Shown here: in pieces, positions 1 to 64,000 of the stretch
How positions within the stretch are numbered: the stretch's first letter is position 1
Layout: each line of letters begins with the position of its first letter
Origin: an uncultured archaeon
Lineage (GTDB): Archaea > Asgardarchaeota > Thorarchaeia > Thorarchaeales > Thorarchaeaceae
Reading direction: 5' to 3'
Assembly (NCBI GenBank): GCA_964458565.1
Contig: CAYWJO010000004.1
Location: 1 to 64,000 of the forward strand
Length of the DNA: 64,000 bases
The notes under the pieces: model-generated
Told to the model about the DNA's origin: nothing
What the model saw: the letters and a program-made list of their open reading frames with translations, nothing else
The model's database searches: none
Translations under genes and position numbers: made by a program

Positions 1-540
1 AACGACCCTGGCGTGATGCATATTTCTTTCCATGAAGATCCTGAGTGGATGTATCCTCATGATGGCCATATCCAAGATATTGGTTTGGGTCCTGGGAGGG
101 GATATAACATCAATATGCATTTCCCGATGGATTCTGGTGACCAAGTGTACAAATATGCATTTGATGAGCTTGTACCTCCATTAATTGATTCTTTTGAGCC
201 CGATTTCATAATCTTCCTTCCTGGTCTTGATGCACATTATCTGGACCCAATCGCTCATATCATGTTGACAACTGATATGATCCGATATGTTACAGAGAAA
301 ATCCATGATGCTGCGCATCATTTTTGTGATGGTCGACTAGCGGTTCCTTCAGGTGGCGGTTATAATCCCAACTCATTTGGGTGGAGTTCTACAACAGTTA
401 TGTCTGTATTGACTGGAGTTCCATATACACCACCTCCTCAGAAACCTCCATTTGAAGACGATGATGAAACATGGTCGATTGTTCAAGATAATGTAGAACT
501 TGTCAAGTCACTTGTATTCCCAGTTTTAGGTATTGATTGA
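1..540 (+). CDS. Histone deacetylase/AcuC family protein, 5'-truncated
   Basis: Frame is open from base 1; motifs ISFHE, G.G.GYNIN, G.DAH..DP and GGGY. Confidence 0.9.
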   Translation, partial: NDPGVMHISFHEDPEWMYPHDGHIQDIGLGPGRGYNINMHFPMDSGDQVYKYAFDELVPPLIDSFEPDFIIFLPGLDAHYLDPIAHIMLTTDMIRYVTEKIHDAAHHFCDGRLAVPSGGGYNPNSFGWSSTTVMSVLTGVPYTPPPQKPPFEDDDETWSIVQDNVELVKSLVFPVLGID

Positions 541-587
541 AGAATGAAAAATGGTCCCATAAATCGCGAGACCAGTTTTTCAATTTT

Positions 588-1040
588 CTATTCGGGTTTC
601 TTCGCAGTTCTTCGTCCAAAAATACTGAGGATGACTCCTATCCATCCGAGAGATTGAAATGCAATAGATATGAAATTCAGTAATGGAGCTGCTGAACCTG
701 CAACCCATATTTCTTGAGCAAGCATGATAACGAGTCCTATGAGCGACATTCCCGCACCAAGCCCAATTACGAATCTTCCAGTGCCAAATCTTGCGGTGGT
801 TAATAATACGCCTCCAATAATTACCGCAATACCACCAAGTACTGCTATGGCAGTCAGTACATAGAGCAAGATTTCAATAATCGGATAAAATGGTTGAAGC
901 GCTGGAATTGTATTGATCAAGCTAAGCTTCTCAAAAAATCCTATGCTTCCTGTCCAACCTTGAATTATAATGAGCAAACCACCAATTAGGCAGAATAGAA
1001 ATGCATGCTTATTTTGCATTAGATACCACCACCATATCAT
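588..1040 (-). CDS. Small 4-TM membrane protein, unknown function
   Basis: Four Gly-rich hydrophobic segments; true start may be the ATG near 1019. Confidence 0.75.
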   Translation of the reverse strand: MIWWWYLMQNKHAFLFCLIGGLLIIIQGWTGSIGFFEKLSLINTIPALQPFYPIIEILLYVLTAIAVLGGIAVIIGGVLLTTARFGTGRFVIGLGAGMSLIGLVIMLAQEIWVAGSAAPLLNFISIAFQSLGWIGVILSIFGRRTAKKPE

Positions 1041-1115
1041 GAAACAAGCATCTAGATTAATCTAGCTACATATAATCTGATTTGATTACCTTCCAAAGAT
1101 TGCTATTGGTTAGTC

Positions 1116-1388
1116 TTAATCTGTTCTTCGAAGGATTCTGCTATATAATCCCATGAAGAATTCTCTCTTGGATATCTTCTCTCTGTTGATTGTGAAGAAA
1201 CTGGTCTTTATCCGATAGAGTCTACGCTTCACATCATCGTACTTGCGAATTCCTTCACTGTTAATAATTTTATCAAGTGTTGCCGCGACAGAATTTGGAA
1301 AATCATCGATATATTGTAAGCGTTTTAGTTGGATATGAAAGAGTGTACTCTGAAGAATCTCATCTCTATTGATTACTACGTGTGCCAT
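1116..1388 (-). CDS. Small basic hypothetical protein
   Basis: ORF track 1116..1418; ATG at 1388 (MAHVVINRDE) preceded by GGGGT is the likelier start. Confidence 0.6.
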   Translation of the reverse strand: MAHVVINRDEILQSTLFHIQLKRLQYIDDFPNSVAATLDKIINSEGIRKYDDVKRRLYRIKTSFFTINREKISKREFFMGLYSRILRRTD

Positions 1389-1543
1389 TGAAATAACCCC
1401 GTCAAAGGCATATTTCAACCGTGAATATTAAAGGATTATCATAAATATATCCGAGATTTCATGGTTTTAAGGGGAAAAATCCGAATTCCCTAACTGATGG
1501 AATTATAACCAACGTGATTGTACCCTAGTTTGGTGAAAGGGTA

Positions 1544-2239
1544 TTGCGAATTTCATCCATAATCGACATTAGCCTTGTTGATGTACCTGGAATTCCTGTT
1601 ACTGTCATATTTACAGCGGGATGCAACTATGATTGTCCTTTCTGCCAGAATGCCGAATTGATTCCGAAAGGTTCTGGAGAAGAAATGTCGATTGAAGATA
1701 TCGTCAATCGTTCTATTGGGCATCTTAGTCGCGGACACTGTATTACCGGGGGCGAACCAACAATCCACAGAGACCTGCCTGAGTTATTGAAAGCGCTCAA
1801 GGATAGTGGGAGTGGTCATTTGAATTTGAATACAAATGGCAGTGTGCCTTCGGTACTTGAGAAATGTTTGCCCTTTCTCGACTCCATATGGCTTGATGTC
1901 AAGACCGTTCCTTCAAAATACAGAGAAATAGCACGCACTAAGGTTGATCCGTGGACGAATGTTGAGAATAGCCTTCAGATGATTTTGGAATCAGATGTTA
2001 ATCTTTGGCCGAGAACAACCTATGTTGGTGGATTAATGTGTCCTAGTGATATTGAAGGGATTGTTAATTTATTACAGAAGGTAGGATTCCGAGGACGATA
2101 TCTCGTCCAGAATTATGTTGATTCGCAGGGAGTCAGAGAGGACGAGCGTCAATCACTCTTCACTTCTGAAAGAAGCGAATTTGATTATCTTCTAGATTTA
2201 GATGTACCAGAAATAGAAATAGAATTAGCTTGGCGTTGA
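1544..2239 (+). CDS. Radical SAM protein, anaerobic ribonucleotide reductase activase (NrdG/PflA-like)
   Basis: GCNYDCPFCQN (CxxxCxxC), ITGGEPT, LNTNGS; N-terminal SLVD.PG. Confidence 0.85.
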   Translation: MRISSIIDISLVDVPGIPVTVIFTAGCNYDCPFCQNAELIPKGSGEEMSIEDIVNRSIGHLSRGHCITGGEPTIHRDLPELLKALKDSGSGHLNLNTNGSVPSVLEKCLPFLDSIWLDVKTVPSKYREIARTKVDPWTNVENSLQMILESDVNLWPRTTYVGGLMCPSDIEGIVNLLQKVGFRGRYLVQNYVDSQGVREDERQSLFTSERSEFDYLLDLDVPEIEIELAWR

Positions 2240-2333
2240 TTTATCGTCACACAGGAATAACCTTAAAAACATGGTTCGGATTGGTCAGACTTGACCAATT
2301 GTTGAAGATTGGATTTCTAGGAGATTTAGACGC

Positions 2334-3074
2334 ATGTTTCCACCTCAATCGATGGGATATGACCGCGCAATAACTGTCTTCAGCCCTGAAGGAAGACTGT
2401 ACCAAGTTGAATACGCTACAGAAGCTGTAAGACATGGCCCTCTTGCAGTCGGGGTTAAGGGTACAAATGGTGTTGTTCTTGTTGGAGAGAAAAGGACTCC
2501 ACACTCCCTTGTGGATATATCTACACTGAAGAAGATTCTTCTAATCGACGACCATGTTGGAACTGCCATTGCTGGTCTCCATGCTGATGCACGTAAGCTG
2601 ATTGACCAATCCCGAGTTCAATCTCAAATCAACCGTTTGAGCTATGACGAGCCCATTTCTATTCAATCACTTGTTGTCAATATCTGTGATACAATGCAAA
2701 TGCACACACAATATGGTGGAGTACGCCCATTTGGAGTTTCTCTACTGGTTGGTGGTATTGATCATGATGGTCCTCAGCTTTACACAACTGACCCATCTGG
2801 TTCATTCTGGGGTTGGAAAGCCACTGCGATTGGAAAGGACGCTGATAGTGTTCGCGATTTCTTCCAAGAAAAGTATGATACCACGTTAGATCTTGATGGA
2901 GCATTATCTCTCGCTCTTGAAGGGATATTCAAATCCCGTGGCGCAAAGAGCGATGTCAATCCTGCAGAGAGAGCCAAAGAAATCGAGATTGGTATTATTG
3001 ATGATAAGGATAAGATATTCAAGATACTATCCACTGATGAAGTTGAAGCTATCCTAACATCGATGAATGCATAG
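2334..3074 (+). CDS. psmA: Archaeal proteasome subunit alpha
   Basis: GYDRAITVFSPEGRLYQVEYA signature; TQYGGVRPFGVSLL; TDPSG. Confidence 0.97.
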   Translation: MFPPQSMGYDRAITVFSPEGRLYQVEYATEAVRHGPLAVGVKGTNGVVLVGEKRTPHSLVDISTLKKILLIDDHVGTAIAGLHADARKLIDQSRVQSQINRLSYDEPISIQSLVVNICDTMQMHTQYGGVRPFGVSLLVGGIDHDGPQLYTTDPSGSFWGWKATAIGKDADSVRDFFQEKYDTTLDLDGALSLALEGIFKSRGAKSDVNPAERAKEIEIGIIDDKDKIFKILSTDEVEAILTSMNA

Positions 3075-3081
3075 AGTTAGA

Positions 3082-3969
3082 TTATCTCTGACACCTTTCA
3101 ACAAGTCTATGAATAATCATATCGGCGATATTCATTCCTGTTACTCGTGAGAGCGCACTCCATGAAGGTGAAGCATTTGCTTCAATGACATATGGTCCAT
3201 TACTTGATTCTAAGATATCTACACCTGTATAATCGAGATTCAAAATTTCTGCCGTCTTTATTGCTATCTCTTCATATTCTTCACTTAGAACAGTAGCTTC
3301 AGCCCTCCCTCCGCCATGAACGTTTGTTCTCCACTCCTCTTCACGCTCTTCTGGTAAATAACGATACATCGCACCGATGACTTTGTTACCTATCACAAAT
3401 GCTCGAATATCTCTGTCTGGTTTATCAATCATTTCTTGAACATACAGAACTTGTCCCAATTGATGGATAAACTTCATCGCACGGTAGGAAAGCTCTGGAT
3501 GGCCTGCTCTAATCGCACCCATGCCTCTTGCTCCAATGAGCGGCTTGATGACTACATCCTCAACTTCATGAACAAACTCAATTGCAGCCTCAAGATTTTC
3601 ACCGATGTACGTTCTAGGTACTTGGATTCCTGCTTTATTCAATGCAGTTAATGTTGCGTATTTGTCCTTCGCTCTTCTAAACGAATAAGCGGGATTCATC
3701 ACATAGATACCTGCATCCTCGAAATGTTCCAAGAGGCTAATACGAAATGTAATCTGATCTCCAGTTCCAAAACCAATTGTTCGAACGATGATACCATCTA
3801 AATTTGATATATCCTCTTTGTCCAAGTGAGTAAACTTGTTAGGAATCTCAGCTGCTACATCAGGAAGTCGGAACGGCTTTACTGTGTGTCCATTTGTTTC
3901 AGCCGCTTCGATGAGCGTTTTTGTTGCCCAATTATTTACATTCTCATGATAGCTGATTCCAAAATCCAT
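3082..3969 (-). CDS. RimK-family ATP-grasp alpha-L-glutamate ligase (MptN/CofF-like)
   Basis: VIKPL.G..G.G, YVQE.I, DIR.FVIG, WRTNV..GG, GVDILE, IEAN..P; start moved to ATG 3969. Confidence 0.9.
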   Translation of the reverse strand: MDFGISYHENVNNWATKTLIEAAETNGHTVKPFRLPDVAAEIPNKFTHLDKEDISNLDGIIVRTIGFGTGDQITFRISLLEHFEDAGIYVMNPAYSFRRAKDKYATLTALNKAGIQVPRTYIGENLEAAIEFVHEVEDVVIKPLIGARGMGAIRAGHPELSYRAMKFIHQLGQVLYVQEMIDKPDRDIRAFVIGNKVIGAMYRYLPEEREEEWRTNVHGGGRAEATVLSEEYEEIAIKTAEILNLDYTGVDILESSNGPYVIEANASPSWSALSRVTGMNIADMIIHRLVERCQR

Positions 3970-4088
3970 CTTTAGTTCACCGGCCTGTTTTCCACTTCGT
4001 GAAATCAAGTTAAGGCTTTGGACTGAATGAAGGATACAGGTTCTACTGCTCTATCTGAGCTCGAGGATGAGTAACCATTGATATTATT

Positions 4089-4742
4089 TCAAACTATACA
4101 CGGAACTGATGCAATCATATCTTCATATTTGTAATATTCAAGGATAAAGGAGTTGAATTTGAAGATGGGAATTATTGGTATTCCTTCATATAATTCTACA
4201 TCTTCTATTACCCACGTAACAAGCATTGGTACAAGTGAATAACTACCAGGTTTCATCTCACCTAATTTCATCGACAACGCATCAATTTCAGAACACAGTC
4301 TTTCAGTTCTCTTCAATTGCTTTTCCGCAGCTGTTTTGATAGCTGAAACTTTCCCTGCCCTAACACTCCACATCTTTGCATCAACGACAATGAGTGTATC
4401 ACCTCTAAGGCCAATTACATCTATCTCCATGCCTTGTCGCAACTTGTTCCCCCTGCGTCTAAAGCTTTCAATACATCGATAATTATGTTCTTCTAGAATT
4501 CCTGCAATGAATCCCTCGAAATCTTTCCATGTCAGGTGGTCCACTACTGATTCGATTCCCGATCCAAGTGTAACAGCTTGCATTCCCATCCTGATACGAA
4601 TTTTCCTATCTACCTTCCATTTGTTATTTTCAGACTCTTCAGCTCCAAAACTTTGAAGCAATCTGATTTGGGTATTCGAGATATTTTCAATTTCAGCTGA
4701 ATCTCTTGTTCTTTTCAGAATCTCTAAAATATCATTATTCAT
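4089..4742 (-). CDS. PD-(D/E)XK restriction-endonuclease-like protein (Mrr/NERD-like)
   Basis: LTWKDFE.FIA.IL, EIDVIG and VDAK motifs. Confidence 0.75.
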   Translation of the reverse strand: MNNDILEILKRTRDSAEIENISNTQIRLLQSFGAEESENNKWKVDRKIRIRMGMQAVTLGSGIESVVDHLTWKDFEGFIAGILEEHNYRCIESFRRRGNKLRQGMEIDVIGLRGDTLIVVDAKMWSVRAGKVSAIKTAAEKQLKRTERLCSEIDALSMKLGEMKPGSYSLVPMLVTWVIEDVELYEGIPIIPIFKFNSFILEYYKYEDMIASVPCIV

Positions 4743-4805
4743 TGCAAATTATAGTGGAGTGTTCTAGTTTATATCTTCAATTGCATCAAATATGAATGGA
4801 TTAAC

Positions 4806-5300
4806 ATGTCAGAAACTGCAGAAGGGTGGCAGAGAGTTCTATCAGCTTTTGATGATTGGATTTACTATGAGACTTCAGAGTTCGGACCCTGGACGAGTTA
4901 TTTTTCCCCTAATACACTGATGGGCCTTACATCTGATGAAAGGGTAAATTGGATGAAAAACATGCTTGATACAATTATTCCTGGAAGAGTCCACAAGTGT
5001 CAAGAAGCTGGGGTTGCTCTTGAAGACTTCCTACCTTACATGCCTGATCCCACAGCGCGAGATACAGTTCAATCAATGATTGACTTGAATGCGGTCCTGC
5101 AGGATTATATGCTGAGTATGAGTGACATCTTTTCTACAATGATAGAAGAGATCAAGTCTAATGATTTAGAAGAGATTGAATCATATCTTTCGTCCCTTGC
5201 TGAAACCGAAGAAGAAATTCGTCATCACATGAGCCTTTACAGTCAGGGATTTGGCAAATTGAGGTCTCTCGGTTTAGATATGCCTGATGACTTACTCTAA
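4806..5300 (+). CDS. Hypothetical acidic helical protein
   Basis: 164-aa ORF filling the intergenic space; no family recognised. Confidence 0.7.
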   Translation: MSETAEGWQRVLSAFDDWIYYETSEFGPWTSYFSPNTLMGLTSDERVNWMKNMLDTIIPGRVHKCQEAGVALEDFLPYMPDPTARDTVQSMIDLNAVLQDYMLSMSDIFSTMIEEIKSNDLEEIESYLSSLAETEEEIRHHMSLYSQGFGKLRSLGLDMPDDLL

Positions 5301-5393
5301 GAGTGGAATTGACGACGTAACAAAGATTTATTTGATAAACTAATCCCCTCTTTCATTACAGTATCTATAACCTAGAGGTGAAAAACGAAATGG

Positions 5394-5837
5394 GTGAATC
5401 CACAAATCCAGCCCATCGATATCAAGTCGACGCTCACACACGAGGTGACTACGAAATTAAACCCCGAGGTGAGTGTGTTCTCCAGTGGCCATAAGGCCAA
5501 TTTCACTGAGACTGCGTATACTGAGTATCCTTCTTTTGAATGTCTTGCGGAGTCATTCTTCAGATTAGCAGAATCTAGAATGAGTGACACAATGAAGCTT
5601 CTTTTGAAGATGTGTGCGCAACTACTAAGGTTCCATACACTCACTGTCACTGCTTTGGCAGATCAGCTCTCTCAGCGGAGCTCTGTACCTTACTCGACAG
5701 TAAAGTGGAATCTACGACTTTTAATGAAGCTGGGTCTGCTAGTTGGTGGTGATGCTGAGAATAGAGGACAAAGAGCGTTCTTGACGCCTGCCGCCTCTAT
5801 GCTAATTCACTATCTATCTAAAAGTAATGATATGTGA
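5394..5837 (+). CDS. Winged helix-turn-helix protein (start uncertain)
   Basis: C-terminal TVTALADQLS...PYSTVKWNLRLLMKLGLL...FLTP wHTH pattern. Confidence 0.7.
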   Translation: MNPQIQPIDIKSTLTHEVTTKLNPEVSVFSSGHKANFTETAYTEYPSFECLAESFFRLAESRMSDTMKLLLKMCAQLLRFHTLTVTALADQLSQRSSVPYSTVKWNLRLLMKLGLLVGGDAENRGQRAFLTPAASMLIHYLSKSNDM

Positions 5838-5866
5838 GAGAGGATTACCTCTCTCTCATTTTTTTT
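5835..5866 (+). terminator. Hairpin plus T-tract terminator
   Basis: GAGAGAGG-atta-CCTCTCTC followed by an 8-T run immediately after the stop codon. Confidence 0.6.
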
Positions 5867-5896
5867 CAACTTGAAGGATAAGGGTGCTGCCCTTCT

Positions 5897-5934
5897 CTCG
5901 ACCAATACAGCTGTGCTTTACATTTTGGTGTCAT
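5897..5934 (-). promoter_or_regulatory. Candidate SECIS element (eukaryote/Loki-type kink-turn core)
   Basis: Minus strand reads AUGAC-ACCAAAAUG-UAAAGCACAGC-UGUAUUGGU-CGAG: AUGA/GA core, ~9-bp helix, AAA in the apical loop. Confidence 0.6.
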
Positions 5935-6734
5935 GGAACCTTCTTGTCAAATATCTTCCATCCATCTTCTAGTTGAGAGTTGGCATCTTCAATAGTTTCA
6001 GCGGCAGACATGATAATTCTCACATTTCTGCTCTCCCCATTTTGAAGATCTCCTAAATTCCATTGAAGCCCAATTGCCACATCTCTGGGTCCTAGTTCAG
6101 ATGTTCCATTGAGGTCGCGTAGTTCCTCTGTGATATTCAGTTTTGTCGGTGATGCGACTGTCCAACAGTTAGGATTTGGGTATGAGTCTATTGCAACATG
6201 TAAAGGAGTATCATCATAAACATACATTATCCCCCTTTCCGAATCGAATTTTCCAAAATCATTTTTGTATGATTTTGGTCCACCAATATCGAAATCCATG
6301 AAGCTATAGACTCTCATATCTCTGATATTACCACCACTGATGTTAGTGCTAGAGAACCTCATCAGCATGTAGGGTTTGTTTCGGCTCCATGCGTCTATGT
6401 CGAATTTCATCTTGGGTTTTACATCCTCCAGAGGAATATGTTCGAGTGATACGCGAAGTAGGCCATCACTAGCTTCATTCTTCATCATCATGAAAGATTT
6501 GCTCTCAGTTGAAGAACTGAAACATGTTGTTTCATCTACTACATATGAGGTCCAGAATCCGCTTTTGTAATCAGCGGGATTCTTTAGCAACAGACGTTCG
6601 ACACCAGACCTGTCAATCAAACCAAGTCGTCTAACAAAGAATCCTTTGCGACCTTTTCCTCATGACACGCAATCGACATCATAGGAGATGTCCAATCGAG
6701 GGTAGTGAGTACCGGTTTCTAAGACTTCAGTCAT
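5931..6734 (-). CDS. Putative selenoprotein (267 aa; Sec at codon 25 in CxxU), beta-rich domain of unknown function
   Basis: ATG 6734 gives MTEVLETGTHYPRLDISYDVDCVS-TGA(6662..6660)-GKGRKGFFVRRLGLIDRSG..., in frame with track ORF 5931..6620; SECIS-like hairpin at the 3' end. Confidence 0.75.
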
Positions 6735-6889
6735 CTTTTTGTCACAGTCCTGTGCTATAACCATAAGGTTGATGGTTGGATTTAAATCTAGTTTCATATT
6801 CCTGTTTTATAAATGAAACAGCTTGACTAGGTCATAAAATTGATAAACTGTCCAATAGAGATTTTCACTGAATTTAAGGTGCGCACTAA

Positions 6890-8125
6890 ATGACTGAACT
6901 TACTCCTGAACAACTTCAGAAATGGTATCGTAACCAGATGAAGAAGAAATCAAAAGACTTCATCAAACAAGCAGAGCGGAGCTATAAAATTGTGGAGTCC
7001 GCGCTCAAAGATATAGAATCTGTATCTCGAGACCTGAAAGAAGCAGATGAAGACGAAGAAGGTGATACCATGACCATCGCAGCTAGATTCGCGCTTAAAA
7101 TTAATGATATTGTTGAGAATTTTTACGTTCAATCTGATATTACTTATCAGGGAACAGAAGCTTTGCAAGAAAATATCAATCAGTTCATCTCTGGACTTTG
7201 GGGTGCAGGAGCTCGATGGATTCGTCGACTGGATAAGAAACACAAGAACACCATAAAGCAGCTTGATATTTACATGAAGGAGCTGATGCGGGAAGTCAAA
7301 CGACTGGGTAAGCTTCTATATGAGTTCAGTTGGTTGAAAGACCTTGAGCGTATTGGCACCAGAATCCAGACACTTGAGGAGTTGAGTTTCAGTAAACAAA
7401 TCTATGAGGAGCAAATTGGAACTGTTAAACTTAAGATTCAACAGGCAGCTGCTGATTTCCAGAAAGCACAGGCTTCTTACCAAGATTTTCGACAATCATC
7501 AAATGTTGGAGACCTTCTCACTCTTGATGATGAAGCGGAGCATTTAGGTGCACTACTCAGAATGAAACTGAATCCACTAAAAAAACAGGTGAAGAAATTT
7601 CTCCAGAAAGATACGGGAGTTAGAGTTGCTCCCGCAGGTCAAAAGGCGCTGCTTGAATATTGGGAAGATCCCTTCACAATCATTGTAGAGGAACCCGATG
7701 GATATCCTGCATTGATTTCGGGATTGGAGGGTCTCAGGGAGGCTATTGATAAAGGGCGTCTGTCGTTAAAAGACCGCCTAGCTCGAAGAGCGATTGAAGA
7801 AATCGATGATCTCAAGGGGGGTTCACTACGAGAGATACAAATCAAAGCTAAAGAAATAGAGGAAAAACGACGAACTTACGCAGGTTCTGATGTCTATGCG
7901 AAGAATGATGCACTAGCAAAGTCTGTTGAAGAAGCATCAAAGAACCTTGATTATCACAAGAACGATCTTCTCAGAATTCGAGATGACATACAGCGTGAAT
8001 TGGACCGAGTTGAAGACTATCGAAAGCGAATTGAATCTGAAATATACGAATCCTTTGGAGCTAAAATCAAACTGATACTGGAAATATCCCTCGAACCCTT
8101 ACTTGCCAAGTGCATAGTCCAATAG
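6890..8125 (+). CDS. Coiled-coil protein, unknown function
   Basis: 411 aa, K/E/Q-rich heptad pattern; abuts dtdA. Confidence 0.8.
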   Translation: MTELTPEQLQKWYRNQMKKKSKDFIKQAERSYKIVESALKDIESVSRDLKEADEDEEGDTMTIAARFALKINDIVENFYVQSDITYQGTEALQENINQFISGLWGAGARWIRRLDKKHKNTIKQLDIYMKELMREVKRLGKLLYEFSWLKDLERIGTRIQTLEELSFSKQIYEEQIGTVKLKIQQAAADFQKAQASYQDFRQSSNVGDLLTLDDEAEHLGALLRMKLNPLKKQVKKFLQKDTGVRVAPAGQKALLEYWEDPFTIIVEEPDGYPALISGLEGLREAIDKGRLSLKDRLARRAIEEIDDLKGGSLREIQIKAKEIEEKRRTYAGSDVYAKNDALAKSVEEASKNLDYHKNDLLRIRDDIQRELDRVEDYRKRIESEIYESFGAKIKLILEISLEPLLAKCIVQ

Positions 8126-8962
8126 ATGGTAGTTTCAATGAAAATCTTAGTGACTTCTGAAAAAGACCCTGCGAGTCTAAATATGAAAGAGGTTTTCATT
8201 GATGAGTATGGGTTTAAACCAACTGAAGAAACCTTTGAAGATAACGTAGTATACTCTTGGAAACAAGACATCAAACTGATTACTTCTAAACGTGATATGA
8301 TTCACTGTGACCACTTGGAAGCGACCTACAATCCTGAGTTCTTCATCTTCTGCTCACGACATAGGGCACAATCTGGGAAACCTGCATTTCTTGTTCATAG
8401 CACAGGTAATTTTGGTGAGGATTCTTCTTTTGGAGGTAAACCATTCAGCCTATCTGTTTCTGCTCCTTCGATTGTTGCACAGGCATTACTGAGTCTGAAA
8501 CGAGAAAGAGATAAACGTGGATTAAATGAATTTGATGTCACAATGGAAGTCACACACCATGGTCCAACAGAGATGAATACGCCTCTTGTCTTTATCGAAC
8601 TAGGAAGTGATGAGTTCTTCTGGGAGCACAAAGATGGTGCTCAAGCAGTAGCTGCATCTATTATTGATTGCATAACCACTTCAAAAAACGAATCATCTTC
8701 AATTGGTTTTGGAGGGACTCATTATGCAAGCAAGTTCAACAAATTGATTCTTGAAAGAGGTGCTATTATTGGACATATCGCCCCAAAATATGCTTTAGAT
8801 AAGATACATCCGAGCGTGGTGAAGCAGATGATACTGCGATCCATGAGTGTAGTTGAAACTGCAATCATCGATTGGAAGGGTACAAATGCATCTCAGAAAG
8901 AGCATCTTTTTCCTATTCTTCAAGATCTTGGAATTGAAGTAATGAAAGCTAGAGACTTCTAA
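8126..8962 (+). CDS. dtdA: D-aminoacyl-tRNA deacylase (archaeal DTD2/GEK1 type)
   Basis: S..DPAS.N, SRH...SG.P...VH.TGN, EVTHHGPT, FIELGS, GFGG.HYA. Confidence 0.93.
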   Translation: MVVSMKILVTSEKDPASLNMKEVFIDEYGFKPTEETFEDNVVYSWKQDIKLITSKRDMIHCDHLEATYNPEFFIFCSRHRAQSGKPAFLVHSTGNFGEDSSFGGKPFSLSVSAPSIVAQALLSLKRERDKRGLNEFDVTMEVTHHGPTEMNTPLVFIELGSDEFFWEHKDGAQAVAASIIDCITTSKNESSSIGFGGTHYASKFNKLILERGAIIGHIAPKYALDKIHPSVVKQMILRSMSVVETAIIDWKGTNASQKEHLFPILQDLGIEVMKARDF

Positions 8963-9041
8963 ATTAACAAAGACACCATAAGCCTAAATACGGAGCATTT
9001 TACCCAAGAATTACATTCATGTATTACAGGTAGGGATTCTA

Positions 9042-10088
9042 ATGTCTACCGAAACGCCAGATTTAGGAAAACTCGACAAGAAAATTGACAAACTTGCTGA
9101 GGAGCTAGCAGAGGTCAAGAAAGAATTCAAGAGTATATCATCACTTGAAGACCTTCTTAAAGAGCTAGCAAAACAAGTATCACCTGTATCTAAAATAGAG
9201 AATATTCTTGATTCACTCAAAGGTCTCAACGATGGGATGACTGGAGTTGCAAATTCAATAAATCTTGATACTATCAGTAAAAAATTGGATAAACTCGATG
9301 ATGACTTGACTAAATCAAAAGATGCCGAGAACATAATAAAGAAGATTGATGATGTCATCGGTTCTGTTGAAGGTCTAACACCCACAATTGAATCAATTAA
9401 GGATACAACAAATACTGCAGATTTGAACACAAAACTGAAATCTATAATTGGATCCATTGAACAGATAGGTAGCGGTGTTGAAATTATAAGAAACTCAGAA
9501 AATACTGATATAATTGGGAAAAAAATAGATGATCTTCAGCAATATATAGCAAGTCTGTCGACCATTGAAGAAACAGTTGAAAAATTAAGTTCCAGCTACA
9601 CTGAAACTCAGGAAATAGTGGGAATTATCGTGCGTCAACTTGATGATATAGAACGGAAGTATAACAAATCGATTGAAGAAATCACAGAAGCAGTAGCACT
9701 GATGACTAAAGTAGTTAGTGAAATGAAAACAGCGCCAGTTCGGATTGTTTCTGATGATACTGTAACTGTACCTGCTAAAATTCGAAAAGATCCACCTATA
9801 GGTCAACCTTTGCCCGATTCAGTAGATGGTCTTATGGATTACCTGATAGAAATGATTACCCCTCAAACTGAAGCCGTTCAAATGGCTACTGCTCTTGAAA
9901 AAGTTAGAGATCGATTGACAACAATGATAAAGGGTCATACTCCTGTATTATTCCAGTTTGGAAAAGTGTCACGAGAACTCAAGTCATATCCCCCAACAGC
10001 TACATTGAATGAGAATGATATTGCTCGATTGAGCAAAGAAATCAGGGGTTGGCGTTCAAAGCTAGATGAAATGACGAAGAAGGGATGA
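9042..10088 (+). CDS. Coiled-coil protein with a small C-terminal helical domain
   Basis: Repeated KKID(D)L-type heptads in the N-terminal 230 aa. Confidence 0.8.
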   Translation: MSTETPDLGKLDKKIDKLAEELAEVKKEFKSISSLEDLLKELAKQVSPVSKIENILDSLKGLNDGMTGVANSINLDTISKKLDKLDDDLTKSKDAENIIKKIDDVIGSVEGLTPTIESIKDTTNTADLNTKLKSIIGSIEQIGSGVEIIRNSENTDIIGKKIDDLQQYIASLSTIEETVEKLSSSYTETQEIVGIIVRQLDDIERKYNKSIEEITEAVALMTKVVSEMKTAPVRIVSDDTVTVPAKIRKDPPIGQPLPDSVDGLMDYLIEMITPQTEAVQMATALEKVRDRLTTMIKGHTPVLFQFGKVSRELKSYPPTATLNENDIARLSKEIRGWRSKLDEMTKKG

Positions 10089-10231
10089 AATACATCATTC
10101 CAGTGAGATAAGTATAAAATCATTCGAATATCTCATACATTATTGACATCTGTCCTTGTTTAGTTGAACATAGGACTAGTCAATAAAACTCTGAAATGAC
10201 AGGTCTATACAATTCAATGAGATGATAACAC

Positions 10232-11047
10232 ATGGAGTTAAAGAAACATCACCAAGAGCTGACTGCCAGACTATACCTTCTAGATGATGGTCGTGACGAT
10301 CAATTATCAGAAGAGTTGATTGAACTTCATGAAAAGAAATGTTCGACTTGTCAAGAAGACCGTCTAAGCTGTACAGTTCGACCAGCTTGCAAAGATCGCA
10401 ATTTCTTGAATATGCTAATTGAAATTGGTGTAGAACCTCAAGATCTTCCTTCATTTTGCTACAGTACTTATCTAGAACAAATTCGAAGATTCATACTTGA
10501 GAAAAAAGGTCGTGGAATGGTTGATCGAAGAATACCCATTAAAGACCTCCTTTCGACACTTCGAGTCAGTTCTATACGGCAATTTACGACCAAGTTTAAA
10601 GATGAATGGAGTCAATCAGCAGTTGCACGAGACAACAATCTGATGCTTGTAGCAGGAGATGAGTTGAGATTCTTTTTTGATTTCTCACGAGGGATTGTTG
10701 TTCTAAACCCAATTCATATGGAAATCAAGGAACTTGAATTGGTGAGACTCTATGTGTTACTATTAAGTGAGCTATATGAGCTGAACGCATCGATAGAAGA
10801 TATTACTCTGGATTGGTGGGTGATTTCAATTTTCACTGATCATATACCTGAAGCAAAAGCCCGAAAAGCCCTCAAGGATCGACTTGCTAAAGATTTTGAG
10901 GGGATATATGTCGAAGAATCAAATGAGGGATTAGAGATTCAAGTGGAAATCATTATCGATGATTCTAGAGGTCCCATTATTTCTGGCAATCTTGAACAGC
11001 TATTCAGGCTTGTATCTCGTCTTAGACAGAGTGAATCAACCGAATAA
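10232..11047 (+). CDS. Hypothetical protein with an N-terminal Cys cluster
   Basis: CSTC-x6-C-x5-C plus a later FCY; co-oriented in the cluster. Confidence 0.8.
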   Translation: MELKKHHQELTARLYLLDDGRDDQLSEELIELHEKKCSTCQEDRLSCTVRPACKDRNFLNMLIEIGVEPQDLPSFCYSTYLEQIRRFILEKKGRGMVDRRIPIKDLLSTLRVSSIRQFTTKFKDEWSQSAVARDNNLMLVAGDELRFFFDFSRGIVVLNPIHMEIKELELVRLYVLLLSELYELNASIEDITLDWWVISIFTDHIPEAKARKALKDRLAKDFEGIYVEESNEGLEIQVEIIIDDSRGPIISGNLEQLFRLVSRLRQSESTE

Positions 11048-11095
11048 ACTCTCTTCGTGTATCGAAGTATATACATTTGAGAGGAGGACTGCAAA

Positions 11096-14000
11096 TTGAG
11101 TGAAAGTATAACTGAAGTGATTCCTATACTTAGGGAAAATTTGAAAATAACTGAGAATGAGGCTAAGATACTACTACCACTATATCTGGGTGGGAATATG
11201 ACCGTTGGCGGTATATCCCTCTATAGTGATGTGGCAATATCCACCGTTGAAAGAGCATTGAAGTCACTAGAGAAAAAGGGGCTCGTGCTCAAGATAGAAG
11301 GTGTTATTGATGTCTATCGGTCTCTTGACCCGTCCTTTGGTATTACAGACAATCTAAGCGCGTTGCTTGAGCGATTAGAGGAGATTGGGAAAAAATCCGA
11401 CTCGAATGTGACTAAAAGAAAAGAAGAGTTAGATACGTCTGTAGGAACCTCATTAAGTGATGTTAAAGCGATTACTGATGCTACGCGAAACACTCTTGAT
11501 GATTTCGAGTCTAAGATGATGGATGCTGTGCAGTCCCAGATTGAATCCATGGTCAATATATGTACTCAAGTCCTTTCCTCACTTTCGCAGAATTTTGAAT
11601 CAACGATCTCTCAGGTTGATCTCACTCTTGAAGATGATTTAGGTTCTGGACTACTTGAACTCCAGGTTGAGCTAGATAAAACGCAGAAATCCTTCCAGAG
11701 TGAAATTGGTACCATTAAACGTGATTTAGATAAGTGGTTAAAAGATCAAACACTAACTACGAAAGAGCGTATAGAAGGATTCAATCAAATTGAAACCGAA
11801 TTACTTGACGCCATACTAAATTCAATTTCAGACGCGTTTGCAAAAAGTGAAGAAACAGTAGGATCAATCGCTGAAACCCTGTCTGATTCATTGAGTGAGA
11901 AAACACTCGAGATATCCAATGATACTGCTAATTCATTTAGCAATGTAACAGCTGCCTTGACAGAAGCTCTTGAGGATTTTGAAAATCGGATCAGTGCGGC
12001 ACATACAGATTCTCTTGAATCTTTGAAGGTATTACTTGCTAATAGCAGATCTTTGTCTTCTGATGAAGGAGCATTTGTTCGTGATGTAATCAATCAAGTA
12101 TCTGAATCAATTTCTGTTACCGTGGAGAATATTGATTCTTGGAAGAGTGAAGTTTCGAATTTTATTGAAAACACATCAAGATCGATATCAACGCAATTAG
12201 AACAAATAGCTTCCACTGATTCAGCGTATCTCGAAGCGATAAAGACTAGTGTATCAGGCTATTTGGACAAAGTTACTAGTATGTTGAACGCTGAATATTC
12301 AGCTTTACGCAATCTTTCATCATCTATGATTACTGACCTTGAAACCTATTTAAGCTCTACAAGAAATTCAGTAATGAATCAGTTCAGACGACAGATGAAA
12401 TCCGACCAGACTGAACTCGAAACCTCCGGAGACGCTCTGCAGTCTGAAATTAATAAATGGAGTGTTGGAACCCAAAAGGAATTGCACCGAAGACTATCTG
12501 GCCTATCTACTGATTTGGATGTAGTCTTGAACACTGAATCTTCTGAATTTCTCAAACTCGCTGAGAATATGAATAGTCGATTGAAATCCTCATTCAACAG
12601 TACCTTATCTTCAGCTACCACTAGAAATGATGCGATAATTTCAGGCATCAAGAAATCTACTAGTGATTTCGAAACTAGTGTTGGTTCCAAGTTAAATGAA
12701 ATTGTTTTGAGTTTTGGAACTTCAGGAACAAAACATTATGAAGACATTCAAGCGATTTACGAAGCGCTAGAAAACCATCTGGATAAAAGAGTTACAAGTA
12801 GTGTGACAACATTATCCACACTTGTAGAGAAGGCTCAGAAGGAAATTGCTCGAAATATTGATGATCAAACAACCCGTATTGATGATCATGCTCAAGGCAT
12901 TCGAGATGAGTTTCATTATCACATTGAAGATATGACAACACAGTTCATTTCACTAACACAGAATCTCGAAGCCACATTCAATGGACTGCTATCAAGTCAA
13001 ACGATTGAAGCTCGAGACCTAATTTCATCTATTCACTCAGAATTTAGAAATGCAGTAAAATCTGAGATGTCTATATTGGAAGACGATTCTCTAAAACTTC
13101 AACAGGGCTATACCTCTGAGATTGGACTGAAAGTCGAGACTGTTAGTGATTCAATTTCAACTCTTCGTAAATCATTAGAGGAATTTGTTAACAAGAAACG
13201 TACGGAGATATCATTGTCAATGGTACAGACACTTGATAAGGTTGAATCTTCAGTCAATAGCACTCAAGACTCTCTTAAAGAAATGGAATCTGGGATAATA
13301 AAACAGATTGGAGAAAACATTGTACAGCTATCTAAGGAATTCGAAGGTTCTGTCAATGCTGCTCGTAATCAGATATCGGTAAGTATCGATGGTTTTCTTG
13401 AAGAAGCAAATACATCTCTCAATTCAACGGTCAGCTCAGTGAAATCAACAGTAGAGACTTTCATTACAGCGCAAAGTGATTCAAAGGAGCGCTATATGAC
13501 AAGCACAAGCAAAAAAATAGATGCATTGGCTTCTAAATCACTAAAATCCGTTACTGAAAAGATAGAGTCCTATCAGACAATTTTAGCTAAGGATGAAACA
13601 TCAAATATGAAATCAAAAACCACAGCTCGTGAAGAGGTTGTGTCTGAAATCGAATCTCACAAATCAGAGGTTGGAATGGCAATCGATGCTGCAGCAATGT
13701 CAGTTAATACCGCTGTTGGAAATGTTACATCGTCGTTAGTAGTACTTGGAAACAAACTCAATAGTGACCTAAGTGAAATGCAGAATGTTCTTTCTGAATC
13801 TTCTGTAAAAGCCGAAAATCGTGTTTTAAAGAGATGTGAGGTCACATTAGAGAAGATTGAACAAATGGCAACAAATCTGTTTAAGGAATCCGATACTAAT
13901 CTGAAGGCAAAGACTTCAGAGTTTGAATCCGCAAGTATCACAGTTCTTGAAACTGGGCAATCCCGATTTAATGAACTCAATACAATATTGACTGGTATCA

Positions 14001-14992
14001 CATCAACCACTGTAAACAAAGCTACTAAGGAACTATCACAAGAACTAGCTCAAGTTCTTGATACTTTAACTCAGGACTTGAAAGAACATAGGAACCGATC
14101 AAAAGGAATCCATGCGGATTTGGTTTCTTTCATTAATGGAATATCCAAGGAAACAAAATCAAATCGTGATGCTGCAATCGAAAGAGCTCTTCAAAATGTT
14201 CTCGAAGCGAATCAACAATCAGCGAGGAAATTCGAATCGATAGGACTATCCCTAAAGACCCAAATCAGTGATGGTTCCTATCGACTTATAGAAAACTTGA
14301 GTGGAGATATTAGTGACAGTTCGTCTCAAATTTCAAATATAATGACTCAAGAAACAAAGAATGTTAATGATAGATTATCAACAATAAAACAGAAGCGTAA
14401 TGAGTCATTGACGAACGTAGGTGCTAATATCGACAAGGCATTACGTCGTTGGTCCAAAGGAACAACCGATATTCTTGATTCCAGTCTTTCTGAACTTAAT
14501 GCATCAATAGATTCTATCAACAATGCAACGTCCAGCACAGCAAGCATGATCAGTGCTATCAAATCATCTGGAGCAGCATTGATAAACTCCGCAGTTACTA
14601 AGTCATGGTACCTAACTGGGGTTCAGGAAACTTTTGCGCATTTAGCTGATTTGGCTTTACGTGCTGAGAAGTCAATTGTAATTTCAACACCTTCACTAGA
14701 ATTCCTTGATCTTAAGGCTCTGAATAAGGTTAAGAATCCCAGAAGAAGGGTGCTGATACTTCCAATCCTCGACGAAATCCCTGAAGAAATAGAATCTCTG
14801 AAAGGTTGGAGAATCTGGCATATTCCTGACCCATTTCTACTAGCAGTTCGAGATGAATCAGAGATTGTTTTAAGCGCAGGTGACGAATCATCTGGAGCAT
14901 TTGCGATAGCATCAATCGATGAGAGTTACTTGAAACTTTATCATGATTTCTTAGGTCCACTATTAACTCGATTAAGAATTAAATCGACTTAG
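11096..14992 (+). CDS. TrmB-like wHTH, ~1100-aa amphipathic helical region and TrmB-type C-terminal domain
   Basis: N-term L.ITENEAKI...GGNMTV..IS......STV...L.SLEKKGLV; C-term W...G......L.....AEKSIVISTP. Confidence 0.85.
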   Translation: MSESITEVIPILRENLKITENEAKILLPLYLGGNMTVGGISLYSDVAISTVERALKSLEKKGLVLKIEGVIDVYRSLDPSFGITDNLSALLERLEEIGKKSDSNVTKRKEELDTSVGTSLSDVKAITDATRNTLDDFESKMMDAVQSQIESMVNICTQVLSSLSQNFESTISQVDLTLEDDLGSGLLELQVELDKTQKSFQSEIGTIKRDLDKWLKDQTLTTKERIEGFNQIETELLDAILNSISDAFAKSEETVGSIAETLSDSLSEKTLEISNDTANSFSNVTAALTEALEDFENRISAAHTDSLESLKVLLANSRSLSSDEGAFVRDVINQVSESISVTVENIDSWKSEVSNFIENTSRSISTQLEQIASTDSAYLEAIKTSVSGYLDKVTSMLNAEYSALRNLSSSMITDLETYLSSTRNSVMNQFRRQMKSDQTELETSGDALQSEINKWSVGTQKELHRRLSGLSTDLDVVLNTESSEFLKLAENMNSRLKSSFNSTLSSATTRNDAIISGIKKSTSDFETSVGSKLNEIVLSFGTSGTKHYEDIQAIYEALENHLDKRVTSSVTTLSTLVEKAQKEIARNIDDQTTRIDDHAQGIRDEFHYHIEDMTTQFISLTQNLEATFNGLLSSQTIEARDLISSIHSEFRNAVKSEMSILEDDSLKLQQGYTSEIGLKVETVSDSISTLRKSLEEFVNKKRTEISLSMVQTLDKVESSVNSTQDSLKEMESGIIKQIGENIVQLSKEFEGSVNAARNQISVSIDGFLEEANTSLNSTVSSVKSTVETFITAQSDSKERYMTSTSKKIDALASKSLKSVTEKIESYQTILAKDETSNMKSKTTAREEVVSEIESHKSEVGMAIDAAAMSVNTAVGNVTSSLVVLGNKLNSDLSEMQNVLSESSVKAENRVLKRCEVTLEKIEQMATNLFKESDTNLKAKTSEFESASITVLETGQSRFNELNTILTGITSTTVNKATKELSQELAQVLDTLTQDLKEHRNRSKGIHADLVSFINGISKETKSNRDAAIERALQNVLEANQQSARKFESIGLSLKTQISDGSYRLIENLSGDISDSSSQISNIMTQETKNVNDRLSTIKQKRNESLTNVGANIDKALRRWSKGTTDILDSSLSELNASIDSINNATSSTASMISAIKSSGAALINSAVTKSWYLTGVQETFAHLADLALRAEKSIVISTPSLEFLDLKALNKVKNPRRRVLILPILDEIPEEIESLKGWRIWHIPDPFLLAVRDESEIVLSAGDESSGAFAIASIDESYLKLYHDFLGPLLTRLRIKST

Positions 14993-15463
14993 ACTAATCA
15001 TGTACACTGCTGCATCCTCGTCCTCATAATAGGCCTGTTCGATTGAAATCAACTTCATTCCAAATGACTCGTAAAGGGAACGTGCTGAGCTATTATTGAC
15101 TCTCACCTCTAGTTCACACTCCTTTAAACCTGCAGCTTTCATTGATGCAAATCCATGCAAAAGCAACTGTCTTCCATAACCTCTCCTGCGATGATTTGCG
15201 CTCACAGCTAGGTTCAGGATATGCCCTCGTCCTTGGATGTATTCCTCCTCCCAGATAATATAACCAATTACCTCTTTATCTAGTTCTAATACATCCATGA
15301 ACAGTTGGCGAGATCTACTAACTGGGACTCTTCCGTTTCTTCGTGTAAGCAAGACAAATAATTCATCATCCCATGGAAGTAGAAATGATTGACATTCGAT
15401 TTCATACGCTGATTCAAAATCAGAATGATGTGCACTTCTTATTAGAGACCTCTCTGACATCAC
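14972..15463 (-). CDS. RimI/Ard1-like N-acetyltransferase (GNAT)
   Basis: GHILNLAV...HRRRGYG, LEVRVNN..A..LY..FG, YY.DEDA. Confidence 0.9.
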   Translation of the reverse strand: MMSERSLIRSAHHSDFESAYEIECQSFLLPWDDELFVLLTRRNGRVPVSRSRQLFMDVLELDKEVIGYIIWEEEYIQGRGHILNLAVSANHRRRGYGRQLLLHGFASMKAAGLKECELEVRVNNSSARSLYESFGMKLISIEQAYYEDEDAAVYMISLSRFNS

Positions 15464-15816
15464 GAATAATATTCCTCATCACTCTTTGATTCTAAAGGCA
15501 GACCACAAATGGAGCAATAGAGTGGAGTTCCATCGAGTTTCGCTCCACAATTTGGACAGAGATATTGTGGCTTGTCAGAAATCCTAGAAGATTGGTTTAA
15601 AAGAAAGTTTCTAGAAATATAATAAAAGTAAGCTATTGTAGCGATAGCTGAAAGCACAATAAAGAATGAAGGTATTATTTCAGTACTACCAAAGAAAAAG
15701 AATGGAAACACATAGACAAAACCTCCGATATTGTCAATATTGCCTATCAGAATTAGAAACATACCGGTTATGGTTAGAATAAATCCGAGAAGAACTATTC
15801 TTGAAGCATTAACCAA
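15460..15816 (-). CDS. Small membrane protein with a C-terminal zinc ribbon
   Basis: Hydrophobic segments with GG...FPF.F.G; CPNCG..CSICG. Confidence 0.8.
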   Translation of the reverse strand: MVNASRIVLLGFILTITGMFLILIGNIDNIGGFVYVFPFFFFGSTEIIPSFFIVLSAIATIAYFYYISRNFLLNQSSRISDKPQYLCPNCGAKLDGTPLYCSICGLPLESKSDEEYYS

Positions 15817-16164
15817 TCAGATCATACCTCTCGCTCTCAGCTGACCCACAACATTCTCATACTTCTCATTATCATTGATCATCGAATTTACGGCTTCCTC
15901 TTGTGAATGAGAATTTGGAATTAAAAGTACTTGCACCTTATTATCAGGGTAGTCCATTTCCAATTTATGACGAATAAGAATACCAATCAATCCCCCCATA
16001 GGACAGTGTGGTGCAGTTGGTTTGAACCGCACTCGTATAATATCATCGATAACACGAATGAACTCAGGTTCAACGATTTTCATTCGGGGGTCAGTTATTG
16101 ATATTGGATGCTCCGGATCCATTACAGGTTTCAGACTATTGAAAATCTCGTCTACAGAAGGCAT
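15817..16164 (-). CDS. DUF59/MIP18 (CIA2-like) Fe-S cluster assembly protein
   Basis: L..V.DPEHP.SI.D and F.PT.PHCPM..LIG..IR.KL motifs. Confidence 0.9.
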   Translation of the reverse strand: MPSVDEIFNSLKPVMDPEHPISITDPRMKIVEPEFIRVIDDIIRVRFKPTAPHCPMGGLIGILIRHKLEMDYPDNKVQVLLIPNSHSQEEAVNSMINDNEKYENVVGQLRARGMI

Positions 16165-16321
16165 TGATTATCCCATATTTCGTGAATGAAGTCTTCTTTT
16201 ATGAATTATGTCCAATCCACAGGGGATAAATTGTTACACAAGAGATATCAACATAGAGAACATGTTTTGAAATAAGTTTCAGATACAATTAAGACAAAAT
16301 AGATTCTTAGGATGTATTGTC

Positions 16322-16765
16322 ATGACTCGAAACAACGCTGGACATAAACCCCGCTATCTCTTCAAGATTACTGTACTTGGGCCTGATGATAAACTCTTAG
16401 AACAAGTACTCACCGTCTTCAATCAGCAAGTCGTTGCAGTTGATGGAATACGAATAGGGGCGGGAGACCTTGAGATGGATGAAACTGACGTTCGAGCGTT
16501 GATAATGTCCCCCCAACATTCTGCGATGGACATCCTTCTATCAGTAACCTACAAGGGCGCAAGCGGTGCAATGATCGTTTTGAAAGAACCCGATCCTGAA
16601 ATAGAAACCATCTATAGGAATGAGATACGTGAAAATATCGGAGCGAATATTCCTACCCGTGTTTTAATAATAGAATCTGAAATTGACGAGTATAAGAAGA
16701 AAGAGATTGACCACCTGTTTGAAGATATTATTGAAGCGATTTTAGCTAAACGAGATGATAGATAG
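16322..16765 (+). CDS. Rab/Ras-fold protein with degenerate G motifs (pseudo-GTPase candidate)
   Basis: YLFKITVLG and YKGASGAMIV match Rab segments; GKS/T, DxxG and NKxD are absent. Confidence 0.65.
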   Translation: MTRNNAGHKPRYLFKITVLGPDDKLLEQVLTVFNQQVVAVDGIRIGAGDLEMDETDVRALIMSPQHSAMDILLSVTYKGASGAMIVLKEPDPEIETIYRNEIRENIGANIPTRVLIIESEIDEYKKKEIDHLFEDIIEAILAKRDDR

Positions 16766-16817
16766 ACTATCAGATATGTGATACAAAGCCTTTTTTCATC
16801 TTTCGTTTGAAATCCTA

Positions 16818-17885
16818 GTGGGTGTCCTATTGAGTCACGAAAAGAGAGAATCCGATGATTACTGGATGGGTGTACGAGATGCTCTGCGCATGATCGATTC
16901 CTTTGTGAAATGGTCTGGTCGAAATCCGCATCGTGCAAAGAGTCTAGAGCAATTCATAACTGATGGCTTGATAGCATCTGCCAAGAGATGCGAGTCCTGT
17001 TTAAGCCGTGAATTAGGTGTTACATACTTAGATGAACAGGAAACAGAAATTGATATTGAAGGTACATCTGAAGGTGATGAGGTCCCTATCCAATTTGAAG
17101 AACCCTCTGGATCTGACGATTTGGAATTTGATGAAACGCCTCTCAGCGATGCAATGGGTTATTTGCAAGTGGGTGATTCAGATGAAGAATCAACATATAT
17201 TCCTGAGCCATTCGATTCCTCTGACTCCGAGGATGATTCATCACCTCAAGAATTAGTCTCTGAGTCAACAATAGAAGACGCCATATCAGAGTTTTCAGAA
17301 GATGAGATTGAAATAGGCGAAACCTCCGGGATTACTATGGATGAGCTTGATCATTCTCCTGAATCATTCATTGAAGACATCGATCTTGGGGTAGAAATCA
17401 GAGATTTCTCAGCAGATTTCCACATTGCAGAATCCGAACCCCTTACAATTGAATCTGAGCGAATCGAAGAAGAAATCCCACAATACCCGCCTCCTTCAGA
17501 AGATGACGATTCTTCAGAAGTCCATGTGGAACCACCACCCTCTCAAGCATCTCTAGAGGATGAGGATTCGATTCCTTCAGAACTCACTGATACTCCTCCT
17601 GCACCACCTGCAGAATCTGGTTTTACATGGCGTGAGTATGAAGCATCTTTTGAGGCGGATGAATCTGAGGAAGAACCAGAACCTGAGATTAAATCCTCTG
17701 AAGAATCGCAACCTCGCTGGAGTCCCTATGATGAGCCTATTACTGATGATATAGACGATGAGTCTGATGATGAGGAATTGGAGTATCTAGATGAAGATAA
17801 TCCTCCTTCACCCCCTGCCCCTGAAAGTGATGAAAGTGAGGATGAACGTCGTCGTCGCGCCAGACGTCTATTCTTTGGAACTTAG
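16818..17885 (+). CDS. Acidic Pro-rich, largely disordered protein with a small N-terminal helical CxxC domain
   Basis: E/D/S/P-rich low-complexity body; KRCESC; basic tail ERRRRARRLFFGT. Confidence 0.8.
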   Translation: MGVLLSHEKRESDDYWMGVRDALRMIDSFVKWSGRNPHRAKSLEQFITDGLIASAKRCESCLSRELGVTYLDEQETEIDIEGTSEGDEVPIQFEEPSGSDDLEFDETPLSDAMGYLQVGDSDEESTYIPEPFDSSDSEDDSSPQELVSESTIEDAISEFSEDEIEIGETSGITMDELDHSPESFIEDIDLGVEIRDFSADFHIAESEPLTIESERIEEEIPQYPPPSEDDDSSEVHVEPPPSQASLEDEDSIPSELTDTPPAPPAESGFTWREYEASFEADESEEEPEPEIKSSEESQPRWSPYDEPITDDIDDESDDEELEYLDEDNPPSPPAPESDESEDERRRRARRLFFGT

Positions 17886-17955
17886 ATAACCTACTGTCGG
17901 AATGACTTGGCTAAAGAATAAGAAACAAGGCATCAGCTAAACACTCATATATTGC

Positions 17956-19164
17956 TTGATTAATGACCGCCTTCGAATCAACCAAGAGAGCGTGACACAT
18001 TTGGATTGGACCTCTCATTACATGGAGCGCATACCTCCTTCAGGAACATTGAAGATTTACGATCTGGCTTGTAAATTGGAATCTCAGGGAAAAAATGTCT
18101 ATCACTTCGAGGTCGGTCAGCCTGACTTCCCCACACCCCGAAATATAGTAGATGCAGCTATTGATGCCATGCACAATGGGATGACAAGGTACACTTCTTC
18201 AAGAGGTATTAATCAACTTCTCGATGCAATTGAAGCCTCATATAAGAAGCGAGGCATTTCAATCGATGGGAGGGAAAATGTCGTTGTCACACCTGGTGCA
18301 AAAATGGCTCTCTTCCAAGGATTCTTGGCAGCAATCGATAGTGGCGATGATGTTTTGCTACTTTCTCCATCATGGCCCACATACAAGGTCATGTTGCGAA
18401 TTCTTGGTGCAAAACCTGTCGATGTACCCACAAGTACTGGATATGAAATTGACGAAGAAGAACTCAAATGTCATATGTCTAGGTCTGTCACTGCCATGAT
18501 TGTCAATGCACCAAATAATCCAACAGGGGGTGTATTGTCGAAAGATAATATGAAATTGATTCATGATCTTTCAGTAGATAATGATTTTGTTATCTATAGT
18601 GATGAAATCTATGAATCCCTTGTGTATGATGAATGTCATCAGACCTCCATGCTTGAATTAGATCCTACCATGGAAAACACATGTGTCATCAGTGGTTTTT
18701 CTAAGGCATATTCGATGACTGGATGGCGTTTGGGATATGCAATTGGAAATCCTGAAACAATAAACAATATGATCCGAATTCAACAGAATACCACATCATG
18801 TGCAACCTCTTTTGTCCAAGCAGCTGGGGTAGAAGCGCTTGTTGGCGATCAAAGTTTTGTAGAGTCGATGAAATCTGAGTTCCAGATTCGCAGAGATGAA
18901 ATAGTCCGCTTGTTAAATGAGATTGATGATGTAGAATGCATGAAACCCAAAGGGGCATTTTATGTATTTCCTGATTTTGCTAAAATTGGACTTACCAGTA
19001 ACACGCTTGCAGAGCTTCTGCTCAAGAAAACTGGTGTTACAACAGCTCCTGGCATTGTTTTTGGGGATGAATATGACACTCATCTAAGATTCTCATATGC
19101 AACTTCAGTGGAATTAATCCGCGAAGGGATTGGAAAAATGCGTGAATTCTTGGAAACGCTCTAA
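17956..19164 (+). CDS. Class I/II PLP-dependent aminotransferase (aspartate aminotransferase-like)
   Basis: GQPDF.TP, N.PNNPTG, SDEIY, SGFSKAYSMTGWRLG. Confidence 0.95.
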   Translation: MINDRLRINQESVTHLDWTSHYMERIPPSGTLKIYDLACKLESQGKNVYHFEVGQPDFPTPRNIVDAAIDAMHNGMTRYTSSRGINQLLDAIEASYKKRGISIDGRENVVVTPGAKMALFQGFLAAIDSGDDVLLLSPSWPTYKVMLRILGAKPVDVPTSTGYEIDEEELKCHMSRSVTAMIVNAPNNPTGGVLSKDNMKLIHDLSVDNDFVIYSDEIYESLVYDECHQTSMLELDPTMENTCVISGFSKAYSMTGWRLGYAIGNPETINNMIRIQQNTTSCATSFVQAAGVEALVGDQSFVESMKSEFQIRRDEIVRLLNEIDDVECMKPKGAFYVFPDFAKIGLTSNTLAELLLKKTGVTTAPGIVFGDEYDTHLRFSYATSVELIREGIGKMREFLETL

Positions 19165-19190
19165 TTCCTACTCCACCAAATGGTGATTTA

Positions 19191-19769
19191 ATGAGTTCTA
19201 TATCAAGCCTGCGCTTTGAATGTAAACGGTGTGGTGCTTGTTGTAAGCAGAAAGATATGATAGTGACTGTTACTGCTTCTGATATACTTAAGCTAGTTTT
19301 TGGACTGGGTTTGAATGAAGATGATATCTTACGAGCACTTGATTTCTATATTCTGAATGATGACCAACTTATTCCTAATGGGTTAAGAGATATTCCAAAG
19401 GTGAAGACAGAACGTGGATTTGCATATGTGGCACTAAAGAAAATGGAAGGATACTCTTGCATTTTTCTTAAGGATGATTTGTGTATGATACACCCCCTTC
19501 GTCCAATGGTCTGTTCTTCATTTCCGTTTGTCTTCAGTGAGCATGACGGATCAATCAGTTGGTCACTACATGTTAAACAAGAGATTTGTCCAGGTATAGG
19601 TGAGGGTGAGATTATTACTGATGAATTGCTTCTCGAAATGTCGGAGGAACCCATTGATGAACTAGCTACTTTTGCTAAAATTGTAAACATTTGGAATGAT
19701 TCTTGTGAAGCGCATTCAGCATCCGGATTCATTAGGTTTCTAATTGAAAAATCGTCGAAAGGTACTTAG
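19191..19769 (+). CDS. YkgJ-family CxxCxxCC cysteine-cluster protein
   Basis: FECKRCGACC, C.FL...C.IH..RP.VC..FPF, CPGIG. Confidence 0.9.
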   Translation: MSSISSLRFECKRCGACCKQKDMIVTVTASDILKLVFGLGLNEDDILRALDFYILNDDQLIPNGLRDIPKVKTERGFAYVALKKMEGYSCIFLKDDLCMIHPLRPMVCSSFPFVFSEHDGSISWSLHVKQEICPGIGEGEIITDELLLEMSEEPIDELATFAKIVNIWNDSCEAHSASGFIRFLIEKSSKGT

Positions 19770-19816
19770 GATTCCTTCCTCCTCTGAAGCTTACTTGTAT
19801 AGTGGTGTATTTCTAA

Positions 19817-20767
19817 ATGAAACGAATATTGATTACTGGTGGTGCTGGTTTCATCGGAAGTCATCTCGTTGACCGGTTGATTTCAGGTCATGAGGTGTGT
19901 GTACTCGATAATTTATCTGGTGGAACAATGGATAATATTCAACCACACTTGTTCAATTCAAACCTGAATTTTGTTAATGGTTCAATCACATCTGAAAATG
20001 ACCTAAAGCAGTGTGTTAGTGGAGTTGACACGGTCTTTCATTTTGCAGCACAACCAAATGTTCGACTAAGTGTTGACGAACCAATCTCTGATTTCGAGAT
20101 CAATGTTCGAGGTAGTCTGAATCTTCTTGAAGAAATGAGACGACAGGATGTTGATCGAATTATCTTTGCTTCCTCAGGGGGTACAATTTATGGTGATGCG
20201 GAAATTCTTCCTACACCTGAGACTGCGAGATTGCATCCAATCAGTAATTATGGTGCAGCTAAAGCTGCTATTGAAATGTATTTATCTTCATATGCTGAGT
20301 TATATGGCATTAATTCCGTATGCGTTCGTTTAGCCAATATAATCGGTCCTCGCTGTAATCGTGGAGTTATTTTTGATTTCTACATGAAGTTGAAGCGAGA
20401 TCATACCCGACTAGAGATACTTGGCGATGGCAAACAAGAGAAATCCTATCTATATATTGATGATACGATTGATGCGATTCTGCTATTAGAAGAAAAAATG
20501 AAATCGGGCTATCTACCTGTAAATGTTGCATCTAATGACCGATTAACCGTTACAAGGATTGCAGAGGTGGTATGTAATCAGCTACAACTCGACAATGTCA
20601 AGTTAGACTATACCGGAACCAAAAGAGGATGGTCTGGTGACGTTATTAAAACTGATTTTGACGTAAATCTTCTGAATAGTTTTGGTTGGAATTTAAAGAC
20701 AACATTAGAGAATGCTGTTCGATATAATGTCACTTGGTTGGTTAAGCAATTTGGAGAGGTGCGATAA
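19817..20767 (+). CDS. NAD-dependent epimerase/dehydratase (UDP-glucose 4-epimerase-like extended SDR)
   Basis: TGGAGFIGSHL, HFAA, YGAAK (YxxxK). Confidence 0.93.
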   Translation: MKRILITGGAGFIGSHLVDRLISGHEVCVLDNLSGGTMDNIQPHLFNSNLNFVNGSITSENDLKQCVSGVDTVFHFAAQPNVRLSVDEPISDFEINVRGSLNLLEEMRRQDVDRIIFASSGGTIYGDAEILPTPETARLHPISNYGAAKAAIEMYLSSYAELYGINSVCVRLANIIGPRCNRGVIFDFYMKLKRDHTRLEILGDGKQEKSYLYIDDTIDAILLLEEKMKSGYLPVNVASNDRLTVTRIAEVVCNQLQLDNVKLDYTGTKRGWSGDVIKTDFDVNLLNSFGWNLKTTLENAVRYNVTWLVKQFGEVR

Positions 20768-20770
20768 TCT

Positions 20771-21757
20771 CTAGAGTCTACTAAGGATTTGTAGGATGTT
20801 ACCAAAATTATGCTCCACCGTTCTGCTCTTCTCTGCGTAAGCTGATAAGGATGCGAGCCGACTATCTGTTTTGACTTTATTTAGGAATCTATCCGAGCGA
20901 ATCTCTCGATGTATTTTCTCATTTATTTTGAGAATTTCACTTGATGTTCCAAGAACATACTGGAGACTTCTAATTAGTAGATTGAAATCATACAAATCTC
21001 TCAACTGCAAAGTTTGGCTATAGAATTGAAACTCTAGGCGAGTTAAGACAAGTCTTAGATCAACTAACTCTATCAGCCAATCCTCTACTCCTTCCTTTAT
21101 GAGCTGCTCCTTGATTGTTGAATAATGAATCTGTTGATCCATCAACTGAACCAGATATTTCCGGAGAAATGAAAAATGGTCTACGCCATCCTCAATATCT
21201 TCCTCTGTCCCAATGGCTTCCATTCCATCCATCTGGCTATGTTTAACAGCAATCATCAATGAGAATTTATCAACGTAACGCTTGACCTCATCTGTTTTCT
21301 CTTTAACAGACATTGTGTCAGAGTAAGTATCACTAAGTGTCAGGATGAATTTGTAAAGACATTCACTACATATTTCTGCACTCGCAGTCAAGTCTTTAGT
21401 CGAGAGAAATTGTAGGGCATCTTCAAGATCTCCACCTGGAACATCTTTACCATGGATTTTGAGTACCCATCCTTGAGATATACAATATACACGATTATCC
21501 GGATAGTTCACATATATTGCTGCATAGCAGATGTCATTTTCTGCGGCGAGTTCTTCATCCATTGCTGCCTTGTCTTCATGTAGGCCAAATATCCCCGGAT
21601 CCACTTCGAGTACTTCAAGCTCAAGGATTGAATCATCATTAACACAGAGTTTTTCATCACCAAACACCTTAAGACATGGACACCCTCTGACAAGACGTAT
21701 GGTGCCTTGGCGATTTTTTGGTCCATTCTGTGCGTAAACCACCTTGGTGCTCTCCAA
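20771..21757 (-). CDS. Cys-rich hypothetical protein (paralog A)
   Basis: RLVRGCPC.K.FG.EK.C.NDD shared with the adjacent ORF. Confidence 0.85.
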   Translation of the reverse strand: MESTKVVYAQNGPKNRQGTIRLVRGCPCLKVFGDEKLCVNDDSILELEVLEVDPGIFGLHEDKAAMDEELAAENDICYAAIYVNYPDNRVYCISQGWVLKIHGKDVPGGDLEDALQFLSTKDLTASAEICSECLYKFILTLSDTYSDTMSVKEKTDEVKRYVDKFSLMIAVKHSQMDGMEAIGTEEDIEDGVDHFSFLRKYLVQLMDQQIHYSTIKEQLIKEGVEDWLIELVDLRLVLTRLEFQFYSQTLQLRDLYDFNLLIRSLQYVLGTSSEILKINEKIHREIRSDRFLNKVKTDSRLASLSAYAEKSRTVEHNFGNILQILSRL

Positions 21758-21820
21758 TCTTCTCCAAATCTGAATGATTCCAAATATTGTTTCACATAAG
21801 GTGTTATAGAACTTGCTGTT

Positions 21821-22768
21821 TCATCCTCTTACCTGACTAAGAAGATGTAGAAGATTAGCAAACCTATGTTCGCCAATTCTTCTATGATTTTCATTTATTG
21901 CTATTATATTCTTAATCGGTTGTGGTACCGCTTTTTCCTCTTCAAGAATCTGAAGCACTTCTCTTATGCTATTATTAATTTGCATAACTTGTTCAGATAA
22001 TTCAATCATGAATTTAAGTAGTCCAATCGCCACAAACTGATCAGTTGATTCTTTTAAGGACATAACTTGTAAAAGGAATACTGATTCTAGTCTACAAAGT
22101 TGACTATATTTTTCGAGGAGGTAAACGTAATGACTCTTCCCTTCGATTTCTCTTAGTTCTCCAATATTCTCTGTAAGTTCCGTTCTTTGTCGACTTAGTT
22201 GCTCAATTTGCTTGCGAATTAGATCTGAATATATGCTTTCATCAACATATCCGATTGCTTCACTGTCGCCTCCGCCTAGATCAACAGCCATTTTCATATA
22301 AATTTCCTTTACATAGCTCTCAATGATCTCTGAGCGTTCAGATTCAGATATTAAATCATCGAAAACATCTCCCAAGGTGACTAGATATTTATAAAGACAA
22401 GTTGAGCATACTACTCCATTAGTAGAGTGTTCAGTTGTTGAAACAAAGCTGAGTGCATCCTTGATATCGGATGCCTTCACTTCCCTGTTGTTGATATGTA
22501 ATTTCATTCCCCTACTGACACAATAGACAAAATTACCAGATTTCTCTAAATAGATAAGGAGGTAACACATATTCTCTTTATCACTCTTGAACTCAAGTAG
22601 ATCTTCTAGATTCTCAATTTGAGTGAAAAATGAGGGGTCAACTGAGATAGCTCTTATTGGCAGAACATCGTCATCATTGATGCATACTTTCTCTTCACCA
22701 AACTCCTTGTAACAAGGGCAACCCTTTACAAGTCGCGTATTGGTGCTTTTTGTTCTACCTAGGATCAT
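21821..22768 (-). CDS. Cys-rich hypothetical protein (paralog B)
   Basis: RLVKGCPC.K.FG.EK.C.NDD, CSTCLYK and EH.F.N.L..LS align with paralog A. Confidence 0.85.
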   Translation of the reverse strand: MILGRTKSTNTRLVKGCPCYKEFGEEKVCINDDDVLPIRAISVDPSFFTQIENLEDLLEFKSDKENMCYLLIYLEKSGNFVYCVSRGMKLHINNREVKASDIKDALSFVSTTEHSTNGVVCSTCLYKYLVTLGDVFDDLISESERSEIIESYVKEIYMKMAVDLGGGDSEAIGYVDESIYSDLIRKQIEQLSRQRTELTENIGELREIEGKSHYVYLLEKYSQLCRLESVFLLQVMSLKESTDQFVAIGLLKFMIELSEQVMQINNSIREVLQILEEEKAVPQPIKNIIAINENHRRIGEHRFANLLHLLSQVRG

Positions 22769-22857
22769 TGATTGTAAGTCACCATCCGTTGTCCCAGGTG
22801 TCGTTGTTGGTGCACACTCCTTAGTATGGAATGATTTCTCATTCTCTAGGAGAACTC

Positions 22858-22883
22858 AAGGAATCTTATTATTAAGATTCCTT
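22858..22883. promoter_or_regulatory. Perfect 11-bp inverted repeat, putative operator (or terminator hairpin)
   Basis: AAGGAATCTTA-ttat-TAAGATTCCTT between the RHH pair and paralog B. Confidence 0.55.
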
Positions 22884-22918
22884 CGACGAATTGCTGAGGA
22901 ATCGTACTAGTACCTCAT

Positions 22919-23059
22919 TTATCTCCAGAGTTCTCGTTTCAAGAGATCACGAATGGCAATCCTGATGGCTTCACTTCTATTAGGATACAAACGTGAGTCC
23001 ACCAATTGCTCAAGTCCCTCGATATACTGCTCTGGGATATGTAATGTTACTAATTTCAT
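22919..23059 (-). CDS. CdrS/CopG-like ribbon-helix-helix protein, copy 2 (46 aa; not in ORF track)
   Basis: MKLVTLHIPEQYIEGLEQLVDSRLYPNRSEAIRIAIRDLLKRELWR. Confidence 0.92.
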   Translation of the reverse strand: MKLVTLHIPEQYIEGLEQLVDSRLYPNRSEAIRIAIRDLLKRELWR

Positions 23060-23086
23060 GTTTTTTTTCTCCCGGCTAGGGTTTTT

Positions 23087-23227
23087 CTATTGCCACAGCT
23101 CTTTCTTGAGCAGATCACGTATAGCGATTCGTATGGCTTCGCTTCGATTTGGATATAGTTTGGTATCGACCAACTGCTCAAGCCCTTCCAGATAGGCTGT
23201 TGGTACATGTAGTGTTACAAGCTTCAT
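23087..23227 (-). CDS. CdrS/CopG-like ribbon-helix-helix protein, copy 1 (46 aa; not in ORF track)
   Basis: MKLVTLHVPTAYLEGLEQLVDTKLYPNRSEAIRIAIRDLLKKELWQ; AGGTGA RBS upstream. Confidence 0.92.
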   Translation of the reverse strand: MKLVTLHVPTAYLEGLEQLVDTKLYPNRSEAIRIAIRDLLKKELWQ

Positions 23228-23249
23228 AGATGTATCACCTAGAGAGGAC

Positions 23250-23284
23250 AGTAATCTTACCAGAATATGTTTGTAAGTATTACT
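23250..23284. promoter_or_regulatory. Imperfect inverted repeat upstream of the RHH pair
   Basis: AGTAATCTTAC-12 nt-GTAAGtATTACT; shares the AATCTTA half-site with 22858..22883. Confidence 0.45.
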
Positions 23285-23355
23285 AGGTCGATATTCAAAA
23301 TTTGGCCAACAAGATAGAAGTTATAATATACTCCTATTGCGAAACTCACATTTGA

Positions 23356-25497
23356 TTGGTGAACTGTGAGTGTGATTTAGTGACCAGACAAGATGGCATC
23401 GAGGTGCTCTTCAATCCCCACTCCATTGCTGTAATTGGGGCATCCTCCACTAAGGGGAAGCTAGGACATTCTGTTGTAAGAAACTTGGTTGATAGTGGTT
23501 TTCAAGGTCGAATTTACCCTATTAATCCTAAAGGTGGAGAGATTCTTGGACTTCGAACCTATCGTAATATATCAGAGGTTTCTGGAGATGTTGATGTCGG
23601 AGTCATAGTTATTCCATCCAAGTTTGTCCTACCTGCAGTTGAAGAATGCGGTCGTAAGGGTGTTAAAGCTCTTGTGATAATTACTGCCGGCTTTAAAGAG
23701 ATTGGTCATGAGGGGCAAGAGGCCGAAAGGAAGATTGTTGAAATTGCTGAAAAATACGGTATGGTTGTTCAAGGACCAAATTGTCTTGGAATTATCAACA
23801 CATCATCTCCTTATAATGCCTCATTCTCTGCAGGCACTCCAACAAAGGGTACAATTGCATTCGCATCCCAATCAGGTGCACTAATGACAGGAATTCTTGA
23901 CTGGAGTCTAATGGAAAAAATCGGATTTTCTAAATTTGTTAGTCTCGGTAATAAAGCACATCTTGATGAAGCTGATTTCATAGAAGCTTTTGGAAACGAT
24001 CCCGATTCAAGCTTCATTCTGCTTTATATTGAATCTGTTGTTGATGGTCGTAAGTTTATGAAGGCATGTCGGAAAGTTGCAGAGAAAAAACCAATCTTCA
24101 TTGTTAAATCAGGAATAAGTACTGCAGGTGCTAGAGCAGCTTCTTCTCACACAGGGTCTCTTGCTGGTTCTGATACAGCTTACAATGTGGCATTTAAACA
24201 GAGTGGTGTAAGTAGAGCAAATAATATGGCTGAACTTTTTGATGTAGCAAATGTTTACGACGACATGCATCTTCCTGCTGGAAATCGCATAGCGATAATC
24301 ACTAATGCAGGTGGACCTGGTATCCTGACAACAGACGCATGTGAAGCAAATGGATTGGAAATTGCAAAATTATCCACAACAACGATTCAATTTCTCAAAG
24401 AAAAATTACCCTCTGCAGCCTCACTGTATAATCCGGTTGATGCGTTAGGCACTGCTCAACCCGAGGATTATCAGCTATGCATTGAATCAGTTCTCCGAGA
24501 TGAAGGTGTTGATTCTGTCATAGTTCTTCTTACTCCTCAAGCCATGACAAAGGAAACTGAAACTGCTCAAGTTATTGTTGACGCTCATCAGAAATATCCC
24601 GATAAACCCGTCATTGCTGTATTCATGGGTGGACACTCGATGGTCTATCCTCGAATTATACTAACTGAAGGACAAATCCCAGTTTTCGATTTTCCTGAAC
24701 GTGCTGTATTTGCACTAGCTGAGCTCTACAAGTACACAGTAATAAGAGATAGTCTGAAAGACGAATCGATTCCTAAATTTGCAGTAAACACAAAACGAGT
24801 GAATGAACTCATCTCAAATGTTCGAAAAGATGGACGAAGAGTTCTCCTCGGAAGTGAGGCGCATGAAATCGCTGAAGCTTATGGCATTTCAGTAGCTCGA
24901 ATTCGTCTTGCAACAAGTAGTGAGGACGCAAAACAGATTGCGGGTGAATTAGGTTATCCTGTGGTATTAAAGATATCAAGTCCTGATATCATTCATAAGA
25001 GTGATATCGGAGGAATTCAAGTTGGCTTGAAAACACCAGAAGATGTTGAGGCTGCGTTTGTACAAATACTTGAAAACGCCAAGAAACACAGACCAAAAGC
25101 AATCATCTATGGTGTTGATGTTCAGGAAATGGCTGACAAAGGCAAGGAACTCATTATTGGTTGTTCTCGTGATGTTCAGTTTGGTCCGTTGATTATGTTT
25201 GGCGCTGGTGGTATTTTTGTAAATTACTTGAAGGATATAGCATTTAGACTTGCTCCAATGAGTCGTAGTGATGCAGCTGAGCTCATAGAGGAAACCAAAA
25301 TGGGGCTACTTCTCAAAGGTGTTAGAGGAGAGCCTCCAAGTGATATTATTGCGCTACAGGATACTATCTTACGAATAAGTCAATTAGTTACTGATTTTGA
25401 AGAGATTGTAGAGCTTGACATAAATCCAGCATTTGCTTATGAGAAGGGAAGGGGCGTTACAGCAGTTGACATCAAAATTACTATTGGAGGTGAGTAA
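23356..25497 (+). CDS. ADP-forming acetate/acyl-CoA ligase, fused alpha+beta
   Basis: IAVIGAS, GPNCLG, SQSGA, A.SHTGSLAG (phospho-His), ATP-grasp HKSD.GG, ELDINP. Confidence 0.95.
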   Translation: MVNCECDLVTRQDGIEVLFNPHSIAVIGASSTKGKLGHSVVRNLVDSGFQGRIYPINPKGGEILGLRTYRNISEVSGDVDVGVIVIPSKFVLPAVEECGRKGVKALVIITAGFKEIGHEGQEAERKIVEIAEKYGMVVQGPNCLGIINTSSPYNASFSAGTPTKGTIAFASQSGALMTGILDWSLMEKIGFSKFVSLGNKAHLDEADFIEAFGNDPDSSFILLYIESVVDGRKFMKACRKVAEKKPIFIVKSGISTAGARAASSHTGSLAGSDTAYNVAFKQSGVSRANNMAELFDVANVYDDMHLPAGNRIAIITNAGGPGILTTDACEANGLEIAKLSTTTIQFLKEKLPSAASLYNPVDALGTAQPEDYQLCIESVLRDEGVDSVIVLLTPQAMTKETETAQVIVDAHQKYPDKPVIAVFMGGHSMVYPRIILTEGQIPVFDFPERAVFALAELYKYTVIRDSLKDESIPKFAVNTKRVNELISNVRKDGRRVLLGSEAHEIAEAYGISVARIRLATSSEDAKQIAGELGYPVVLKISSPDIIHKSDIGGIQVGLKTPEDVEAAFVQILENAKKHRPKAIIYGVDVQEMADKGKELIIGCSRDVQFGPLIMFGAGGIFVNYLKDIAFRLAPMSRSDAAELIEETKMGLLLKGVRGEPPSDIIALQDTILRISQLVTDFEEIVELDINPAFAYEKGRGVTAVDIKITIGGE

Positions 25498-25500
25498 ACT

Positions 25501-26565
25501 TTGTCTAGTAACATTATGATCAGTGGCCAAACATTGACAGGCAAGACAATGATTGCCATCGCTCTTGCTTCAAAACTCAAAGCTCAGGGGATTCGAGTTG
25601 GTTACTTCAAACCCGTCGGCAGGAAAAGCTTTGAACTAAGTACTGAAACTGAAGATGTTGATGAAGATGCATATGTTATGAAGCATCTCTTGGGCATGAA
25701 AGAGAATGTAGGAACTATCTGCCCTATTGCTAGATCTAAAGCTACCTATGATGAATTGCTCAGGCTGGGTCCGGGCACTCTTATGGCAAAAGTGAAGGAA
25801 TGCTATGGTGAACTCGTATCTAACTATGATTCTATCATCTTTGAAGGTACCATGGTTCCATGGAATTTGCTTCACGTTGATCTCTCAACTCCACAGATTG
25901 CTAAGGAATTGAATGCATCTGTCCTATGCCTGGTCAACTTCACGAGTGTTGAGGCTATTGACGAAGTATATCTGATGCGCGATTTATTCAAACAACATGG
26001 AATTGAGAATATTGCATTTATCCTCTCTCAAGTTCCACCAATGCTAAAATCTATTGTAGAGGACCGAGTCACTCCATTCCTAAAAAAGCAGGGTATACGT
26101 GTCTGTGGTATTATTGATGCAAGACGCGAATTATACAGTCCAACAGTCGGAGAGATTTTGAAAGCTCTAGAAGGACAAATGGTTTTAGGTGAAGACAAAC
26201 TGGGCATATTGGTTGACCAGTTCATGGTGGGAAGCATGGCACCTGAGAATGCTCTGAAATATTTTAGACGTGCCGCAGACAAAGCAGTAATCACTAGCGG
26301 TGATAGAACTGATATTTGTCTTGCAGCCTTGGAAACCGATACCAATTTACTCATTCTGACCGGTGGGATGGGACCAGATATTAGAACAATTTCTAGAGCG
26401 AAGGAATTAGGAGTTCCTATAATGATGACCGCCTATGATACATTCAGTACAGGCCATATTGTTGATAATCTTGTAGGTACAGTAACCTCTGATAATGAAG
26501 CAAAGCTTGCCATAATAGACCAAATTGTTAATGAAAGCTTGGATTTTGATTGTTTATTGAACTAA
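25501..26565 (+). CDS. Phosphotransacetylase N-terminal family protein (BioD-like P-loop plus DRTGG)
   Basis: GKT.....L, VGYFKPVG, GDR.DI...A, LILTGG. Confidence 0.9.
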   Translation: MSSNIMISGQTLTGKTMIAIALASKLKAQGIRVGYFKPVGRKSFELSTETEDVDEDAYVMKHLLGMKENVGTICPIARSKATYDELLRLGPGTLMAKVKECYGELVSNYDSIIFEGTMVPWNLLHVDLSTPQIAKELNASVLCLVNFTSVEAIDEVYLMRDLFKQHGIENIAFILSQVPPMLKSIVEDRVTPFLKKQGIRVCGIIDARRELYSPTVGEILKALEGQMVLGEDKLGILVDQFMVGSMAPENALKYFRRAADKAVITSGDRTDICLAALETDTNLLILTGGMGPDIRTISRAKELGVPIMMTAYDTFSTGHIVDNLVGTVTSDNEAKLAIIDQIVNESLDFDCLLN

Positions 26566-26906
26566 TGGGCTCTACAGAAGAAGAAGGTAGGGAGGAGTCC
26601 AGAACTCCTCCAAAATGAACAGAGCGCACTATTTGCCGGGAGTGTTTGTATCGCTCCAAAACGTTGAGAAACAATCCTCCATAAGGTATCTTGTATGTTG
26701 CAGCCAATACTAGGTCAATATTTGAACAGGTATGAGCTTGGTGGGTACTGTGTTTCCTGAGAATAAGGAGAAAGGTGCTAAAGTGCAAAAGATTGTTGGT
26801 GATGCAATAGGCCCTACTGGATTTGGAGAAAAGAACTCCAACTATTTGCCAAATAGGATTTTGAGAAGGAGCGCGTCCGCTCCCACTCAAGAAAAAGTAG
26901 AGCCCA
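26566..26906 (+). ncRNA. Candidate structured non-coding RNA (unassigned family)
   Basis: 10-bp terminal helix TGGGCTCTAC/GTAGAGCCCA enclosing five hairpins and nested long-range helices; A-rich linkers; no credible ORF. Confidence 0.5.
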
Positions 26907-27172
26907 CCATGAACCGGGAGAGTTTTGTGAGCCCTACCCCGAGAATTTGGTAACTGGGATAAGTCAGCTTGTATATCCATTCCAATACTAGGTTAGTATT
27001 CAGGATATGTCCCAGACATGACATAGTGGTATATCTTCGACATGTCACGAACAACACTTCATCATTCGTCTATGTGGACCACACATATGATATTTCAGTA
27101 GTGAAAGCGAATACATTTATGGCGCCTGCTACAATCGAACTTCGCATTTATCATAAACTATGAGGTGAATCA

Positions 27173-27937
27173 ATGGCAACAGATGCTGAAAATAAGTCGG
27201 AATCAACTGGTGAAGCCAAGGGTGATGCTAAGACTGCAGAAGAACTGCAGTCTTTAAAGCTCATCCGTGATAGGCGTTCAATACGTGAATTCACTGGCGA
27301 GAAGATACCGGATGAACATATCGAACTCATTCTTGAGGCGGCTCGACATGCACCGAGCCCTGAGAATATGCAGATGGTTCGATATATCGTGATACGTGAG
27401 GATCAAGAAACCAAAGAATTCTTGGCAGACATCGCTGAGGAGATGGCTGTATCTGCGTTTGGTGGGTCGCCCTTTGAACTAGCTAGTGGTCGTAACTTCT
27501 ACATCTCAGATCCATACAGAGCTGCAGTTTACGCCAGACTTAGGGACGGCAAGCTCTTCCGTTACCCTGAAAGGAGTGATACAACGATCATTGTTTGCGC
27601 AAGTGAAGCATGGCACGATGCTAACTACCTATACCCCAATGAACTCTTTGGATCTGTTGTAGCTGGGATGGCCGTTACGAATATGTGGCTAACTGCAACA
27701 GAACTAGGTTATGGTTGTGGTTATGATGCATTAATATGTGCAGATCCACGTCATGCAGAACTAGTGCGAGATAGACTTGGCATTCCACCAATATGGACCC
27801 CGCTATGTGCTTTTTGCATTGGGAAACCAATATCAGGACGTGCACTTGGACCTAGTAGGATGCCGCTTGAGGGTTCAATGTATCATGAACGCTGGGGATT
27901 ACCATACAAACGAATTGCATTTCGGAAGGAGAAGTGA
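27173..27937 (+). CDS. Nitroreductase-family flavoprotein
   Basis: RRSIR.F, AA..APS..N.Q, NMWL.A.ELG.G; GAGGTGA RBS. Confidence 0.9.
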   Translation: MATDAENKSESTGEAKGDAKTAEELQSLKLIRDRRSIREFTGEKIPDEHIELILEAARHAPSPENMQMVRYIVIREDQETKEFLADIAEEMAVSAFGGSPFELASGRNFYISDPYRAAVYARLRDGKLFRYPERSDTTIIVCASEAWHDANYLYPNELFGSVVAGMAVTNMWLTATELGYGCGYDALICADPRHAELVRDRLGIPPIWTPLCAFCIGKPISGRALGPSRMPLEGSMYHERWGLPYKRIAFRKEK

Positions 27938-28200
27938 TCGATGTGGAAGTTACTTTTGATGAATTAATAATGGAAAAGCTAAGGGAGATTGCTGATGAAA
28001 GCGGCATGAGAATCGAAGGAGTTATTGAAGTAGTAATGCACGAGTTCTGCAATGATGTAGGAGGCAGAATCTACACAGGGAGATGGTCTAAGGGCGAGAA
28101 AGACGGGGTCAAGGGATTCCGTTATGTAGTCCAATGGCCATACAGACCGGGCTTTTTGGAAGCGACCGGCGACTTGGTGAAAAAATGGAGGAGTGAATAA
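27934..28200 (+). CDS. Small protein with an N-terminal RHH-like motif
   Basis: VEVTFDE..MEKLREIA...G..IEGVIE.V pattern; translationally coupled. Confidence 0.7.
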   Translation: MIDVEVTFDELIMEKLREIADESGMRIEGVIEVVMHEFCNDVGGRIYTGRWSKGEKDGVKGFRYVVQWPYRPGFLEATGDLVKKWRSE

Positions 28201-28472
28201 TGGCGAAGTTCAGAAAGCATCCTACTGGTGAATGGCCATTCTACCCACGACTAAAGGATGGTGATATAGACGCAGAGTATTGGACGTCAAAGAAAATGTA
28301 CCACCAGTCATTCATTAACGACCGGAGCGGACGTGTCGTTGTCTTGATGGATGGTGAGAGGTATGACTCCTTTTTAGATGCAGTTAAAAAGAGAAAAGGT
28401 AACATCTGGGCTAGTTCTGTAGATAAAGCAGTTCACGAAGCCATAGATGAATGGATGGCCAAGGAGGATTGA
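28200..28472 (+). CDS. Small protein with a C-terminal RHH-like motif
   Basis: VVVLMD..RYDSF...VK..KG.....VDKAVHEAIDEW; TAATG overlap with the upstream gene. Confidence 0.7.
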   Translation: MAKFRKHPTGEWPFYPRLKDGDIDAEYWTSKKMYHQSFINDRSGRVVVLMDGERYDSFLDAVKKRKGNIWASSVDKAVHEAIDEWMAKED

Positions 28473-28476
28473 TAGG

Positions 28477-28842
28477 ATGTCATCAGAACAATTACAGGAA
28501 TTCTTCAAGTTCCTCATTGCGAAAGTACATGAGAAAGATGACATCAAGAAGATGTTAGCTGATTGGGTTGGTCCATATGACGGTAAGATTCTCCAAGTGC
28601 ACACAGAAGCAGGGGCTCAATACATGGTCATCACAAAGGAAGATATGACCATTCATGAGGGAACCTACCCCAGTCCTGATGTGACATACAAGGCCAATTC
28701 CGCAATACTTCTAGGTATCTTCACTGGTGAGGTGCCCTTTAAGCAGACAATGAAGGATGGAAGCTTAGACGTCATCGGTAACGCTCACGAGAGCGATTTT
28801 CTGGCAAACCTAATACTAGCAGCTATGATGGGTGCACTCTAG
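28477..28842 (+). CDS. SCP2 sterol/lipid-binding domain protein
   Basis: G....PDVT......L..IFTG.......M..G.L.V.GN; start moved to ATG 28477. Confidence 0.8.
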   Translation: MSSEQLQEFFKFLIAKVHEKDDIKKMLADWVGPYDGKILQVHTEAGAQYMVITKEDMTIHEGTYPSPDVTYKANSAILLGIFTGEVPFKQTMKDGSLDVIGNAHESDFLANLILAAMMGAL

Positions 28843-28847
28843 GAGGA

Positions 28848-29978
28848 TTGCCAATGGATGTCAAGAAGATAGCCGTAATTGGCTGTGGGCTTATGGGTTC
28901 TGGAATTGCCTATGTATCAGGATGGAATGGTTTTGATGTCGTTATGGTCGACATCAAACAGGAGTTCGTAGACAAGGGTCTTGAACGAATCCGAAATGAT
29001 GTTATGACTGGTATCGATAAAGGTAAGATGTCTATCACAGAAGCTGAAGGTCTTATGAGCAGAGTCCGTGGTACAGTAGACCTTGAGGAAGCTGTAAAGG
29101 ATGCTGATCTCGTTATTGAGGCAATCTTCGAAAATATGGATGTCAAAAAGGAAATTTTTACCAAAGTCGACAAAGCAGCTCCTGCTCATACAATTCTTGC
29201 GACAAATACTTCATCTCTTAGTATAGATGAGCTTTCATTAGCTACTCAGCGACCTGAAAAGTTCATAGGAATGCATTACTTCTCCCCAGTTCCTGCAATG
29301 AAGTTACTGGAGCTTGTGATCGGAGAGAAAACAAGTGATGAAACACTAGCAACAGCAATTGCTGTCGGTGTGAAGCAAGGCAAGAACACAGTCAAAGCTA
29401 AAAACAGTCCTGGTTTCATTGTTAATCGTCTTTTGATGCCAGTCATGCATGAGGCACTTACTCTCTTTGAGAATGGTGTTGCAACAAAAGAAGAGATTGA
29501 CACAGCGATGGTTAGTATTGGGAAGGCTGCTGCTGGACCTTTTACTCTGGGAGATTTCGTTGGATTGGATATAGCGTACAATGCAATGAGCACTCTCTAT
29601 CGGGAAATTGGTGACTGTTTCAAACCACCCGAGATTCTAAAGAATCTAGTTGAAGCTGGCCATATCGGGATGAAATCGAAAAAGGGTTTCTACGATTATG
29701 GTGCGAGTGGTCCGGAACCTGAACCAGCAAAGGGTGCAGATCCTAATCAGTTGGTTGAACGAATCAACATAATGGGAGTGCGTGAAGCATGTATCCTTGT
29801 TGATGACGATATTGCATCCAAAGAAGATATTGACATGGCGATGAAACTTGGAGCTAGTTGGCCTATGGGTCCATTCGAGATGCTTGAAACCGTTGGTAAG
29901 GATAAAGTGCGTTCTGTCCTTGAGAAACTTGAAAACGAGCTTGGCGAATGCTATAGCGTACCGAAGATGCTTAAGTAA
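28848..29978 (+). CDS. 3-hydroxyacyl-CoA dehydrogenase with a duplicated C-terminal domain
   Basis: VIGCGLMGSGIA, IEAIFE, TNTSSLSI, GMHYFSP, PGFIVNR; second DID.AM.LG..WPMGPF. Confidence 0.95.
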   Translation: MPMDVKKIAVIGCGLMGSGIAYVSGWNGFDVVMVDIKQEFVDKGLERIRNDVMTGIDKGKMSITEAEGLMSRVRGTVDLEEAVKDADLVIEAIFENMDVKKEIFTKVDKAAPAHTILATNTSSLSIDELSLATQRPEKFIGMHYFSPVPAMKLLELVIGEKTSDETLATAIAVGVKQGKNTVKAKNSPGFIVNRLLMPVMHEALTLFENGVATKEEIDTAMVSIGKAAAGPFTLGDFVGLDIAYNAMSTLYREIGDCFKPPEILKNLVEAGHIGMKSKKGFYDYGASGPEPEPAKGADPNQLVERINIMGVREACILVDDDIASKEDIDMAMKLGASWPMGPFEMLETVGKDKVRSVLEKLENELGECYSVPKMLK

Positions 29979-29988
29979 TTCAATAATG

Positions 29989-30024
29989 GGCAGGGACTTC
30001 CCTGCCTACTACTCCTTTTTCTTA
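29989..30024 (+). terminator. Hairpin plus pyrimidine-tract terminator
   Basis: GGCAGGGA-ct-TCCCTGCC followed by a T-rich run. Confidence 0.6.
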
Positions 30025-30118
30025 TTCCAATTGCACTCATCCGCATCAGTCATGATATGAATCCTTTATAAGTCGGGCATATCTAATTTTCATTACTAGT
30101 CTCTAGAGGTTAAGAAAA

Positions 30119-30931
30119 ATGCCAGAATTCGAGACAATGCTATATTCAAAAGAGGGTTCCTTCCTCTCCCCGGTTAAGAACACAGCAGTAATCAAGTTCA
30201 ACCGACTTGATGCTCTCAACGCTATTAACGACCAGTTCATTCAGGACTTAAATGATGCTTTGGACGAGGCTGAGAAAGATCCCGATGTTCGCTCAGTTGT
30301 CATTGCTTCTGCACATGATAAAGTCTATTGTACAGGAGCAGACCTAAAGATGGCTCAGGGTCTTTTTAGTGAGATTGACAAGGTCGGAGATCTTGTTTCA
30401 CAGGGGCAAGCCGTATTAGACAAGCTAGCAAAAATGTCAAAACCAACCATAGCCGCAGTTAACGGTTTATGTTTAGGCGGTGGTCTTGAGATTGCGCTCG
30501 CATGTGATATTCGGATATGTGAAACAGAGGCCAAAATGGGTACTCCCGAAGTCAGTCTTGGATTGATTCCTGCATGGGGTGGTTGTGTACGATTACCACG
30601 TATTATTGGACTTGGAAAAGCCATGGAACTTATCCTCACTGGAGGTCAAGTGACTGCTCAAGAAGCTCTAGAAGTTGGCCTTGTAAGTAAGGTTGTGTCA
30701 AAAGACGAACTTCTTAGTCAGGCAATGTGGTATGGAGCCAAAATTGGTGGAAATGCACCAATTGCATTAAAGCTTGCTAAGAAGGCTACTCACATGGCTT
30801 TCGAAGAGGGATATGAAGACAACCTCAAATATCAAGTTGAGGCCGCAATCGAGTGTTTCAAGACCAAGGACTTAGCTGAGGGAATATCAGCAATTCTTGA
30901 GAAACGACGCGGTAAGTTCACTGGAGAATAA
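30119..30931 (+). CDS. Enoyl-CoA hydratase/isomerase
   Basis: GADL, IAAVNG..LGGG.E.ALACD.R, PEV.LG.IP..GG. Confidence 0.95.
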   Translation: MPEFETMLYSKEGSFLSPVKNTAVIKFNRLDALNAINDQFIQDLNDALDEAEKDPDVRSVVIASAHDKVYCTGADLKMAQGLFSEIDKVGDLVSQGQAVLDKLAKMSKPTIAAVNGLCLGGGLEIALACDIRICETEAKMGTPEVSLGLIPAWGGCVRLPRIIGLGKAMELILTGGQVTAQEALEVGLVSKVVSKDELLSQAMWYGAKIGGNAPIALKLAKKATHMAFEEGYEDNLKYQVEAAIECFKTKDLAEGISAILEKRRGKFTGE

Positions 30932-30940
30932 TTTATAGTC

Positions 30941-30972
30941 AGAGGGGGTTCTCCCTCTCTTTTCTCTTTTTT
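30941..30972 (+). terminator. Hairpin plus T-tract terminator
   Basis: AGAGGG..CCCTCT followed by T runs, between convergent genes. Confidence 0.55.
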
Positions 30973-31003
30973 AAGACCAAAATATGGAAGAGATGCGGAG
31001 ATT

Positions 31004-33052
31004 TCACTCCGCAACTTCAGAATCTTCTTTTGTGAGTTGGTCTCCAATGACTCTAAATATAGGTCTCAGTCTCATGGAATCTACACCAGCGGCAAGAACG
31101 AGTTTAGTTTCATCCATTCCCTCACACTCGTATTCCAGACATGCCATGAACACAGCACCTGCGGCAAATCCTACTGGGTCGTAGGAGTCATGTTTTACTG
31201 TATCTGTCTTTATCTCCTCAAGAATCTCCATTGCTCTTGTTTCAACATTGGTGGGATTTCCGAGTTCAGCAACAATATTGGGAACAAACTCACGTGCATG
31301 CTCAATTGACTTGATAGTGTCATGATTTGATGGAACTGCTCCACGAATAAGTTTCCAGACCTGTCTCATTACAAACCAAGCAATGGGAGTTCCGATTGCT
31401 AGGTAAGTCCCTAATAGTGGAGTTGTGTAATGTATATTGAATTCTGTATACCAGAAACTAAAGCCTGCAAGAAATGCTTGGGGTAGCATGACAATATTGA
31501 ACATACCATCTTCTGCCCAACTTCGAGGTGTTCCAGAATGCGTGATAAGAAATGCTAATGGCATCCAGTAGAACGCAAATGCACTCAGGCCCACATAAAA
31601 GTAGAAATCTTGAACAACTGGTAGGACAATGGATTCACCTGCTGAAACCCCCGTCATTGAGAGTGCTGACCAAAATGTATAGGTCAAGATTGGGTTGTTT
31701 TGTGGGGCTCCAGTAAGGGGAATGTTTGTGACGAACCAAGGTAGGAATCCTGTGATTCCAAATACGATGACCGCGAATATTCTAAGATCTTTGATATTCC
31801 TTGTCATGTATTCAGGTATGAATAGTAGAATAAGTCTAGTCATTACGATGATGAGTAGTACTGCACCTATTCCTATAATAACCAGCTCACTTGCTGTGAA
31901 TCCAGTTCCCAGGATTACCATATACGTTGTAGTGACGCTAACCTCGATATTGTGATTTCCATCAATGACAATCATAGCTGCAGTATTTGGAATAGTACCA
32001 TCAATTCTTCTTGACCCTCTCCAGATATCTGGCACTCCCGCTTCAATGTAAATTGTAGTATTTATTGGAGGAAGATATAGTATTTCTGGCACACCACCAA
32101 GCACTACATCAAGTGAATAGAGGTCTGATAAATTGCCAATATCAATTGAATATATTGGCATTACAGGGTCACAAGTGAATGATATTTCAATAACGGGGAG
32201 TCTGAATTGCCATATCACCGCTTCATTTACATTAAGGGTCAAATTGGCAGTTAATCGGATTTCACTTAGGCCAAGGTGAGGTCCCCAGTACACCGTACCA
32301 TTATATTGTCCTGGATTAACATAGATAGTATCCATTGATCTTATTGGTGTGAGAACTGGAGCGGAATGGTTACTTCCAGTCTTTCCAAGATGCATAAGCG
32401 GTTGAACTCTTAAGTCGTTCATGTACTCATTTTCATAAAGACTATCTCCGTCAGACGATTGGATATCGATTGTTACGGGACACAATGGTTGTTGGGATGT
32501 AGCATAGACAACAATTCTCTCAACAATAACTGATACTGCATCAACATTTGTAGACAATGTTATTGTCCCTACCTGTAACCATCCAGTTGTTTGACTACGA
32601 ACCAAATCTAGAGGGGCCATTAATGAATAAGTTGAAAATTCTCCCGCAACAGCCTCGACCCTTGAGCTGTTTGCTGAATTACGTACTCTGACATTGAAAG
32701 TAACATTCGTTGCTCCACTAGTCATCCCCAATGTCACATTTACTCTCAGGGTATCGTAATCATAAATCGGAACAAAGAACGAGTAAGCTCCCAAACGCTG
32801 AGGAGATACATTGAGCACCATAGCTTCATTAGAACTTGAATACGCCAACTTATCGATTTTTTGCATGGCCGTTGTGTCGGTCACCAATGAACCCAGGTTT
32901 GCTTCTGTTACTGTTGTGTCTTCATATGCTGGCAGTGAAGTCGAAAATACAATCAGACTAACAACAAGCACCAGTGCCATGACATCCAATATTCTTCCTA
33001 CACTGAGGAAATCTCTTATGCTTCTTCTCTGACGCATCATCCCTGTGACCAT
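31004..33052 (-). CDS. Membrane protein with an N-terminal signal/TM, beta-rich extracellular region, ~5 TM helices and a C-terminal TFB/TFIIB-like cyclin repeat
   Basis: C-term FVPNIVAELG....VETRAMEIL...P.GFAAGAVFMAC.......K....AGV matches the second TFB repeat. Confidence 0.8.
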   Translation of the reverse strand: MVTGMMRQRRSIRDFLSVGRILDVMALVLVVSLIVFSTSLPAYEDTTVTEANLGSLVTDTTAMQKIDKLAYSSSNEAMVLNVSPQRLGAYSFFVPIYDYDTLRVNVTLGMTSGATNVTFNVRVRNSANSSRVEAVAGEFSTYSLMAPLDLVRSQTTGWLQVGTITLSTNVDAVSVIVERIVVYATSQQPLCPVTIDIQSSDGDSLYENEYMNDLRVQPLMHLGKTGSNHSAPVLTPIRSMDTIYVNPGQYNGTVYWGPHLGLSEIRLTANLTLNVNEAVIWQFRLPVIEISFTCDPVMPIYSIDIGNLSDLYSLDVVLGGVPEILYLPPINTTIYIEAGVPDIWRGSRRIDGTIPNTAAMIVIDGNHNIEVSVTTTYMVILGTGFTASELVIIGIGAVLLIIVMTRLILLFIPEYMTRNIKDLRIFAVIVFGITGFLPWFVTNIPLTGAPQNNPILTYTFWSALSMTGVSAGESIVLPVVQDFYFYVGLSAFAFYWMPLAFLITHSGTPRSWAEDGMFNIVMLPQAFLAGFSFWYTEFNIHYTTPLLGTYLAIGTPIAWFVMRQVWKLIRGAVPSNHDTIKSIEHAREFVPNIVAELGNPTNVETRAMEILEEIKTDTVKHDSYDPVGFAAGAVFMACLEYECEGMDETKLVLAAGVDSMRLRPIFRVIGDQLTKEDSEVAE

Positions 33053-33380
33053 CCTATTCGGGAAACCGCCTTGATTTAAGAGTTGTCCACCGACTTTTTC
33101 ATATTTAATCGTTATATCTAATGTTTCCTATTCATGCTTGTTTGTATTTTTTCGCCCTTTTCTCAAGGTGTTAAAGTACCTTCTTAGCTATTTGTTTTAG
33201 CAAAATCACTTCGTACAGTTCCTAAGACAGTGATTGTCCAATAATCTGGTATGATCTACAATATTTGCTGAATCGTCAACCTTAAGACCCTGTGAATGAG
33301 ACACCCCGTCTAGATTCAATATCAATGGATGCTGCTCAAGATCGCAATCATGACAGTTTCCGAATGGAGGATTAAACAAA

Positions 33381-34547
33381 ATGGTAAGAAAAGTTGCTGT
33401 AGTAGCCGGTGGTCACAGTAAGTTTGGTAAACGATACGATGCTACTATGAGAGAACTTTCTGCAGAGGCTTACAAGCCAATCTATGATGAAGGAATCACT
33501 CAAGACAGGATTGATGCAACTGTCCTTTCCTATGCTGCTTCACAGTTTACCGGTCAAGGTGCTGGTTCTGCATTGATTGCAGATTATATCGGTCTTCCCG
33601 ATAAACCACACCTACGAGTAGAGTCTGCTTGCACTACCGGTACTGCCTCATTGAGAGCCGCATGGGGGATGGTAGCTGCTGGGCTTTATGACGTGATGCT
33701 TGTATTGGGTGTTGAACAGATGAATCGAGTATCTTCCGCAACCGCGACAGAATATATGTCTCGGGCTGGAGATATGCGTTGGGAATATCCATATGGAATT
33801 TCATTTCCCGCCTTCTATGCATTGATGGCTTCAAGGTATATGTACGAATATAACATGCCTCATGATATCTTAGCTAAGATTGCAGTAAAATCTCATCACT
33901 ATGGTGCTCAAAATCCGAAAGCGCATCTTCCAAGAGAGGTCTCTTTCGAGGAAGCAAACAACGCAGTTCCAATCGCTCGACCCTTGAATTTATACGATTG
34001 TAGTCTTATCACAGATGGTGCTGCTGCAGTTGTCATTGCGGCTGAGGAACGAGTTAGCGAATTCACTGATCGACCTATGTGGATTAGAGGCATAGGTGCT
34101 GGAGCCTCTGAAATGAAGATTCAGGATCGTACGACTCTGACTTCGATTTCAGGTGCAAAATCCGCCGCAAAAGCTGCTTACAAGATGGCTGGTTTAGGTC
34201 CTGAAGATATGAATATGGCCGAAGTCCACGATTGCTTTACAATTGCTGAATTGATCGCATATGAGGACCTCGGATTCGCTGAACCAGGAAAAGGTCGTGA
34301 AATTGTAGAAAACAAGGAGAACTATCACACAGGGCGCATACCAGTCAATTGCGATGGTGGGTTGAAGAGCAAGGGGCATCCACTAGGAGCAACTGGTGTA
34401 TCAATGACTTATGAAATTATGAAACAGATGAGGGGCGAAGCTGAGAACGCATCACGACAGATTAAAGATGTCCAATATGGTCTTGCTCACAATGTCGGTC
34501 AATCCGGTCAATTTGTGAACATCTTTATCTTTGAAAGGGGATGGTAA
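33381..34547 (+). CDS. Archaeal-type thiolase (acetyl-CoA acetyltransferase)
   Basis: VESAC..G, DCS.ITDGAAA, EVHDCFT, GGLK.KGHP.GATG, HNVG. Confidence 0.95.
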   Translation: MVRKVAVVAGGHSKFGKRYDATMRELSAEAYKPIYDEGITQDRIDATVLSYAASQFTGQGAGSALIADYIGLPDKPHLRVESACTTGTASLRAAWGMVAAGLYDVMLVLGVEQMNRVSSATATEYMSRAGDMRWEYPYGISFPAFYALMASRYMYEYNMPHDILAKIAVKSHHYGAQNPKAHLPREVSFEEANNAVPIARPLNLYDCSLITDGAAAVVIAAEERVSEFTDRPMWIRGIGAGASEMKIQDRTTLTSISGAKSAAKAAYKMAGLGPEDMNMAEVHDCFTIAELIAYEDLGFAEPGKGREIVENKENYHTGRIPVNCDGGLKSKGHPLGATGVSMTYEIMKQMRGEAENASRQIKDVQYGLAHNVGQSGQFVNIFIFERGW

Positions 34548-34549
34548 TC

Positions 34550-34966
34550 ATGGCAGAACAAAAAGAACTCTATCTAGGATACACAACTGATAAAGCAATT
34601 ACTCCATGGTTTCAGAAATTCTTAGAAGCTCTGGATCAAGAGAAATTACTGAAGTCTGTCTGTACTAAATGCAACGCTGAGGCTCTCCCCCCCAGACAGT
34701 ACTGTCAAAAATGCTTGTCAGAGACTGAATTTGCTGAATTCACAGAACGTGAAGCAATTATGCATTCGTACGTAGTGGTTGATTTTGCTCCGGAAACGCT
34801 CTCTTCAAAAGCACCGTATGTTGTAGCAATTGGGGAATTTCCGTCTGGTAAACGAATCACTGCGCACATTACGAATCTTATGAGCCAACCCGAGGTTGGA
34901 ATGAGCCTCAAGTTAGCCTTTGACAAGATTGATGATAAACACATCACATACAAATGGTTAGTATGA
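34550..34966 (+). CDS. DUF35 Zn-ribbon/OB-fold thiolase partner
   Basis: C..C....PPR..C..C, PYVVA; adjacent to the thiolase. Confidence 0.9.
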   Translation: MAEQKELYLGYTTDKAITPWFQKFLEALDQEKLLKSVCTKCNAEALPPRQYCQKCLSETEFAEFTEREAIMHSYVVVDFAPETLSSKAPYVVAIGEFPSGKRITAHITNLMSQPEVGMSLKLAFDKIDDKHITYKWLV

Positions 34967-34996
34967 GGGGTTTCATCCCCTCCATTTTCTTCTTTT
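34965..34996 (+). terminator. Hairpin plus T-tract terminator
   Basis: GAGGGG-tttcat-CCCCTC followed by a T-rich run. Confidence 0.55.
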
Positions 34997-36275
34997 ATAC
35001 CATGTAGTATGAAATATGGCTTTCTTTTTTAGGAAATAAAGTTTCAAAAAGCGTTCTTAGTGAAAGACGCACAAGAAAATCAATTTGATACTCATTAATC
35101 TCTTCTCTACTGTATTGACCAAGAACCATTCTAACAAAGTCTTCTTTTGAAGATCTGATATCACTGTATTCTTGACCATCTTGGAAACCGATATTCTTGA
35201 TTGACCTGATTTTCCCACTTACAAATTCGATGGAGATGCACTCTCTATAAGTATTGATATTGATTATCCGATTCAATCTGGAATACATTGTATTCTTGAT
35301 ACGCTTCTCAAGTACCAGACGTATTTGCTTGAGAAATCTAGTTAAGTCTGGAATTTTAATTTGATATTTCCACCAAGGCTGAAACACTCCTTGCAGGTCA
35401 CGAGCCAATTTGAGGAGATTATTGTGCTTCGGACCAATAATCCGTACCTGATTGACTCCAAGATTGGTTGCCTTCTCTTTCAGGTGATAGAGTGTTGTCA
35501 TAACTGCGTCAAAAACAGAGATGCTGTTTTCAGATACTACCAGTGTAGACCTCTGTGGGTCTTTCTTTGGGTTTCCTTCAATCCATGTTCTAAAATAACC
35601 TTCAATATTTCCATCCCTCTCAACAATACAGGTTTGAAATTCTCTATCATACTCCTTTCTGAATTTCTCCTGTAATTCCCAAATTGATTCTGTCCGTTTG
35701 GTAGATAGAAGCAGATCGCGATGTTCAAGGTTGTAAAGCTCCATCAATTCATCAATATCATTTGATTTCGCTTCTCGGATTTCTCTTAAATTAACTCCTT
35801 CAGGTTTTGAAGGAATCTGTCCTAATCTTAGAAAAACACATGGCTCCATTGGAATTACAAAGTCATAACCAAATTGACGGTAGAAATATGGTATACCCTG
35901 TATTGTGGATATGTGATATTTTCCTCTATCCAGCATCTCTTCAAAATACGAATTGAGAATACGCACTAATCCTTTTTGACGGTATTCTTCAAGGGTTCCT
36001 ACCCATCCCATTTCCAAGTTTTTGATTGGGATGTGTTCATACATCCATATACTTGGAATCGCATTTATTGAAGAAACGATTTTCCCACTGTCTAAATCTC
36101 TAATGAAGAGATTGTGGTTTCTTTCAAATCCTGGTAGGTTCTCAATCATCCGTCTTAATTCTTCAGGATCATCATCTTGATGTACAGTTTTATTGAATCT
36201 CAGAAGGTCTTCCAAGTCCTCATCTGTTTCAACTGTCCCAAATTCAAATCCTTTTGGCATCTCTAGCATCATCAA
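34995..36275 (-). CDS. Eis-like GNAT acetyltransferase
   Basis: VGT..EYR.KGL, GIPYFYRQFGY; second GNAT domain and SCP2-like tail. Confidence 0.85.
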   Translation of the reverse strand: MMMLEMPKGFEFGTVETDEDLEDLLRFNKTVHQDDDPEELRRMIENLPGFERNHNLFIRDLDSGKIVSSINAIPSIWMYEHIPIKNLEMGWVGTLEEYRQKGLVRILNSYFEEMLDRGKYHISTIQGIPYFYRQFGYDFVIPMEPCVFLRLGQIPSKPEGVNLREIREAKSNDIDELMELYNLEHRDLLLSTKRTESIWELQEKFRKEYDREFQTCIVERDGNIEGYFRTWIEGNPKKDPQRSTLVVSENSISVFDAVMTTLYHLKEKATNLGVNQVRIIGPKHNNLLKLARDLQGVFQPWWKYQIKIPDLTRFLKQIRLVLEKRIKNTMYSRLNRIININTYRECISIEFVSGKIRSIKNIGFQDGQEYSDIRSSKEDFVRMVLGQYSREEINEYQIDFLVRLSLRTLFETLFPKKESHISYYMV

Positions 36276-36339
36276 TGCTCCAACTCAAAGCCTTTCCTCA
36301 TCCTTATGAAGAAATTCATTAAAAAATTCATCATGAACT

Positions 36340-36660
36340 TTATGTTAGTGATGCTGATTCTAGAACACCCGCCCACAATTTGTATAATGCAACCTGTTTC
36401 AGAGTTTCATTGTACACTTGAGCTGCTCTCCTATGGTCTGATTCATCCAGTTCTTTCAGAGCTCTATCAATTAGCTCTTCGACATCTCTGATGCGACGTT
36501 TACCCTCATTTTCTTTATATCCAATAAAGGTGATATCTCGCTCCGATTCCCATGCCTTCAGGAATAGCTCCTGTTCTTCCGTTAAAATACTTGATTCAAA
36601 TGATGATACAAGTGACCTCTTCATTGAATGGAGCGATTTCCTCCAAACATCCACGTTCAT
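36340..36660 (-). CDS. Small hypothetical helical protein
   Basis: 106-aa ORF co-oriented with the GNAT gene. Confidence 0.65.
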   Translation of the reverse strand: MNVDVWRKSLHSMKRSLVSSFESSILTEEQELFLKAWESERDITFIGYKENEGKRRIRDVEELIDRALKELDESDHRRAAQVYNETLKQVALYKLWAGVLESASLT

Positions 36661-36791
36661 AGGTTCGTTTTACAACAATACCTCTTTTAATTTCTTACGC
36701 TTCTTTGAATATTCTATGATTATATGATATTTTTAGAGCAAGCCGAACGATTCTTTAAGTCCTTGATTTTGATGAATCTCAGATTCCGGAG

Positions 36792-37586
36792 TTGGATAAA
36801 ATGTCACAAGATGATGTTCTATACGAAATTACTGATAGTGTTGCTACAATCGCAATAAATCGACCTGACAAACTTAATGCACTCAACGTTACTGTAGTGA
36901 ATGCTCTTCAGGGCTTCATGAAACGAGCTGAGCATGATAACACAGTCCGCGTAGTGATACTTACAGGAACCGGTGAAAAGGCGTTTGCAGCTGGAGCAGA
37001 TATCACTGAATTTCAAAACAAGGATTCAAAGGGTGTTCGGCCTCTCTCTGAGAATGGTCAAGAATTCTGCAAGTTTATGGAATCAATGAGTAAACCAGTC
37101 ATTGCAGCTATCAATGGATTTGCACTTGGTGGTGGCTGCGAAATCGCGATGGCTTGTGATATCCGCTATGCATCTTCAAATGCAAAGTTTGGACAACCTG
37201 AAATCAATCTTGGTATAATTCCTGGTTTTGGAGGGACTGTCCGACTTCCTAGGTTGGTCGGACTTGGGAAAGCTAAGGAGCTTATTTATTCCGGGAATAT
37301 GATAGATGCTGAAGAGGCTCTTAAACTTGGATTAGTTGACCATGTGTTTGAGAGTGTTGAAGCTTTGAGGGACGGTGTTTTGAAGTTTGCATCAAAGCTA
37401 GCTACAAAGCCAGGGATTGCAATCAAATTAGCAAAGAAATCGTTGAATGCTTCGTGGTCTTTGCCGCTTAAGGAAAATCTTGAATTAGAAGTTGATGTTT
37501 TCTGTGAAACATTTGATACTGAAGATAAAGACATAGGTGTTGAAGCCTTCCTGAGTAAGAGCAAACCTGAATTCAAGCACAGATAG
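36792..37586 (+). CDS. Enoyl-CoA hydratase (crotonase)
   Basis: NRP.KLNAL, AF.AGADI, NGFALGGGCE.AMACD, QPEINLG.IPGFGG. Confidence 0.95.
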   Translation: MDKMSQDDVLYEITDSVATIAINRPDKLNALNVTVVNALQGFMKRAEHDNTVRVVILTGTGEKAFAAGADITEFQNKDSKGVRPLSENGQEFCKFMESMSKPVIAAINGFALGGGCEIAMACDIRYASSNAKFGQPEINLGIIPGFGGTVRLPRLVGLGKAKELIYSGNMIDAEEALKLGLVDHVFESVEALRDGVLKFASKLATKPGIAIKLAKKSLNASWSLPLKENLELEVDVFCETFDTEDKDIGVEAFLSKSKPEFKHR

Positions 37587-37610
37587 TAATAGGAATGGCG
37601 GGTAATCCTG

Positions 37611-38543
37611 CTATTCTGTTACTTTATATTTTCCATGTTCTTCATTTACAACACCATTCTGTTGTAATTGTTCAAGATGTTTCTCTAGCATGAACTCCTC
37701 AAAAATGAGATATACATTGAATGGGATCTTTGGGTATATTGTTGGTAATTGTGCTAATTTCTTTACTGTATCATAACCATCCTTAATATTCTGAAGAATC
37801 CGATTTTCTCTCTCATCGAACACATTGAGATAGGTTTGAAGCCTATTTTGGATGTTCTCCTTCACCGGATTAAGTAGATGACTACTTATGATGCAATCCG
37901 GATTCAACTCCATCGCAACTTCTATTGATCTCTTGAAATACCAGATGTCGCTCACTGCATTTCCATACCACGGACCGAAACGTGTTAGGTCTATGTCAAC
38001 AAGAAAGAGTGTATCCATTCCATTGATTCCGAATCCAGTATGGTCGATTGTATGTCCAGGAAGATGAATTGGGATTAGCTCGATATCACCACACTCAATG
38101 GGTATCCCGTCTTTGAAATTCGAATCTACATGATAATCTGCAACAATATGCTTCACCCAGTTTTCAAGAAGTGCTTTCCAATCCGAATAGTATTCAGAGC
38201 TAGCTACCCCATAATATTCAACCATTCCATCGAACGAACGAATTCCCTTTTCTGAAAGATGATTACACATAATCTCGCATTGAGAAATCTTTCTGATTTC
38301 TTCAGCATGGCCTTTATGGTCTATGTGAAAATGGGAAAGGATTGTTCTATCTATATCTGTTAACGTGTAACCAAGATCTCGTAGAGTCGTCTTGATGTTT
38401 GCAAGACTGGATCCGGCATCAACGAGAGTTAGAATTTCATCATCAATAAGAAGTGAATTGGCCTCAGGAAATCGCGATTTGTTTTCACCGCGTATTAGAT
38501 GTACATTCGGTTCAACTTCAATATGCGCTTCGTAGTCTGACAT
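37611..38543 (-). CDS. Metallo-beta-lactamase-fold hydrolase with a C-terminal wHTH
   Basis: SHFHIDH, PGHT.DH, DIDLT.FGPWYG. Confidence 0.9.
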   Translation of the reverse strand: MSDYEAHIEVEPNVHLIRGENKSRFPEANSLLIDDEILTLVDAGSSLANIKTTLRDLGYTLTDIDRTILSHFHIDHKGHAEEIRKISQCEIMCNHLSEKGIRSFDGMVEYYGVASSEYYSDWKALLENWVKHIVADYHVDSNFKDGIPIECGDIELIPIHLPGHTIDHTGFGINGMDTLFLVDIDLTRFGPWYGNAVSDIWYFKRSIEVAMELNPDCIISSHLLNPVKENIQNRLQTYLNVFDERENRILQNIKDGYDTVKKLAQLPTIYPKIPFNVYLIFEEFMLEKHLEQLQQNGVVNEEHGKYKVTE

Positions 38544-38647
38544 CGACTTGTCTTTTACATTATATCAGATAACTTTCTCTGTGCGTACAATTCATTAAGT
38601 GCGTTGTACAATCATCTTACATTCAAGAGAACCAGCTGGTTAGAATC

Positions 38648-40093
38648 ATGAGTCAACGTGTCTTTGCTGTTTTCGATATAGGTACAACTGGTACAAGGTC
38701 TGCACTAGTGGATGAAGAAGGACGAGTTCTGTCAATCGAATACGAGGAATATCCTCAGAAACCTCGAGAACTTGAAACTCACGAGCAACTTGCTGAAACC
38801 TATTGGAGAACTTCTGTGAACACAATGCAACGTGCAATTTCTGATTTCTCTCCTGGGGCTTCAGGGATTGTCGGAGTAGTCGTTTCAACAACTCGTGATT
38901 GTATAACTCCTGTTGATAAAGTCGGAACCCCCTTAGCACCAACTGTGACGTGGGTTGACAACAGATCATCCCCTCGAGCGAAAGCGATGGCGGAGGATAT
39001 AGGTCCTCGGAAGAGCGTCAACAAGCTGATGTGGTTTCAAGACAATCGCGCAAAATTGTTCAATACTGCATCTAAATTCATACATCTTGATGCTTTCATT
39101 AATAATCGTCTTTGTGGAGCCATGGTGAGTGAACCTACAAATGCTCGCTTTGGACCAATTGACCATGAAACATTGAAATGGTCTGAAGAACTTTGCAAGC
39201 AAACAGGAATCCCCATAGACAAACTAGCTGATATTGTTGAACCTGGTAAACTTATTGGAGAGATATCCAGCGATGCTGCAAAAGCAACTGGGCTTCAAAA
39301 AGGAACTGCTGTTATAATGGGTGCGGGTGACCAACAATGTGCAGCGTTAGGAACAGGTACAATCCGTTCTGGTGTTGTCAAAGCTACAACTGGTACAGGC
39401 ACTTTTGTTATCACTCACACAGATGAATACATCGAAGAACCCTATGTCATGTTCTCAAATCCTGCGGCAATTCCGGGAAAATGGATTCTTGAAGGAGTCA
39501 TTCCTGGTACTGGTCTAGCTTACAAATGGTATCGCGACAATTATTTTGAAGCAGAAAAGGGGAGGGACAAGAATGTGTATGAAATAATGGAATCTGCTGC
39601 ATCATCAGTTCCTACAGGAAGTGATGGTCTCGTTGTATTTCCTTTTATGGCATATAACAAAGGTATATTCTACAACCTCGGATTCAGTCATTCTCGAGCT
39701 CATATTGCACGAGCGATTATGGAATCTAACGGATATGGCATTAACATGTACCTGCAGATGCAAGAAGGGATGTTAGACATTGAATTTGAAGAGTTACGAA
39801 TTGATGGTGGTGGAGCAAACTCTCCTCTCTGGAGGCAAATCATGGCTGATTGCACTGGCAAGACTGTAGTTCTACCTAAATGTCGTGATTCTACTGTCAT
39901 AGGTGCGGCTATCCTTGGTACTGTAGGAACTGGAGTTTATGGAACCTATCAAGAAGCTGTCGAGAATATGTTCTCTGTTGAGGAAAGAAGAGACCCAATA
40001 CCTGAGAATGTACGTGTATATGAGCGGCAATACAGTGTATTTAACAAGATGATGATTTCTGAGATGGCAGAGCTACTCGAACTGACGTCATAG
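38648..40093 (+). CDS. FGGY-family carbohydrate kinase (glycerol/xylulose kinase-like)
   Basis: DIGTTG.R, W.D.R, GDQQCA, GTG.F, DGGGA.S.LW.QI.AD. Confidence 0.93.
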   Translation: MSQRVFAVFDIGTTGTRSALVDEEGRVLSIEYEEYPQKPRELETHEQLAETYWRTSVNTMQRAISDFSPGASGIVGVVVSTTRDCITPVDKVGTPLAPTVTWVDNRSSPRAKAMAEDIGPRKSVNKLMWFQDNRAKLFNTASKFIHLDAFINNRLCGAMVSEPTNARFGPIDHETLKWSEELCKQTGIPIDKLADIVEPGKLIGEISSDAAKATGLQKGTAVIMGAGDQQCAALGTGTIRSGVVKATTGTGTFVITHTDEYIEEPYVMFSNPAAIPGKWILEGVIPGTGLAYKWYRDNYFEAEKGRDKNVYEIMESAASSVPTGSDGLVVFPFMAYNKGIFYNLGFSHSRAHIARAIMESNGYGINMYLQMQEGMLDIEFEELRIDGGGANSPLWRQIMADCTGKTVVLPKCRDSTVIGAAILGTVGTGVYGTYQEAVENMFSVEERRDPIPENVRVYERQYSVFNKMMISEMAELLELTS

Positions 40094-40187
40094 ATACATA
40101 TGCTCTTCCGAAATCCTTCTATTGCTGAATAGATTTCGTCAAACCAACCAATTATTAGATCATAATCATCAAGGAGAATTTCCAATC

Positions 40188-41846
40188 TTGACAAATGATG
40201 AATTCGACGTTGTAGTGATTGGTGGTGGCAGTACAGGTACCGCCGTAGCTCGTGACTGTGCAATGCGAGGTCTAAAAACACTACTTCTCGAGCGAGATGA
40301 TATTGCTTCTGCCACAGTTGGAACATGTGCAGGTATGATAAGTTCAGGATTCAAGTATTACAACGAACCCGAGATACTGGATTTGTGTTCTCAGGAAGTT
40401 GTGTACCTCCGACATATTGCTAAACACATAGTGATGAAAACTCCCAACTTGTTTCCTATATTTGATTTAGGTGAATTTTCTTCCACCGGAAGCGGAAAAG
40501 GTGTTGAAGAATACGCCAAGAGGGTGGAAACTAGAGGTGTGCCTCCGTTTCTTTTCTTAACGCCTGAAGATTCACTTGAATTAGAACCTGCAATAAATGG
40601 TGATATTATTGGCTCTGGTTATATTGAAGAGTTTTTCATAGACCCATTCAGTCTCTGTATACTTCAAGCAAAGGATGCAATGAGCTATAATGCGGAAATT
40701 CGAACATATTCCGAAGTCGTCGATATAGAAACAAGCAATGGGGAAATTATGAAAGTGGTTTACTATGATAGACGTTCAGAAGAAATTAAGTACGCAAGAG
40801 CCAAAACAGTGGTTAATGCAGCAGGACCTTGGGCAGATAAAATTGCTGGACTTACTGGGATTAAGCTAGAACTTCGCCACAACAAAGGCGCTCACATCAT
40901 TCTTGATAGAAGAGTTGTTAATGTTGGGATAGTAACTAGAGCTGTTGACCGAAGATGGGTTTATATGTATCCCCATGAAAATACGACTCTCATCGGAACA
41001 ACTGCTCTGGATACTTGGGAGGACCCAGATACCCTGGTGGCGACACACGATGAAATCGAATACTTGCTTAAGAGTTTTGAATGGGTAATACCTTCTGTAA
41101 GAGATGCTCGGATTATTCGGACGATGGCTGGTGTGAGACCGATGGTCCCAATCTGGAAGGTGCCTGAGGGTGAAGTTACAAGGGGTTATGAAATAATCGA
41201 TCATGAATCTGAAGGGGTTTCAGGTTTCTTTAGCTTTGTAGGTGGTAAACTGGTAATGTGCCGGGATATGGCTGAAGCTATAACAAATCTGGTTTGTCAA
41301 AAAATTGGGAACACATCAAAATGCGAGACTCATTCAAAGCCACTTCCGGGAATGGAAGAAGATGTAGATATCATTGCCCTTTCAAAAGAATATGGCATAG
41401 CTCAACACACACTTGAACGAATGAGGGCACGTCGTGGTACTAAGATGATTGAGATATTAGAAATGACTAGAGACCACCCTGAATGGAAATCAACAATTTG
41501 CACTTGCGAACCAGTTATAGAAGCAGAGATTCGGCATACTATTCGTCACGAATTCCCTCAGACACTGAATGATATTAGACGGCGAGTACGATTAGGGACT
41601 GGACCTTGTCAAGGTACTTTTTGCACTTACAAAGCAGCAGCTATTCTGAATGACGAGCTGGATCTTAGTGGAGATGATTATGAGATAGACATCATGGATT
41701 TCTTATCAGAACGCTGGAAGGGTAAACGTCCACCATTTAGACGCGATCAGCTCATCCAAGAGGAGCTGACACAGGGTATGTATGCTTGCGTTGGGAATCT
41801 TGACAGATCAACCGTTGACTACCAATCTAAACCCTGGGAGGAGTGA
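40188..41846 (+). CDS. glpA: Anaerobic glycerol-3-phosphate dehydrogenase subunit A
   Basis: IGGG.TG..ARDCAMRGL, NAAGPW, IGTT, AGVRP, GGKL; C-terminal CTCE and G.GPCQG.FC; TTG start after AGGAG. Confidence 0.9.
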   Translation: MTNDEFDVVVIGGGSTGTAVARDCAMRGLKTLLLERDDIASATVGTCAGMISSGFKYYNEPEILDLCSQEVVYLRHIAKHIVMKTPNLFPIFDLGEFSSTGSGKGVEEYAKRVETRGVPPFLFLTPEDSLELEPAINGDIIGSGYIEEFFIDPFSLCILQAKDAMSYNAEIRTYSEVVDIETSNGEIMKVVYYDRRSEEIKYARAKTVVNAAGPWADKIAGLTGIKLELRHNKGAHIILDRRVVNVGIVTRAVDRRWVYMYPHENTTLIGTTALDTWEDPDTLVATHDEIEYLLKSFEWVIPSVRDARIIRTMAGVRPMVPIWKVPEGEVTRGYEIIDHESEGVSGFFSFVGGKLVMCRDMAEAITNLVCQKIGNTSKCETHSKPLPGMEEDVDIIALSKEYGIAQHTLERMRARRGTKMIEILEMTRDHPEWKSTICTCEPVIEAEIRHTIRHEFPQTLNDIRRRVRLGTGPCQGTFCTYKAAAILNDELDLSGDDYEIDIMDFLSERWKGKRPPFRRDQLIQEELTQGMYACVGNLDRSTVDYQSKPWEE

Positions 41847-43216
41847 AAAAAATGGATTTGGATACAGATGTCCTGATAATCGGTGGTGGCATGGCTGGTT
41901 TAGTTGCTGGAATAATTGCTAACGAAACTGGTCTTAAGACAGTTCTTATCAGAAAAGGACAGAGTGCGACATCCTACTCTTCAGGTGCAATTGACATCAT
42001 TGGATATCTCCCTGAGAGTAGTGAATCGTTTGCTTCTCCTTCACGTGGATTGGAGGCTGTCATGAGTCTATATCCCTTCCATCCTTATGGATTACTTGGT
42101 TTCACAGAATCCAAATCTGATCGGAATCTTGACCAAGCTATTACTAAAGTCAAAAATACAATAGATTGGATCAAGAAACACTTTGAGAATACTCCGGCTT
42201 CTCTAGTAGGTGATTTCTCCGAGAACTTGAATCCAATTACAGTTCTTGGAACTACAAAACCAACGTGTCTTATACAGGAAACGATGTGCCCTCCAAACCT
42301 CAATGACGATGATGTTTTACTATTTGCTGGCATCCGAGGACATCCAGATTTCAATGCAACAACTGCTGCAAATACATTTCTTGACCATCAGAGTAGATAT
42401 GGACTTCCTCCAAATAGAGTTGTAAGCTGTGATATTGACCTCACCCCTTTTGGAAAGGCTTACAATATCTCCTCAATAGAGATAGCTCGCCACCTCGACC
42501 ATGCTGGCTCAATAGAGGACCTGATTGTTCCTCTTAGCGATTATGTTAGTAGGAGTGAGGCGACTGCTATCGCTCTACCACCAATACTAGGTTTACGGAA
42601 ATCGAAGACGAATCGAGACCTTCTTGAACAAGCCTTCGGTATGAGCGTCTTTGAGCTACTTTCCCTTCCACCATCTATTCCAGGTCTTAGATTGCAGAAT
42701 TCACTTGAGGATATTTACAAATCTACAGGTGGTTCATTATTGGTTGGTCATGAAGCCGTATCGTTCTCTCATGATGACATGCGAATCAAATCAGTCACAG
42801 CGAAAACACCAATGCGTGAAGTAACCATCAAATTAGAATCGATTGTTTTAGCTACCGGGAAATTCATCGGTGGTGGACTTCAGTCAGCATCTGTCGGTTT
42901 GAAGGAATCAGTATTCAATCTCATGACTGTTAACAGCATTTTCCAATCCGCAAAGGAATTACGTCCTGATCGGTCAACAAACATTAGAGCCCTTCCTGAG
43001 GATGGCCATGATATCTTTAGTATTGGCTTAAGCGTTGATCCACAGTTCAGGCCAGTAAAAAATGATGGCCATCAATTTGCTGACAACCTATTTTGTGCTG
43101 GGTCTCTGTTAGCTAGCTACAATTATGCAGCTGAAAAGAGTGGACTAGGAGTTGCTCTTGTTACGGGACTTGAAGCAGGGAAGAATGCTGCTAACGCTGT
43201 TAGGATGGTGAAATAG
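41843..43216 (+). CDS. glpB: Anaerobic glycerol-3-phosphate dehydrogenase subunit B
   Basis: IIGGGMAGL, SSG.ID, PPS.PG.RL, ATG.F.GGGL, SG.GVA..TG. Confidence 0.9.
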   Translation: MKKMDLDTDVLIIGGGMAGLVAGIIANETGLKTVLIRKGQSATSYSSGAIDIIGYLPESSESFASPSRGLEAVMSLYPFHPYGLLGFTESKSDRNLDQAITKVKNTIDWIKKHFENTPASLVGDFSENLNPITVLGTTKPTCLIQETMCPPNLNDDDVLLFAGIRGHPDFNATTAANTFLDHQSRYGLPPNRVVSCDIDLTPFGKAYNISSIEIARHLDHAGSIEDLIVPLSDYVSRSEATAIALPPILGLRKSKTNRDLLEQAFGMSVFELLSLPPSIPGLRLQNSLEDIYKSTGGSLLVGHEAVSFSHDDMRIKSVTAKTPMREVTIKLESIVLATGKFIGGGLQSASVGLKESVFNLMTVNSIFQSAKELRPDRSTNIRALPEDGHDIFSIGLSVDPQFRPVKNDGHQFADNLFCAGSLLASYNYAAEKSGLGVALVTGLEAGKNAANAVRMVK

Positions 43217-44455
43217 ATGGACGAGCAGGAATCTTTTGAATACGCAAAGCAGACCTTGAAGGTGGAGAAGATCACACCATATAGTAATGAGGATTTCAAA
43301 ATTGTCCAATCGGTTCAAAAATGTATCAACTGTGGCATTTGCCTCAGCCATTGCCCGGTTGTGGGCGCCGTTGGCATTAATCGATTCTCCGGACCTAGAA
43401 GTATTGCTGTTGAACTCAGTCGTTCCCCACCTGAGTTCTGGACTACATCAGATACAATTTACCTATGTACAGGATGTGGTACATGTCGTGAGGTATGCCC
43501 ACAAAATGTAAACGTGCCAGAGATTGTCAATATAGTAAGAGCCAGAATCATGGACCATAGACCTGATCTAGTTCCCAAAGGCCTTCACGTTGTTCATGAG
43601 GTGATTTCAGAACATAAACTGGCTTTCGAACCATGGGATGATATCGAAGAGAAACGCGAGAGTCGAGATATGCGTCTTGAACACTATGACCTTCCTCATA
43701 TCGAAGACCGGATTGTTGATGATGCAGACGTTTTATTTTATCCCGGTTGTCAAGCAGAAGAACGCGCTCAGGAGGTACGAGAGGCTGCGAAACTCATTCT
43801 TGACCACTTCAATGTCAATTATACTCTATTGAATGAAATGAGTTGTTGTGGCTTACCATCCAAGCTTCTTGGTGATAATAGTTCTTTTAGAGAATTAGGG
43901 TCCATAATCACAGAGAAGGTTAAAAAATCCGGAATCAAAATTCTAGTCACTACTTGCGCAGGTTGCACATCAAATCTTAATGAAGTATCCGAACAAGAAG
44001 AATGGGGTATACCGGTTTATCATCTACTAGAGTTTCTTGAAAACGAAATCGGGTTGGATAAATTCAAAGAGAATCTGAAACCTGTTGATAAACGAATCAC
44101 AACAAAGATTGCAGTTCATGATCCCTGTCATCTGATTCGCCATACAGCACGAGAGATTCATGATATTATGTTGAAAATCCTCGCTATCTTACCCGATGTT
44201 GAATATGTACCAACTGGGGTTACTGATTCATGCTGTGGTGGAGGTGGAATGGTTTCTTACCATGCAAAGGATGTTTCCGATGCAGTTGTTGAAGAAAATC
44301 TTGTTGGAATAAATAACACAGATGCCGAACGGCTTGTTGCACCATGTCCATTATGTACAGCACAGCTTGAGAACTCCCTTTACCGAAGTGGCTCTTCAAT
44401 CGAAGTCGATGATCTTACAGTATTCATCGCTCAACGACTAAAACTCAAGAGGTGA
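43217..44455 (+). CDS. glpC: GlpC/HdrD-like Fe-S protein (2x4Fe-4S plus two CCG domains)
   Basis: CINCGIC..HCP, CTGCGTC.EVCP, CCG, HDPCH, CCGGGG; follows glpAB. Confidence 0.8.
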   Translation: MDEQESFEYAKQTLKVEKITPYSNEDFKIVQSVQKCINCGICLSHCPVVGAVGINRFSGPRSIAVELSRSPPEFWTTSDTIYLCTGCGTCREVCPQNVNVPEIVNIVRARIMDHRPDLVPKGLHVVHEVISEHKLAFEPWDDIEEKRESRDMRLEHYDLPHIEDRIVDDADVLFYPGCQAEERAQEVREAAKLILDHFNVNYTLLNEMSCCGLPSKLLGDNSSFRELGSIITEKVKKSGIKILVTTCAGCTSNLNEVSEQEEWGIPVYHLLEFLENEIGLDKFKENLKPVDKRITTKIAVHDPCHLIRHTAREIHDIMLKILAILPDVEYVPTGVTDSCCGGGGMVSYHAKDVSDAVVEENLVGINNTDAERLVAPCPLCTAQLENSLYRSGSSIEVDDLTVFIAQRLKLKR

Positions 44456-44464
44456 GTATCAATT

Positions 44465-45889
44465 TTGGATTCCAAGAAAAAGAGAGAGATTGCTGAACTC
44501 ATGGGGGAAATAGTAGGGTCCGAAAATGTTTCTATTCATGAAACCGACATGGTACTTAACTCAGTTGACGCATGGCCACTAAGTGAAGCAAAAATCCGCG
44601 CAGGTGAGATGCTTCCACTTGCTGATATTGTAGTATTTCCTAATTCTACTGAAGAAGTGTCTGAAATTCTAAAAATAGCTAACAAACACAAAATACCCCT
44701 AGTTCCAGTTGGAGGTGGGGCTGGTACTTGTGGAGGGACTCTTCCCATATATGGTGGGATACAGCTTGATTTGAAAAGAATGGATAAAATTCTCGAGATC
44801 GATCACGAATCCCTTACAGTAAGAGCGCAAGCTGGAATTATTGGAATTGATCTTGACGAAGATGTGTTGAGACACGGGTATATCACCGGACACACTCCAA
44901 CCTCTCTCAGAGCATCGAATCTGGGTGGATTCATTGCCACTCGTTCAGGTGGTTCAATGTCTTCCTTGTATGGAAAAATAGAGGATCTAACACTTGGTTT
45001 GCAGGTGGTTCTCCCAAATGGAACTATCATTGAATTGAAAGCTGTTCCCAGACATTCAGTTGGTCCAGATTTGAAACAGCTCTTCATCGGCTCTGAGGGG
45101 ACTCTTGGAATTATTACTGAGGCAACTCTGAGACTTTTCAAAATTCCTGAGAAGCGGTCATTTAGGAGCATGTGCTTCAAGGATGTAAAGAGTGGTCTAG
45201 CTGCGATAAGAGAGATTTTTCATTCCAGTATTAATCCTTCTATAGTTCGTCTCTATGATTCTGAAGACACAGCGATGGCAATGTCAAACCATTTTGATAT
45301 TGATGAGGGTGACTGTATGCTACTCTTGGCTTTTGATGGACGAAAGGATGAAGTTGATTTAGATGAACGTGATTCCTCAGAAATCTGTCTGAAGCATGGT
45401 GCTAGAGATTACGGAGAAGGACCATCCGAGAGGTGGTGGAATCATCGATATGATATGTACTATCCTACAAAATACACAACCGCAGGTTTCTCAATTGGAG
45501 ATACGATTGATATTGTAGCTACCTACGACAAGCTTGAGAATGTATATTGGGCAATGAAGGAGGCTATGGAGGCTCATGATGTGGTTGTGATGTCGCATTT
45601 CTCGCATATGTATCCAAATGGTGGAAGCATCTACATGATTTTCTTCTTATCAGCGCCTGATGCTGAAAGTGCTTGGGAGAAATACAAACTTGTTTGGGAT
45701 GATGGAATATCTGCCTGTCACAGAGAAGGAGGTATAATGAGCCATCAACATGGTGTAGGATTATCACGATCTAATTACAATGAAGGTGAATGGGGTCCTG
45801 CATTTGATGTTCTTCGCCAAATCAAAAGGATGTTGGATCCCAATGGGATTATGAATCCTGGAAAAATGGGTTTCGGAGGCGAGTTTTAA
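44465..45889 (+). CDS. FAD-binding oxidoreductase, alkyl-dihydroxyacetonephosphate synthase-like
   Basis: GH.P.S...S..GG.IATR..G..S..YGKIED, P....GPDL..LFIGSEGTLGIIT, HFSH.Y..G..IY, SHQHGVG. Confidence 0.85.
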   Translation: MDSKKKREIAELMGEIVGSENVSIHETDMVLNSVDAWPLSEAKIRAGEMLPLADIVVFPNSTEEVSEILKIANKHKIPLVPVGGGAGTCGGTLPIYGGIQLDLKRMDKILEIDHESLTVRAQAGIIGIDLDEDVLRHGYITGHTPTSLRASNLGGFIATRSGGSMSSLYGKIEDLTLGLQVVLPNGTIIELKAVPRHSVGPDLKQLFIGSEGTLGIITEATLRLFKIPEKRSFRSMCFKDVKSGLAAIREIFHSSINPSIVRLYDSEDTAMAMSNHFDIDEGDCMLLLAFDGRKDEVDLDERDSSEICLKHGARDYGEGPSERWWNHRYDMYYPTKYTTAGFSIGDTIDIVATYDKLENVYWAMKEAMEAHDVVVMSHFSHMYPNGGSIYMIFFLSAPDAESAWEKYKLVWDDGISACHREGGIMSHQHGVGLSRSNYNEGEWGPAFDVLRQIKRMLDPNGIMNPGKMGFGGEF

Positions 45890-47001
45890 TGGATACTGAT
45901 GTGATTGCTGGTCATGTCAGAATGTGTGCAGCATGTCCTAAAATGTGTAGACATGTCTGTCCAACTTTTTTTGCATGGAAATCTGATTCACCAACTCCTC
46001 ACAGTCGTGCTTTACTTATCCATCAAGATATTATTGGTACAAGAAATCTTGACGAAAGAGCAATTGAGGTCATCTATCAATGTTTGGAGTGCAGTCACTG
46101 TCTTACTTGGTGTAAACCAGAAATCGACATTGCTGAGATTGTTGAGCAGAAACGAACCGAATTGGTGAAAGAAGGTCGTTATCCGCGAAAGCTTGAAGAG
46201 ATGAGGAAGAATATTTCTGACTTTCATAACCCTTATGGAGAAAAAGATAACGCACGAATACAATGGAATTCATCCAATGAAAAGGCCAAAGGCAAAAAGG
46301 TGTTTTATTTTGCTGGTTGTACAGCAAGTTACCGCGAACAAACTATTGCAAAGGAAACCGTATCCTCTCTTGGAAACCTTGGGTTTCAAGTAGTAGTTGA
46401 TGAGACGGAACAATGCTGTGGATCTCCATTATTCAGAACCGGTTTTACTGATGACGCTCTTAGGAAGGCTGAATTTAATACCAGACTTCTCAATGAAACA
46501 GATTGCGAATCGATTATTGTGACTTGTCCTGGTTGTTATCGTGCGTTAACACGTGACTATCCAAAACACGGTCTAGAAATCAACAAACCCATTCAACATA
46601 TCAGTGAATTTTTGTCAGAGCGACTTGAATCACTTCCAGCCAAGCAAATGCAGGGCTCCTTCACATATCATGATCCTTGTCATCTTGGACGACATTTAGG
46701 TGTTTATGATGCTCCTCGATCTGTGCTAAATCGGATATTTGTTGCTGACTTGATTGAGATGGAACGTCACGGTGACAATGCAACTTGCTGTGGTAATGGG
46801 GCTGGCCTACGTACACTATTTAGTGAGCAAGCTCATGAGATTGGGGCAGAACGAGTAAAACAAGCTCTTAGAACTGGGGCTGATTATCTGATAACTGCAT
46901 GCCCCTTCTGCAAGAATATGTTGGACTCTGAATCTGATGGACAGATAACAGTTTTAGATTTATCAGAAATTATAGGTCTTGCAATGAGGAGTAAGGATTA
47001 G
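45889..47001 (+). CDS. Fe-S/CCG-domain oxidoreductase subunit (GlcF/HdrD-like)
   Basis: CAACPKMCRHVCP, CLECSHC...C, CCG.P, YHDPCHLGR, ACPFC. Confidence 0.88.
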   Translation: MDTDVIAGHVRMCAACPKMCRHVCPTFFAWKSDSPTPHSRALLIHQDIIGTRNLDERAIEVIYQCLECSHCLTWCKPEIDIAEIVEQKRTELVKEGRYPRKLEEMRKNISDFHNPYGEKDNARIQWNSSNEKAKGKKVFYFAGCTASYREQTIAKETVSSLGNLGFQVVVDETEQCCGSPLFRTGFTDDALRKAEFNTRLLNETDCESIIVTCPGCYRALTRDYPKHGLEINKPIQHISEFLSERLESLPAKQMQGSFTYHDPCHLGRHLGVYDAPRSVLNRIFVADLIEMERHGDNATCCGNGAGLRTLFSEQAHEIGAERVKQALRTGADYLITACPFCKNMLDSESDGQITVLDLSEIIGLAMRSKD

Positions 47002-47048
47002 AACCATATCCCAAGGTACAATAAAGCTTAAGCAAAAGAGAGGACATA

Positions 47049-48161
47049 ATGAATACTGAAGAGCTTCTCCGGTTAAAGATACGATTACTTACAGAGGGTG
47101 CTAGACTCCCGGAGGGTGAATACTCAGGTCGGAAAGGTGGTGCAGGACCTGTAGGAGCTCGATACTTCTTACTGCCAAATGGCAACCCAGTTGGGATTCC
47201 GATTCGATCCAAAGAGGAAGCTATCAAATACGAATCTAAAGAGATTCAATCGACTGAGAACCCATTAATCTGGTTATATGATGATTCTATAGAACTTGAA
47301 CTCGTTCCTTCTCCAAAATTCTACAAACTGAAGACAAGTGATGGATTTCAATTCTCCCAAATTGCATTACTTCATGGAAAGAATACACTTGCCACGACTG
47401 TGTATCAGCATTGCCGATATTGGGATCAAGGACTTCAATGTAAATTCTGTACGATTCCTCATTCTTTGAGTCAAGGGGCTACTATTCTTGAGAAAACACC
47501 TTCACAGATTATGGAGGTTGTGCAAGCCGCCGAAGAGGAAGGTGTTATAGAGAGTATTTTATTGACTACCGGAACCCCTGATACTGATGATTTGGGAGGT
47601 CAGAGATTTATCGATATTGTGAATGGAATTCGGTCTGTTTCTGAATTACCGATTGCCATACAGATTGAACCGCCTCTCGACAAAGAATGGATAAAACAGA
47701 TTCACGCAACTGGAGTTGATGCTATTGGGATACATATTGAAACATTTGATTCTACGTTAAGAGCTGAGATATGTCCCGGAAAATATGAACATGCTAGCAT
47801 TGAGAATTATATGGAGATTTGGCAGTATGCAGCAGGTCTCTTTAGCAAAGGAAATGTGAGCACTTTCATTTTACATGGTTTAGGTGAAAATCTGAATGAT
47901 ACTCTCTCACTTGTTAATGAACTATCAGAGATTGGAGTCCTCAGTGTTGTTGCACCTCTTCGTCCAGCAACGGGCAGTCAACTTAGTCAATACATTCCTC
48001 CTTACATTGGGCATCTGAATGAGTCGGTACAATTTTACAAAGCGATTGGTGAAATATTGTTCAGACATGATCTAAATCCCGCTTTGACACATGCGGGATG
48101 TCACAGGTGCGGGGGATGTACGCCAATTCAAGAAGCATACGATTGGGCGGCGTCTCAATAG
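47049..48161 (+). CDS. Radical SAM protein, MSMEG_0568-like family
   Basis: GRKGGAGP, IALLHG..LATTV.Q.C-x8-C-x2-C, LTTGT, C-terminal GC.RCG.C. Confidence 0.8.
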   Translation: MNTEELLRLKIRLLTEGARLPEGEYSGRKGGAGPVGARYFLLPNGNPVGIPIRSKEEAIKYESKEIQSTENPLIWLYDDSIELELVPSPKFYKLKTSDGFQFSQIALLHGKNTLATTVYQHCRYWDQGLQCKFCTIPHSLSQGATILEKTPSQIMEVVQAAEEEGVIESILLTTGTPDTDDLGGQRFIDIVNGIRSVSELPIAIQIEPPLDKEWIKQIHATGVDAIGIHIETFDSTLRAEICPGKYEHASIENYMEIWQYAAGLFSKGNVSTFILHGLGENLNDTLSLVNELSEIGVLSVVAPLRPATGSQLSQYIPPYIGHLNESVQFYKAIGEILFRHDLNPALTHAGCHRCGGCTPIQEAYDWAASQ

Positions 48162-48213
48162 ACAATATGCAGAAGTTTTTCAGGTAGGAATGTTCGCACA
48201 TGAGTGATATTCC

Positions 48214-48702
48214 ATGGCTGAGCTTCCGGCTGAAGAAATTAGGATCATCGAATTCAATGAAGATGATGCAGAAGAAATATCCGCACTTTTTAAACAGGTC
48301 TGGTTGCTGGCTGAGGAATATCCTAAGAAATGGCGAGAGTCCAGAATATATACTCCTGAACAAATCATCACTGATATGCGAAATGGGTATCACTATTTTG
48401 GTGCACGACTCCAAGGACAAATTGTAGGTCTCTATAAAGCAATCATTACAGAGAAGGGTCTGTTCGGAGAGCAGCAGACCGTGCATCCAGGCTGCAGAGC
48501 AAGTGGACTTGCATCAGCGATGTACATGCAATTTGCTGAATACGGTCGTAAGAATGGTTGTAAGAGAAATTACTGCAATATATTGGTAGGTCAAGAGGCA
48601 GGTGAAAAGCTCATGAAGCGATTCGCGTTTGCAAAATGGGGTGAGCCATATGAACAAATTGAAGGGATGTTAGTCCAAACATATGAGCGACTACTCGAAT
48701 AA
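48214..48702 (+). CDS. GNAT acetyltransferase
   Basis: VHP..R..GLA acetyl-CoA-binding motif. Confidence 0.8.
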   Translation: MAELPAEEIRIIEFNEDDAEEISALFKQVWLLAEEYPKKWRESRIYTPEQIITDMRNGYHYFGARLQGQIVGLYKAIITEKGLFGEQQTVHPGCRASGLASAMYMQFAEYGRKNGCKRNYCNILVGQEAGEKLMKRFAFAKWGEPYEQIEGMLVQTYERLLE

Positions 48703-48753
48703 CAGCTACATTGCGTTGAAGGAAGCTCGTTTTTATATTTCCTATATCTATCT

Positions 48754-51645
48754 TTGCTAGTATCTGGTGATTTTCCAATGCTCCGGTCCAGTAAATACGA
48801 AGGAAGCTCCGTATGGCCTCTTCAATATGCATTGCACTCGATATGGAGTAATTCCCTGAAGAGTATCGGTGTGATTCTTATACTGGCATCAGGGGTTTCT
48901 ATAGCTCCTGCAGTTATGACATGGACCGCGACAGGAATTAGAATAGCCTTGGATGATTACATTGATGACTCAATCTACCAAATGGGCGTTCGCGTGAAAT
49001 CTCTAAATGATCCCACCGCATTGCAGGCTCTTAGTGAGATTGAACATGTTTGTGAGAGAAATCCATGGATTGGAAATTATACGCGTATTCTGACCACAGC
49101 GTGTCTTGTTGATGGACATCTGAATCCAACAATGCAATATTCTTTCAATTTGGATTATTTTTATGGATATGGAATGAAGGATGCTAGTGTAATACTCGCT
49201 GATAATGATATGCTTGAAGATTGGGCTCCCATTTTTGAATGGGAGGGTAAATTCCAAATCAACGAAAATCAGGCTATTGTATCTGAACGATTTGTAGAAA
49301 CACTCTATGGTGTTTCTGGAGTTCTATATGGCATTGGTGATTTGATAAACATCGACATTGTGCTTGGTGCACACGGAGTGTATCCTGATGGAATGGTTGG
49401 AAATCGTCGATACACTATGATGAATCTTACAATAGTGGGGATATACAAAGTTGTGAAAGCCCCTACACTTCTTGGTGATGCTTTACATGGGCTTCAAAGA
49501 CTAATGTTTGACCCCTATAATGAATATACATTCTATGGCCTCTATGATGGTATAATTGTCAATGTGGATAGAGTATCACAAGAAGTGAAGGATGAAATCA
49601 AAACAAGAAGTTTCTTCAGACAGTCGATGATGATTCAAATTGATGGTAATTCACTTATCAATTCTGGAGAAGATAAAGTCGGATCGAATATACGGTTTCT
49701 TATTTCACGATTCAATGAGGAAATCACAGTAAATGCATGGGGTGTTCAGGAAACAGATAATCTTGAGTCTTACATTTCTGTCTATCTTGGTAGTCGTCTC
49801 ATTCTTGCGTTAGGATTACCTACTCTGCTTATTGCCATTTTCCTCGCTGTAAATACATCTGAGAGTAGTGTAACAAGCAGAAAGGGTGAGATGTCATTGC
49901 TACGATCAAAAGGAGCCTCTTATAATCAGATACTCTCAGGATTTATGTGGGAATCAGTTCTTCTTAGTGTAATCGCACTGTTTCTTGGAATCCTACTATC
50001 TACTCCATTAGCTGCTTATATTGGATCAAGTTCAGGTTTTCTCCAGACTGATCCTGAGTCTTTCGATATATTCATTTCAAAACCATTCATTCCGTATCTT
50101 GGATTAATATTGGCAGCTGGGATTTCACTATGTCTCCCTATGACCTATTTGATACACGTTGCACGACTTGTCGAAGTAGGAGAGGTTGGACGTCCCCTCG
50201 AAGATGAGTCTGCTGATGTTGAAGAAGAAACGCGAGGAACTGGGTCTTATGTAGGACTTTTGCTTTCAATGATGTTTATCATTGTAGGACCAATAATTCT
50301 ACCTACTGAATCTGTAGCAACTGTTGGAGCGATATTATTTGCTACCCTCCTTCTCTATGCAGCTTCGTATTTTGGAACCCAAATAACACGTAGGGGTATC
50401 GGTAAGATTGCAAATGATGCAGGATTCACTATGGGTGAAAAGAGTCTTTATCTTGCGAGGAGTTTACAGAAGCGTAAAGGCCAACATCTACCAATATTAA
50501 TTCTATTGACACTTATTCTTACATCTTCAACCATGCTTGTTGTACAATACAATAACTACACTGTTCATCTCAGTAATGAAATGGAGTATTCTATCGGAGC
50601 TGATGTACGAATCGAAACGGATGGTTCTCCCCTATCAATCAACTGGACAGTCTATCAGGTTCCAGGTGTCAAAGAGATAACACCTTTAATGAAATACTAT
50701 CGGATTGTTGCAACCGAACCTATCTACTTCATTGGAATTGATGCACCCGCGTTCTCTCGTATTGCTTATTTCAAAGAAGACAGTTTTAGTTCTGGGGCTG
50801 CAAAAGACGTCCTTGAAATATTAGATCAACAGCAAAATGGAATCGTTATTAGTACTTATCATGCTAATTTATGGAATATGAGTGTTGGAGATACACTCTC
50901 TATATTTGCTGACTTTATCGTTGTTGGCCTGATGGATCATCTTCCCGGTCTGGGTGTTGCAGCTTCTTCTGCTTACCCTGAAAATACACTTCCTCAAGCA
51001 ATGGATACTCAAGTGATTGGAGCTGGTTTCGCAATTGTGAACCTCGAATATCTTATGAATGTAACACATAAGTCTCGAGCTAATCTCTTTCTAGTTGATC
51101 TCTTTCCTCATGCAAATGTATCAAGTACTATCCGCGAATTAAATAACCGTCTGCCATCAGCAAAAGTAAGGTCCCCACTCACTCGAAATTTCTTATTTAC
51201 AGGACTTAGATCTCGTCTTTATTTGCAGGGATTATCTGGACTTCTATCAATCACATTTGTTATATCAACAGGAATGGGTATCTTTGCCGTTCTTACAATG
51301 TTGAGTTCATCTGTGGATTCTCGAAAAAACGAGTATGCCATTTTAAGAGCAATCGGTACTACAAGGGATGATATCACTAGATTAGTACTTGGGGAATTTC
51401 TTTCTATCGTTCTTGCAGTAGTATTCTTGAGTATGGCTCTGGGTATCTTCTTTGGAGGATTCCTGAGCAGTATGGCCTTCAATCTATCCCCATATATCCC
51501 AATTCTAAATCAGTCATTAAGTATTCCCTATAGTGTTCTTGGTGTACTTCTGCTGATTCAGGGTGCACTAATGGCTCTTGCGTGTTTAGTACCAGCAAGA
51601 TTGGCAAATAAGACAGACCCAGCCATTCAACTCAGGAATCTCTAG
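48754..51645 (+). CDS. FtsX/MacB-like ABC transporter permease (duplicated)
   Basis: Two R..E...LR..G motifs, each followed by TM bundles and with large extracytoplasmic loops. Confidence 0.9.
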   Translation: MLVSGDFPMLRSSKYEGSSVWPLQYALHSIWSNSLKSIGVILILASGVSIAPAVMTWTATGIRIALDDYIDDSIYQMGVRVKSLNDPTALQALSEIEHVCERNPWIGNYTRILTTACLVDGHLNPTMQYSFNLDYFYGYGMKDASVILADNDMLEDWAPIFEWEGKFQINENQAIVSERFVETLYGVSGVLYGIGDLINIDIVLGAHGVYPDGMVGNRRYTMMNLTIVGIYKVVKAPTLLGDALHGLQRLMFDPYNEYTFYGLYDGIIVNVDRVSQEVKDEIKTRSFFRQSMMIQIDGNSLINSGEDKVGSNIRFLISRFNEEITVNAWGVQETDNLESYISVYLGSRLILALGLPTLLIAIFLAVNTSESSVTSRKGEMSLLRSKGASYNQILSGFMWESVLLSVIALFLGILLSTPLAAYIGSSSGFLQTDPESFDIFISKPFIPYLGLILAAGISLCLPMTYLIHVARLVEVGEVGRPLEDESADVEEETRGTGSYVGLLLSMMFIIVGPIILPTESVATVGAILFATLLLYAASYFGTQITRRGIGKIANDAGFTMGEKSLYLARSLQKRKGQHLPILILLTLILTSSTMLVVQYNNYTVHLSNEMEYSIGADVRIETDGSPLSINWTVYQVPGVKEITPLMKYYRIVATEPIYFIGIDAPAFSRIAYFKEDSFSSGAAKDVLEILDQQQNGIVISTYHANLWNMSVGDTLSIFADFIVVGLMDHLPGLGVAASSAYPENTLPQAMDTQVIGAGFAIVNLEYLMNVTHKSRANLFLVDLFPHANVSSTIRELNNRLPSAKVRSPLTRNFLFTGLRSRLYLQGLSGLLSITFVISTGMGIFAVLTMLSSSVDSRKNEYAILRAIGTTRDDITRLVLGEFLSIVLAVVFLSMALGIFFGGFLSSMAFNLSPYIPILNQSLSIPYSVLGVLLLIQGALMALACLVPARLANKTDPAIQLRNL

Positions 51646-51710
51646 AAAATAACACATCCGAAAGGATATTAGACCACTAATATCGTGCCCCCTCGTGTAG
51701 AGGCAGTATC

Positions 51711-53378
51711 ATGGAGATTTATCCGATTCTAGTTGATGGCGAAGAAATCGATACTGGTACGTATTCGATTTTTCCCGATATGAACAAAGTCATTGCAGAT
51801 CCGGGGCTCGCAATTGCGCTACAATTGAGAGAGGCTTCAAGTGGACAGCAATTTGTCTTCTCCAAACTGCCACAGCTAATAACCTCAAAAACTGCTGAAA
51901 TGAAATATCTACGTGACTACCGAAAATATCATGGAGTACCAAAATATTCCAAGGACGAACTTGATGAAGTTGTTTTTGCGAAGGTAGCCATTTCTCGTGA
52001 GGTCGATATTGAACGTGCAATAGCTGCAGGCAAGAGGGATCATGAGAAACTTTTCAATCCATTCAATCATCCAAAGATGGGACTCACACTTCAGGAACGA
52101 GCGGATGCAATTTTTGAAGCAGGCGAATCACTTAGAAAACGCTGGACTGACCTAAGTGATATATCAGTCAAGGAAGGAATGCCAATAAAGACATTAAAAT
52201 GGGCTTGGGACTTGAAGGCATGGCAAGATTACCGTGCTTCCATTGATGAGTGGGCAAGTCTTCTTGATGTAATAGAAAAACCCGCTGTTGATGGAGGTAA
52301 GAATTACAGATTTCGAGAACCTTATGGAGTTGCCGCCTTATTTCCACCGTATAATGCGCCAATCGCTCTTGGAATCTTCAGCATTACCTCTTCGCTCCTT
52401 GCTGGTAACGCCTCCCTCTTGAAACCCCCTAATAAAGTTCCGCTGAGTATTATTTTCTTTGCTCAAATCTATTTAGAAAAATTCCTTGAGCTGGGACTTC
52501 CTCCGACATTGATCCAAGTATTGACAGGTGGTGGGAAACGGATGATGAATCGATTCATGTCAGATCCGCGTGTTAGTGCTATTGCCTGGTATGGTGATAG
52601 TGATACTGGATTCAATCTTTGGGCAAAAGCAATACAACGACGAATTCAGATGGCACCTGAGCTTGCAGGAAGTGATGCGTTTCTTGTTTGGGGAAATGAT
52701 GTTGATTTAGAAAAAGCTGTTGATTTAATTGTGAGTGGTAGATATCTTGGTAGCGGACAAGCTTGCATGGCTGTGAAGCGATTACTTGTTCAAGAATCCT
52801 TGCATGATGACTTGGTAGAACTAATAGTTGAAGAAGTTGAAAAACTGAAGATGGGTTTGCCATCAGATCCGGAGGTTACTCTACCACCTGTTGGACTTAC
52901 TGCACTATATCTATTGATTGACCAAATCAAAGATGCTTCTTCAAAAGGAGCAAAAATTGAAACTGGCGGTTACAGATGCAATTACCTTTCAGAACCGGAC
53001 TTAGCTGGATTATTCTACAAACCAACAGTATTGACTAATGTTACAACCGATATGCGAATCATGAACGAAGAGGTATTCGCACCTGCACTTCCGATAATGC
53101 CTGTTGAGAGCGTAGATTCTGCATTAAAAATTGCGAATAATTCCCGATTTGGCTTACGTTCGTCTGTCTTTACTACTGATATTAATGTCCGTCGTAGATG
53201 GGTAAAAGAAATTCAAGCTGCTGGTGTTGGAATAGGTGCAGACCACGTTTACTATGATCCCTACATGCCGCATTTAGGCGGATACAAAGATTCTGGCATA
53301 ATTGGTGGAAAATACTTCACCACAATGTTATCAAGAATGAAATATGTACATACAAGCCCAGAATCTGGGATTTTCTAA
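51711..53378 (+). CDS. Aldehyde dehydrogenase family protein with N-terminal extension
   Basis: REPYGV, P.NAP, ELAG, GQAC.A, EEVFAP, AN.S.FGL. Confidence 0.92.
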   Translation: MEIYPILVDGEEIDTGTYSIFPDMNKVIADPGLAIALQLREASSGQQFVFSKLPQLITSKTAEMKYLRDYRKYHGVPKYSKDELDEVVFAKVAISREVDIERAIAAGKRDHEKLFNPFNHPKMGLTLQERADAIFEAGESLRKRWTDLSDISVKEGMPIKTLKWAWDLKAWQDYRASIDEWASLLDVIEKPAVDGGKNYRFREPYGVAALFPPYNAPIALGIFSITSSLLAGNASLLKPPNKVPLSIIFFAQIYLEKFLELGLPPTLIQVLTGGGKRMMNRFMSDPRVSAIAWYGDSDTGFNLWAKAIQRRIQMAPELAGSDAFLVWGNDVDLEKAVDLIVSGRYLGSGQACMAVKRLLVQESLHDDLVELIVEEVEKLKMGLPSDPEVTLPPVGLTALYLLIDQIKDASSKGAKIETGGYRCNYLSEPDLAGLFYKPTVLTNVTTDMRIMNEEVFAPALPIMPVESVDSALKIANNSRFGLRSSVFTTDINVRRRWVKEIQAAGVGIGADHVYYDPYMPHLGGYKDSGIIGGKYFTTMLSRMKYVHTSPESGIF

Positions 53379-53431
53379 AAACGGTTATTGACCCCAACGA
53401 TTAACAAGGTGAATTGAGATAAAATACTATC

Positions 53432-54769
53432 TTGAGATTAAATGAGGTGAATTTCGAATTCACTCTATACAGGCGTGCTCGGGAGGCGACTATCCGTGCA
53501 TTAGAACGATATAGTGCTGAAAATCTCACTATGAGATCCATACTTAGGGATAGTCTCAGTATTGGTCTAACTTCAGATATCAGAAGTACGGTATTCTCAC
53601 TGACTTTAGGCGTTATCAGGTATCTAAATACAATCGATTATTTGTTGACACAATCACAACCTAAACTGATTTCGGTTCTTGACTCACATTCACTTCAACA
53701 ACTTCGTCTTGGTGTTTATGAATCAAAATGGCTTAACATCCCAATTGAAAGAATTAAGTCAGCATACGTAGATGACAAGACCCTCTTTAAGATAGTAGAG
53801 AGAGCAATTGAGGTAAATTTGAAGAACATCATTAAAGACATGCCTAAGATAAATTCAATGAGCCTTCAATATTCGCATCCGACATTTCTTATAGAAACCC
53901 TTCTGGAGAAGATAGGTGAACAAGAAACCGTATCTCTGTTGAAATCAAATAATTCTCCTAGATGTTATTATGCACGTCCCAACTTAATGAAAACGGATGT
54001 AGACTCTCTATCAGCGGAACTTGCATCGCTAGGTATCATTGTAACTCCTGACCCTGATATTGAGAATCTGTTAAAATTGGATGGCTCTTTAGAAGAATTG
54101 GAATCATCTAATCTGTATAATGCTGGAAATCTCGTCCTTCAGGATAAAGGTAGTCTATTAGTAGTTCGGGCTGTTAATCCAAAATCCGGTGAAACAATCT
54201 TTGATGTATGTTCTGCTCCTGGAGGAAAGACACAATATATCTGGGAACTCATGAATAGGGAAGGACGTTTGGTTGCAGGAGATTTCTATCTTAATAGGAT
54301 TCAGGACGCAAAGAAACGACTAGAGAAATTAGGTGAATGGGGGATACAGTGGATTCAGCATGATGGTGCTTCTTCCAGCATAAACGAGGTAAGCAAAATA
54401 CTGATTGATGCACCATGCACTTCAACTGGGATGATAAAGACGCATCCGTCGTTTAAGTGGGCATTAAATAAAGACCGATTAATGACAATGATGACTTTGC
54501 AGAATAAAATCCTTGAAGATATAATAAAGACATATCAGAAGAGCCCTGACACTGAGATAGTTTTTGCTACTTGCTCAGTTCTTCCTCATGAGGGTGAATC
54601 ACAAATAGATTCCATTTTGAAGAAATATCCCATCGAATTAATAGAGCCAGACATTCCGGGCGAAACAGGATATTCAGGTTTTATCTGTTCCTCCAAAGTT
54701 AAACGATTATTTTCTTATAAGCATGAAACGCATGATTTTTTTATTGCTCGTTTTAGAATTAAGAACTAA
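53432..54769 (+). CDS. RsmB/NOP2-family RNA m5C methyltransferase with a NusB-like N-terminus
   Basis: QD..S, D.CSAPGGKT, DAPCTSTG, ATCS....E.E. Confidence 0.92.
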   Translation: MRLNEVNFEFTLYRRAREATIRALERYSAENLTMRSILRDSLSIGLTSDIRSTVFSLTLGVIRYLNTIDYLLTQSQPKLISVLDSHSLQQLRLGVYESKWLNIPIERIKSAYVDDKTLFKIVERAIEVNLKNIIKDMPKINSMSLQYSHPTFLIETLLEKIGEQETVSLLKSNNSPRCYYARPNLMKTDVDSLSAELASLGIIVTPDPDIENLLKLDGSLEELESSNLYNAGNLVLQDKGSLLVVRAVNPKSGETIFDVCSAPGGKTQYIWELMNREGRLVAGDFYLNRIQDAKKRLEKLGEWGIQWIQHDGASSSINEVSKILIDAPCTSTGMIKTHPSFKWALNKDRLMTMMTLQNKILEDIIKTYQKSPDTEIVFATCSVLPHEGESQIDSILKKYPIELIEPDIPGETGYSGFICSSKVKRLFSYKHETHDFFIARFRIKN

Positions 54770-55700
54770 GTCTTCTCTGAACCGAATCCATCACCCTGCG
54801 TGCGAATTCTCTATCATCTTTGAAGCTCCATGGGATTTTAAAAAACATTACGTTGGCTTTCTGAATATCATCCTCATTGCGCTCAACAAGTGCCCTGAAT
54901 ACAATCTTTGTCCACTGAAAACATGCATCTTCATGAAACTCATGTTGCTTCTCTGAACTTGACACAAATTTCGTAAGATATACCAAGCCTTCCTTCGGTC
55001 TACCCAACATCAATTCTGATAACGCAGCCATGCATGCAAAAGTAATGGCATTAGATGTCATGCCACTATTGGCATAGGTTTCTGCACCTTCTCGATATTC
55101 TCTTGCTTTTTTCTCATATAGACTTCTACCATCAACAATCACAATTTTCGATTCTTCATCCTCTTCTTTCTCAGCCTTTTTGAGTTGAACTCCTCCTAAT
55201 ACAGCGGCTTTCAGTTCAGCTTGCATATCTGCAACATCTGATCCTTCTCTTATCTCCCTCATCTTCTCGATTAGAGATTCTCCTGATTTTACTAGTGCAT
55301 GTTTTATTTCCGGATTTGTTAAGGCTGTATCATTTCTTAGTAATCCAGCCTCATACATACTTCTACCATATCGAAAGAGTTCATATCCCTTATCAAATAG
55401 AGTATTTTCTATTGCAAACTCAATACCCCTGACAATAACCTGTAGCGCGTTATCGGTTTCTTGTAGGTTCTCAAATTGATTTGCTGATTCAGAAACCCAG
55501 AGAAATGCGTCCGTACTATTTTCTTTGATTAGGCTTTGTGCCTTGAAGAGCGCATTATATGCATCAACACACATGACTGCAAGATCCTGTATTGAGCACT
55601 TCGCCTTTACCTCAGCATTCGACAATAAGGTGTTCCTGAGTTTACATCCTGCTCCCTTGGCTGATAACGATAGATACACACAATTGATCTGGGTTTCCAA
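54759..55700 (-). CDS. All-helical TPR/SNAP-like protein
   Basis: Ala/aromatic helical-repeat pattern; C-terminus resembles the alpha-SNAP C-terminal bundle. Confidence 0.7.
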   Translation of the reverse strand: METQINCVYLSLSAKGAGCKLRNTLLSNAEVKAKCSIQDLAVMCVDAYNALFKAQSLIKENSTDAFLWVSESANQFENLQETDNALQVIVRGIEFAIENTLFDKGYELFRYGRSMYEAGLLRNDTALTNPEIKHALVKSGESLIEKMREIREGSDVADMQAELKAAVLGGVQLKKAEKEEDEESKIVIVDGRSLYEKKAREYREGAETYANSGMTSNAITFACMAALSELMLGRPKEGLVYLTKFVSSSEKQHEFHEDACFQWTKIVFRALVERNEDDIQKANVMFFKIPWSFKDDREFARRVMDSVQRRLSS

Positions 55701-55818
55701 TGAATAATCACCTAATTGTTTCTTGCTTTTCTGTTGACTTCAAACCCTAAAAAACCATCCTCGTTGTATCGTTATCCTTTTCAACGAATAGTCTTGCTCC
55801 AGATGGGAGGCAATTGAT

Positions 55819-56217
55819 GTGTCTGATGACGATCCTGAGTTGGCAATGTTGCGAAGAAAGAAGATGTCGCAATTCATTACTCGTGAGAAAAAAGCTCAGG
55901 AAACTAGAGAACATCAAGAGAAAGTTGGCGCTGAACGAGCTAAACTACTGAACCGCTTCTTAGAGCCTGAAGCGCTGAAATACCTTGACCATCTCAAAAC
56001 GAATGAGCCCTCGGTAGGAACACGAATTGAAGAAGTCATCCTCTACTTGATTGTTTACCGTGGTCTTCGTCAAGTTATAAAACAACTTGATATTAGGTAC
56101 ATCGAACGCCAAATCAAGGGTGAAGGGCCAACTATAAAAGTACAAAGAGATGGTGAAACTTCCGATTTTGGTTCATACGTTCGGGATGCATTGAAGAAAA
56201 ATCAAGAACAGAACTAG
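55819..56217 (+). CDS. PDCD5/DNA-binding protein family member (divergent)
   Basis: D.EL..LRRKKM, R..LL...L.PEA...L..LK...P......E..I..L. Confidence 0.75.
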   Translation: MSDDDPELAMLRRKKMSQFITREKKAQETREHQEKVGAERAKLLNRFLEPEALKYLDHLKTNEPSVGTRIEEVILYLIVYRGLRQVIKQLDIRYIERQIKGEGPTIKVQRDGETSDFGSYVRDALKKNQEQN

Positions 56218-56225
56218 TAATCAGC

Positions 56226-57113
56226 TTATGTTCGACTCTTCCATTCTCGAATTTTGTATTTCAACTCCTCCTTGTCGCCCTCCTGTTTATTCCAGATTGA
56301 CGAAGTTCTTCGCATTTCAAACATGAGAGAACCTCCACGAGAGAGTTTTTGTTCTAGAATTTCTGCAGCGCTCTCCAATGCACGTGCTACACTCTCTCCT
56401 CCTTCAGTTCTTTCAACTATACTCTCTAATGAATCAAAAATTTGACTCGGTTGAGAGACCTTCCACTCCTCAACAGGTGCTTCGATTACTCGATATTTCT
56501 TTGCTGGAATTACTGTAGTTCCTTCCCTAATTTCTAATTCTCCTTCATTTTGGAGTGATTCGCAGAGAGTAATAGCTTCTGACATATCTGTGACTAGAAT
56601 GGCCGCTATTTCGTCAAGACGAACATGACGTCGTTGTAAAACAAGGCTCAAAATCCGATATTTCGGGTCTCCAATTTCCATCACAATCTCTCTAAGTTTC
56701 TCTGTAGCATCAGGTTCATTGTTGATGACTGCTGAAGCTGCTGCTGATAGAGTTCTCAAATCTCTTTGAAGTGCCTCAATCAATCTTTCCGAATCTACCA
56801 GCTGTTGTTTGAGTGAGTACTCATCTCCACCAGGTTGTTTCCTACTCAAAACTTGTGTCTGTTCAGCTTTCATTGTCTGAACTTCACGACCTACAGAGTC
56901 CAATGCTCCTTTATATTTTTGAATCTCTCCTCTAAGCATTTGTATCTCGCTATCCCGCGAAACAACATCACTTTCTAATGATGCCACACGAGTCTTCAAT
57001 TCATTCGCTCTTCCATAACTACCACTTAATTGTGCTTCAAGTGATTGCATTTTTTGATTTAGTTGGGCAATCTGCATGGTTTTATCGCGAAGTTTTTCAT
57101 TCAAATCTGACAT
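56226..57113 (-). CDS. Coiled-coil plus wHTH protein, unknown function
   Basis: Start moved to ATG 57113 (MSDLNEKL); heptads, then DPKYRIL......V...EIA.......A......L...G. Confidence 0.8.
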   Translation of the reverse strand: MSDLNEKLRDKTMQIAQLNQKMQSLEAQLSGSYGRANELKTRVASLESDVVSRDSEIQMLRGEIQKYKGALDSVGREVQTMKAEQTQVLSRKQPGGDEYSLKQQLVDSERLIEALQRDLRTLSAAASAVINNEPDATEKLREIVMEIGDPKYRILSLVLQRRHVRLDEIAAILVTDMSEAITLCESLQNEGELEIREGTTVIPAKKYRVIEAPVEEWKVSQPSQIFDSLESIVERTEGGESVARALESAAEILEQKLSRGGSLMFEMRRTSSIWNKQEGDKEELKYKIREWKSRT

Positions 57114-57193
57114 AATACAACCCAGCAGGTGTAGTCCTAAGTCTAGAGTTAAAAAGGAAATCTCGGGTGAGCTCCTCACAGGATGAATCTTAC

Positions 57194-57946
57194 ATGGAAT
57201 TGTTTGATGCCCACACACATATCGATATGAAGCATTATCAAAATGATCGAGAACGAGTCATAGGTCGTGCTAAGGATGCTGGTGTGATTGGTATGGTGAC
57301 CTCATCGATTGGTGTAGGATCATTTAGAAGAACCCTGGGCATTGTCGAGAAACATAAGAACTATATCTATCAAACTGCAGGCTGCAGCGTATCCCAATTG
57401 AAATCTGATGAAGCTGATTCTATCATCCAGCTTACACGTAAATATTCTACAAAAATTGTTGCTGTTGGTGAAGTTGGGCTTGACTATCATTGGATTAAAG
57501 ACTATGCAGGACGCACAGCCCAAGAACCGCTCTTCTTGAAATTCATTGAACTGGCATCGGAACTTGAGCTACCTCTTGTTATTCATTCACGGAAAGCAGA
57601 GAAGGACGCAACAGACCTCCTTGAGAAACATTTCAGTGGAAGTGTTCTCATGCATTGTTATGATGGTGATTCTTCTGTCACCAATCGGATAATATCCAAT
57701 GGCTGGTCAATTACTCTTCCTGCTAATTTTAATCGATATAGAAACAGAATTGAAGCTGCTAAAACTGTGCCTCTTGAACAGATCCTTCTAGAAACAGATG
57801 GTCCCTATCTCTCACCCATTGAAGGACGCAATGAGCCATCCAATGTAAAATATGGGTGTAAATCTCTTTCCGACTTGCTAGAAATTGATGTTGATGATGT
57901 GGCATCTCAGACTACAGCTAATGCGAAAAAATTCTATGGAATTTGA
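57194..57946 (+). CDS. tatD: TatD-family DNase
   Basis: DAHTH, VGEVGLDY, LP.VIHSR, MHC, LLETDGP, NEP. Confidence 0.93.
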   Translation: MELFDAHTHIDMKHYQNDRERVIGRAKDAGVIGMVTSSIGVGSFRRTLGIVEKHKNYIYQTAGCSVSQLKSDEADSIIQLTRKYSTKIVAVGEVGLDYHWIKDYAGRTAQEPLFLKFIELASELELPLVIHSRKAEKDATDLLEKHFSGSVLMHCYDGDSSVTNRIISNGWSITLPANFNRYRNRIEAAKTVPLEQILLETDGPYLSPIEGRNEPSNVKYGCKSLSDLLEIDVDDVASQTTANAKKFYGI

Positions 57947-57947
57947 T

Positions 57948-58139
57948 TTACTCTACCATTTCTGGGTGCAGTACATCTGTAATTGACCCTCTACTATCAA
58001 GATTAACGTAGAAATAATGATCCTTGTGCGTTATTTTAGTGCTTATTGGAAATCTCTTGGCACTTTTTACTATCTTTGATGCAACCTCGATTGGAGTAAT
58101 CTCCTCACACACCGGGCATCTTACTAATTTCTTAACCAT
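57948..58139 (-). CDS. Small zinc-binding protein
   Basis: CPVC....H.DH.....LD pattern; GGGGA RBS. Confidence 0.75.
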   Translation of the reverse strand: MVKKLVRCPVCEEITPIEVASKIVKSAKRFPISTKITHKDHYFYVNLDSRGSITDVLHPEMVE

Positions 58140-58151
58140 GATTCAGTCCCC

Positions 58152-58565
58152 CTAAGATGGCTTTGCTACTTTTGAGTCCTCACTCAATATCATTCTTGCA
58201 CTATACTCTTTTGGCTCTTTCAATGCATTTGTAAATAGTGTGATTATCTCATCAGCTGAAAATGAATCTAAAACATCATTATCGGTTCCAACAATACGAA
58301 GGTTTTCATATACGCCTGATTCTGCAAGGATTCGAAATTTCTGGTTATTGCGCTGGAATGTGAGAACAAGAAAATCCGCAAAATCTTTGAACTCATCTTT
58401 TGGGCCTCGCATTTTTCCGTTCATTCGTTCTACGAGATTCTGTCCAATTATATTTTCAAGTAGATAAGCGCGAATTATCTGATTACCAACTTTTCTTCTT
58501 ATATCTAAAAACTCATGTACTGTATTATCAGAGAGGGTTAATTTCCAAGTTTTTGTCTTTGTCAC
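58152..58565 (-). CDS. Hypothetical protein
   Basis: 137-aa ORF co-oriented with the zinc-binding gene. Confidence 0.7.
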   Translation of the reverse strand: MTKTKTWKLTLSDNTVHEFLDIRRKVGNQIIRAYLLENIIGQNLVERMNGKMRGPKDEFKDFADFLVLTFQRNNQKFRILAESGVYENLRIVGTDNDVLDSFSADEIITLFTNALKEPKEYSARMILSEDSKVAKPS

Positions 58566-58732
58566 TTCATCATCAGCTCAGACTTCACTGTACCATGCGA
58601 TTTAATATGGACTTATTTGTTTTATAGAGCTTCTTTGTGGGTCTTACCAATTTTTCGTACACGGAATAGCTTTATTTGTTAGGATGCCTATCCACCGATA
58701 AGACTGATTCAACTACTGGTGGTTAGAATACG

Positions 58733-59419
58733 ATGTTGCAAACAGTAGACATGGCTATTCGTGAAGTTCATATTGGATTGTGGTTTCTAGTCGTAGGATA
58801 TTATTTCTATATCTTCATATTCCTTTTCTTCTACAGATGGCGTAAGACGCATAATCCATTTCAGCTTGCAATGTCTCTGTTCTTTCTATTATTAGCTATC
58901 GGTAGAGTGTTTTATTTCGTGAACGATTACTATGCTGAGTTTCTAGGTATGGACCCTACAATGAATATTGGTTTGCAGGGTGGCGCCTTCTTCCAATGGA
59001 TGGCTCTGGCTCTGCTTTCTGCAACTGCCGGATTCATGATTTTTGGAAAGAGATGGGCGGAAATTGCTTTTGCTGTACCAGCTATAGGGATTGCCGTAAT
59101 TCTAGCTCTATTTCCTCTTGATGAAGCACTTCGTCAGATTATCACTGGTGGTGCTGGGGCGATTTATGCGCTGTTCATACCATTACTATTCTGGTATCTT
59201 GCTTGGCAATCTGGAGGAATATTACGGGAATCGAATTTTATACTTGGTCTCGGTTTCTTCGTACTCTTTGCTGGTCGTTTGATTCATTCAGCTCGTAATG
59301 AACTTGCCACATTCTTCTTTGGGGGATCAATTACGATACCTGGTATACTCGCTCCTGGTTTAATCGTAGTCGCTCTTATACTGATCGCAGCAGGGAATGA
59401 ACGAGCACAATCGCAATAG
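58733..59419 (+). CDS. Polytopic (~7 TM) membrane protein
   Basis: Seven hydrophobic segments with short loops. Confidence 0.85.
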   Translation: MLQTVDMAIREVHIGLWFLVVGYYFYIFIFLFFYRWRKTHNPFQLAMSLFFLLLAIGRVFYFVNDYYAEFLGMDPTMNIGLQGGAFFQWMALALLSATAGFMIFGKRWAEIAFAVPAIGIAVILALFPLDEALRQIITGGAGAIYALFIPLLFWYLAWQSGGILRESNFILGLGFFVLFAGRLIHSARNELATFFFGGSITIPGILAPGLIVVALILIAAGNERAQSQ

Positions 59420-59486
59420 ATTGACCAAGTTAAAATCAGATGAAATCAAGAAGTAGTGAGATATAGGAAAAAGGAAATGCTCGAAG

Positions 59487-60101
59487 TTATTCTCCTATTT
59501 CCTTCCATTCAAGCATCTTCAGGTCTTCAAGGGTGTGGATTGCTTTCTGTACGTCTTTCATTTTGAATCCTAATTGATCAGCAATGTCTAAAGAAGTTAA
59601 TTTTCCCTTGCACATTTGAGCGACATCATAGGTTTCTTGTGTTAACTGTCCAAGACGTACAAGCATTGGAGATACCTTTCCTTTTAAAATTGGAACAATT
59701 GTTTTCAATTCTGAAGCTTTTCCATTTTTTGTAATGTCATCAAGCAGAGGACGAAACTTATCAAATGGTTCAAGATTACCATCCCAGCTATCAAGTATAT
59801 TTTCGTACATTCCAACAAATGCATTGTTGACTTCAGCTAGAACTGCCATTGCAGCATTCCCATCATCGGTCTTATCAACTGATGCAGCAACGATCACGTT
59901 CTCTTTGAGAGAGAGGCATATGTCAAAGACGCCGAAGTCAATTACATGAACTCGATTTCCTTCACTTAACTCTCTACCAAACTGAATGAGTGCTGTAAGG
60001 AACCCACTGATTAAATTCGGGTCCATCTCGGCCTCTCCATATTTCCTATCGAGTACACAAAGGCCACTGTCGGCAATGAGAATGTAGATGGCTTGAATCA
60101 A
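59487..60101 (-). CDS. Longin-domain protein with a C-terminal wHTH
   Basis: IYI...SG..V....Y.....D..LISGFLTAL..F..E and W.G....F..F; tail C.GK.T..DIA..LG.....V...I..L. Confidence 0.85.
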   Translation of the reverse strand: MIQAIYILIADSGLCVLDRKYGEAEMDPNLISGFLTALIQFGRELSEGNRVHVIDFGVFDICLSLKENVIVAASVDKTDDGNAAMAVLAEVNNAFVGMYENILDSWDGNLEPFDKFRPLLDDITKNGKASELKTIVPILKGKVSPMLVRLGQLTQETYDVAQMCKGKLTSLDIADQLGFKMKDVQKAIHTLEDLKMLEWKEIGE

Positions 60102-60231
60102 CGTACATATCTCCGTCAGGACTACTTAAACGAATTAAACCTTCAAGCTTTATATCACTTCTCGTTTCATACTCAACCTTTTATCGAGTGCTTTATCAGG
60201 TATTTGCACACTTGTGAATTTGGTGAGATGA

Positions 60232-60930
60232 TTGGATACTGCAAAGGATGCTAGAATTTTAGTGTTAGAAGATGCTCTCCGACGTTTAAATGAAGTAGTA
60301 AATAATAGGAAACTAAAATTTCATATTGAGTATTCAAAACTAGGACAAGCACTCAAGGTTGCTGGTTCTTTAATCTACGAGGTGAAATACAGTTATCAGT
60401 CAGCTGAGCAACTCGCAGATTCGGAGGCAACCAAGAACCTGGTTGAAGCTATCTCAGACTTCGAATCATTATTTGAACAATCTTTTACTTCGTCAGCTTT
60501 TTCCCCAAAGACCCTAAATGATAAACTCGTCCTGGCTGAAGTCAGATACTCTCTCCGGATTGTTAGGAGATTTCCAGAGAAACTTCGCCATTTTGATGAT
60601 GACCCTGCGTATGCAATCGACGTTCTCGCTGTAGAAGTAACGCAAATACAACCTGTGAAAGATTCAGATAAGCTCACTGAATGTAGATGTACAGATGGAT
60701 CCAGGATTTGGCCAATCGTCACAAACATTCAAAATATCAAACAGGGAACGAAGCTCGTATGCGGTGTACTTCCTCCTGTAGAAATGATGGGTGTAATAAG
60801 CGAAGCTATGTTCTTGGGAGGCGAATTACTTGCTGATTCGGTTGATTTAGGACTTCTAGATGCCATTCCCGCATCTGCAATGAATCAAGCTAGAGCACAA
60901 GTTCTAGAAATCACGAAGAGGATGACCTAG
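60232..60930 (+). CDS. tRNA-binding (Trbp111/EMAP OB-fold) domain protein with a helical N-terminus
   Basis: IVTN, LPP.EMMGV.SE.MFLG. Confidence 0.85.
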   Translation: MDTAKDARILVLEDALRRLNEVVNNRKLKFHIEYSKLGQALKVAGSLIYEVKYSYQSAEQLADSEATKNLVEAISDFESLFEQSFTSSAFSPKTLNDKLVLAEVRYSLRIVRRFPEKLRHFDDDPAYAIDVLAVEVTQIQPVKDSDKLTECRCTDGSRIWPIVTNIQNIKQGTKLVCGVLPPVEMMGVISEAMFLGGELLADSVDLGLLDAIPASAMNQARAQVLEITKRMT

Positions 60931-61269
60931 ATGGATCTGAATGATATACAGGAAGCCTTCAAGCTGTTCTTGAGAGAACGCAATTGGAATAAATTCTCGG
61001 CTTCTCAGGTCTTCACTCATCTTGTAGAAGAGTTAGGGGAAATTTCCAGACATATATCCATAGAAGAAGGATACAAGATTGTAGGTATTGGACATGAGGA
61101 TTTGTCTAAAGAGGAGTTACCAAGAGAGTTCGCTCAGGCATTCAATCTCTTTTTGCAATTAGCCATCCATTTTGATATTGAATTGGAAACAAGCTTTTTA
61201 GAAGAACTTGAACGAATGCGAGTGAGATTTCCGGCTGAGAAATGGCGTGAAGCTCTGAAAGATAAATGA
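60931..61269 (+). CDS. MazG-like nucleotide pyrophosphohydrolase
   Basis: L.EELGE, E.A......L.LA....I.LE. Confidence 0.85.
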   Translation: MDLNDIQEAFKLFLRERNWNKFSASQVFTHLVEELGEISRHISIEEGYKIVGIGHEDLSKEELPREFAQAFNLFLQLAIHFDIELETSFLEELERMRVRFPAEKWREALKDK

Positions 61270-61293
61270 ATTGAATCTCTCTTTTTTTAATTC

Positions 61294-61740
61294 CTAGCTC
61301 ATTCTTTTTCTTGCTTCGAGTGCTTTCTTAGCCATATCCTCTAGGTCCTTTGTGGCTGCTAATAGGCCTAGCGCTTTGTTTTGCACTACTTGAATGTTTG
61401 ATTCCTTTGCCCATTGTGCAAGACCTGTCACCAATGGTCCTAATGCAGTTCTAGCCGCTTCAACTGTACCAACAGCTTTCCCCAGGAGTTCAACAGCAAA
61501 CTCTTTCTCCTTTCCAGATTCAGCAACACGAAGCCATACTAACGCATGAATCATATAAAGTGCATCAAGCATCAGTGTGGGTGATTTCGGGTTTTCTTGC
61601 ACCTTTTTCAGAAGTCGTTCTTGTCTGCTCTCGAAAACTTCCTTGAAATAACCAAATGCTTTCTTATCATTACCCTTGTCAAGTTCAATAATCCCTTTCT
61701 GTAGCTTCTCGTCGCTTTCAGACACCGCGGCACTCTCCAA
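61294..61740 (-). CDS. Hypothetical helical protein
   Basis: 148-aa ORF, TTG start. Confidence 0.65.
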   Translation of the reverse strand: MESAAVSESDEKLQKGIIELDKGNDKKAFGYFKEVFESRQERLLKKVQENPKSPTLMLDALYMIHALVWLRVAESGKEKEFAVELLGKAVGTVEAARTALGPLVTGLAQWAKESNIQVVQNKALGLLAATKDLEDMAKKALEARKRMS

Positions 61741-61898
61741 TGTTATATTTTCTCTATCGTGATGATATGCAGAGATACTTATGAGTTTCTACTTTAGTAT
61801 ACTAAAGTCAATGTGTTACATAACATCATTGGTTCAGAAGGTTTAATACTCTCCCGATTTTGCATATCTCTCATTCAATCTGCTTGGGGTGTCTAATA

Positions 61899-63491
61899 AT
61901 GACTAAGACCACTTTTACATTTCAAGAACTAAAGAGAACCAATCATCAAGAAATTAAAGAAATGCAGGAGCGCAAATTCAGAGCCTTTATTCGTTATCAG
62001 GTGTGGCCAAATCATGCTTACTACAGGCGATTATTCAAGGAGAACAATATAGACCCCTTTAACATTACAAAAATTGAGGATTGGGCGAAATACAATATTC
62101 CGCTCGTTAGGAAGATAGATTACAAAGACCACCTAACTGAATTTGTTTTAAACCCATCCCAGGTAGATGGTGCTGATAGGCCTCCAGCTGAAATAATGAC
62201 CAACATGATGAAATATTCTAAAGAATCAGGTAATTCTGAGCAATACAAATTCATTCGAAATAATGGGGCTAAAGTCAAACTAAAGATTGGTGCATCCGCA
62301 GCAACAGAACGTTTGAAGGAGCGATTGACGTATAATTACTCTCCTCTTCAGTTTTGGTTGAGCTCAGGCCGGTCATCTGGTTTACCTTCACCAGTATTTC
62401 TTACAAGATATGATAATGAGCTATTGGAGAAGAATAGTGTAAAGTGTGGTCAACTTGCAGTTGATCCATTTATTGAAAGTGACTGGGAAGTATCAAGTAT
62501 GAATCTCTTCCCATATGCTCCTCATTTAGGTTGGCATGCAGTCAATGTTGGGCTCAAACAACTAAGTAAATTCTATACAGCTACAAGTGCAGGAGGTGCA
62601 ATACCGACTGAAAAATTAGTTGAACTTGCAAAGGCTTTCAAAGTTAATGCTTTTGCAGGAATGCCTAGTTACATGAGAAATCGCTTCTTTAGGGAAATGC
62701 GAGAAGCTGATTATGAGGCTCCTGAGAAAGTAGTTGTACTATTGGCTGGTGAAAAGATCTATCCACGTGTTGCTGATGATATTCGTGAGATTCTATTCGA
62801 GAAAGGATCTAAAGAAGTTCAGCTTGTCGGTGGTTATGCCTCTTCTGAAAGCAAGGTATCATTTGCGGTTCAGTGTAAGTATGAAGGTCCATACCATAAT
62901 CTCTCTCCACTAATGATGAGTTGGGAGTTTGTCAAATTCAATTCTGACGGAACTTACGATTTTTGTGATGAAGATGAAGAGGGTCATGTAACTCTTTTCC
63001 ATCTAGATAGTTGCGGTACTATTTTTGAAGGATTTCTCCTTGGAGATGTTGCCCAACGTCATGAAGCTGGTAAGTGTCCACACTGCGGAATGGATGGACT
63101 CTTCTTCTGGGATGTTGGAAGAACAAATGACGCTCTAGCACAAATGGAAATCATGGGATTGAGTGAAAAGAAAATTAAAGGTTCTACTGTGAATCTCTCA
63201 GCTTTGAGAACTGACCTGCTTGCTTTAGGAGAAATTGAAGAAGTACAAATAGAGGTGGCAAAGGAAGATATGAAAGATCCATATAGTATGGATGTTCTCA
63301 ATCTCCATGTGGCACCAAAGGGGTCTCCAGATGGAAATTATGCGTCCCTCATTCTTGAGATTCAGAGGATAACCAAGAATAGTACCGAAGTTACTCCCTA
63401 CGTATTCATCATTGGTTTTGAAGAACTTCTTGATAAAGCGGGTGGTATGAAATTCATGGAAGTATCTGATGTCAGACCAAAGCCTGCATAA
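61899..63491 (+). CDS. Phenylacetate-CoA ligase (PaaK)-like adenylate-forming enzyme
   Basis: YYR.LF, SSG.SSG.P P-loop, G.PSY, AGE, Y.SSE, GD, GR, IKG..V. Confidence 0.8.
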   Translation: MTKTTFTFQELKRTNHQEIKEMQERKFRAFIRYQVWPNHAYYRRLFKENNIDPFNITKIEDWAKYNIPLVRKIDYKDHLTEFVLNPSQVDGADRPPAEIMTNMMKYSKESGNSEQYKFIRNNGAKVKLKIGASAATERLKERLTYNYSPLQFWLSSGRSSGLPSPVFLTRYDNELLEKNSVKCGQLAVDPFIESDWEVSSMNLFPYAPHLGWHAVNVGLKQLSKFYTATSAGGAIPTEKLVELAKAFKVNAFAGMPSYMRNRFFREMREADYEAPEKVVVLLAGEKIYPRVADDIREILFEKGSKEVQLVGGYASSESKVSFAVQCKYEGPYHNLSPLMMSWEFVKFNSDGTYDFCDEDEEGHVTLFHLDSCGTIFEGFLLGDVAQRHEAGKCPHCGMDGLFFWDVGRTNDALAQMEIMGLSEKKIKGSTVNLSALRTDLLALGEIEEVQIEVAKEDMKDPYSMDVLNLHVAPKGSPDGNYASLILEIQRITKNSTEVTPYVFIIGFEELLDKAGGMKFMEVSDVRPKPA

Positions 63492-63527
63492 GGGTAAGAA
63501 TTCAGTATCGTGACATAGGTGAAAGAA

Positions 63528-64000
63528 ATGGCAATGGAAGAGGCTACGCAATCCACAGATGATGGTATGCTATATCGTTCTGGTGCGATTGAATTACTCG
63601 GTAGGTCCTTGACAGTCTGGTATCGTGGACTATCAAGATTCATAATACTATTTGGACTTGGAATGATGTCTCTATCTTTTGTGATTAGTGCATTACTTTC
63701 GTATATTTTTCTTAATCCCGAACTAATATATTTCACAAGTTTTGACGGATTCGGATTTGTATTGAGAATTCCTGCTTATTCAGATTTGATTATCTTCAAT
63801 GTAATTGTGCTTTTATTCTCAACAGTCATCATGGGTATTATTGAAGCCCCCACAACAAAATTCACCCTTGATTTATACGAACAGAATACTCCTGAAGTTG
63901 ACAAAGCAATTGTCGAATCGAAGCCCAAAATAGGCGCTTTCATTCGTTTTCGATTGATTGTTATCCTTATAGAACTTGCATTTATACTCCCCATTCTATT
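63528..64000 (+). CDS. Membrane protein, 3'-truncated (not in ORF track)
   Basis: AGGTGA RBS, ATG 63528 (MAMEEATQSTDD...), frame open to the window end with hydrophobic helices. Confidence 0.75.
   Translation, partial: MAMEEATQSTDDGMLYRSGAIELLGRSLTVWYRGLSRFIILFGLGMMSLSFVISALLSYIFLNPELIYFTSFDGFGFVLRIPAYSDLIIFNVIVLLFSTVIMGIIEAPTTKFTLDLYEQNTPEVDKAIVESKPKIGAFIRFRLIVILIELAFILPIL

Follow-up and report, generated by a model that had tools for sequence, protein, structure and literature searches.

The question raised by this locus, which lies in a 64,000-nucleotide stretch of DNA from an uncultured archaeon of the Thorarchaeia (the window), is whether an in-frame TGA near the beginning of a minus-strand ORF ends translation or is read as selenocysteine (Sec). 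The standard ORF call for the CDS 5931..6734 starts at a TTG (6620) downstream of this TGA. The initial annotation had extended the frame upstream, through the TGA at 6662..6660 to an ATG at 6734, giving a read-through N-terminus containing CVSU, and when the minus strand was re-read all of these coordinates proved correct. The extended ORF has exactly one in-frame TGA, within the motif C22-V-S-U25-G (Table 1), while elsewhere in the genome TGA is an ordinary stop, terminating 475 of the 1,503 frames of at least 300 codons. The explanation that best accounts for the data, and which we regard as very probable, is a 267-residue selenoprotein of a new Asgard-specific family, in which UGA-25 would be decoded by means of a SECIS element and a stand-alone supersandwich domain would carry a proposed redox-active Sec25.

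Table 1. Positions of the predicted selenoprotein gene and its associated elements in the window, and of genes for Sec insertion elsewhere in the genome.
Feature	Position	Strand	Remarks
Full predicted selenoprotein CDS	5931..6734	(-)	267 residues plus stop; ATG 6734..6732 to terminal TGA 5933..5931
UGA codon 25, predicted to be read as selenocysteine	6662..6660	(-)	Conserved in orthologs; invariant column of the family-wide alignment
Cys22 codon, proposed resolving partner in C-x-x-U	6671..6669	(-)	Invariant in the 23-sequence Thor-type alignment
Conserved 5′ leader block AGCACAGGAC	6756..6747	(-)	Contains AGGA; AGCAYAGGWA at the same distance in orthologs
TATA-like box ATTTAAAT	6787..6780	(-)	-53..-46 from the ATG; about 10 nt further upstream than the box of the initial annotation
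Putative SECIS, core and upper stem-loop	5897..5934	(-)	AUGA 5934..5931 contains the stop codon
Putative SECIS, 5′ helix arm	5929..5922	(-)	Pairs with 3′ arm 5908..5901
Putative SECIS, apical loop	5921..5909	(-)	13 nt, starts GUAAAG
Putative SECIS, GAG	5899..5897	(-)	3′ of the helix
Second hairpin AAGGG-CAGCA-CCCUU	5880..5894	(-)	3′ side of the SECIS internal loop; in all orthologs
Lower stem closing the putative SECIS	5873..5943	(-)	Coding GAAGG (5943..5939) pairs with CCUUC (5877..5873)
PSTK-like gene	Contig C1, 17876-18592		
tRNA-Sec	Contig C1, 18648-18738		
SepSecS	Contig C1, 19450-20571		
SelB-like gene	Contig C1, 21209-22105		

A protein search returned 12 homologs of 180-241 residues, in all of which the annotated start lies beyond the TGA, in agreement with the initial annotation, which had proposed that gene callers truncate the protein. 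For two of these 12 the DNA was read, and the same ATG was found, followed by the TGA at codon 25 and by conserved residues on both sides of it. Moreover, a scan of species-representative genomes gave 25 loci, nearly all labelled Thorarchaeota, and the 24 that were complete all had the ATG (TTG in one), the TGA at codon 25 within E-C-x-[S/T]-U-G and a terminal TGA at codon 267-269. In total, TGA occupied codon 25 in all 27 orthologs read at the DNA level, with lengths of 266-268 residues and the same terminal TGA, a constancy well beyond what chance would give. An alignment of 23 sequences presented 13 invariant positions in the N-terminal 31 residues, including C22 and U25; around TGA-25 these were M1, E3, T7, G8, P12, R13, D15, Y18, C22, G26, G28 and G31. 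Furthermore, a scan of 400 genomes of the Asgard phylum detected a homolog in 209 of them, and in 69 of the 85 genomes belonging to the window's own family (f1), where 60 of the 61 near-full-length matches contained exactly one TGA. The single exception, from genome G344, had TGT (Cys) at codon 25. Conservation on both sides of the TGA, with the TGA aligned to TGA or to Cys, had been suggested as a check on the selenoprotein reading, and this is the pattern that the homologs showed. The TGT-bearing gene (L060, at G344:C61:11905-12702, minus strand) is the sole Thor-type Cys-25 ortholog; it ends in CGAUGA and has kept a weakened SECIS-like helix, and it looks like a recent switch from Sec to Cys.

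Selection on the two sides of the TGA was compared by the Nei-Gojobori method. Codons 1-24 gave a pS of 0.66 and a pN of 0.17 (pN/pS about 0.26), and codons 26-60 a pS of 0.62 and a pN of 0.18 (pN/pS about 0.30); as the ratios are alike, the segment preceding the TGA is under the same protein-level constraint as that following it. These data bear on two of the alternatives. According to the first, the locus yields two products, a leader peptide of 24 residues ending at the TGA and a protein starting downstream of it (TTG 6620), as in the annotations of all 12 database homologs; ORFs of 46 and 66 residues ending at the TGA are likewise present in protein databases. However, the stretch from the TGA to the called starts (residues 26-38) is conserved, G26, G28 and G31 being invariant, the called starts differ among orthologs, and no start codon is conserved within this stretch. 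The equal selection on both sides, the natural Cys replacements that give one continuous ORF and the presence of a SECIS also speak against separate products, an arrangement that we judge to be very improbable.

According to the second alternative, the TGA would be a recent disruption of a Cys codon, in a pseudogene or through an assembly error, for which a change of one base (TGT to TGA) would suffice, and one ortholog does present TGT. Nevertheless, about 60 species-level genomes and several divergent subfamilies share the TGA, no relaxation of selection was seen, and independent assemblies agree, since three other salt-marsh samples gave contigs with the same TGA-25. A sequencing error, which the initial annotation had named as a way in which the claim could fail, is excluded by this conservation and by the agreement between assemblies, so that a disrupted gene retains next to no probability and is already refuted by the conservation data. 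The only difference in the three salt-marsh contigs was a plus-strand C>T at position 6680 of the window (D19N); Asn at residue 19 was also seen in one ortholog.

The reading of UGA-25 as Sec would involve a signal in the 3′ region of the gene, and decoding would be directed by a eukaryote-like SECIS that begins at the end of the ORF. All 27 genes end in TGA, preceded by A (G in one), and in the 27 orthologs the AUGA is followed in the same order by a single base, a helix of 8 bp, a loop of 13 nt starting with GUAAAG, the return strand, a further base and GAG, with AUGA and GA invariant or nearly so. The AUGA of the predicted kink-turn core would thus combine the third base of the last sense codon with the terminal UGA stop, and it is because of this overlap that every ortholog ends in [A/G]-UGA. 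Exactly the 8-bp helix was predicted by RNAalifold, with compensatory double changes at all eight pairs and 94.9% of cells paired, and none of 500 shuffles reached the observed covariation score; when the partner strand was slid by 1-3 columns, pairing fell from 79.6% to about 40-46%. In the second hairpin, two-sided changes occur at four of the five pairs and pairing reaches 75.6% of cells, with a varying alignment register, while pairing of the lower stem was found in about two thirds of the orthologs (63% of cells). The lower stem and the second hairpin are less well supported than the upper helix. Overall, the interpretation of the 3′ element as a eukaryote-like SECIS directing Sec insertion at UGA-25 is supported by these sequence comparisons. 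The terminal UGA would still terminate translation, presumably since it lies inside the SECIS, without spacing from it; a minimal UGA-SECIS spacing is known in eukaryotes, and this is the basis for supposing that the terminal UGA stays a stop.

A scan of positions 5400..7000 with Rfam at E<=10 scored no SECIS family, the eukaryotic model included, and gave only chance-level matches. A covariance model built from the family retrieved from the genome this locus (43.8 bits) and only one further match of 18 bits (150 of 1,331 candidates scored), the model being too family-specific to detect other SECIS elements. The 18-bit match lies at G000:C27:25075-25115 (E about 6.6). Two other candidates for the signal were discarded. 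A euryarchaeal-type SECIS with a GAA_A bulge was considered in the second hairpin, where GAA occurs in the window and is not conserved in orthologs. The other candidate was a hairpin at 5832..5857, which comes after the convergent gene's stop and has no AUGA in some orthologs. The latter hairpin is GA/CU-rich and adjoins the stop of the convergent ORF 5394..5837; a run of A8 lies before it in the minus-strand reading, which on the plus strand becomes T8 following the hairpin. It has the appearance of a terminator of that ORF, and two orthologous loci also have a hairpin at this position.

The same genome offers a second gene with which the layout can be compared, a vhuU-like gene on contig C22 (about 6900..7060) with its Sec codon at about 7054..7052 and its stop at 6970..6968. 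In its SECIS, GGAUGA spans the UGA stop of the gene itself; a helix of 10-11 bp with a GAAAG loop comes next, then GGA and a second hairpin, and the lower stem is derived from coding sequence. This is the same stop-overlapping arrangement in three parts (lower stem, upper stem-loop and second hairpin) as in the new gene. The motif of the vhuU-like protein is ..C-Y-D-C-U-L-S-C-G-A-H... Moreover, an AUGA_GA kink-turn core with an A-rich apical loop is described for the eSECIS-like elements of Asgard archaea, and G[U/G]AAA loops for frhA in Thorarchaeia (Huang et al. 2024, PMC11227280); both the AUGA/GA core and the G-U-A-A-A loop of the new gene match the features given for Thorarchaeia.

With regard to the decoding machinery, UGA-25 would be decoded as Sec by the archaeon's own archaeal/eukaryote-type system, composed of tRNA-Sec, PSTK, SepSecS, SelD and a SelB/EFsec-like factor. 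The presence of such components had been suggested as a further check, and SelD, PSTK, SepSecS, a SelB-like gene and tRNA-Sec were all found in the genome. The PSTK-like gene, tRNA-Sec, SepSecS and the SelB-like gene form one compact cluster within 5 kb (contig C1, 17876..22105), and SelD, on contig C2, has an in-frame TGA of its own. A third alternative is that the UGA is read through by a residue other than Sec, for instance a near-cognate Cys or Trp, with the 3′ structure serving another purpose. Read-through by other residues occurs when selenium is limiting, and one database entry carries W at position 25. However, this lone W, which could have been taken for the Trp or random residue named beforehand as evidence against the claim, is an artefact of the translation table, the TGA having been translated as W by the gene caller. 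In addition, the genome contains the complete Sec machinery, the 3′ AUGA/GA core and A-rich loop are as in Asgard SECIS elements and in the vhuU of the same genome, and homologs replace the codon by Cys only, leaving non-Sec read-through as a very unlikely explanation.

The Sec reading can also be followed into more distant relatives. Four other Asgard families (f21, f22, f23 and f30) gave stop-free matches in the phylum scan, covering residues ~30-260 or 100-260, and in the upstream DNA of these homologs the frame continues through a TGA at the aligned position in f22, f23 and f30. In f22, where the motif is F-N-x-x-x-A-T-U-N, the TGA was present in 14 of the 16 genes sampled, and a Loki-type SECIS (AAUGAUUCAAAUAAAAAA...UUAUUUGAUGA) with compensatory changes was found 11-32 nt after the stop in 15 of the 16. 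A strong GGAGGT stands 7-10 nt before an ATA, GTG, TTG or ATG located 12-13 codons upstream of the TGA, a placement that makes sense only if translation starts before the TGA. In eight f22 loci (L069, L070, L072, L074-L077 and L079) the segment preceding the TGA has no ATG, GTG or TTG and the GGAGGT precedes ATA, which suggests the use of ATA start codons in this lineage. Two further f22 loci, L071 and L073, have no TGA-containing N-terminal segment, yet a well-formed SECIS follows them; in L073 a Met is in frame just before the aligned Sec position.

The f30 homologs carry L-C-S-K-U and an element of the form AUGA-9 bp-loop-9 bp-GA, with a UAA stop inside the apical loop. In f23 the motif is F-D-Y-V-C-x-x-U, and no AUGA/GA element was recognised in the 3′ ends; three f23 loci (L062, L084 and L085) have the CxxU TGA together with a common long 3′ hairpin, CCCAAG-UAGCC-CUUGGG, which resembles the second hairpin of the Thor-type SECIS. 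The f21 homologs, which include those of single-contig genomes of 6.04 and 4.3 Mb, have Cys at the Sec position (D-Y-E-T-I-C-x-x-C), and a SECIS was not found in any of four genes. As the f21 genomes have SepSecS, the Sec trait itself has not been lost, and the Cys form reflects a choice at the level of the family. Metagenomic relatives present CxQCxxC or CxxC at the aligned site, and in an alignment of 33 sequences from all groups only six columns were invariant, one of them being the U/C position.

The CxxU motif on which the initial annotation was based stood in the Thor-type proteins and failed as a universal feature. The Cys at -3 is present in Thor-type, f23, f30 and f21 sequences and mostly absent in f22, the largest Loki-type subfamily, so that Sec itself, and not the CxxU pair, is universal. 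Moreover, all 21 Loki-type sequences have a Cys 1-3 residues from the end of the C-terminal tail, including those of f22 without the Cys at -3.

The protein had been expected to be a beta-sandwich and not a thioredoxin fold, and the structural analyses (AlphaFold2, Foldseek and VIA-align) agree on an all-beta supersandwich. The AlphaFold2 model, built with the alignment of orthologs, was all-beta with a pLDDT of 85.7 and a pTM of 0.87, confidence being lowest at residues 24-26, in the turn between the strands 13-22 and 29-40. Sec25 would occupy the C-x-x-U-G turn, which forms the tip of the first beta-hairpin. Foldseek matched the model to galactose-mutarotase-like N-domains of the GH15/GH94 type with E-values from 1e-9 to 1e-6, and VIA-align (model residues 1-267) gave Z-scores of 20-23, with an rmsd of about 2.5 Å over 226-237 residues and 10-14% identity. 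The matches were to the N-terminal supersandwich of GH15 glucodextranase/glucoamylase, GH94 phosphorylases, cyclic glucan synthase and GH116, the N-domains of GH15 (1ug9, 1lf6) and GH94 (3s4c, 3qde) having the same fold over the whole protein. In contrast to the GH15/GH94 enzymes, which have an (alpha/alpha)6 catalytic domain, the new protein is predicted to stand alone, with an N-terminal hairpin tip bearing Sec or Cys, and a fold in common with these N-domains does not show a common function. No Pfam or NCBIfam model matched the protein at E<=1, and its ESM-Atlas neighbours were all clusters of "hypothetical protein" from Asgard archaea. A profile search of 1.8 billion representatives returned 111 matches. 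The remote ones are long proteins of several domains (transglutaminase, PKD, CarboxypepD_reg), similar to the new protein over residues ~104-260 only, with no GH fusions among them. As judged from these searches, no relatives are known outside Asgard-type proteins. No obvious signal peptide or membrane segment was seen when the sequence was read by eye.

Regarding the chemistry, Sec25 is proposed to be a redox-active or nucleophilic centre that would cycle through a selenenylsulfide with a resolving Cys, the latter being Cys22 in the Thor-type proteins and probably the Cys near the end of the C-terminal tail in the Loki-type relatives. A partner Cys is always available and its position shifts, which favours such cycling, since a movable partner Cys is typical of the resolving cysteines of thiol or selenol redox enzymes. 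The assignment of Sec25 as a redox selenol with a resolving Cys is inferred by motif logic only. As in the CxxU/UxxC redox selenoproteins, Sec is three residues from a Cys, and the Loki-type relatives, with their Cys 1-3 residues from the C-terminus, recall enzymes with a mobile C-terminal redox Cys such as the thioredoxin reductase tail. However, the motif is placed on a beta-hairpin turn, and not at the N-terminus of a thioredoxin-fold helix as in the CxxU redox selenoproteins. The main rival to the redox reading concerns function only: in a genuine selenoprotein, Sec25 and Cys22 would form a metal-binding knuckle, structural or sensing, instead of a redox pair. A C-x-x-[C/U]-G at the tip of a beta-hairpin resembles rubredoxin or zinc knuckles, and one metagenomic group has CxQCxxC. 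Nevertheless, most f22 members keep Sec without the Cys at -3, neither a second knuckle nor a conserved set of His/Cys appears in the Thor-type alignment, and the shifting partner Cys is of the resolving kind, so that metal binding is possible but on balance unlikely.

The genes around the locus were also considered. Neighbours conserved among the Thor-type genomes are a D-aminoacyl-tRNA deacylase, a 411-residue coiled-coil protein, a convergent gene of about 130-147 residues and a RimK-like ATP-grasp protein, and Pfam identified in the window only the D-aminoacyl-tRNA deacylase, the RimK-like ATP-grasp and a weak Mrr-like match; this neighbourhood gives no functional clue. The 411-residue protein (6890..8125, plus strand), apparently coiled-coil and without an assigned family, is followed by the D-aminoacyl-tRNA deacylase (8126..8962, plus strand), and the pair is divergent from the selenoprotein gene, an arrangement conserved in Thor-type genomes. 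In f21 and f22, the gene was found directly downstream, on the same strand, of a gene for a Ras-family GTPase of about 325 residues in all six genome loci, and a Ras-family GTPase gene was also upstream on one metagenomic contig (loci L089-L092, L094, L095 and L086 overall). Among these GTPases, Pfam recognised an N-terminal Roadblock/LC7 domain in the two f21 proteins only. In the window's genome, no ortholog or neighbour with a Roadblock-Ras fusion was found, only generic Ras-domain matches of about 35% identity. The Loki-type operon with a Roadblock-Ras GTPase hints at a link between selenium chemistry and eukaryote-like signalling proteins. A wider reading, in which this would be an ancient Asgard selenoprotein family, accompanied in its Loki-type members by the Roadblock-Ras GTPase and acting as a selenium-dependent redox sensor or regulator of eukaryote-like GTPase signalling and not as a metabolic enzyme, is offered as a doubtful conjecture.

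The initial annotation had supposed the family to be undescribed, which is supported by the lack of Pfam and NCBIfam matches and by its absence from the selenoproteome surveys of 2016-2026 (PMC4989117, PMC9723677, PMC11291895, PMC11227280, PMC13188914). Five selenoprotein families were described in Loki (Mariotti 2016, PMC4989117), of which later studies reported subsets (Sun 2021, PMC9723677; Valentin-Alvarado 2024, PMC11291895). More than 400 Asgard genomes were then searched, by homology to known families only, giving seven families (Huang 2024, PMC11227280), a list repeated in a review of May 2026 (PMC13188914). These seven, which have eSECIS-like elements, are VhuU/FrhA, VhuD/FrhD, HdrA, SelD, Prx-like, AhpF-N-like and DsbA-like (PMC4989117, PMC11227280). 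The new gene appears to be recoded as theirs are, through an in-frame UGA, a kink-turn AUGA_GA SECIS with an A-rich loop on the 3′ side and the same machinery. Its protein is unrelated to them, the predicted fold being an all-beta supersandwich as opposed to thioredoxin-like, flavoprotein, hydrogenase or SelD folds. None of these 2016-2026 surveys gives a selenoprotein with a supersandwich of the GH15/GH94 type. Judged on sequence evidence, the family is genuine, had not been described before, is widespread in Thor- and Loki-type Asgard archaea and employs the standard Asgard Sec-insertion system. It would be the eighth Asgard selenoprotein family, in archaeal selenoproteomes that were thought to be small and essentially complete, and it indicates that lineage-specific families are missed by homology-only searches and that gene callers systematically truncate such proteins at the UGA. 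Furthermore, it would supply dozens of new examples of stop-overlapping SECIS elements, which bear on the evolution of the eukaryotic SECIS.

Finally, the region preceding the ATG was compared among orthologs. The AGGA that had been reported upstream of the ATG is present at 6751..6748, 14 nt before it, inside a block conserved in orthologs, and this leader block may be a start-site region or a candidate ribosome-binding site. The promoter-like box AACCTTAT of the initial annotation (6770..6763) is present as well but is not conserved in orthologs, and it is probably not the real promoter box. In contrast, an A/T box matching the TATA-like box of Table 1 (TTTATATC or CTTTTAAC) was found at -51..-44 in all orthologs, and the TATA-like box is the probable promoter.

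Follow-up and report, generated by a model that had tools for sequence, protein, structure and literature searches.

The window, by which we mean the whole stretch of DNA that was analysed, is the first 64 kb (64,000 nt) of contig C4 in an Asgard archaeal assembly of 3.7 Mb (93 contigs, 41% GC). Its minus strand carries a candidate selenoprotein gene whose frame, followed back from a UGA stop codon, runs open across a single in-frame TGA (Table 1). The start was assigned to an ATG 24 codons before this putative selenocysteine (Sec) codon, which makes Sec residue 25 of 267; the ATG is conserved among orthologs and is preceded in them by a Shine-Dalgarno-like GUGAUC or GUGGUC, and conservation is absent for a further ATG upstream at 6797. 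The end of the gene and the sequence beyond it contain a candidate RNA element of about 87 nt (minus strand 5951-5865) with three helices: a lower helix (H1), an upper helix (H2) and a third hairpin (H3). A convergent plus-strand ORF (5394-5837, 147 aa) runs towards the element, the two 3' ends being 28 nt apart, and just past this ORF lies a terminator-like GC hairpin, GAGAGAGG-ATTA-CCTCTCTC with a T-run, at 5834-5859 of the plus strand; on the minus strand this hairpin sits about 10 nt past the lower helix of the element.

Table 1. Positions of the candidate selenoprotein gene, its RNA element and the Sec genes of the same genome (window positions, except where contig C1 is named)
Feature	Position	Strand	Remarks
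Candidate selenoprotein CDS	5931..6734	-	267 codons + UGA stop; conserved ATG of the orthologs taken as start
In-frame UGA, candidate Sec codon	6660..6662	-	Motif C-V-S-U-G-K-G-R; same aligned place in orthologs
H1 5' strand, UUUGAC AA GAAGG	5939..5951	-	Inside last codons of CDS; MFE fold, arm swap
AUGA of putative SECIS core	5931..5934	-	UGA 5933-5931 is the stop codon of the gene
Unpaired N (C, 5930) and H2 5' strand, ACCAAAAUG	5921..5930	-	8 conserved pairs, covariation
Apical loop, UAAAGCACAGC	5910..5920	-	Invariant AAA; GC..GC mini-stem
H2 3' strand, UGUAUUGGU, unpaired N (C, 5900) and 3' core GAG (5899-5897)	5897..5909	-	Ortholog alignment
H3, AAGGG-CAGCA-CCCUU	5880..5894	-	Pentaloop NNGCN; arm swap, alignment A8
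H1 3' strand, CCUUC AA GUUGAA	5865..5877	-	MFE fold, arm swap
PSTK-like gene	C1:17876-18592		129 bits, below curated cut-off
tRNA-SeC	C1:18648-18738		ARAGORN
SepSecS	C1:19450-20571		
SelB/EFSec	C1:21209-22105		294 bits, above curated cut-off

Homologs whose sources carry a name point to Thorarchaeota, within Promethearchaeota (Asgard). Of 60 related genomes searched, 36 belong to the same (Thorarchaeota-like) family, and 29 of these contain the gene. The 28 full-length orthologs from this family were carried into the RNA and UGA comparisons, and 26 sequences make up the protein alignment (A3). Their identity to the window protein is 37-49%, and every one of the 28 has the in-frame UGA of a C-x-x-U motif at the same aligned place, within V-E-C-x-S-U-G-x-G-R-x-G-F-Y and with homology on both sides of the UGA. 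Distant full-length homologs carry Cys at this position, as C-x-x-C(-x-x-C) in metagenomic sequences and as C-[IVM]-N-C in the genomes of family f24; the predicted exchange of Sec and Cys at this place is the classical pairing. Public gene calls of the family start after the UGA, stop at it or read it as W.

The protein itself has no match in Pfam or PDB sequence searches. Its AlphaFold model (pLDDT 92.4, pTM 0.91) is a beta supersandwich that resembles the N-terminal domains of GH94, GH15 and GH116 enzymes and the aldose epimerases. A 2024 survey lists seven Asgard selenoprotein families, and this one is not included, as far as the available part of that publication goes (PMC11227280); it is also missing as a selenoprotein from a 2026 review (PMC13188914) and from the other Asgard literature examined. 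As a selenoprotein, the host gene family thus appears to be new relative to the published Asgard lists.

The genome is a predicted user of Sec, judging from its gene content. A PSTK-like gene, tRNA-SeC, SepSecS and SelB/EFSec lie side by side on contig C1 (17876-22105), outside the window, and selD of the same genome has an in-frame UGA. No in-frame UGA was found within the Pfam matches of its FlpD/VhuD and large hydrogenase subunit.

In the original prediction, the stop UGA of the gene lies inside an AUGA that is followed by a C, a helix, a loop, the returning helix strand and CGAG. The minus strand from 5934 to 5897 reads exactly so, ...GUU CCA UGA C ACCAAAAUG UAAAGCACAGC UGUAUUGGU C GAG, and the features described for it, a helix of about 9 bp with an AAA in its loop and an optional AGC/GCU mini-stem, can all be seen. 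H2 has nine positions, of which two are G.U pairs and one is an A.A mismatch; alternatively it can be drawn with 10 positions and two mismatches (C.C and A.A). The apical loop is 11 nt long, with an AAA run and the possible AGC/GCU mini-stem.

Taken alone, this single sequence is weak evidence for a hairpin. At -4.0 kcal/mol (z +0.36), its folding energy is matched by 128 of 200 shuffled sequences; in wider contexts the z scores are +0.97, +1.49, +0.80 and -0.12, the last for the 101-nt context. In other words, single-sequence folding at 38, 51, 71 and 101 nt never beat the shuffles, and on this comparison the predicted hairpin does no better than shuffled sequence. We treat the folding-energy test, together with the search by a vhuU model described below, as insensitive because the helix is AU-rich and single-gene models fail to transfer in either direction. 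The pattern is also not rare in itself: a descriptor of core plus helix matches 419 of the 85,863 [A/G]UGA sites of the genome (about 0.5%), and one of all three helices matches 42 genomic sites, compared with 13 in a reversed decoy, and misses selD; by itself this second descriptor lacks the needed specificity. At a pre-specified site, the hairpin would arise by chance with a probability of about 5e-3, and the full layout with one of 2-5e-4. Both the folding energies and the 0.5% of sites that pass the descriptor would be in keeping with a chance hairpin beside a stop codon that happens to follow an A; this explanation is refuted by the covariation among orthologs, and we regard it as exceedingly improbable.

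The layout [A/G]UGA-N-helix-(G)UAAAG...-helix-N-[G/A/U]AG recurs in 28 of 28 same-family orthologs, which agrees with the expectation that TGA-containing orthologs would keep the hairpin. Their 5' core is AUGA in 24 cases and GUGA in four, and 27 of the genes stop at the UGA within it. At the 3' core, GAG occurs in 22, AAG in three and UAG in three, its A and G being invariant. The U, G and A of the 5' core and the AAA of the loop (A18-A20) are likewise invariant across the 28 orthologs; the fixed G and A on both strands of the core are compatible with a kink-turn. The apical loop is mostly GUAAAGCNNNGCA and is A-rich in the other orthologs. The three orthologs with a UAG 3' core (AUGA_UA) are L028, L036 and L049.

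The strands of the helix, by contrast with these invariant positions, vary freely between orthologs, with pairs such as GUCGGUGC/GCACCGAC, GCAAGAAC/GUUCUUGU and GGAGGUAC/GUGCCUCU. In a MAFFT alignment of the 28 orthologs (A1), columns 22-29 and 44-51 are 90.6% paired, with double-sided changes in eight of eight pairs; the covariation that had been proposed as a check is present. The covariation score is 0.664, compared with 0.237 +/- 0.022 in shuffled alignments, none of which (0/500) reaches the observed value, and sliding the partner strand by 1-3 columns lowers the pairing to 30-48%. RNAalifold, run without guidance, predicts exactly the same helix. Two parts of the predicted hairpin contribute nothing to this argument: a ninth pair, which is G-U in the window and G.A in most orthologs, adds no evidence, and the mini-stem, present in about 19 of the 28, never varies and is uninformative.

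The element extends on both sides of this hairpin. The MFE fold of 5955-5855 is a three-way junction in which H1 brings together the last codons of the gene and sequence downstream, and H3 follows directly after the GAG. When the H1 arms of different orthologs are exchanged, the energy changes from -9.93 kcal/mol for an ortholog's own pairs to -5.87 for crossed pairs, and none of 20000 permutations is as good; examples of such arms are GGCAAGAAG/CUUCUUGCC, CGACAGGAA/UUCCUGUCG and GCCGAGAG/CUCUCGGC. A count over fixed alignment columns finds H1 just 46.6% paired, a low value because its register and bulges differ between orthologs, and the support for H1 is less clean than that for H2 and H3. 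The arms of H3 covary (GGG/CCC, GAGG/CCUC, GGAG/CUCC) around a loop that is NNGCN across the orthologs, and the same exchange of arms gives -6.50 for own and -3.05 kcal/mol for crossed pairs, again with 0/20000 permutations as good. On a model-fitted alignment (A8), 79.9% of H3 cells are paired, with a double-sided change in four of five pairs. No paper recovered by a literature search links a SECIS to a three-way junction in archaea, as far as the available text of these papers goes; the conserved third hairpin, which makes the element such a junction, therefore appears to be new relative to the published text.

Conservation beyond a UGA codon could also mean that the codon itself is read through, as Sec or otherwise, and that the downstream region is coding. 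The frame of the window gene does stay open for 24 more codons past the terminal UGA. However, in other orthologs the frame past the stop stays open over very different lengths, the substitutions there are pairwise-compensatory rather than codon-like, and the same region follows a UAA stop in orthologs from a second Asgard family (f9, below). We consider this read-through very improbable.

Loss of the hairpin from homologs with Cys had been proposed as a further check. Four C-x-N-C homologs from f24 genomes, a small sample in which the DNA of the closer CxxCxxC homologs was left out, end at UGA, UAA, UAG and UAG. None of the four has a core-plus-helix match between -60 and about +200 nt of its stop, and the hairpin-only model (R1, below) finds nothing significant across their loci. 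A single AT-rich core-plus-helix match lies 225 nt downstream in one of them (L113); the background of 0.056 matches per kb per strand predicts about 0.1 in the 1.84 kb searched.

The same layout is found at other genes of this genome. Its vhuU ends ...GGC GGA UGA AGG..., that is, in an AUGA followed by one base, a helix of about 10 positions and a loop starting GAAAG; the returning helix is followed by one base, by GA and by the hairpin AACCC-CGCAA-GGGUU, and finally by CGCCGGUCAC, which pairs with GUGACUGGCG in the CDS. In 30 of 30 vhuU loci of the family GGAUGAAGG contains the UGA stop, with a three-helix SECIS behind it. The vhuU helices (alignment A5, 30 loci) are 95.8% paired over 24 pairs, 10 of which show double-sided changes, and pairing falls to 29-42% in slide controls. 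At the selD gene of the genome, whose 3' end reads CCAUGAUGA, the MFE fold (z -2.46; L009:2519-2600, C2) is likewise a three-way junction, and its hairpin is GCUGU-CGCAA-ACAGC. As selD has two consecutive UGA codons (CCAUGAUGA), either AUGA could be the core. The vhuU-type gene of this genome has 50 codons and the motif ...RCYDCULSC... and lies at C22:7120-6968 on the minus strand (L080:1425-1524), where it follows a truncated gene for a NiFeSe hydrogenase large subunit.

In the second Asgard family, f9, the gene is present in 63 of 68 sampled genomes, and the orthologs from it (n=20, L060-L079) have a conserved UGA in L-A-T-U-N-x-x-G-Y, without a Cys at -3. These orthologs have an element of the Loki type: H1 starts AAAUCCAA..., the core and upper hairpin read AUGA-U-UCAAAUAA-AAAAACC..GG.AAG-UUAUUUGA-U-GA, and the 3' part consists of H3 (ACUC-UGCUC-GAGU) and the returning H1 strand UUGGAUUU. 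The stop codon is mostly UAA and precedes the AUGA by 12-20 nt. The upper helix of f9, UCAAAUAA/UUAUUUGA, is invariant across about 20 genomes, and its lower helix and third hairpin covary. Between the elements of different genes only the AUGA, the AAA, the GA and the architecture are common.

Searches with models and patterns did not connect these elements. Rfam gives no SECIS match on the element in the window, either at the gathering score or at E up to 10, and the Lokiarchaeota elements are likewise without an Rfam SECIS match (PMC4989117). The strict lokiSECIS pattern (AUGA, 9 bp, 11 nt, GA/AA) has 29 matches over the genome, none of them convincing. We built two models from the element of this gene, one of the hairpin only (R1) and one of all three helices (R3), and a third from the 30 vhuU SECIS elements (R2). 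An Infernal model built from Asgard SECIS elements had been suggested as a way to score the hairpin, and it did not pick up the element: R2 finds nothing in the window at E up to 10, and among 25 ortholog loci it gives one non-significant match at the right place (5.7 bits). In the other direction, R1 and R3 do not find vhuU or selD; each of the models is dominated by gene-specific sequence. On its own genome R1 finds only its own element, the next matches (C30, C49) lying inside unrelated coding sequence. R3 finds its own element as well, and a 22.9-bit match on C27, inside a peptidase-like ORF, was dismissed as chance.

Failure of the vhuU model and of Rfam to recognise the hairpin could be taken to mean that this 3'-end structure has nothing to do with Sec and is either a stability or transcript-end hairpin or an L7Ae-binding regulatory kink-turn, its resemblance to a SECIS being superficial; its location at the 3' end of the transcript, followed by another hairpin and U-rich sequence, would suit such a role. 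Against this, the hairpin always accompanies a conserved in-frame UGA (28 orthologs here and 20 of f9), is missing from the four Cys-type homologs, and has its core motifs and three-helix layout in common with vhuU and selD, two accepted selenoprotein genes. Archaeal termination, moreover, needs U-tracts, not conserved AUGA/GA cores. We judge a function unrelated to Sec to be unlikely. Comparative sequence evidence instead suggests that the hairpin is very probably the core and upper helix of a functional eukaryote-like (Asgard-type) SECIS at the 3' end of a selenoprotein mRNA. The claim that the hairpin independently supports Sec decoding of the upstream TGA gains from the covariation, the shared layout of vhuU and selD, the absence from Cys homologs and the Sec machinery of the genome.

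How does this element relate to the SECIS types already described? In the strict lokiSECIS the AUGA borders directly on a stem of 9 bp; the 11-nt loop is A-rich over its first five nucleotides and closes with a G, and GA comes after the stem (PMC4989117). The element in the window is like it in having an AUGA, a stem of about 9 bp, an 11-nt loop with adenosines near its start, a GA after the stem and a position at the end of the gene. It departs from the strict definition in the one unpaired N.N between core and helix, in a loop that starts (G)UAAAG rather than AAAAA, and in the absence of the 'ultraconserved' terminal G, the loop ending in C here and in GCA in most orthologs. Also unlike lokiSECIS, it belongs to a different and unlisted host family and has a conserved H1 that reaches into the CDS as well as a third hairpin.

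The loose Asgard eSECIS model of 2024 fits in each of its published features. In the available part of that work, types I and II share a GA_[G/A]A core and start between -30 and +600 nt of the gene end; their upper stem is 7-15 bp long, tolerates two mismatches at most, and carries an apical loop of 8-20 nt in type I and a ministem in type II (PMC11227280). The element has the core (AUGA 5934-5931, GA(G) 5899-5897), a stem of nine positions with one mismatch or 10 with two, and an 11-nt loop; the loop starts UAAAG, with the AAA in 28 of 28 orthologs. The gene whose stop it overlaps contains an in-frame UGA, and the genome has tRNA-Sec, SepSecS, EFSec and a Sec-type selD. In the same partial source, the Thorarchaeia frhA eSECIS has a loop that starts G[U/G]AAA, like the GUAAA found here, and GUGA and AA variants of the core are reported as well; the UA 3' core of three of our orthologs is not listed there, and its published text, so far as available, does not mention a hairpin inserted after the 3' GA and ahead of the lower stem (PMC11227280).

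Two further SECIS types were compared as well. As in the eukaryotic SECIS (Rfam SECIS_1), there are an AUGA_GA quartet, unpaired adenosines in the loop, a 3' location and presumed action at a distance (726 nt), but the element has a shorter upper helix, reaches into the stop codon and the CDS and forms a three-way junction, and the eukaryotic covariance model gives no match at E up to 10. SBP2 is not known from archaea. The euryarchaeal SECIS (Methanococcales), with a GAA_A bulge and GC-rich stems, is likewise an archaeal element found 3' of the gene near its stop; by our reading of the sequence, the asymmetric GAA/A bulge and the 3-bp GC upper stem are both missing from the element described here, its core being AUGA/GA.

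These features lead us to the following hypothesis for the function of the element. The folded RNA would present a kink-turn-like AUGA/GA core and the apical adenosines, and would thereby steer Sec-tRNA(Sec) and its dedicated elongation factor towards ribosomes that pause 726 nt upstream, at the UGA of 6662-6660; this codon may then be read as selenocysteine in C-x-x-U. The kink-turn geometry, the binding of a factor, the actual insertion of Sec and a protective role of the overlap are what we infer here. For a ribosome with the terminal UGA in its A site, the lower helix would already be melted and the core covered. We propose that, since the ribosome unwinds H1 and occupies the core, there would therefore be no SECIS at that moment, and the terminal UGA would be read as a stop. 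Each terminating ribosome would melt the element, which would have to refold for the next round.

A stop codon inside the AUGA is, as an arrangement, already known from VhuU.1 of Lokiarchaeota, where the AUGA supplies the UGA stop (PMC4989117), and is said to be frequent. A minimal-distance argument for the SECIS and recoding has been published with it (PMC4989117). In the lineage studied here a UGA stop inside AUGA or GUGA is near-universal, being found in 27 of 28 orthologs, in 30 of 30 vhuU loci and in selD. It is plausible on these grounds that the placement of the stop inside the core prevents its recoding. The placement is not obligatory, because f9 orthologs stop at a UAA 12-20 nt upstream of the AUGA.

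Asgard SECIS elements are a proposed link between archaeal and eukaryotic selenocysteine decoding. The element described here would add independent, RNA-level support that a widespread hypothetical protein, truncated by gene callers, is a selenoprotein, and the 28, 20 and 30 aligned elements give a covariation-backed view of the whole element, including the codon-overlapping H1 and the extra hairpin. The consistent placement of a UGA stop in the SECIS core makes the minimal-distance recoding rule testable. We also put forward, tentatively and at somewhat less than even confidence, a more general proposal: the Asgard SECIS would be a three-way junction common to vhuU, selD and this gene across at least two Asgard families, H3 could dock an archaeal SECIS-binding factor or EFSec, and the host would be an eighth Asgard selenoprotein family, widespread and built on a non-thioredoxin beta-supersandwich.

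One ortholog places its stop differently. In L053 (genome G004, 1398-1499) the reading frame does not coincide with the core GUGA but closes at a UAA within the loop GUAAAG, which is either a real, deeper overlap of gene and element or an assembly indel.
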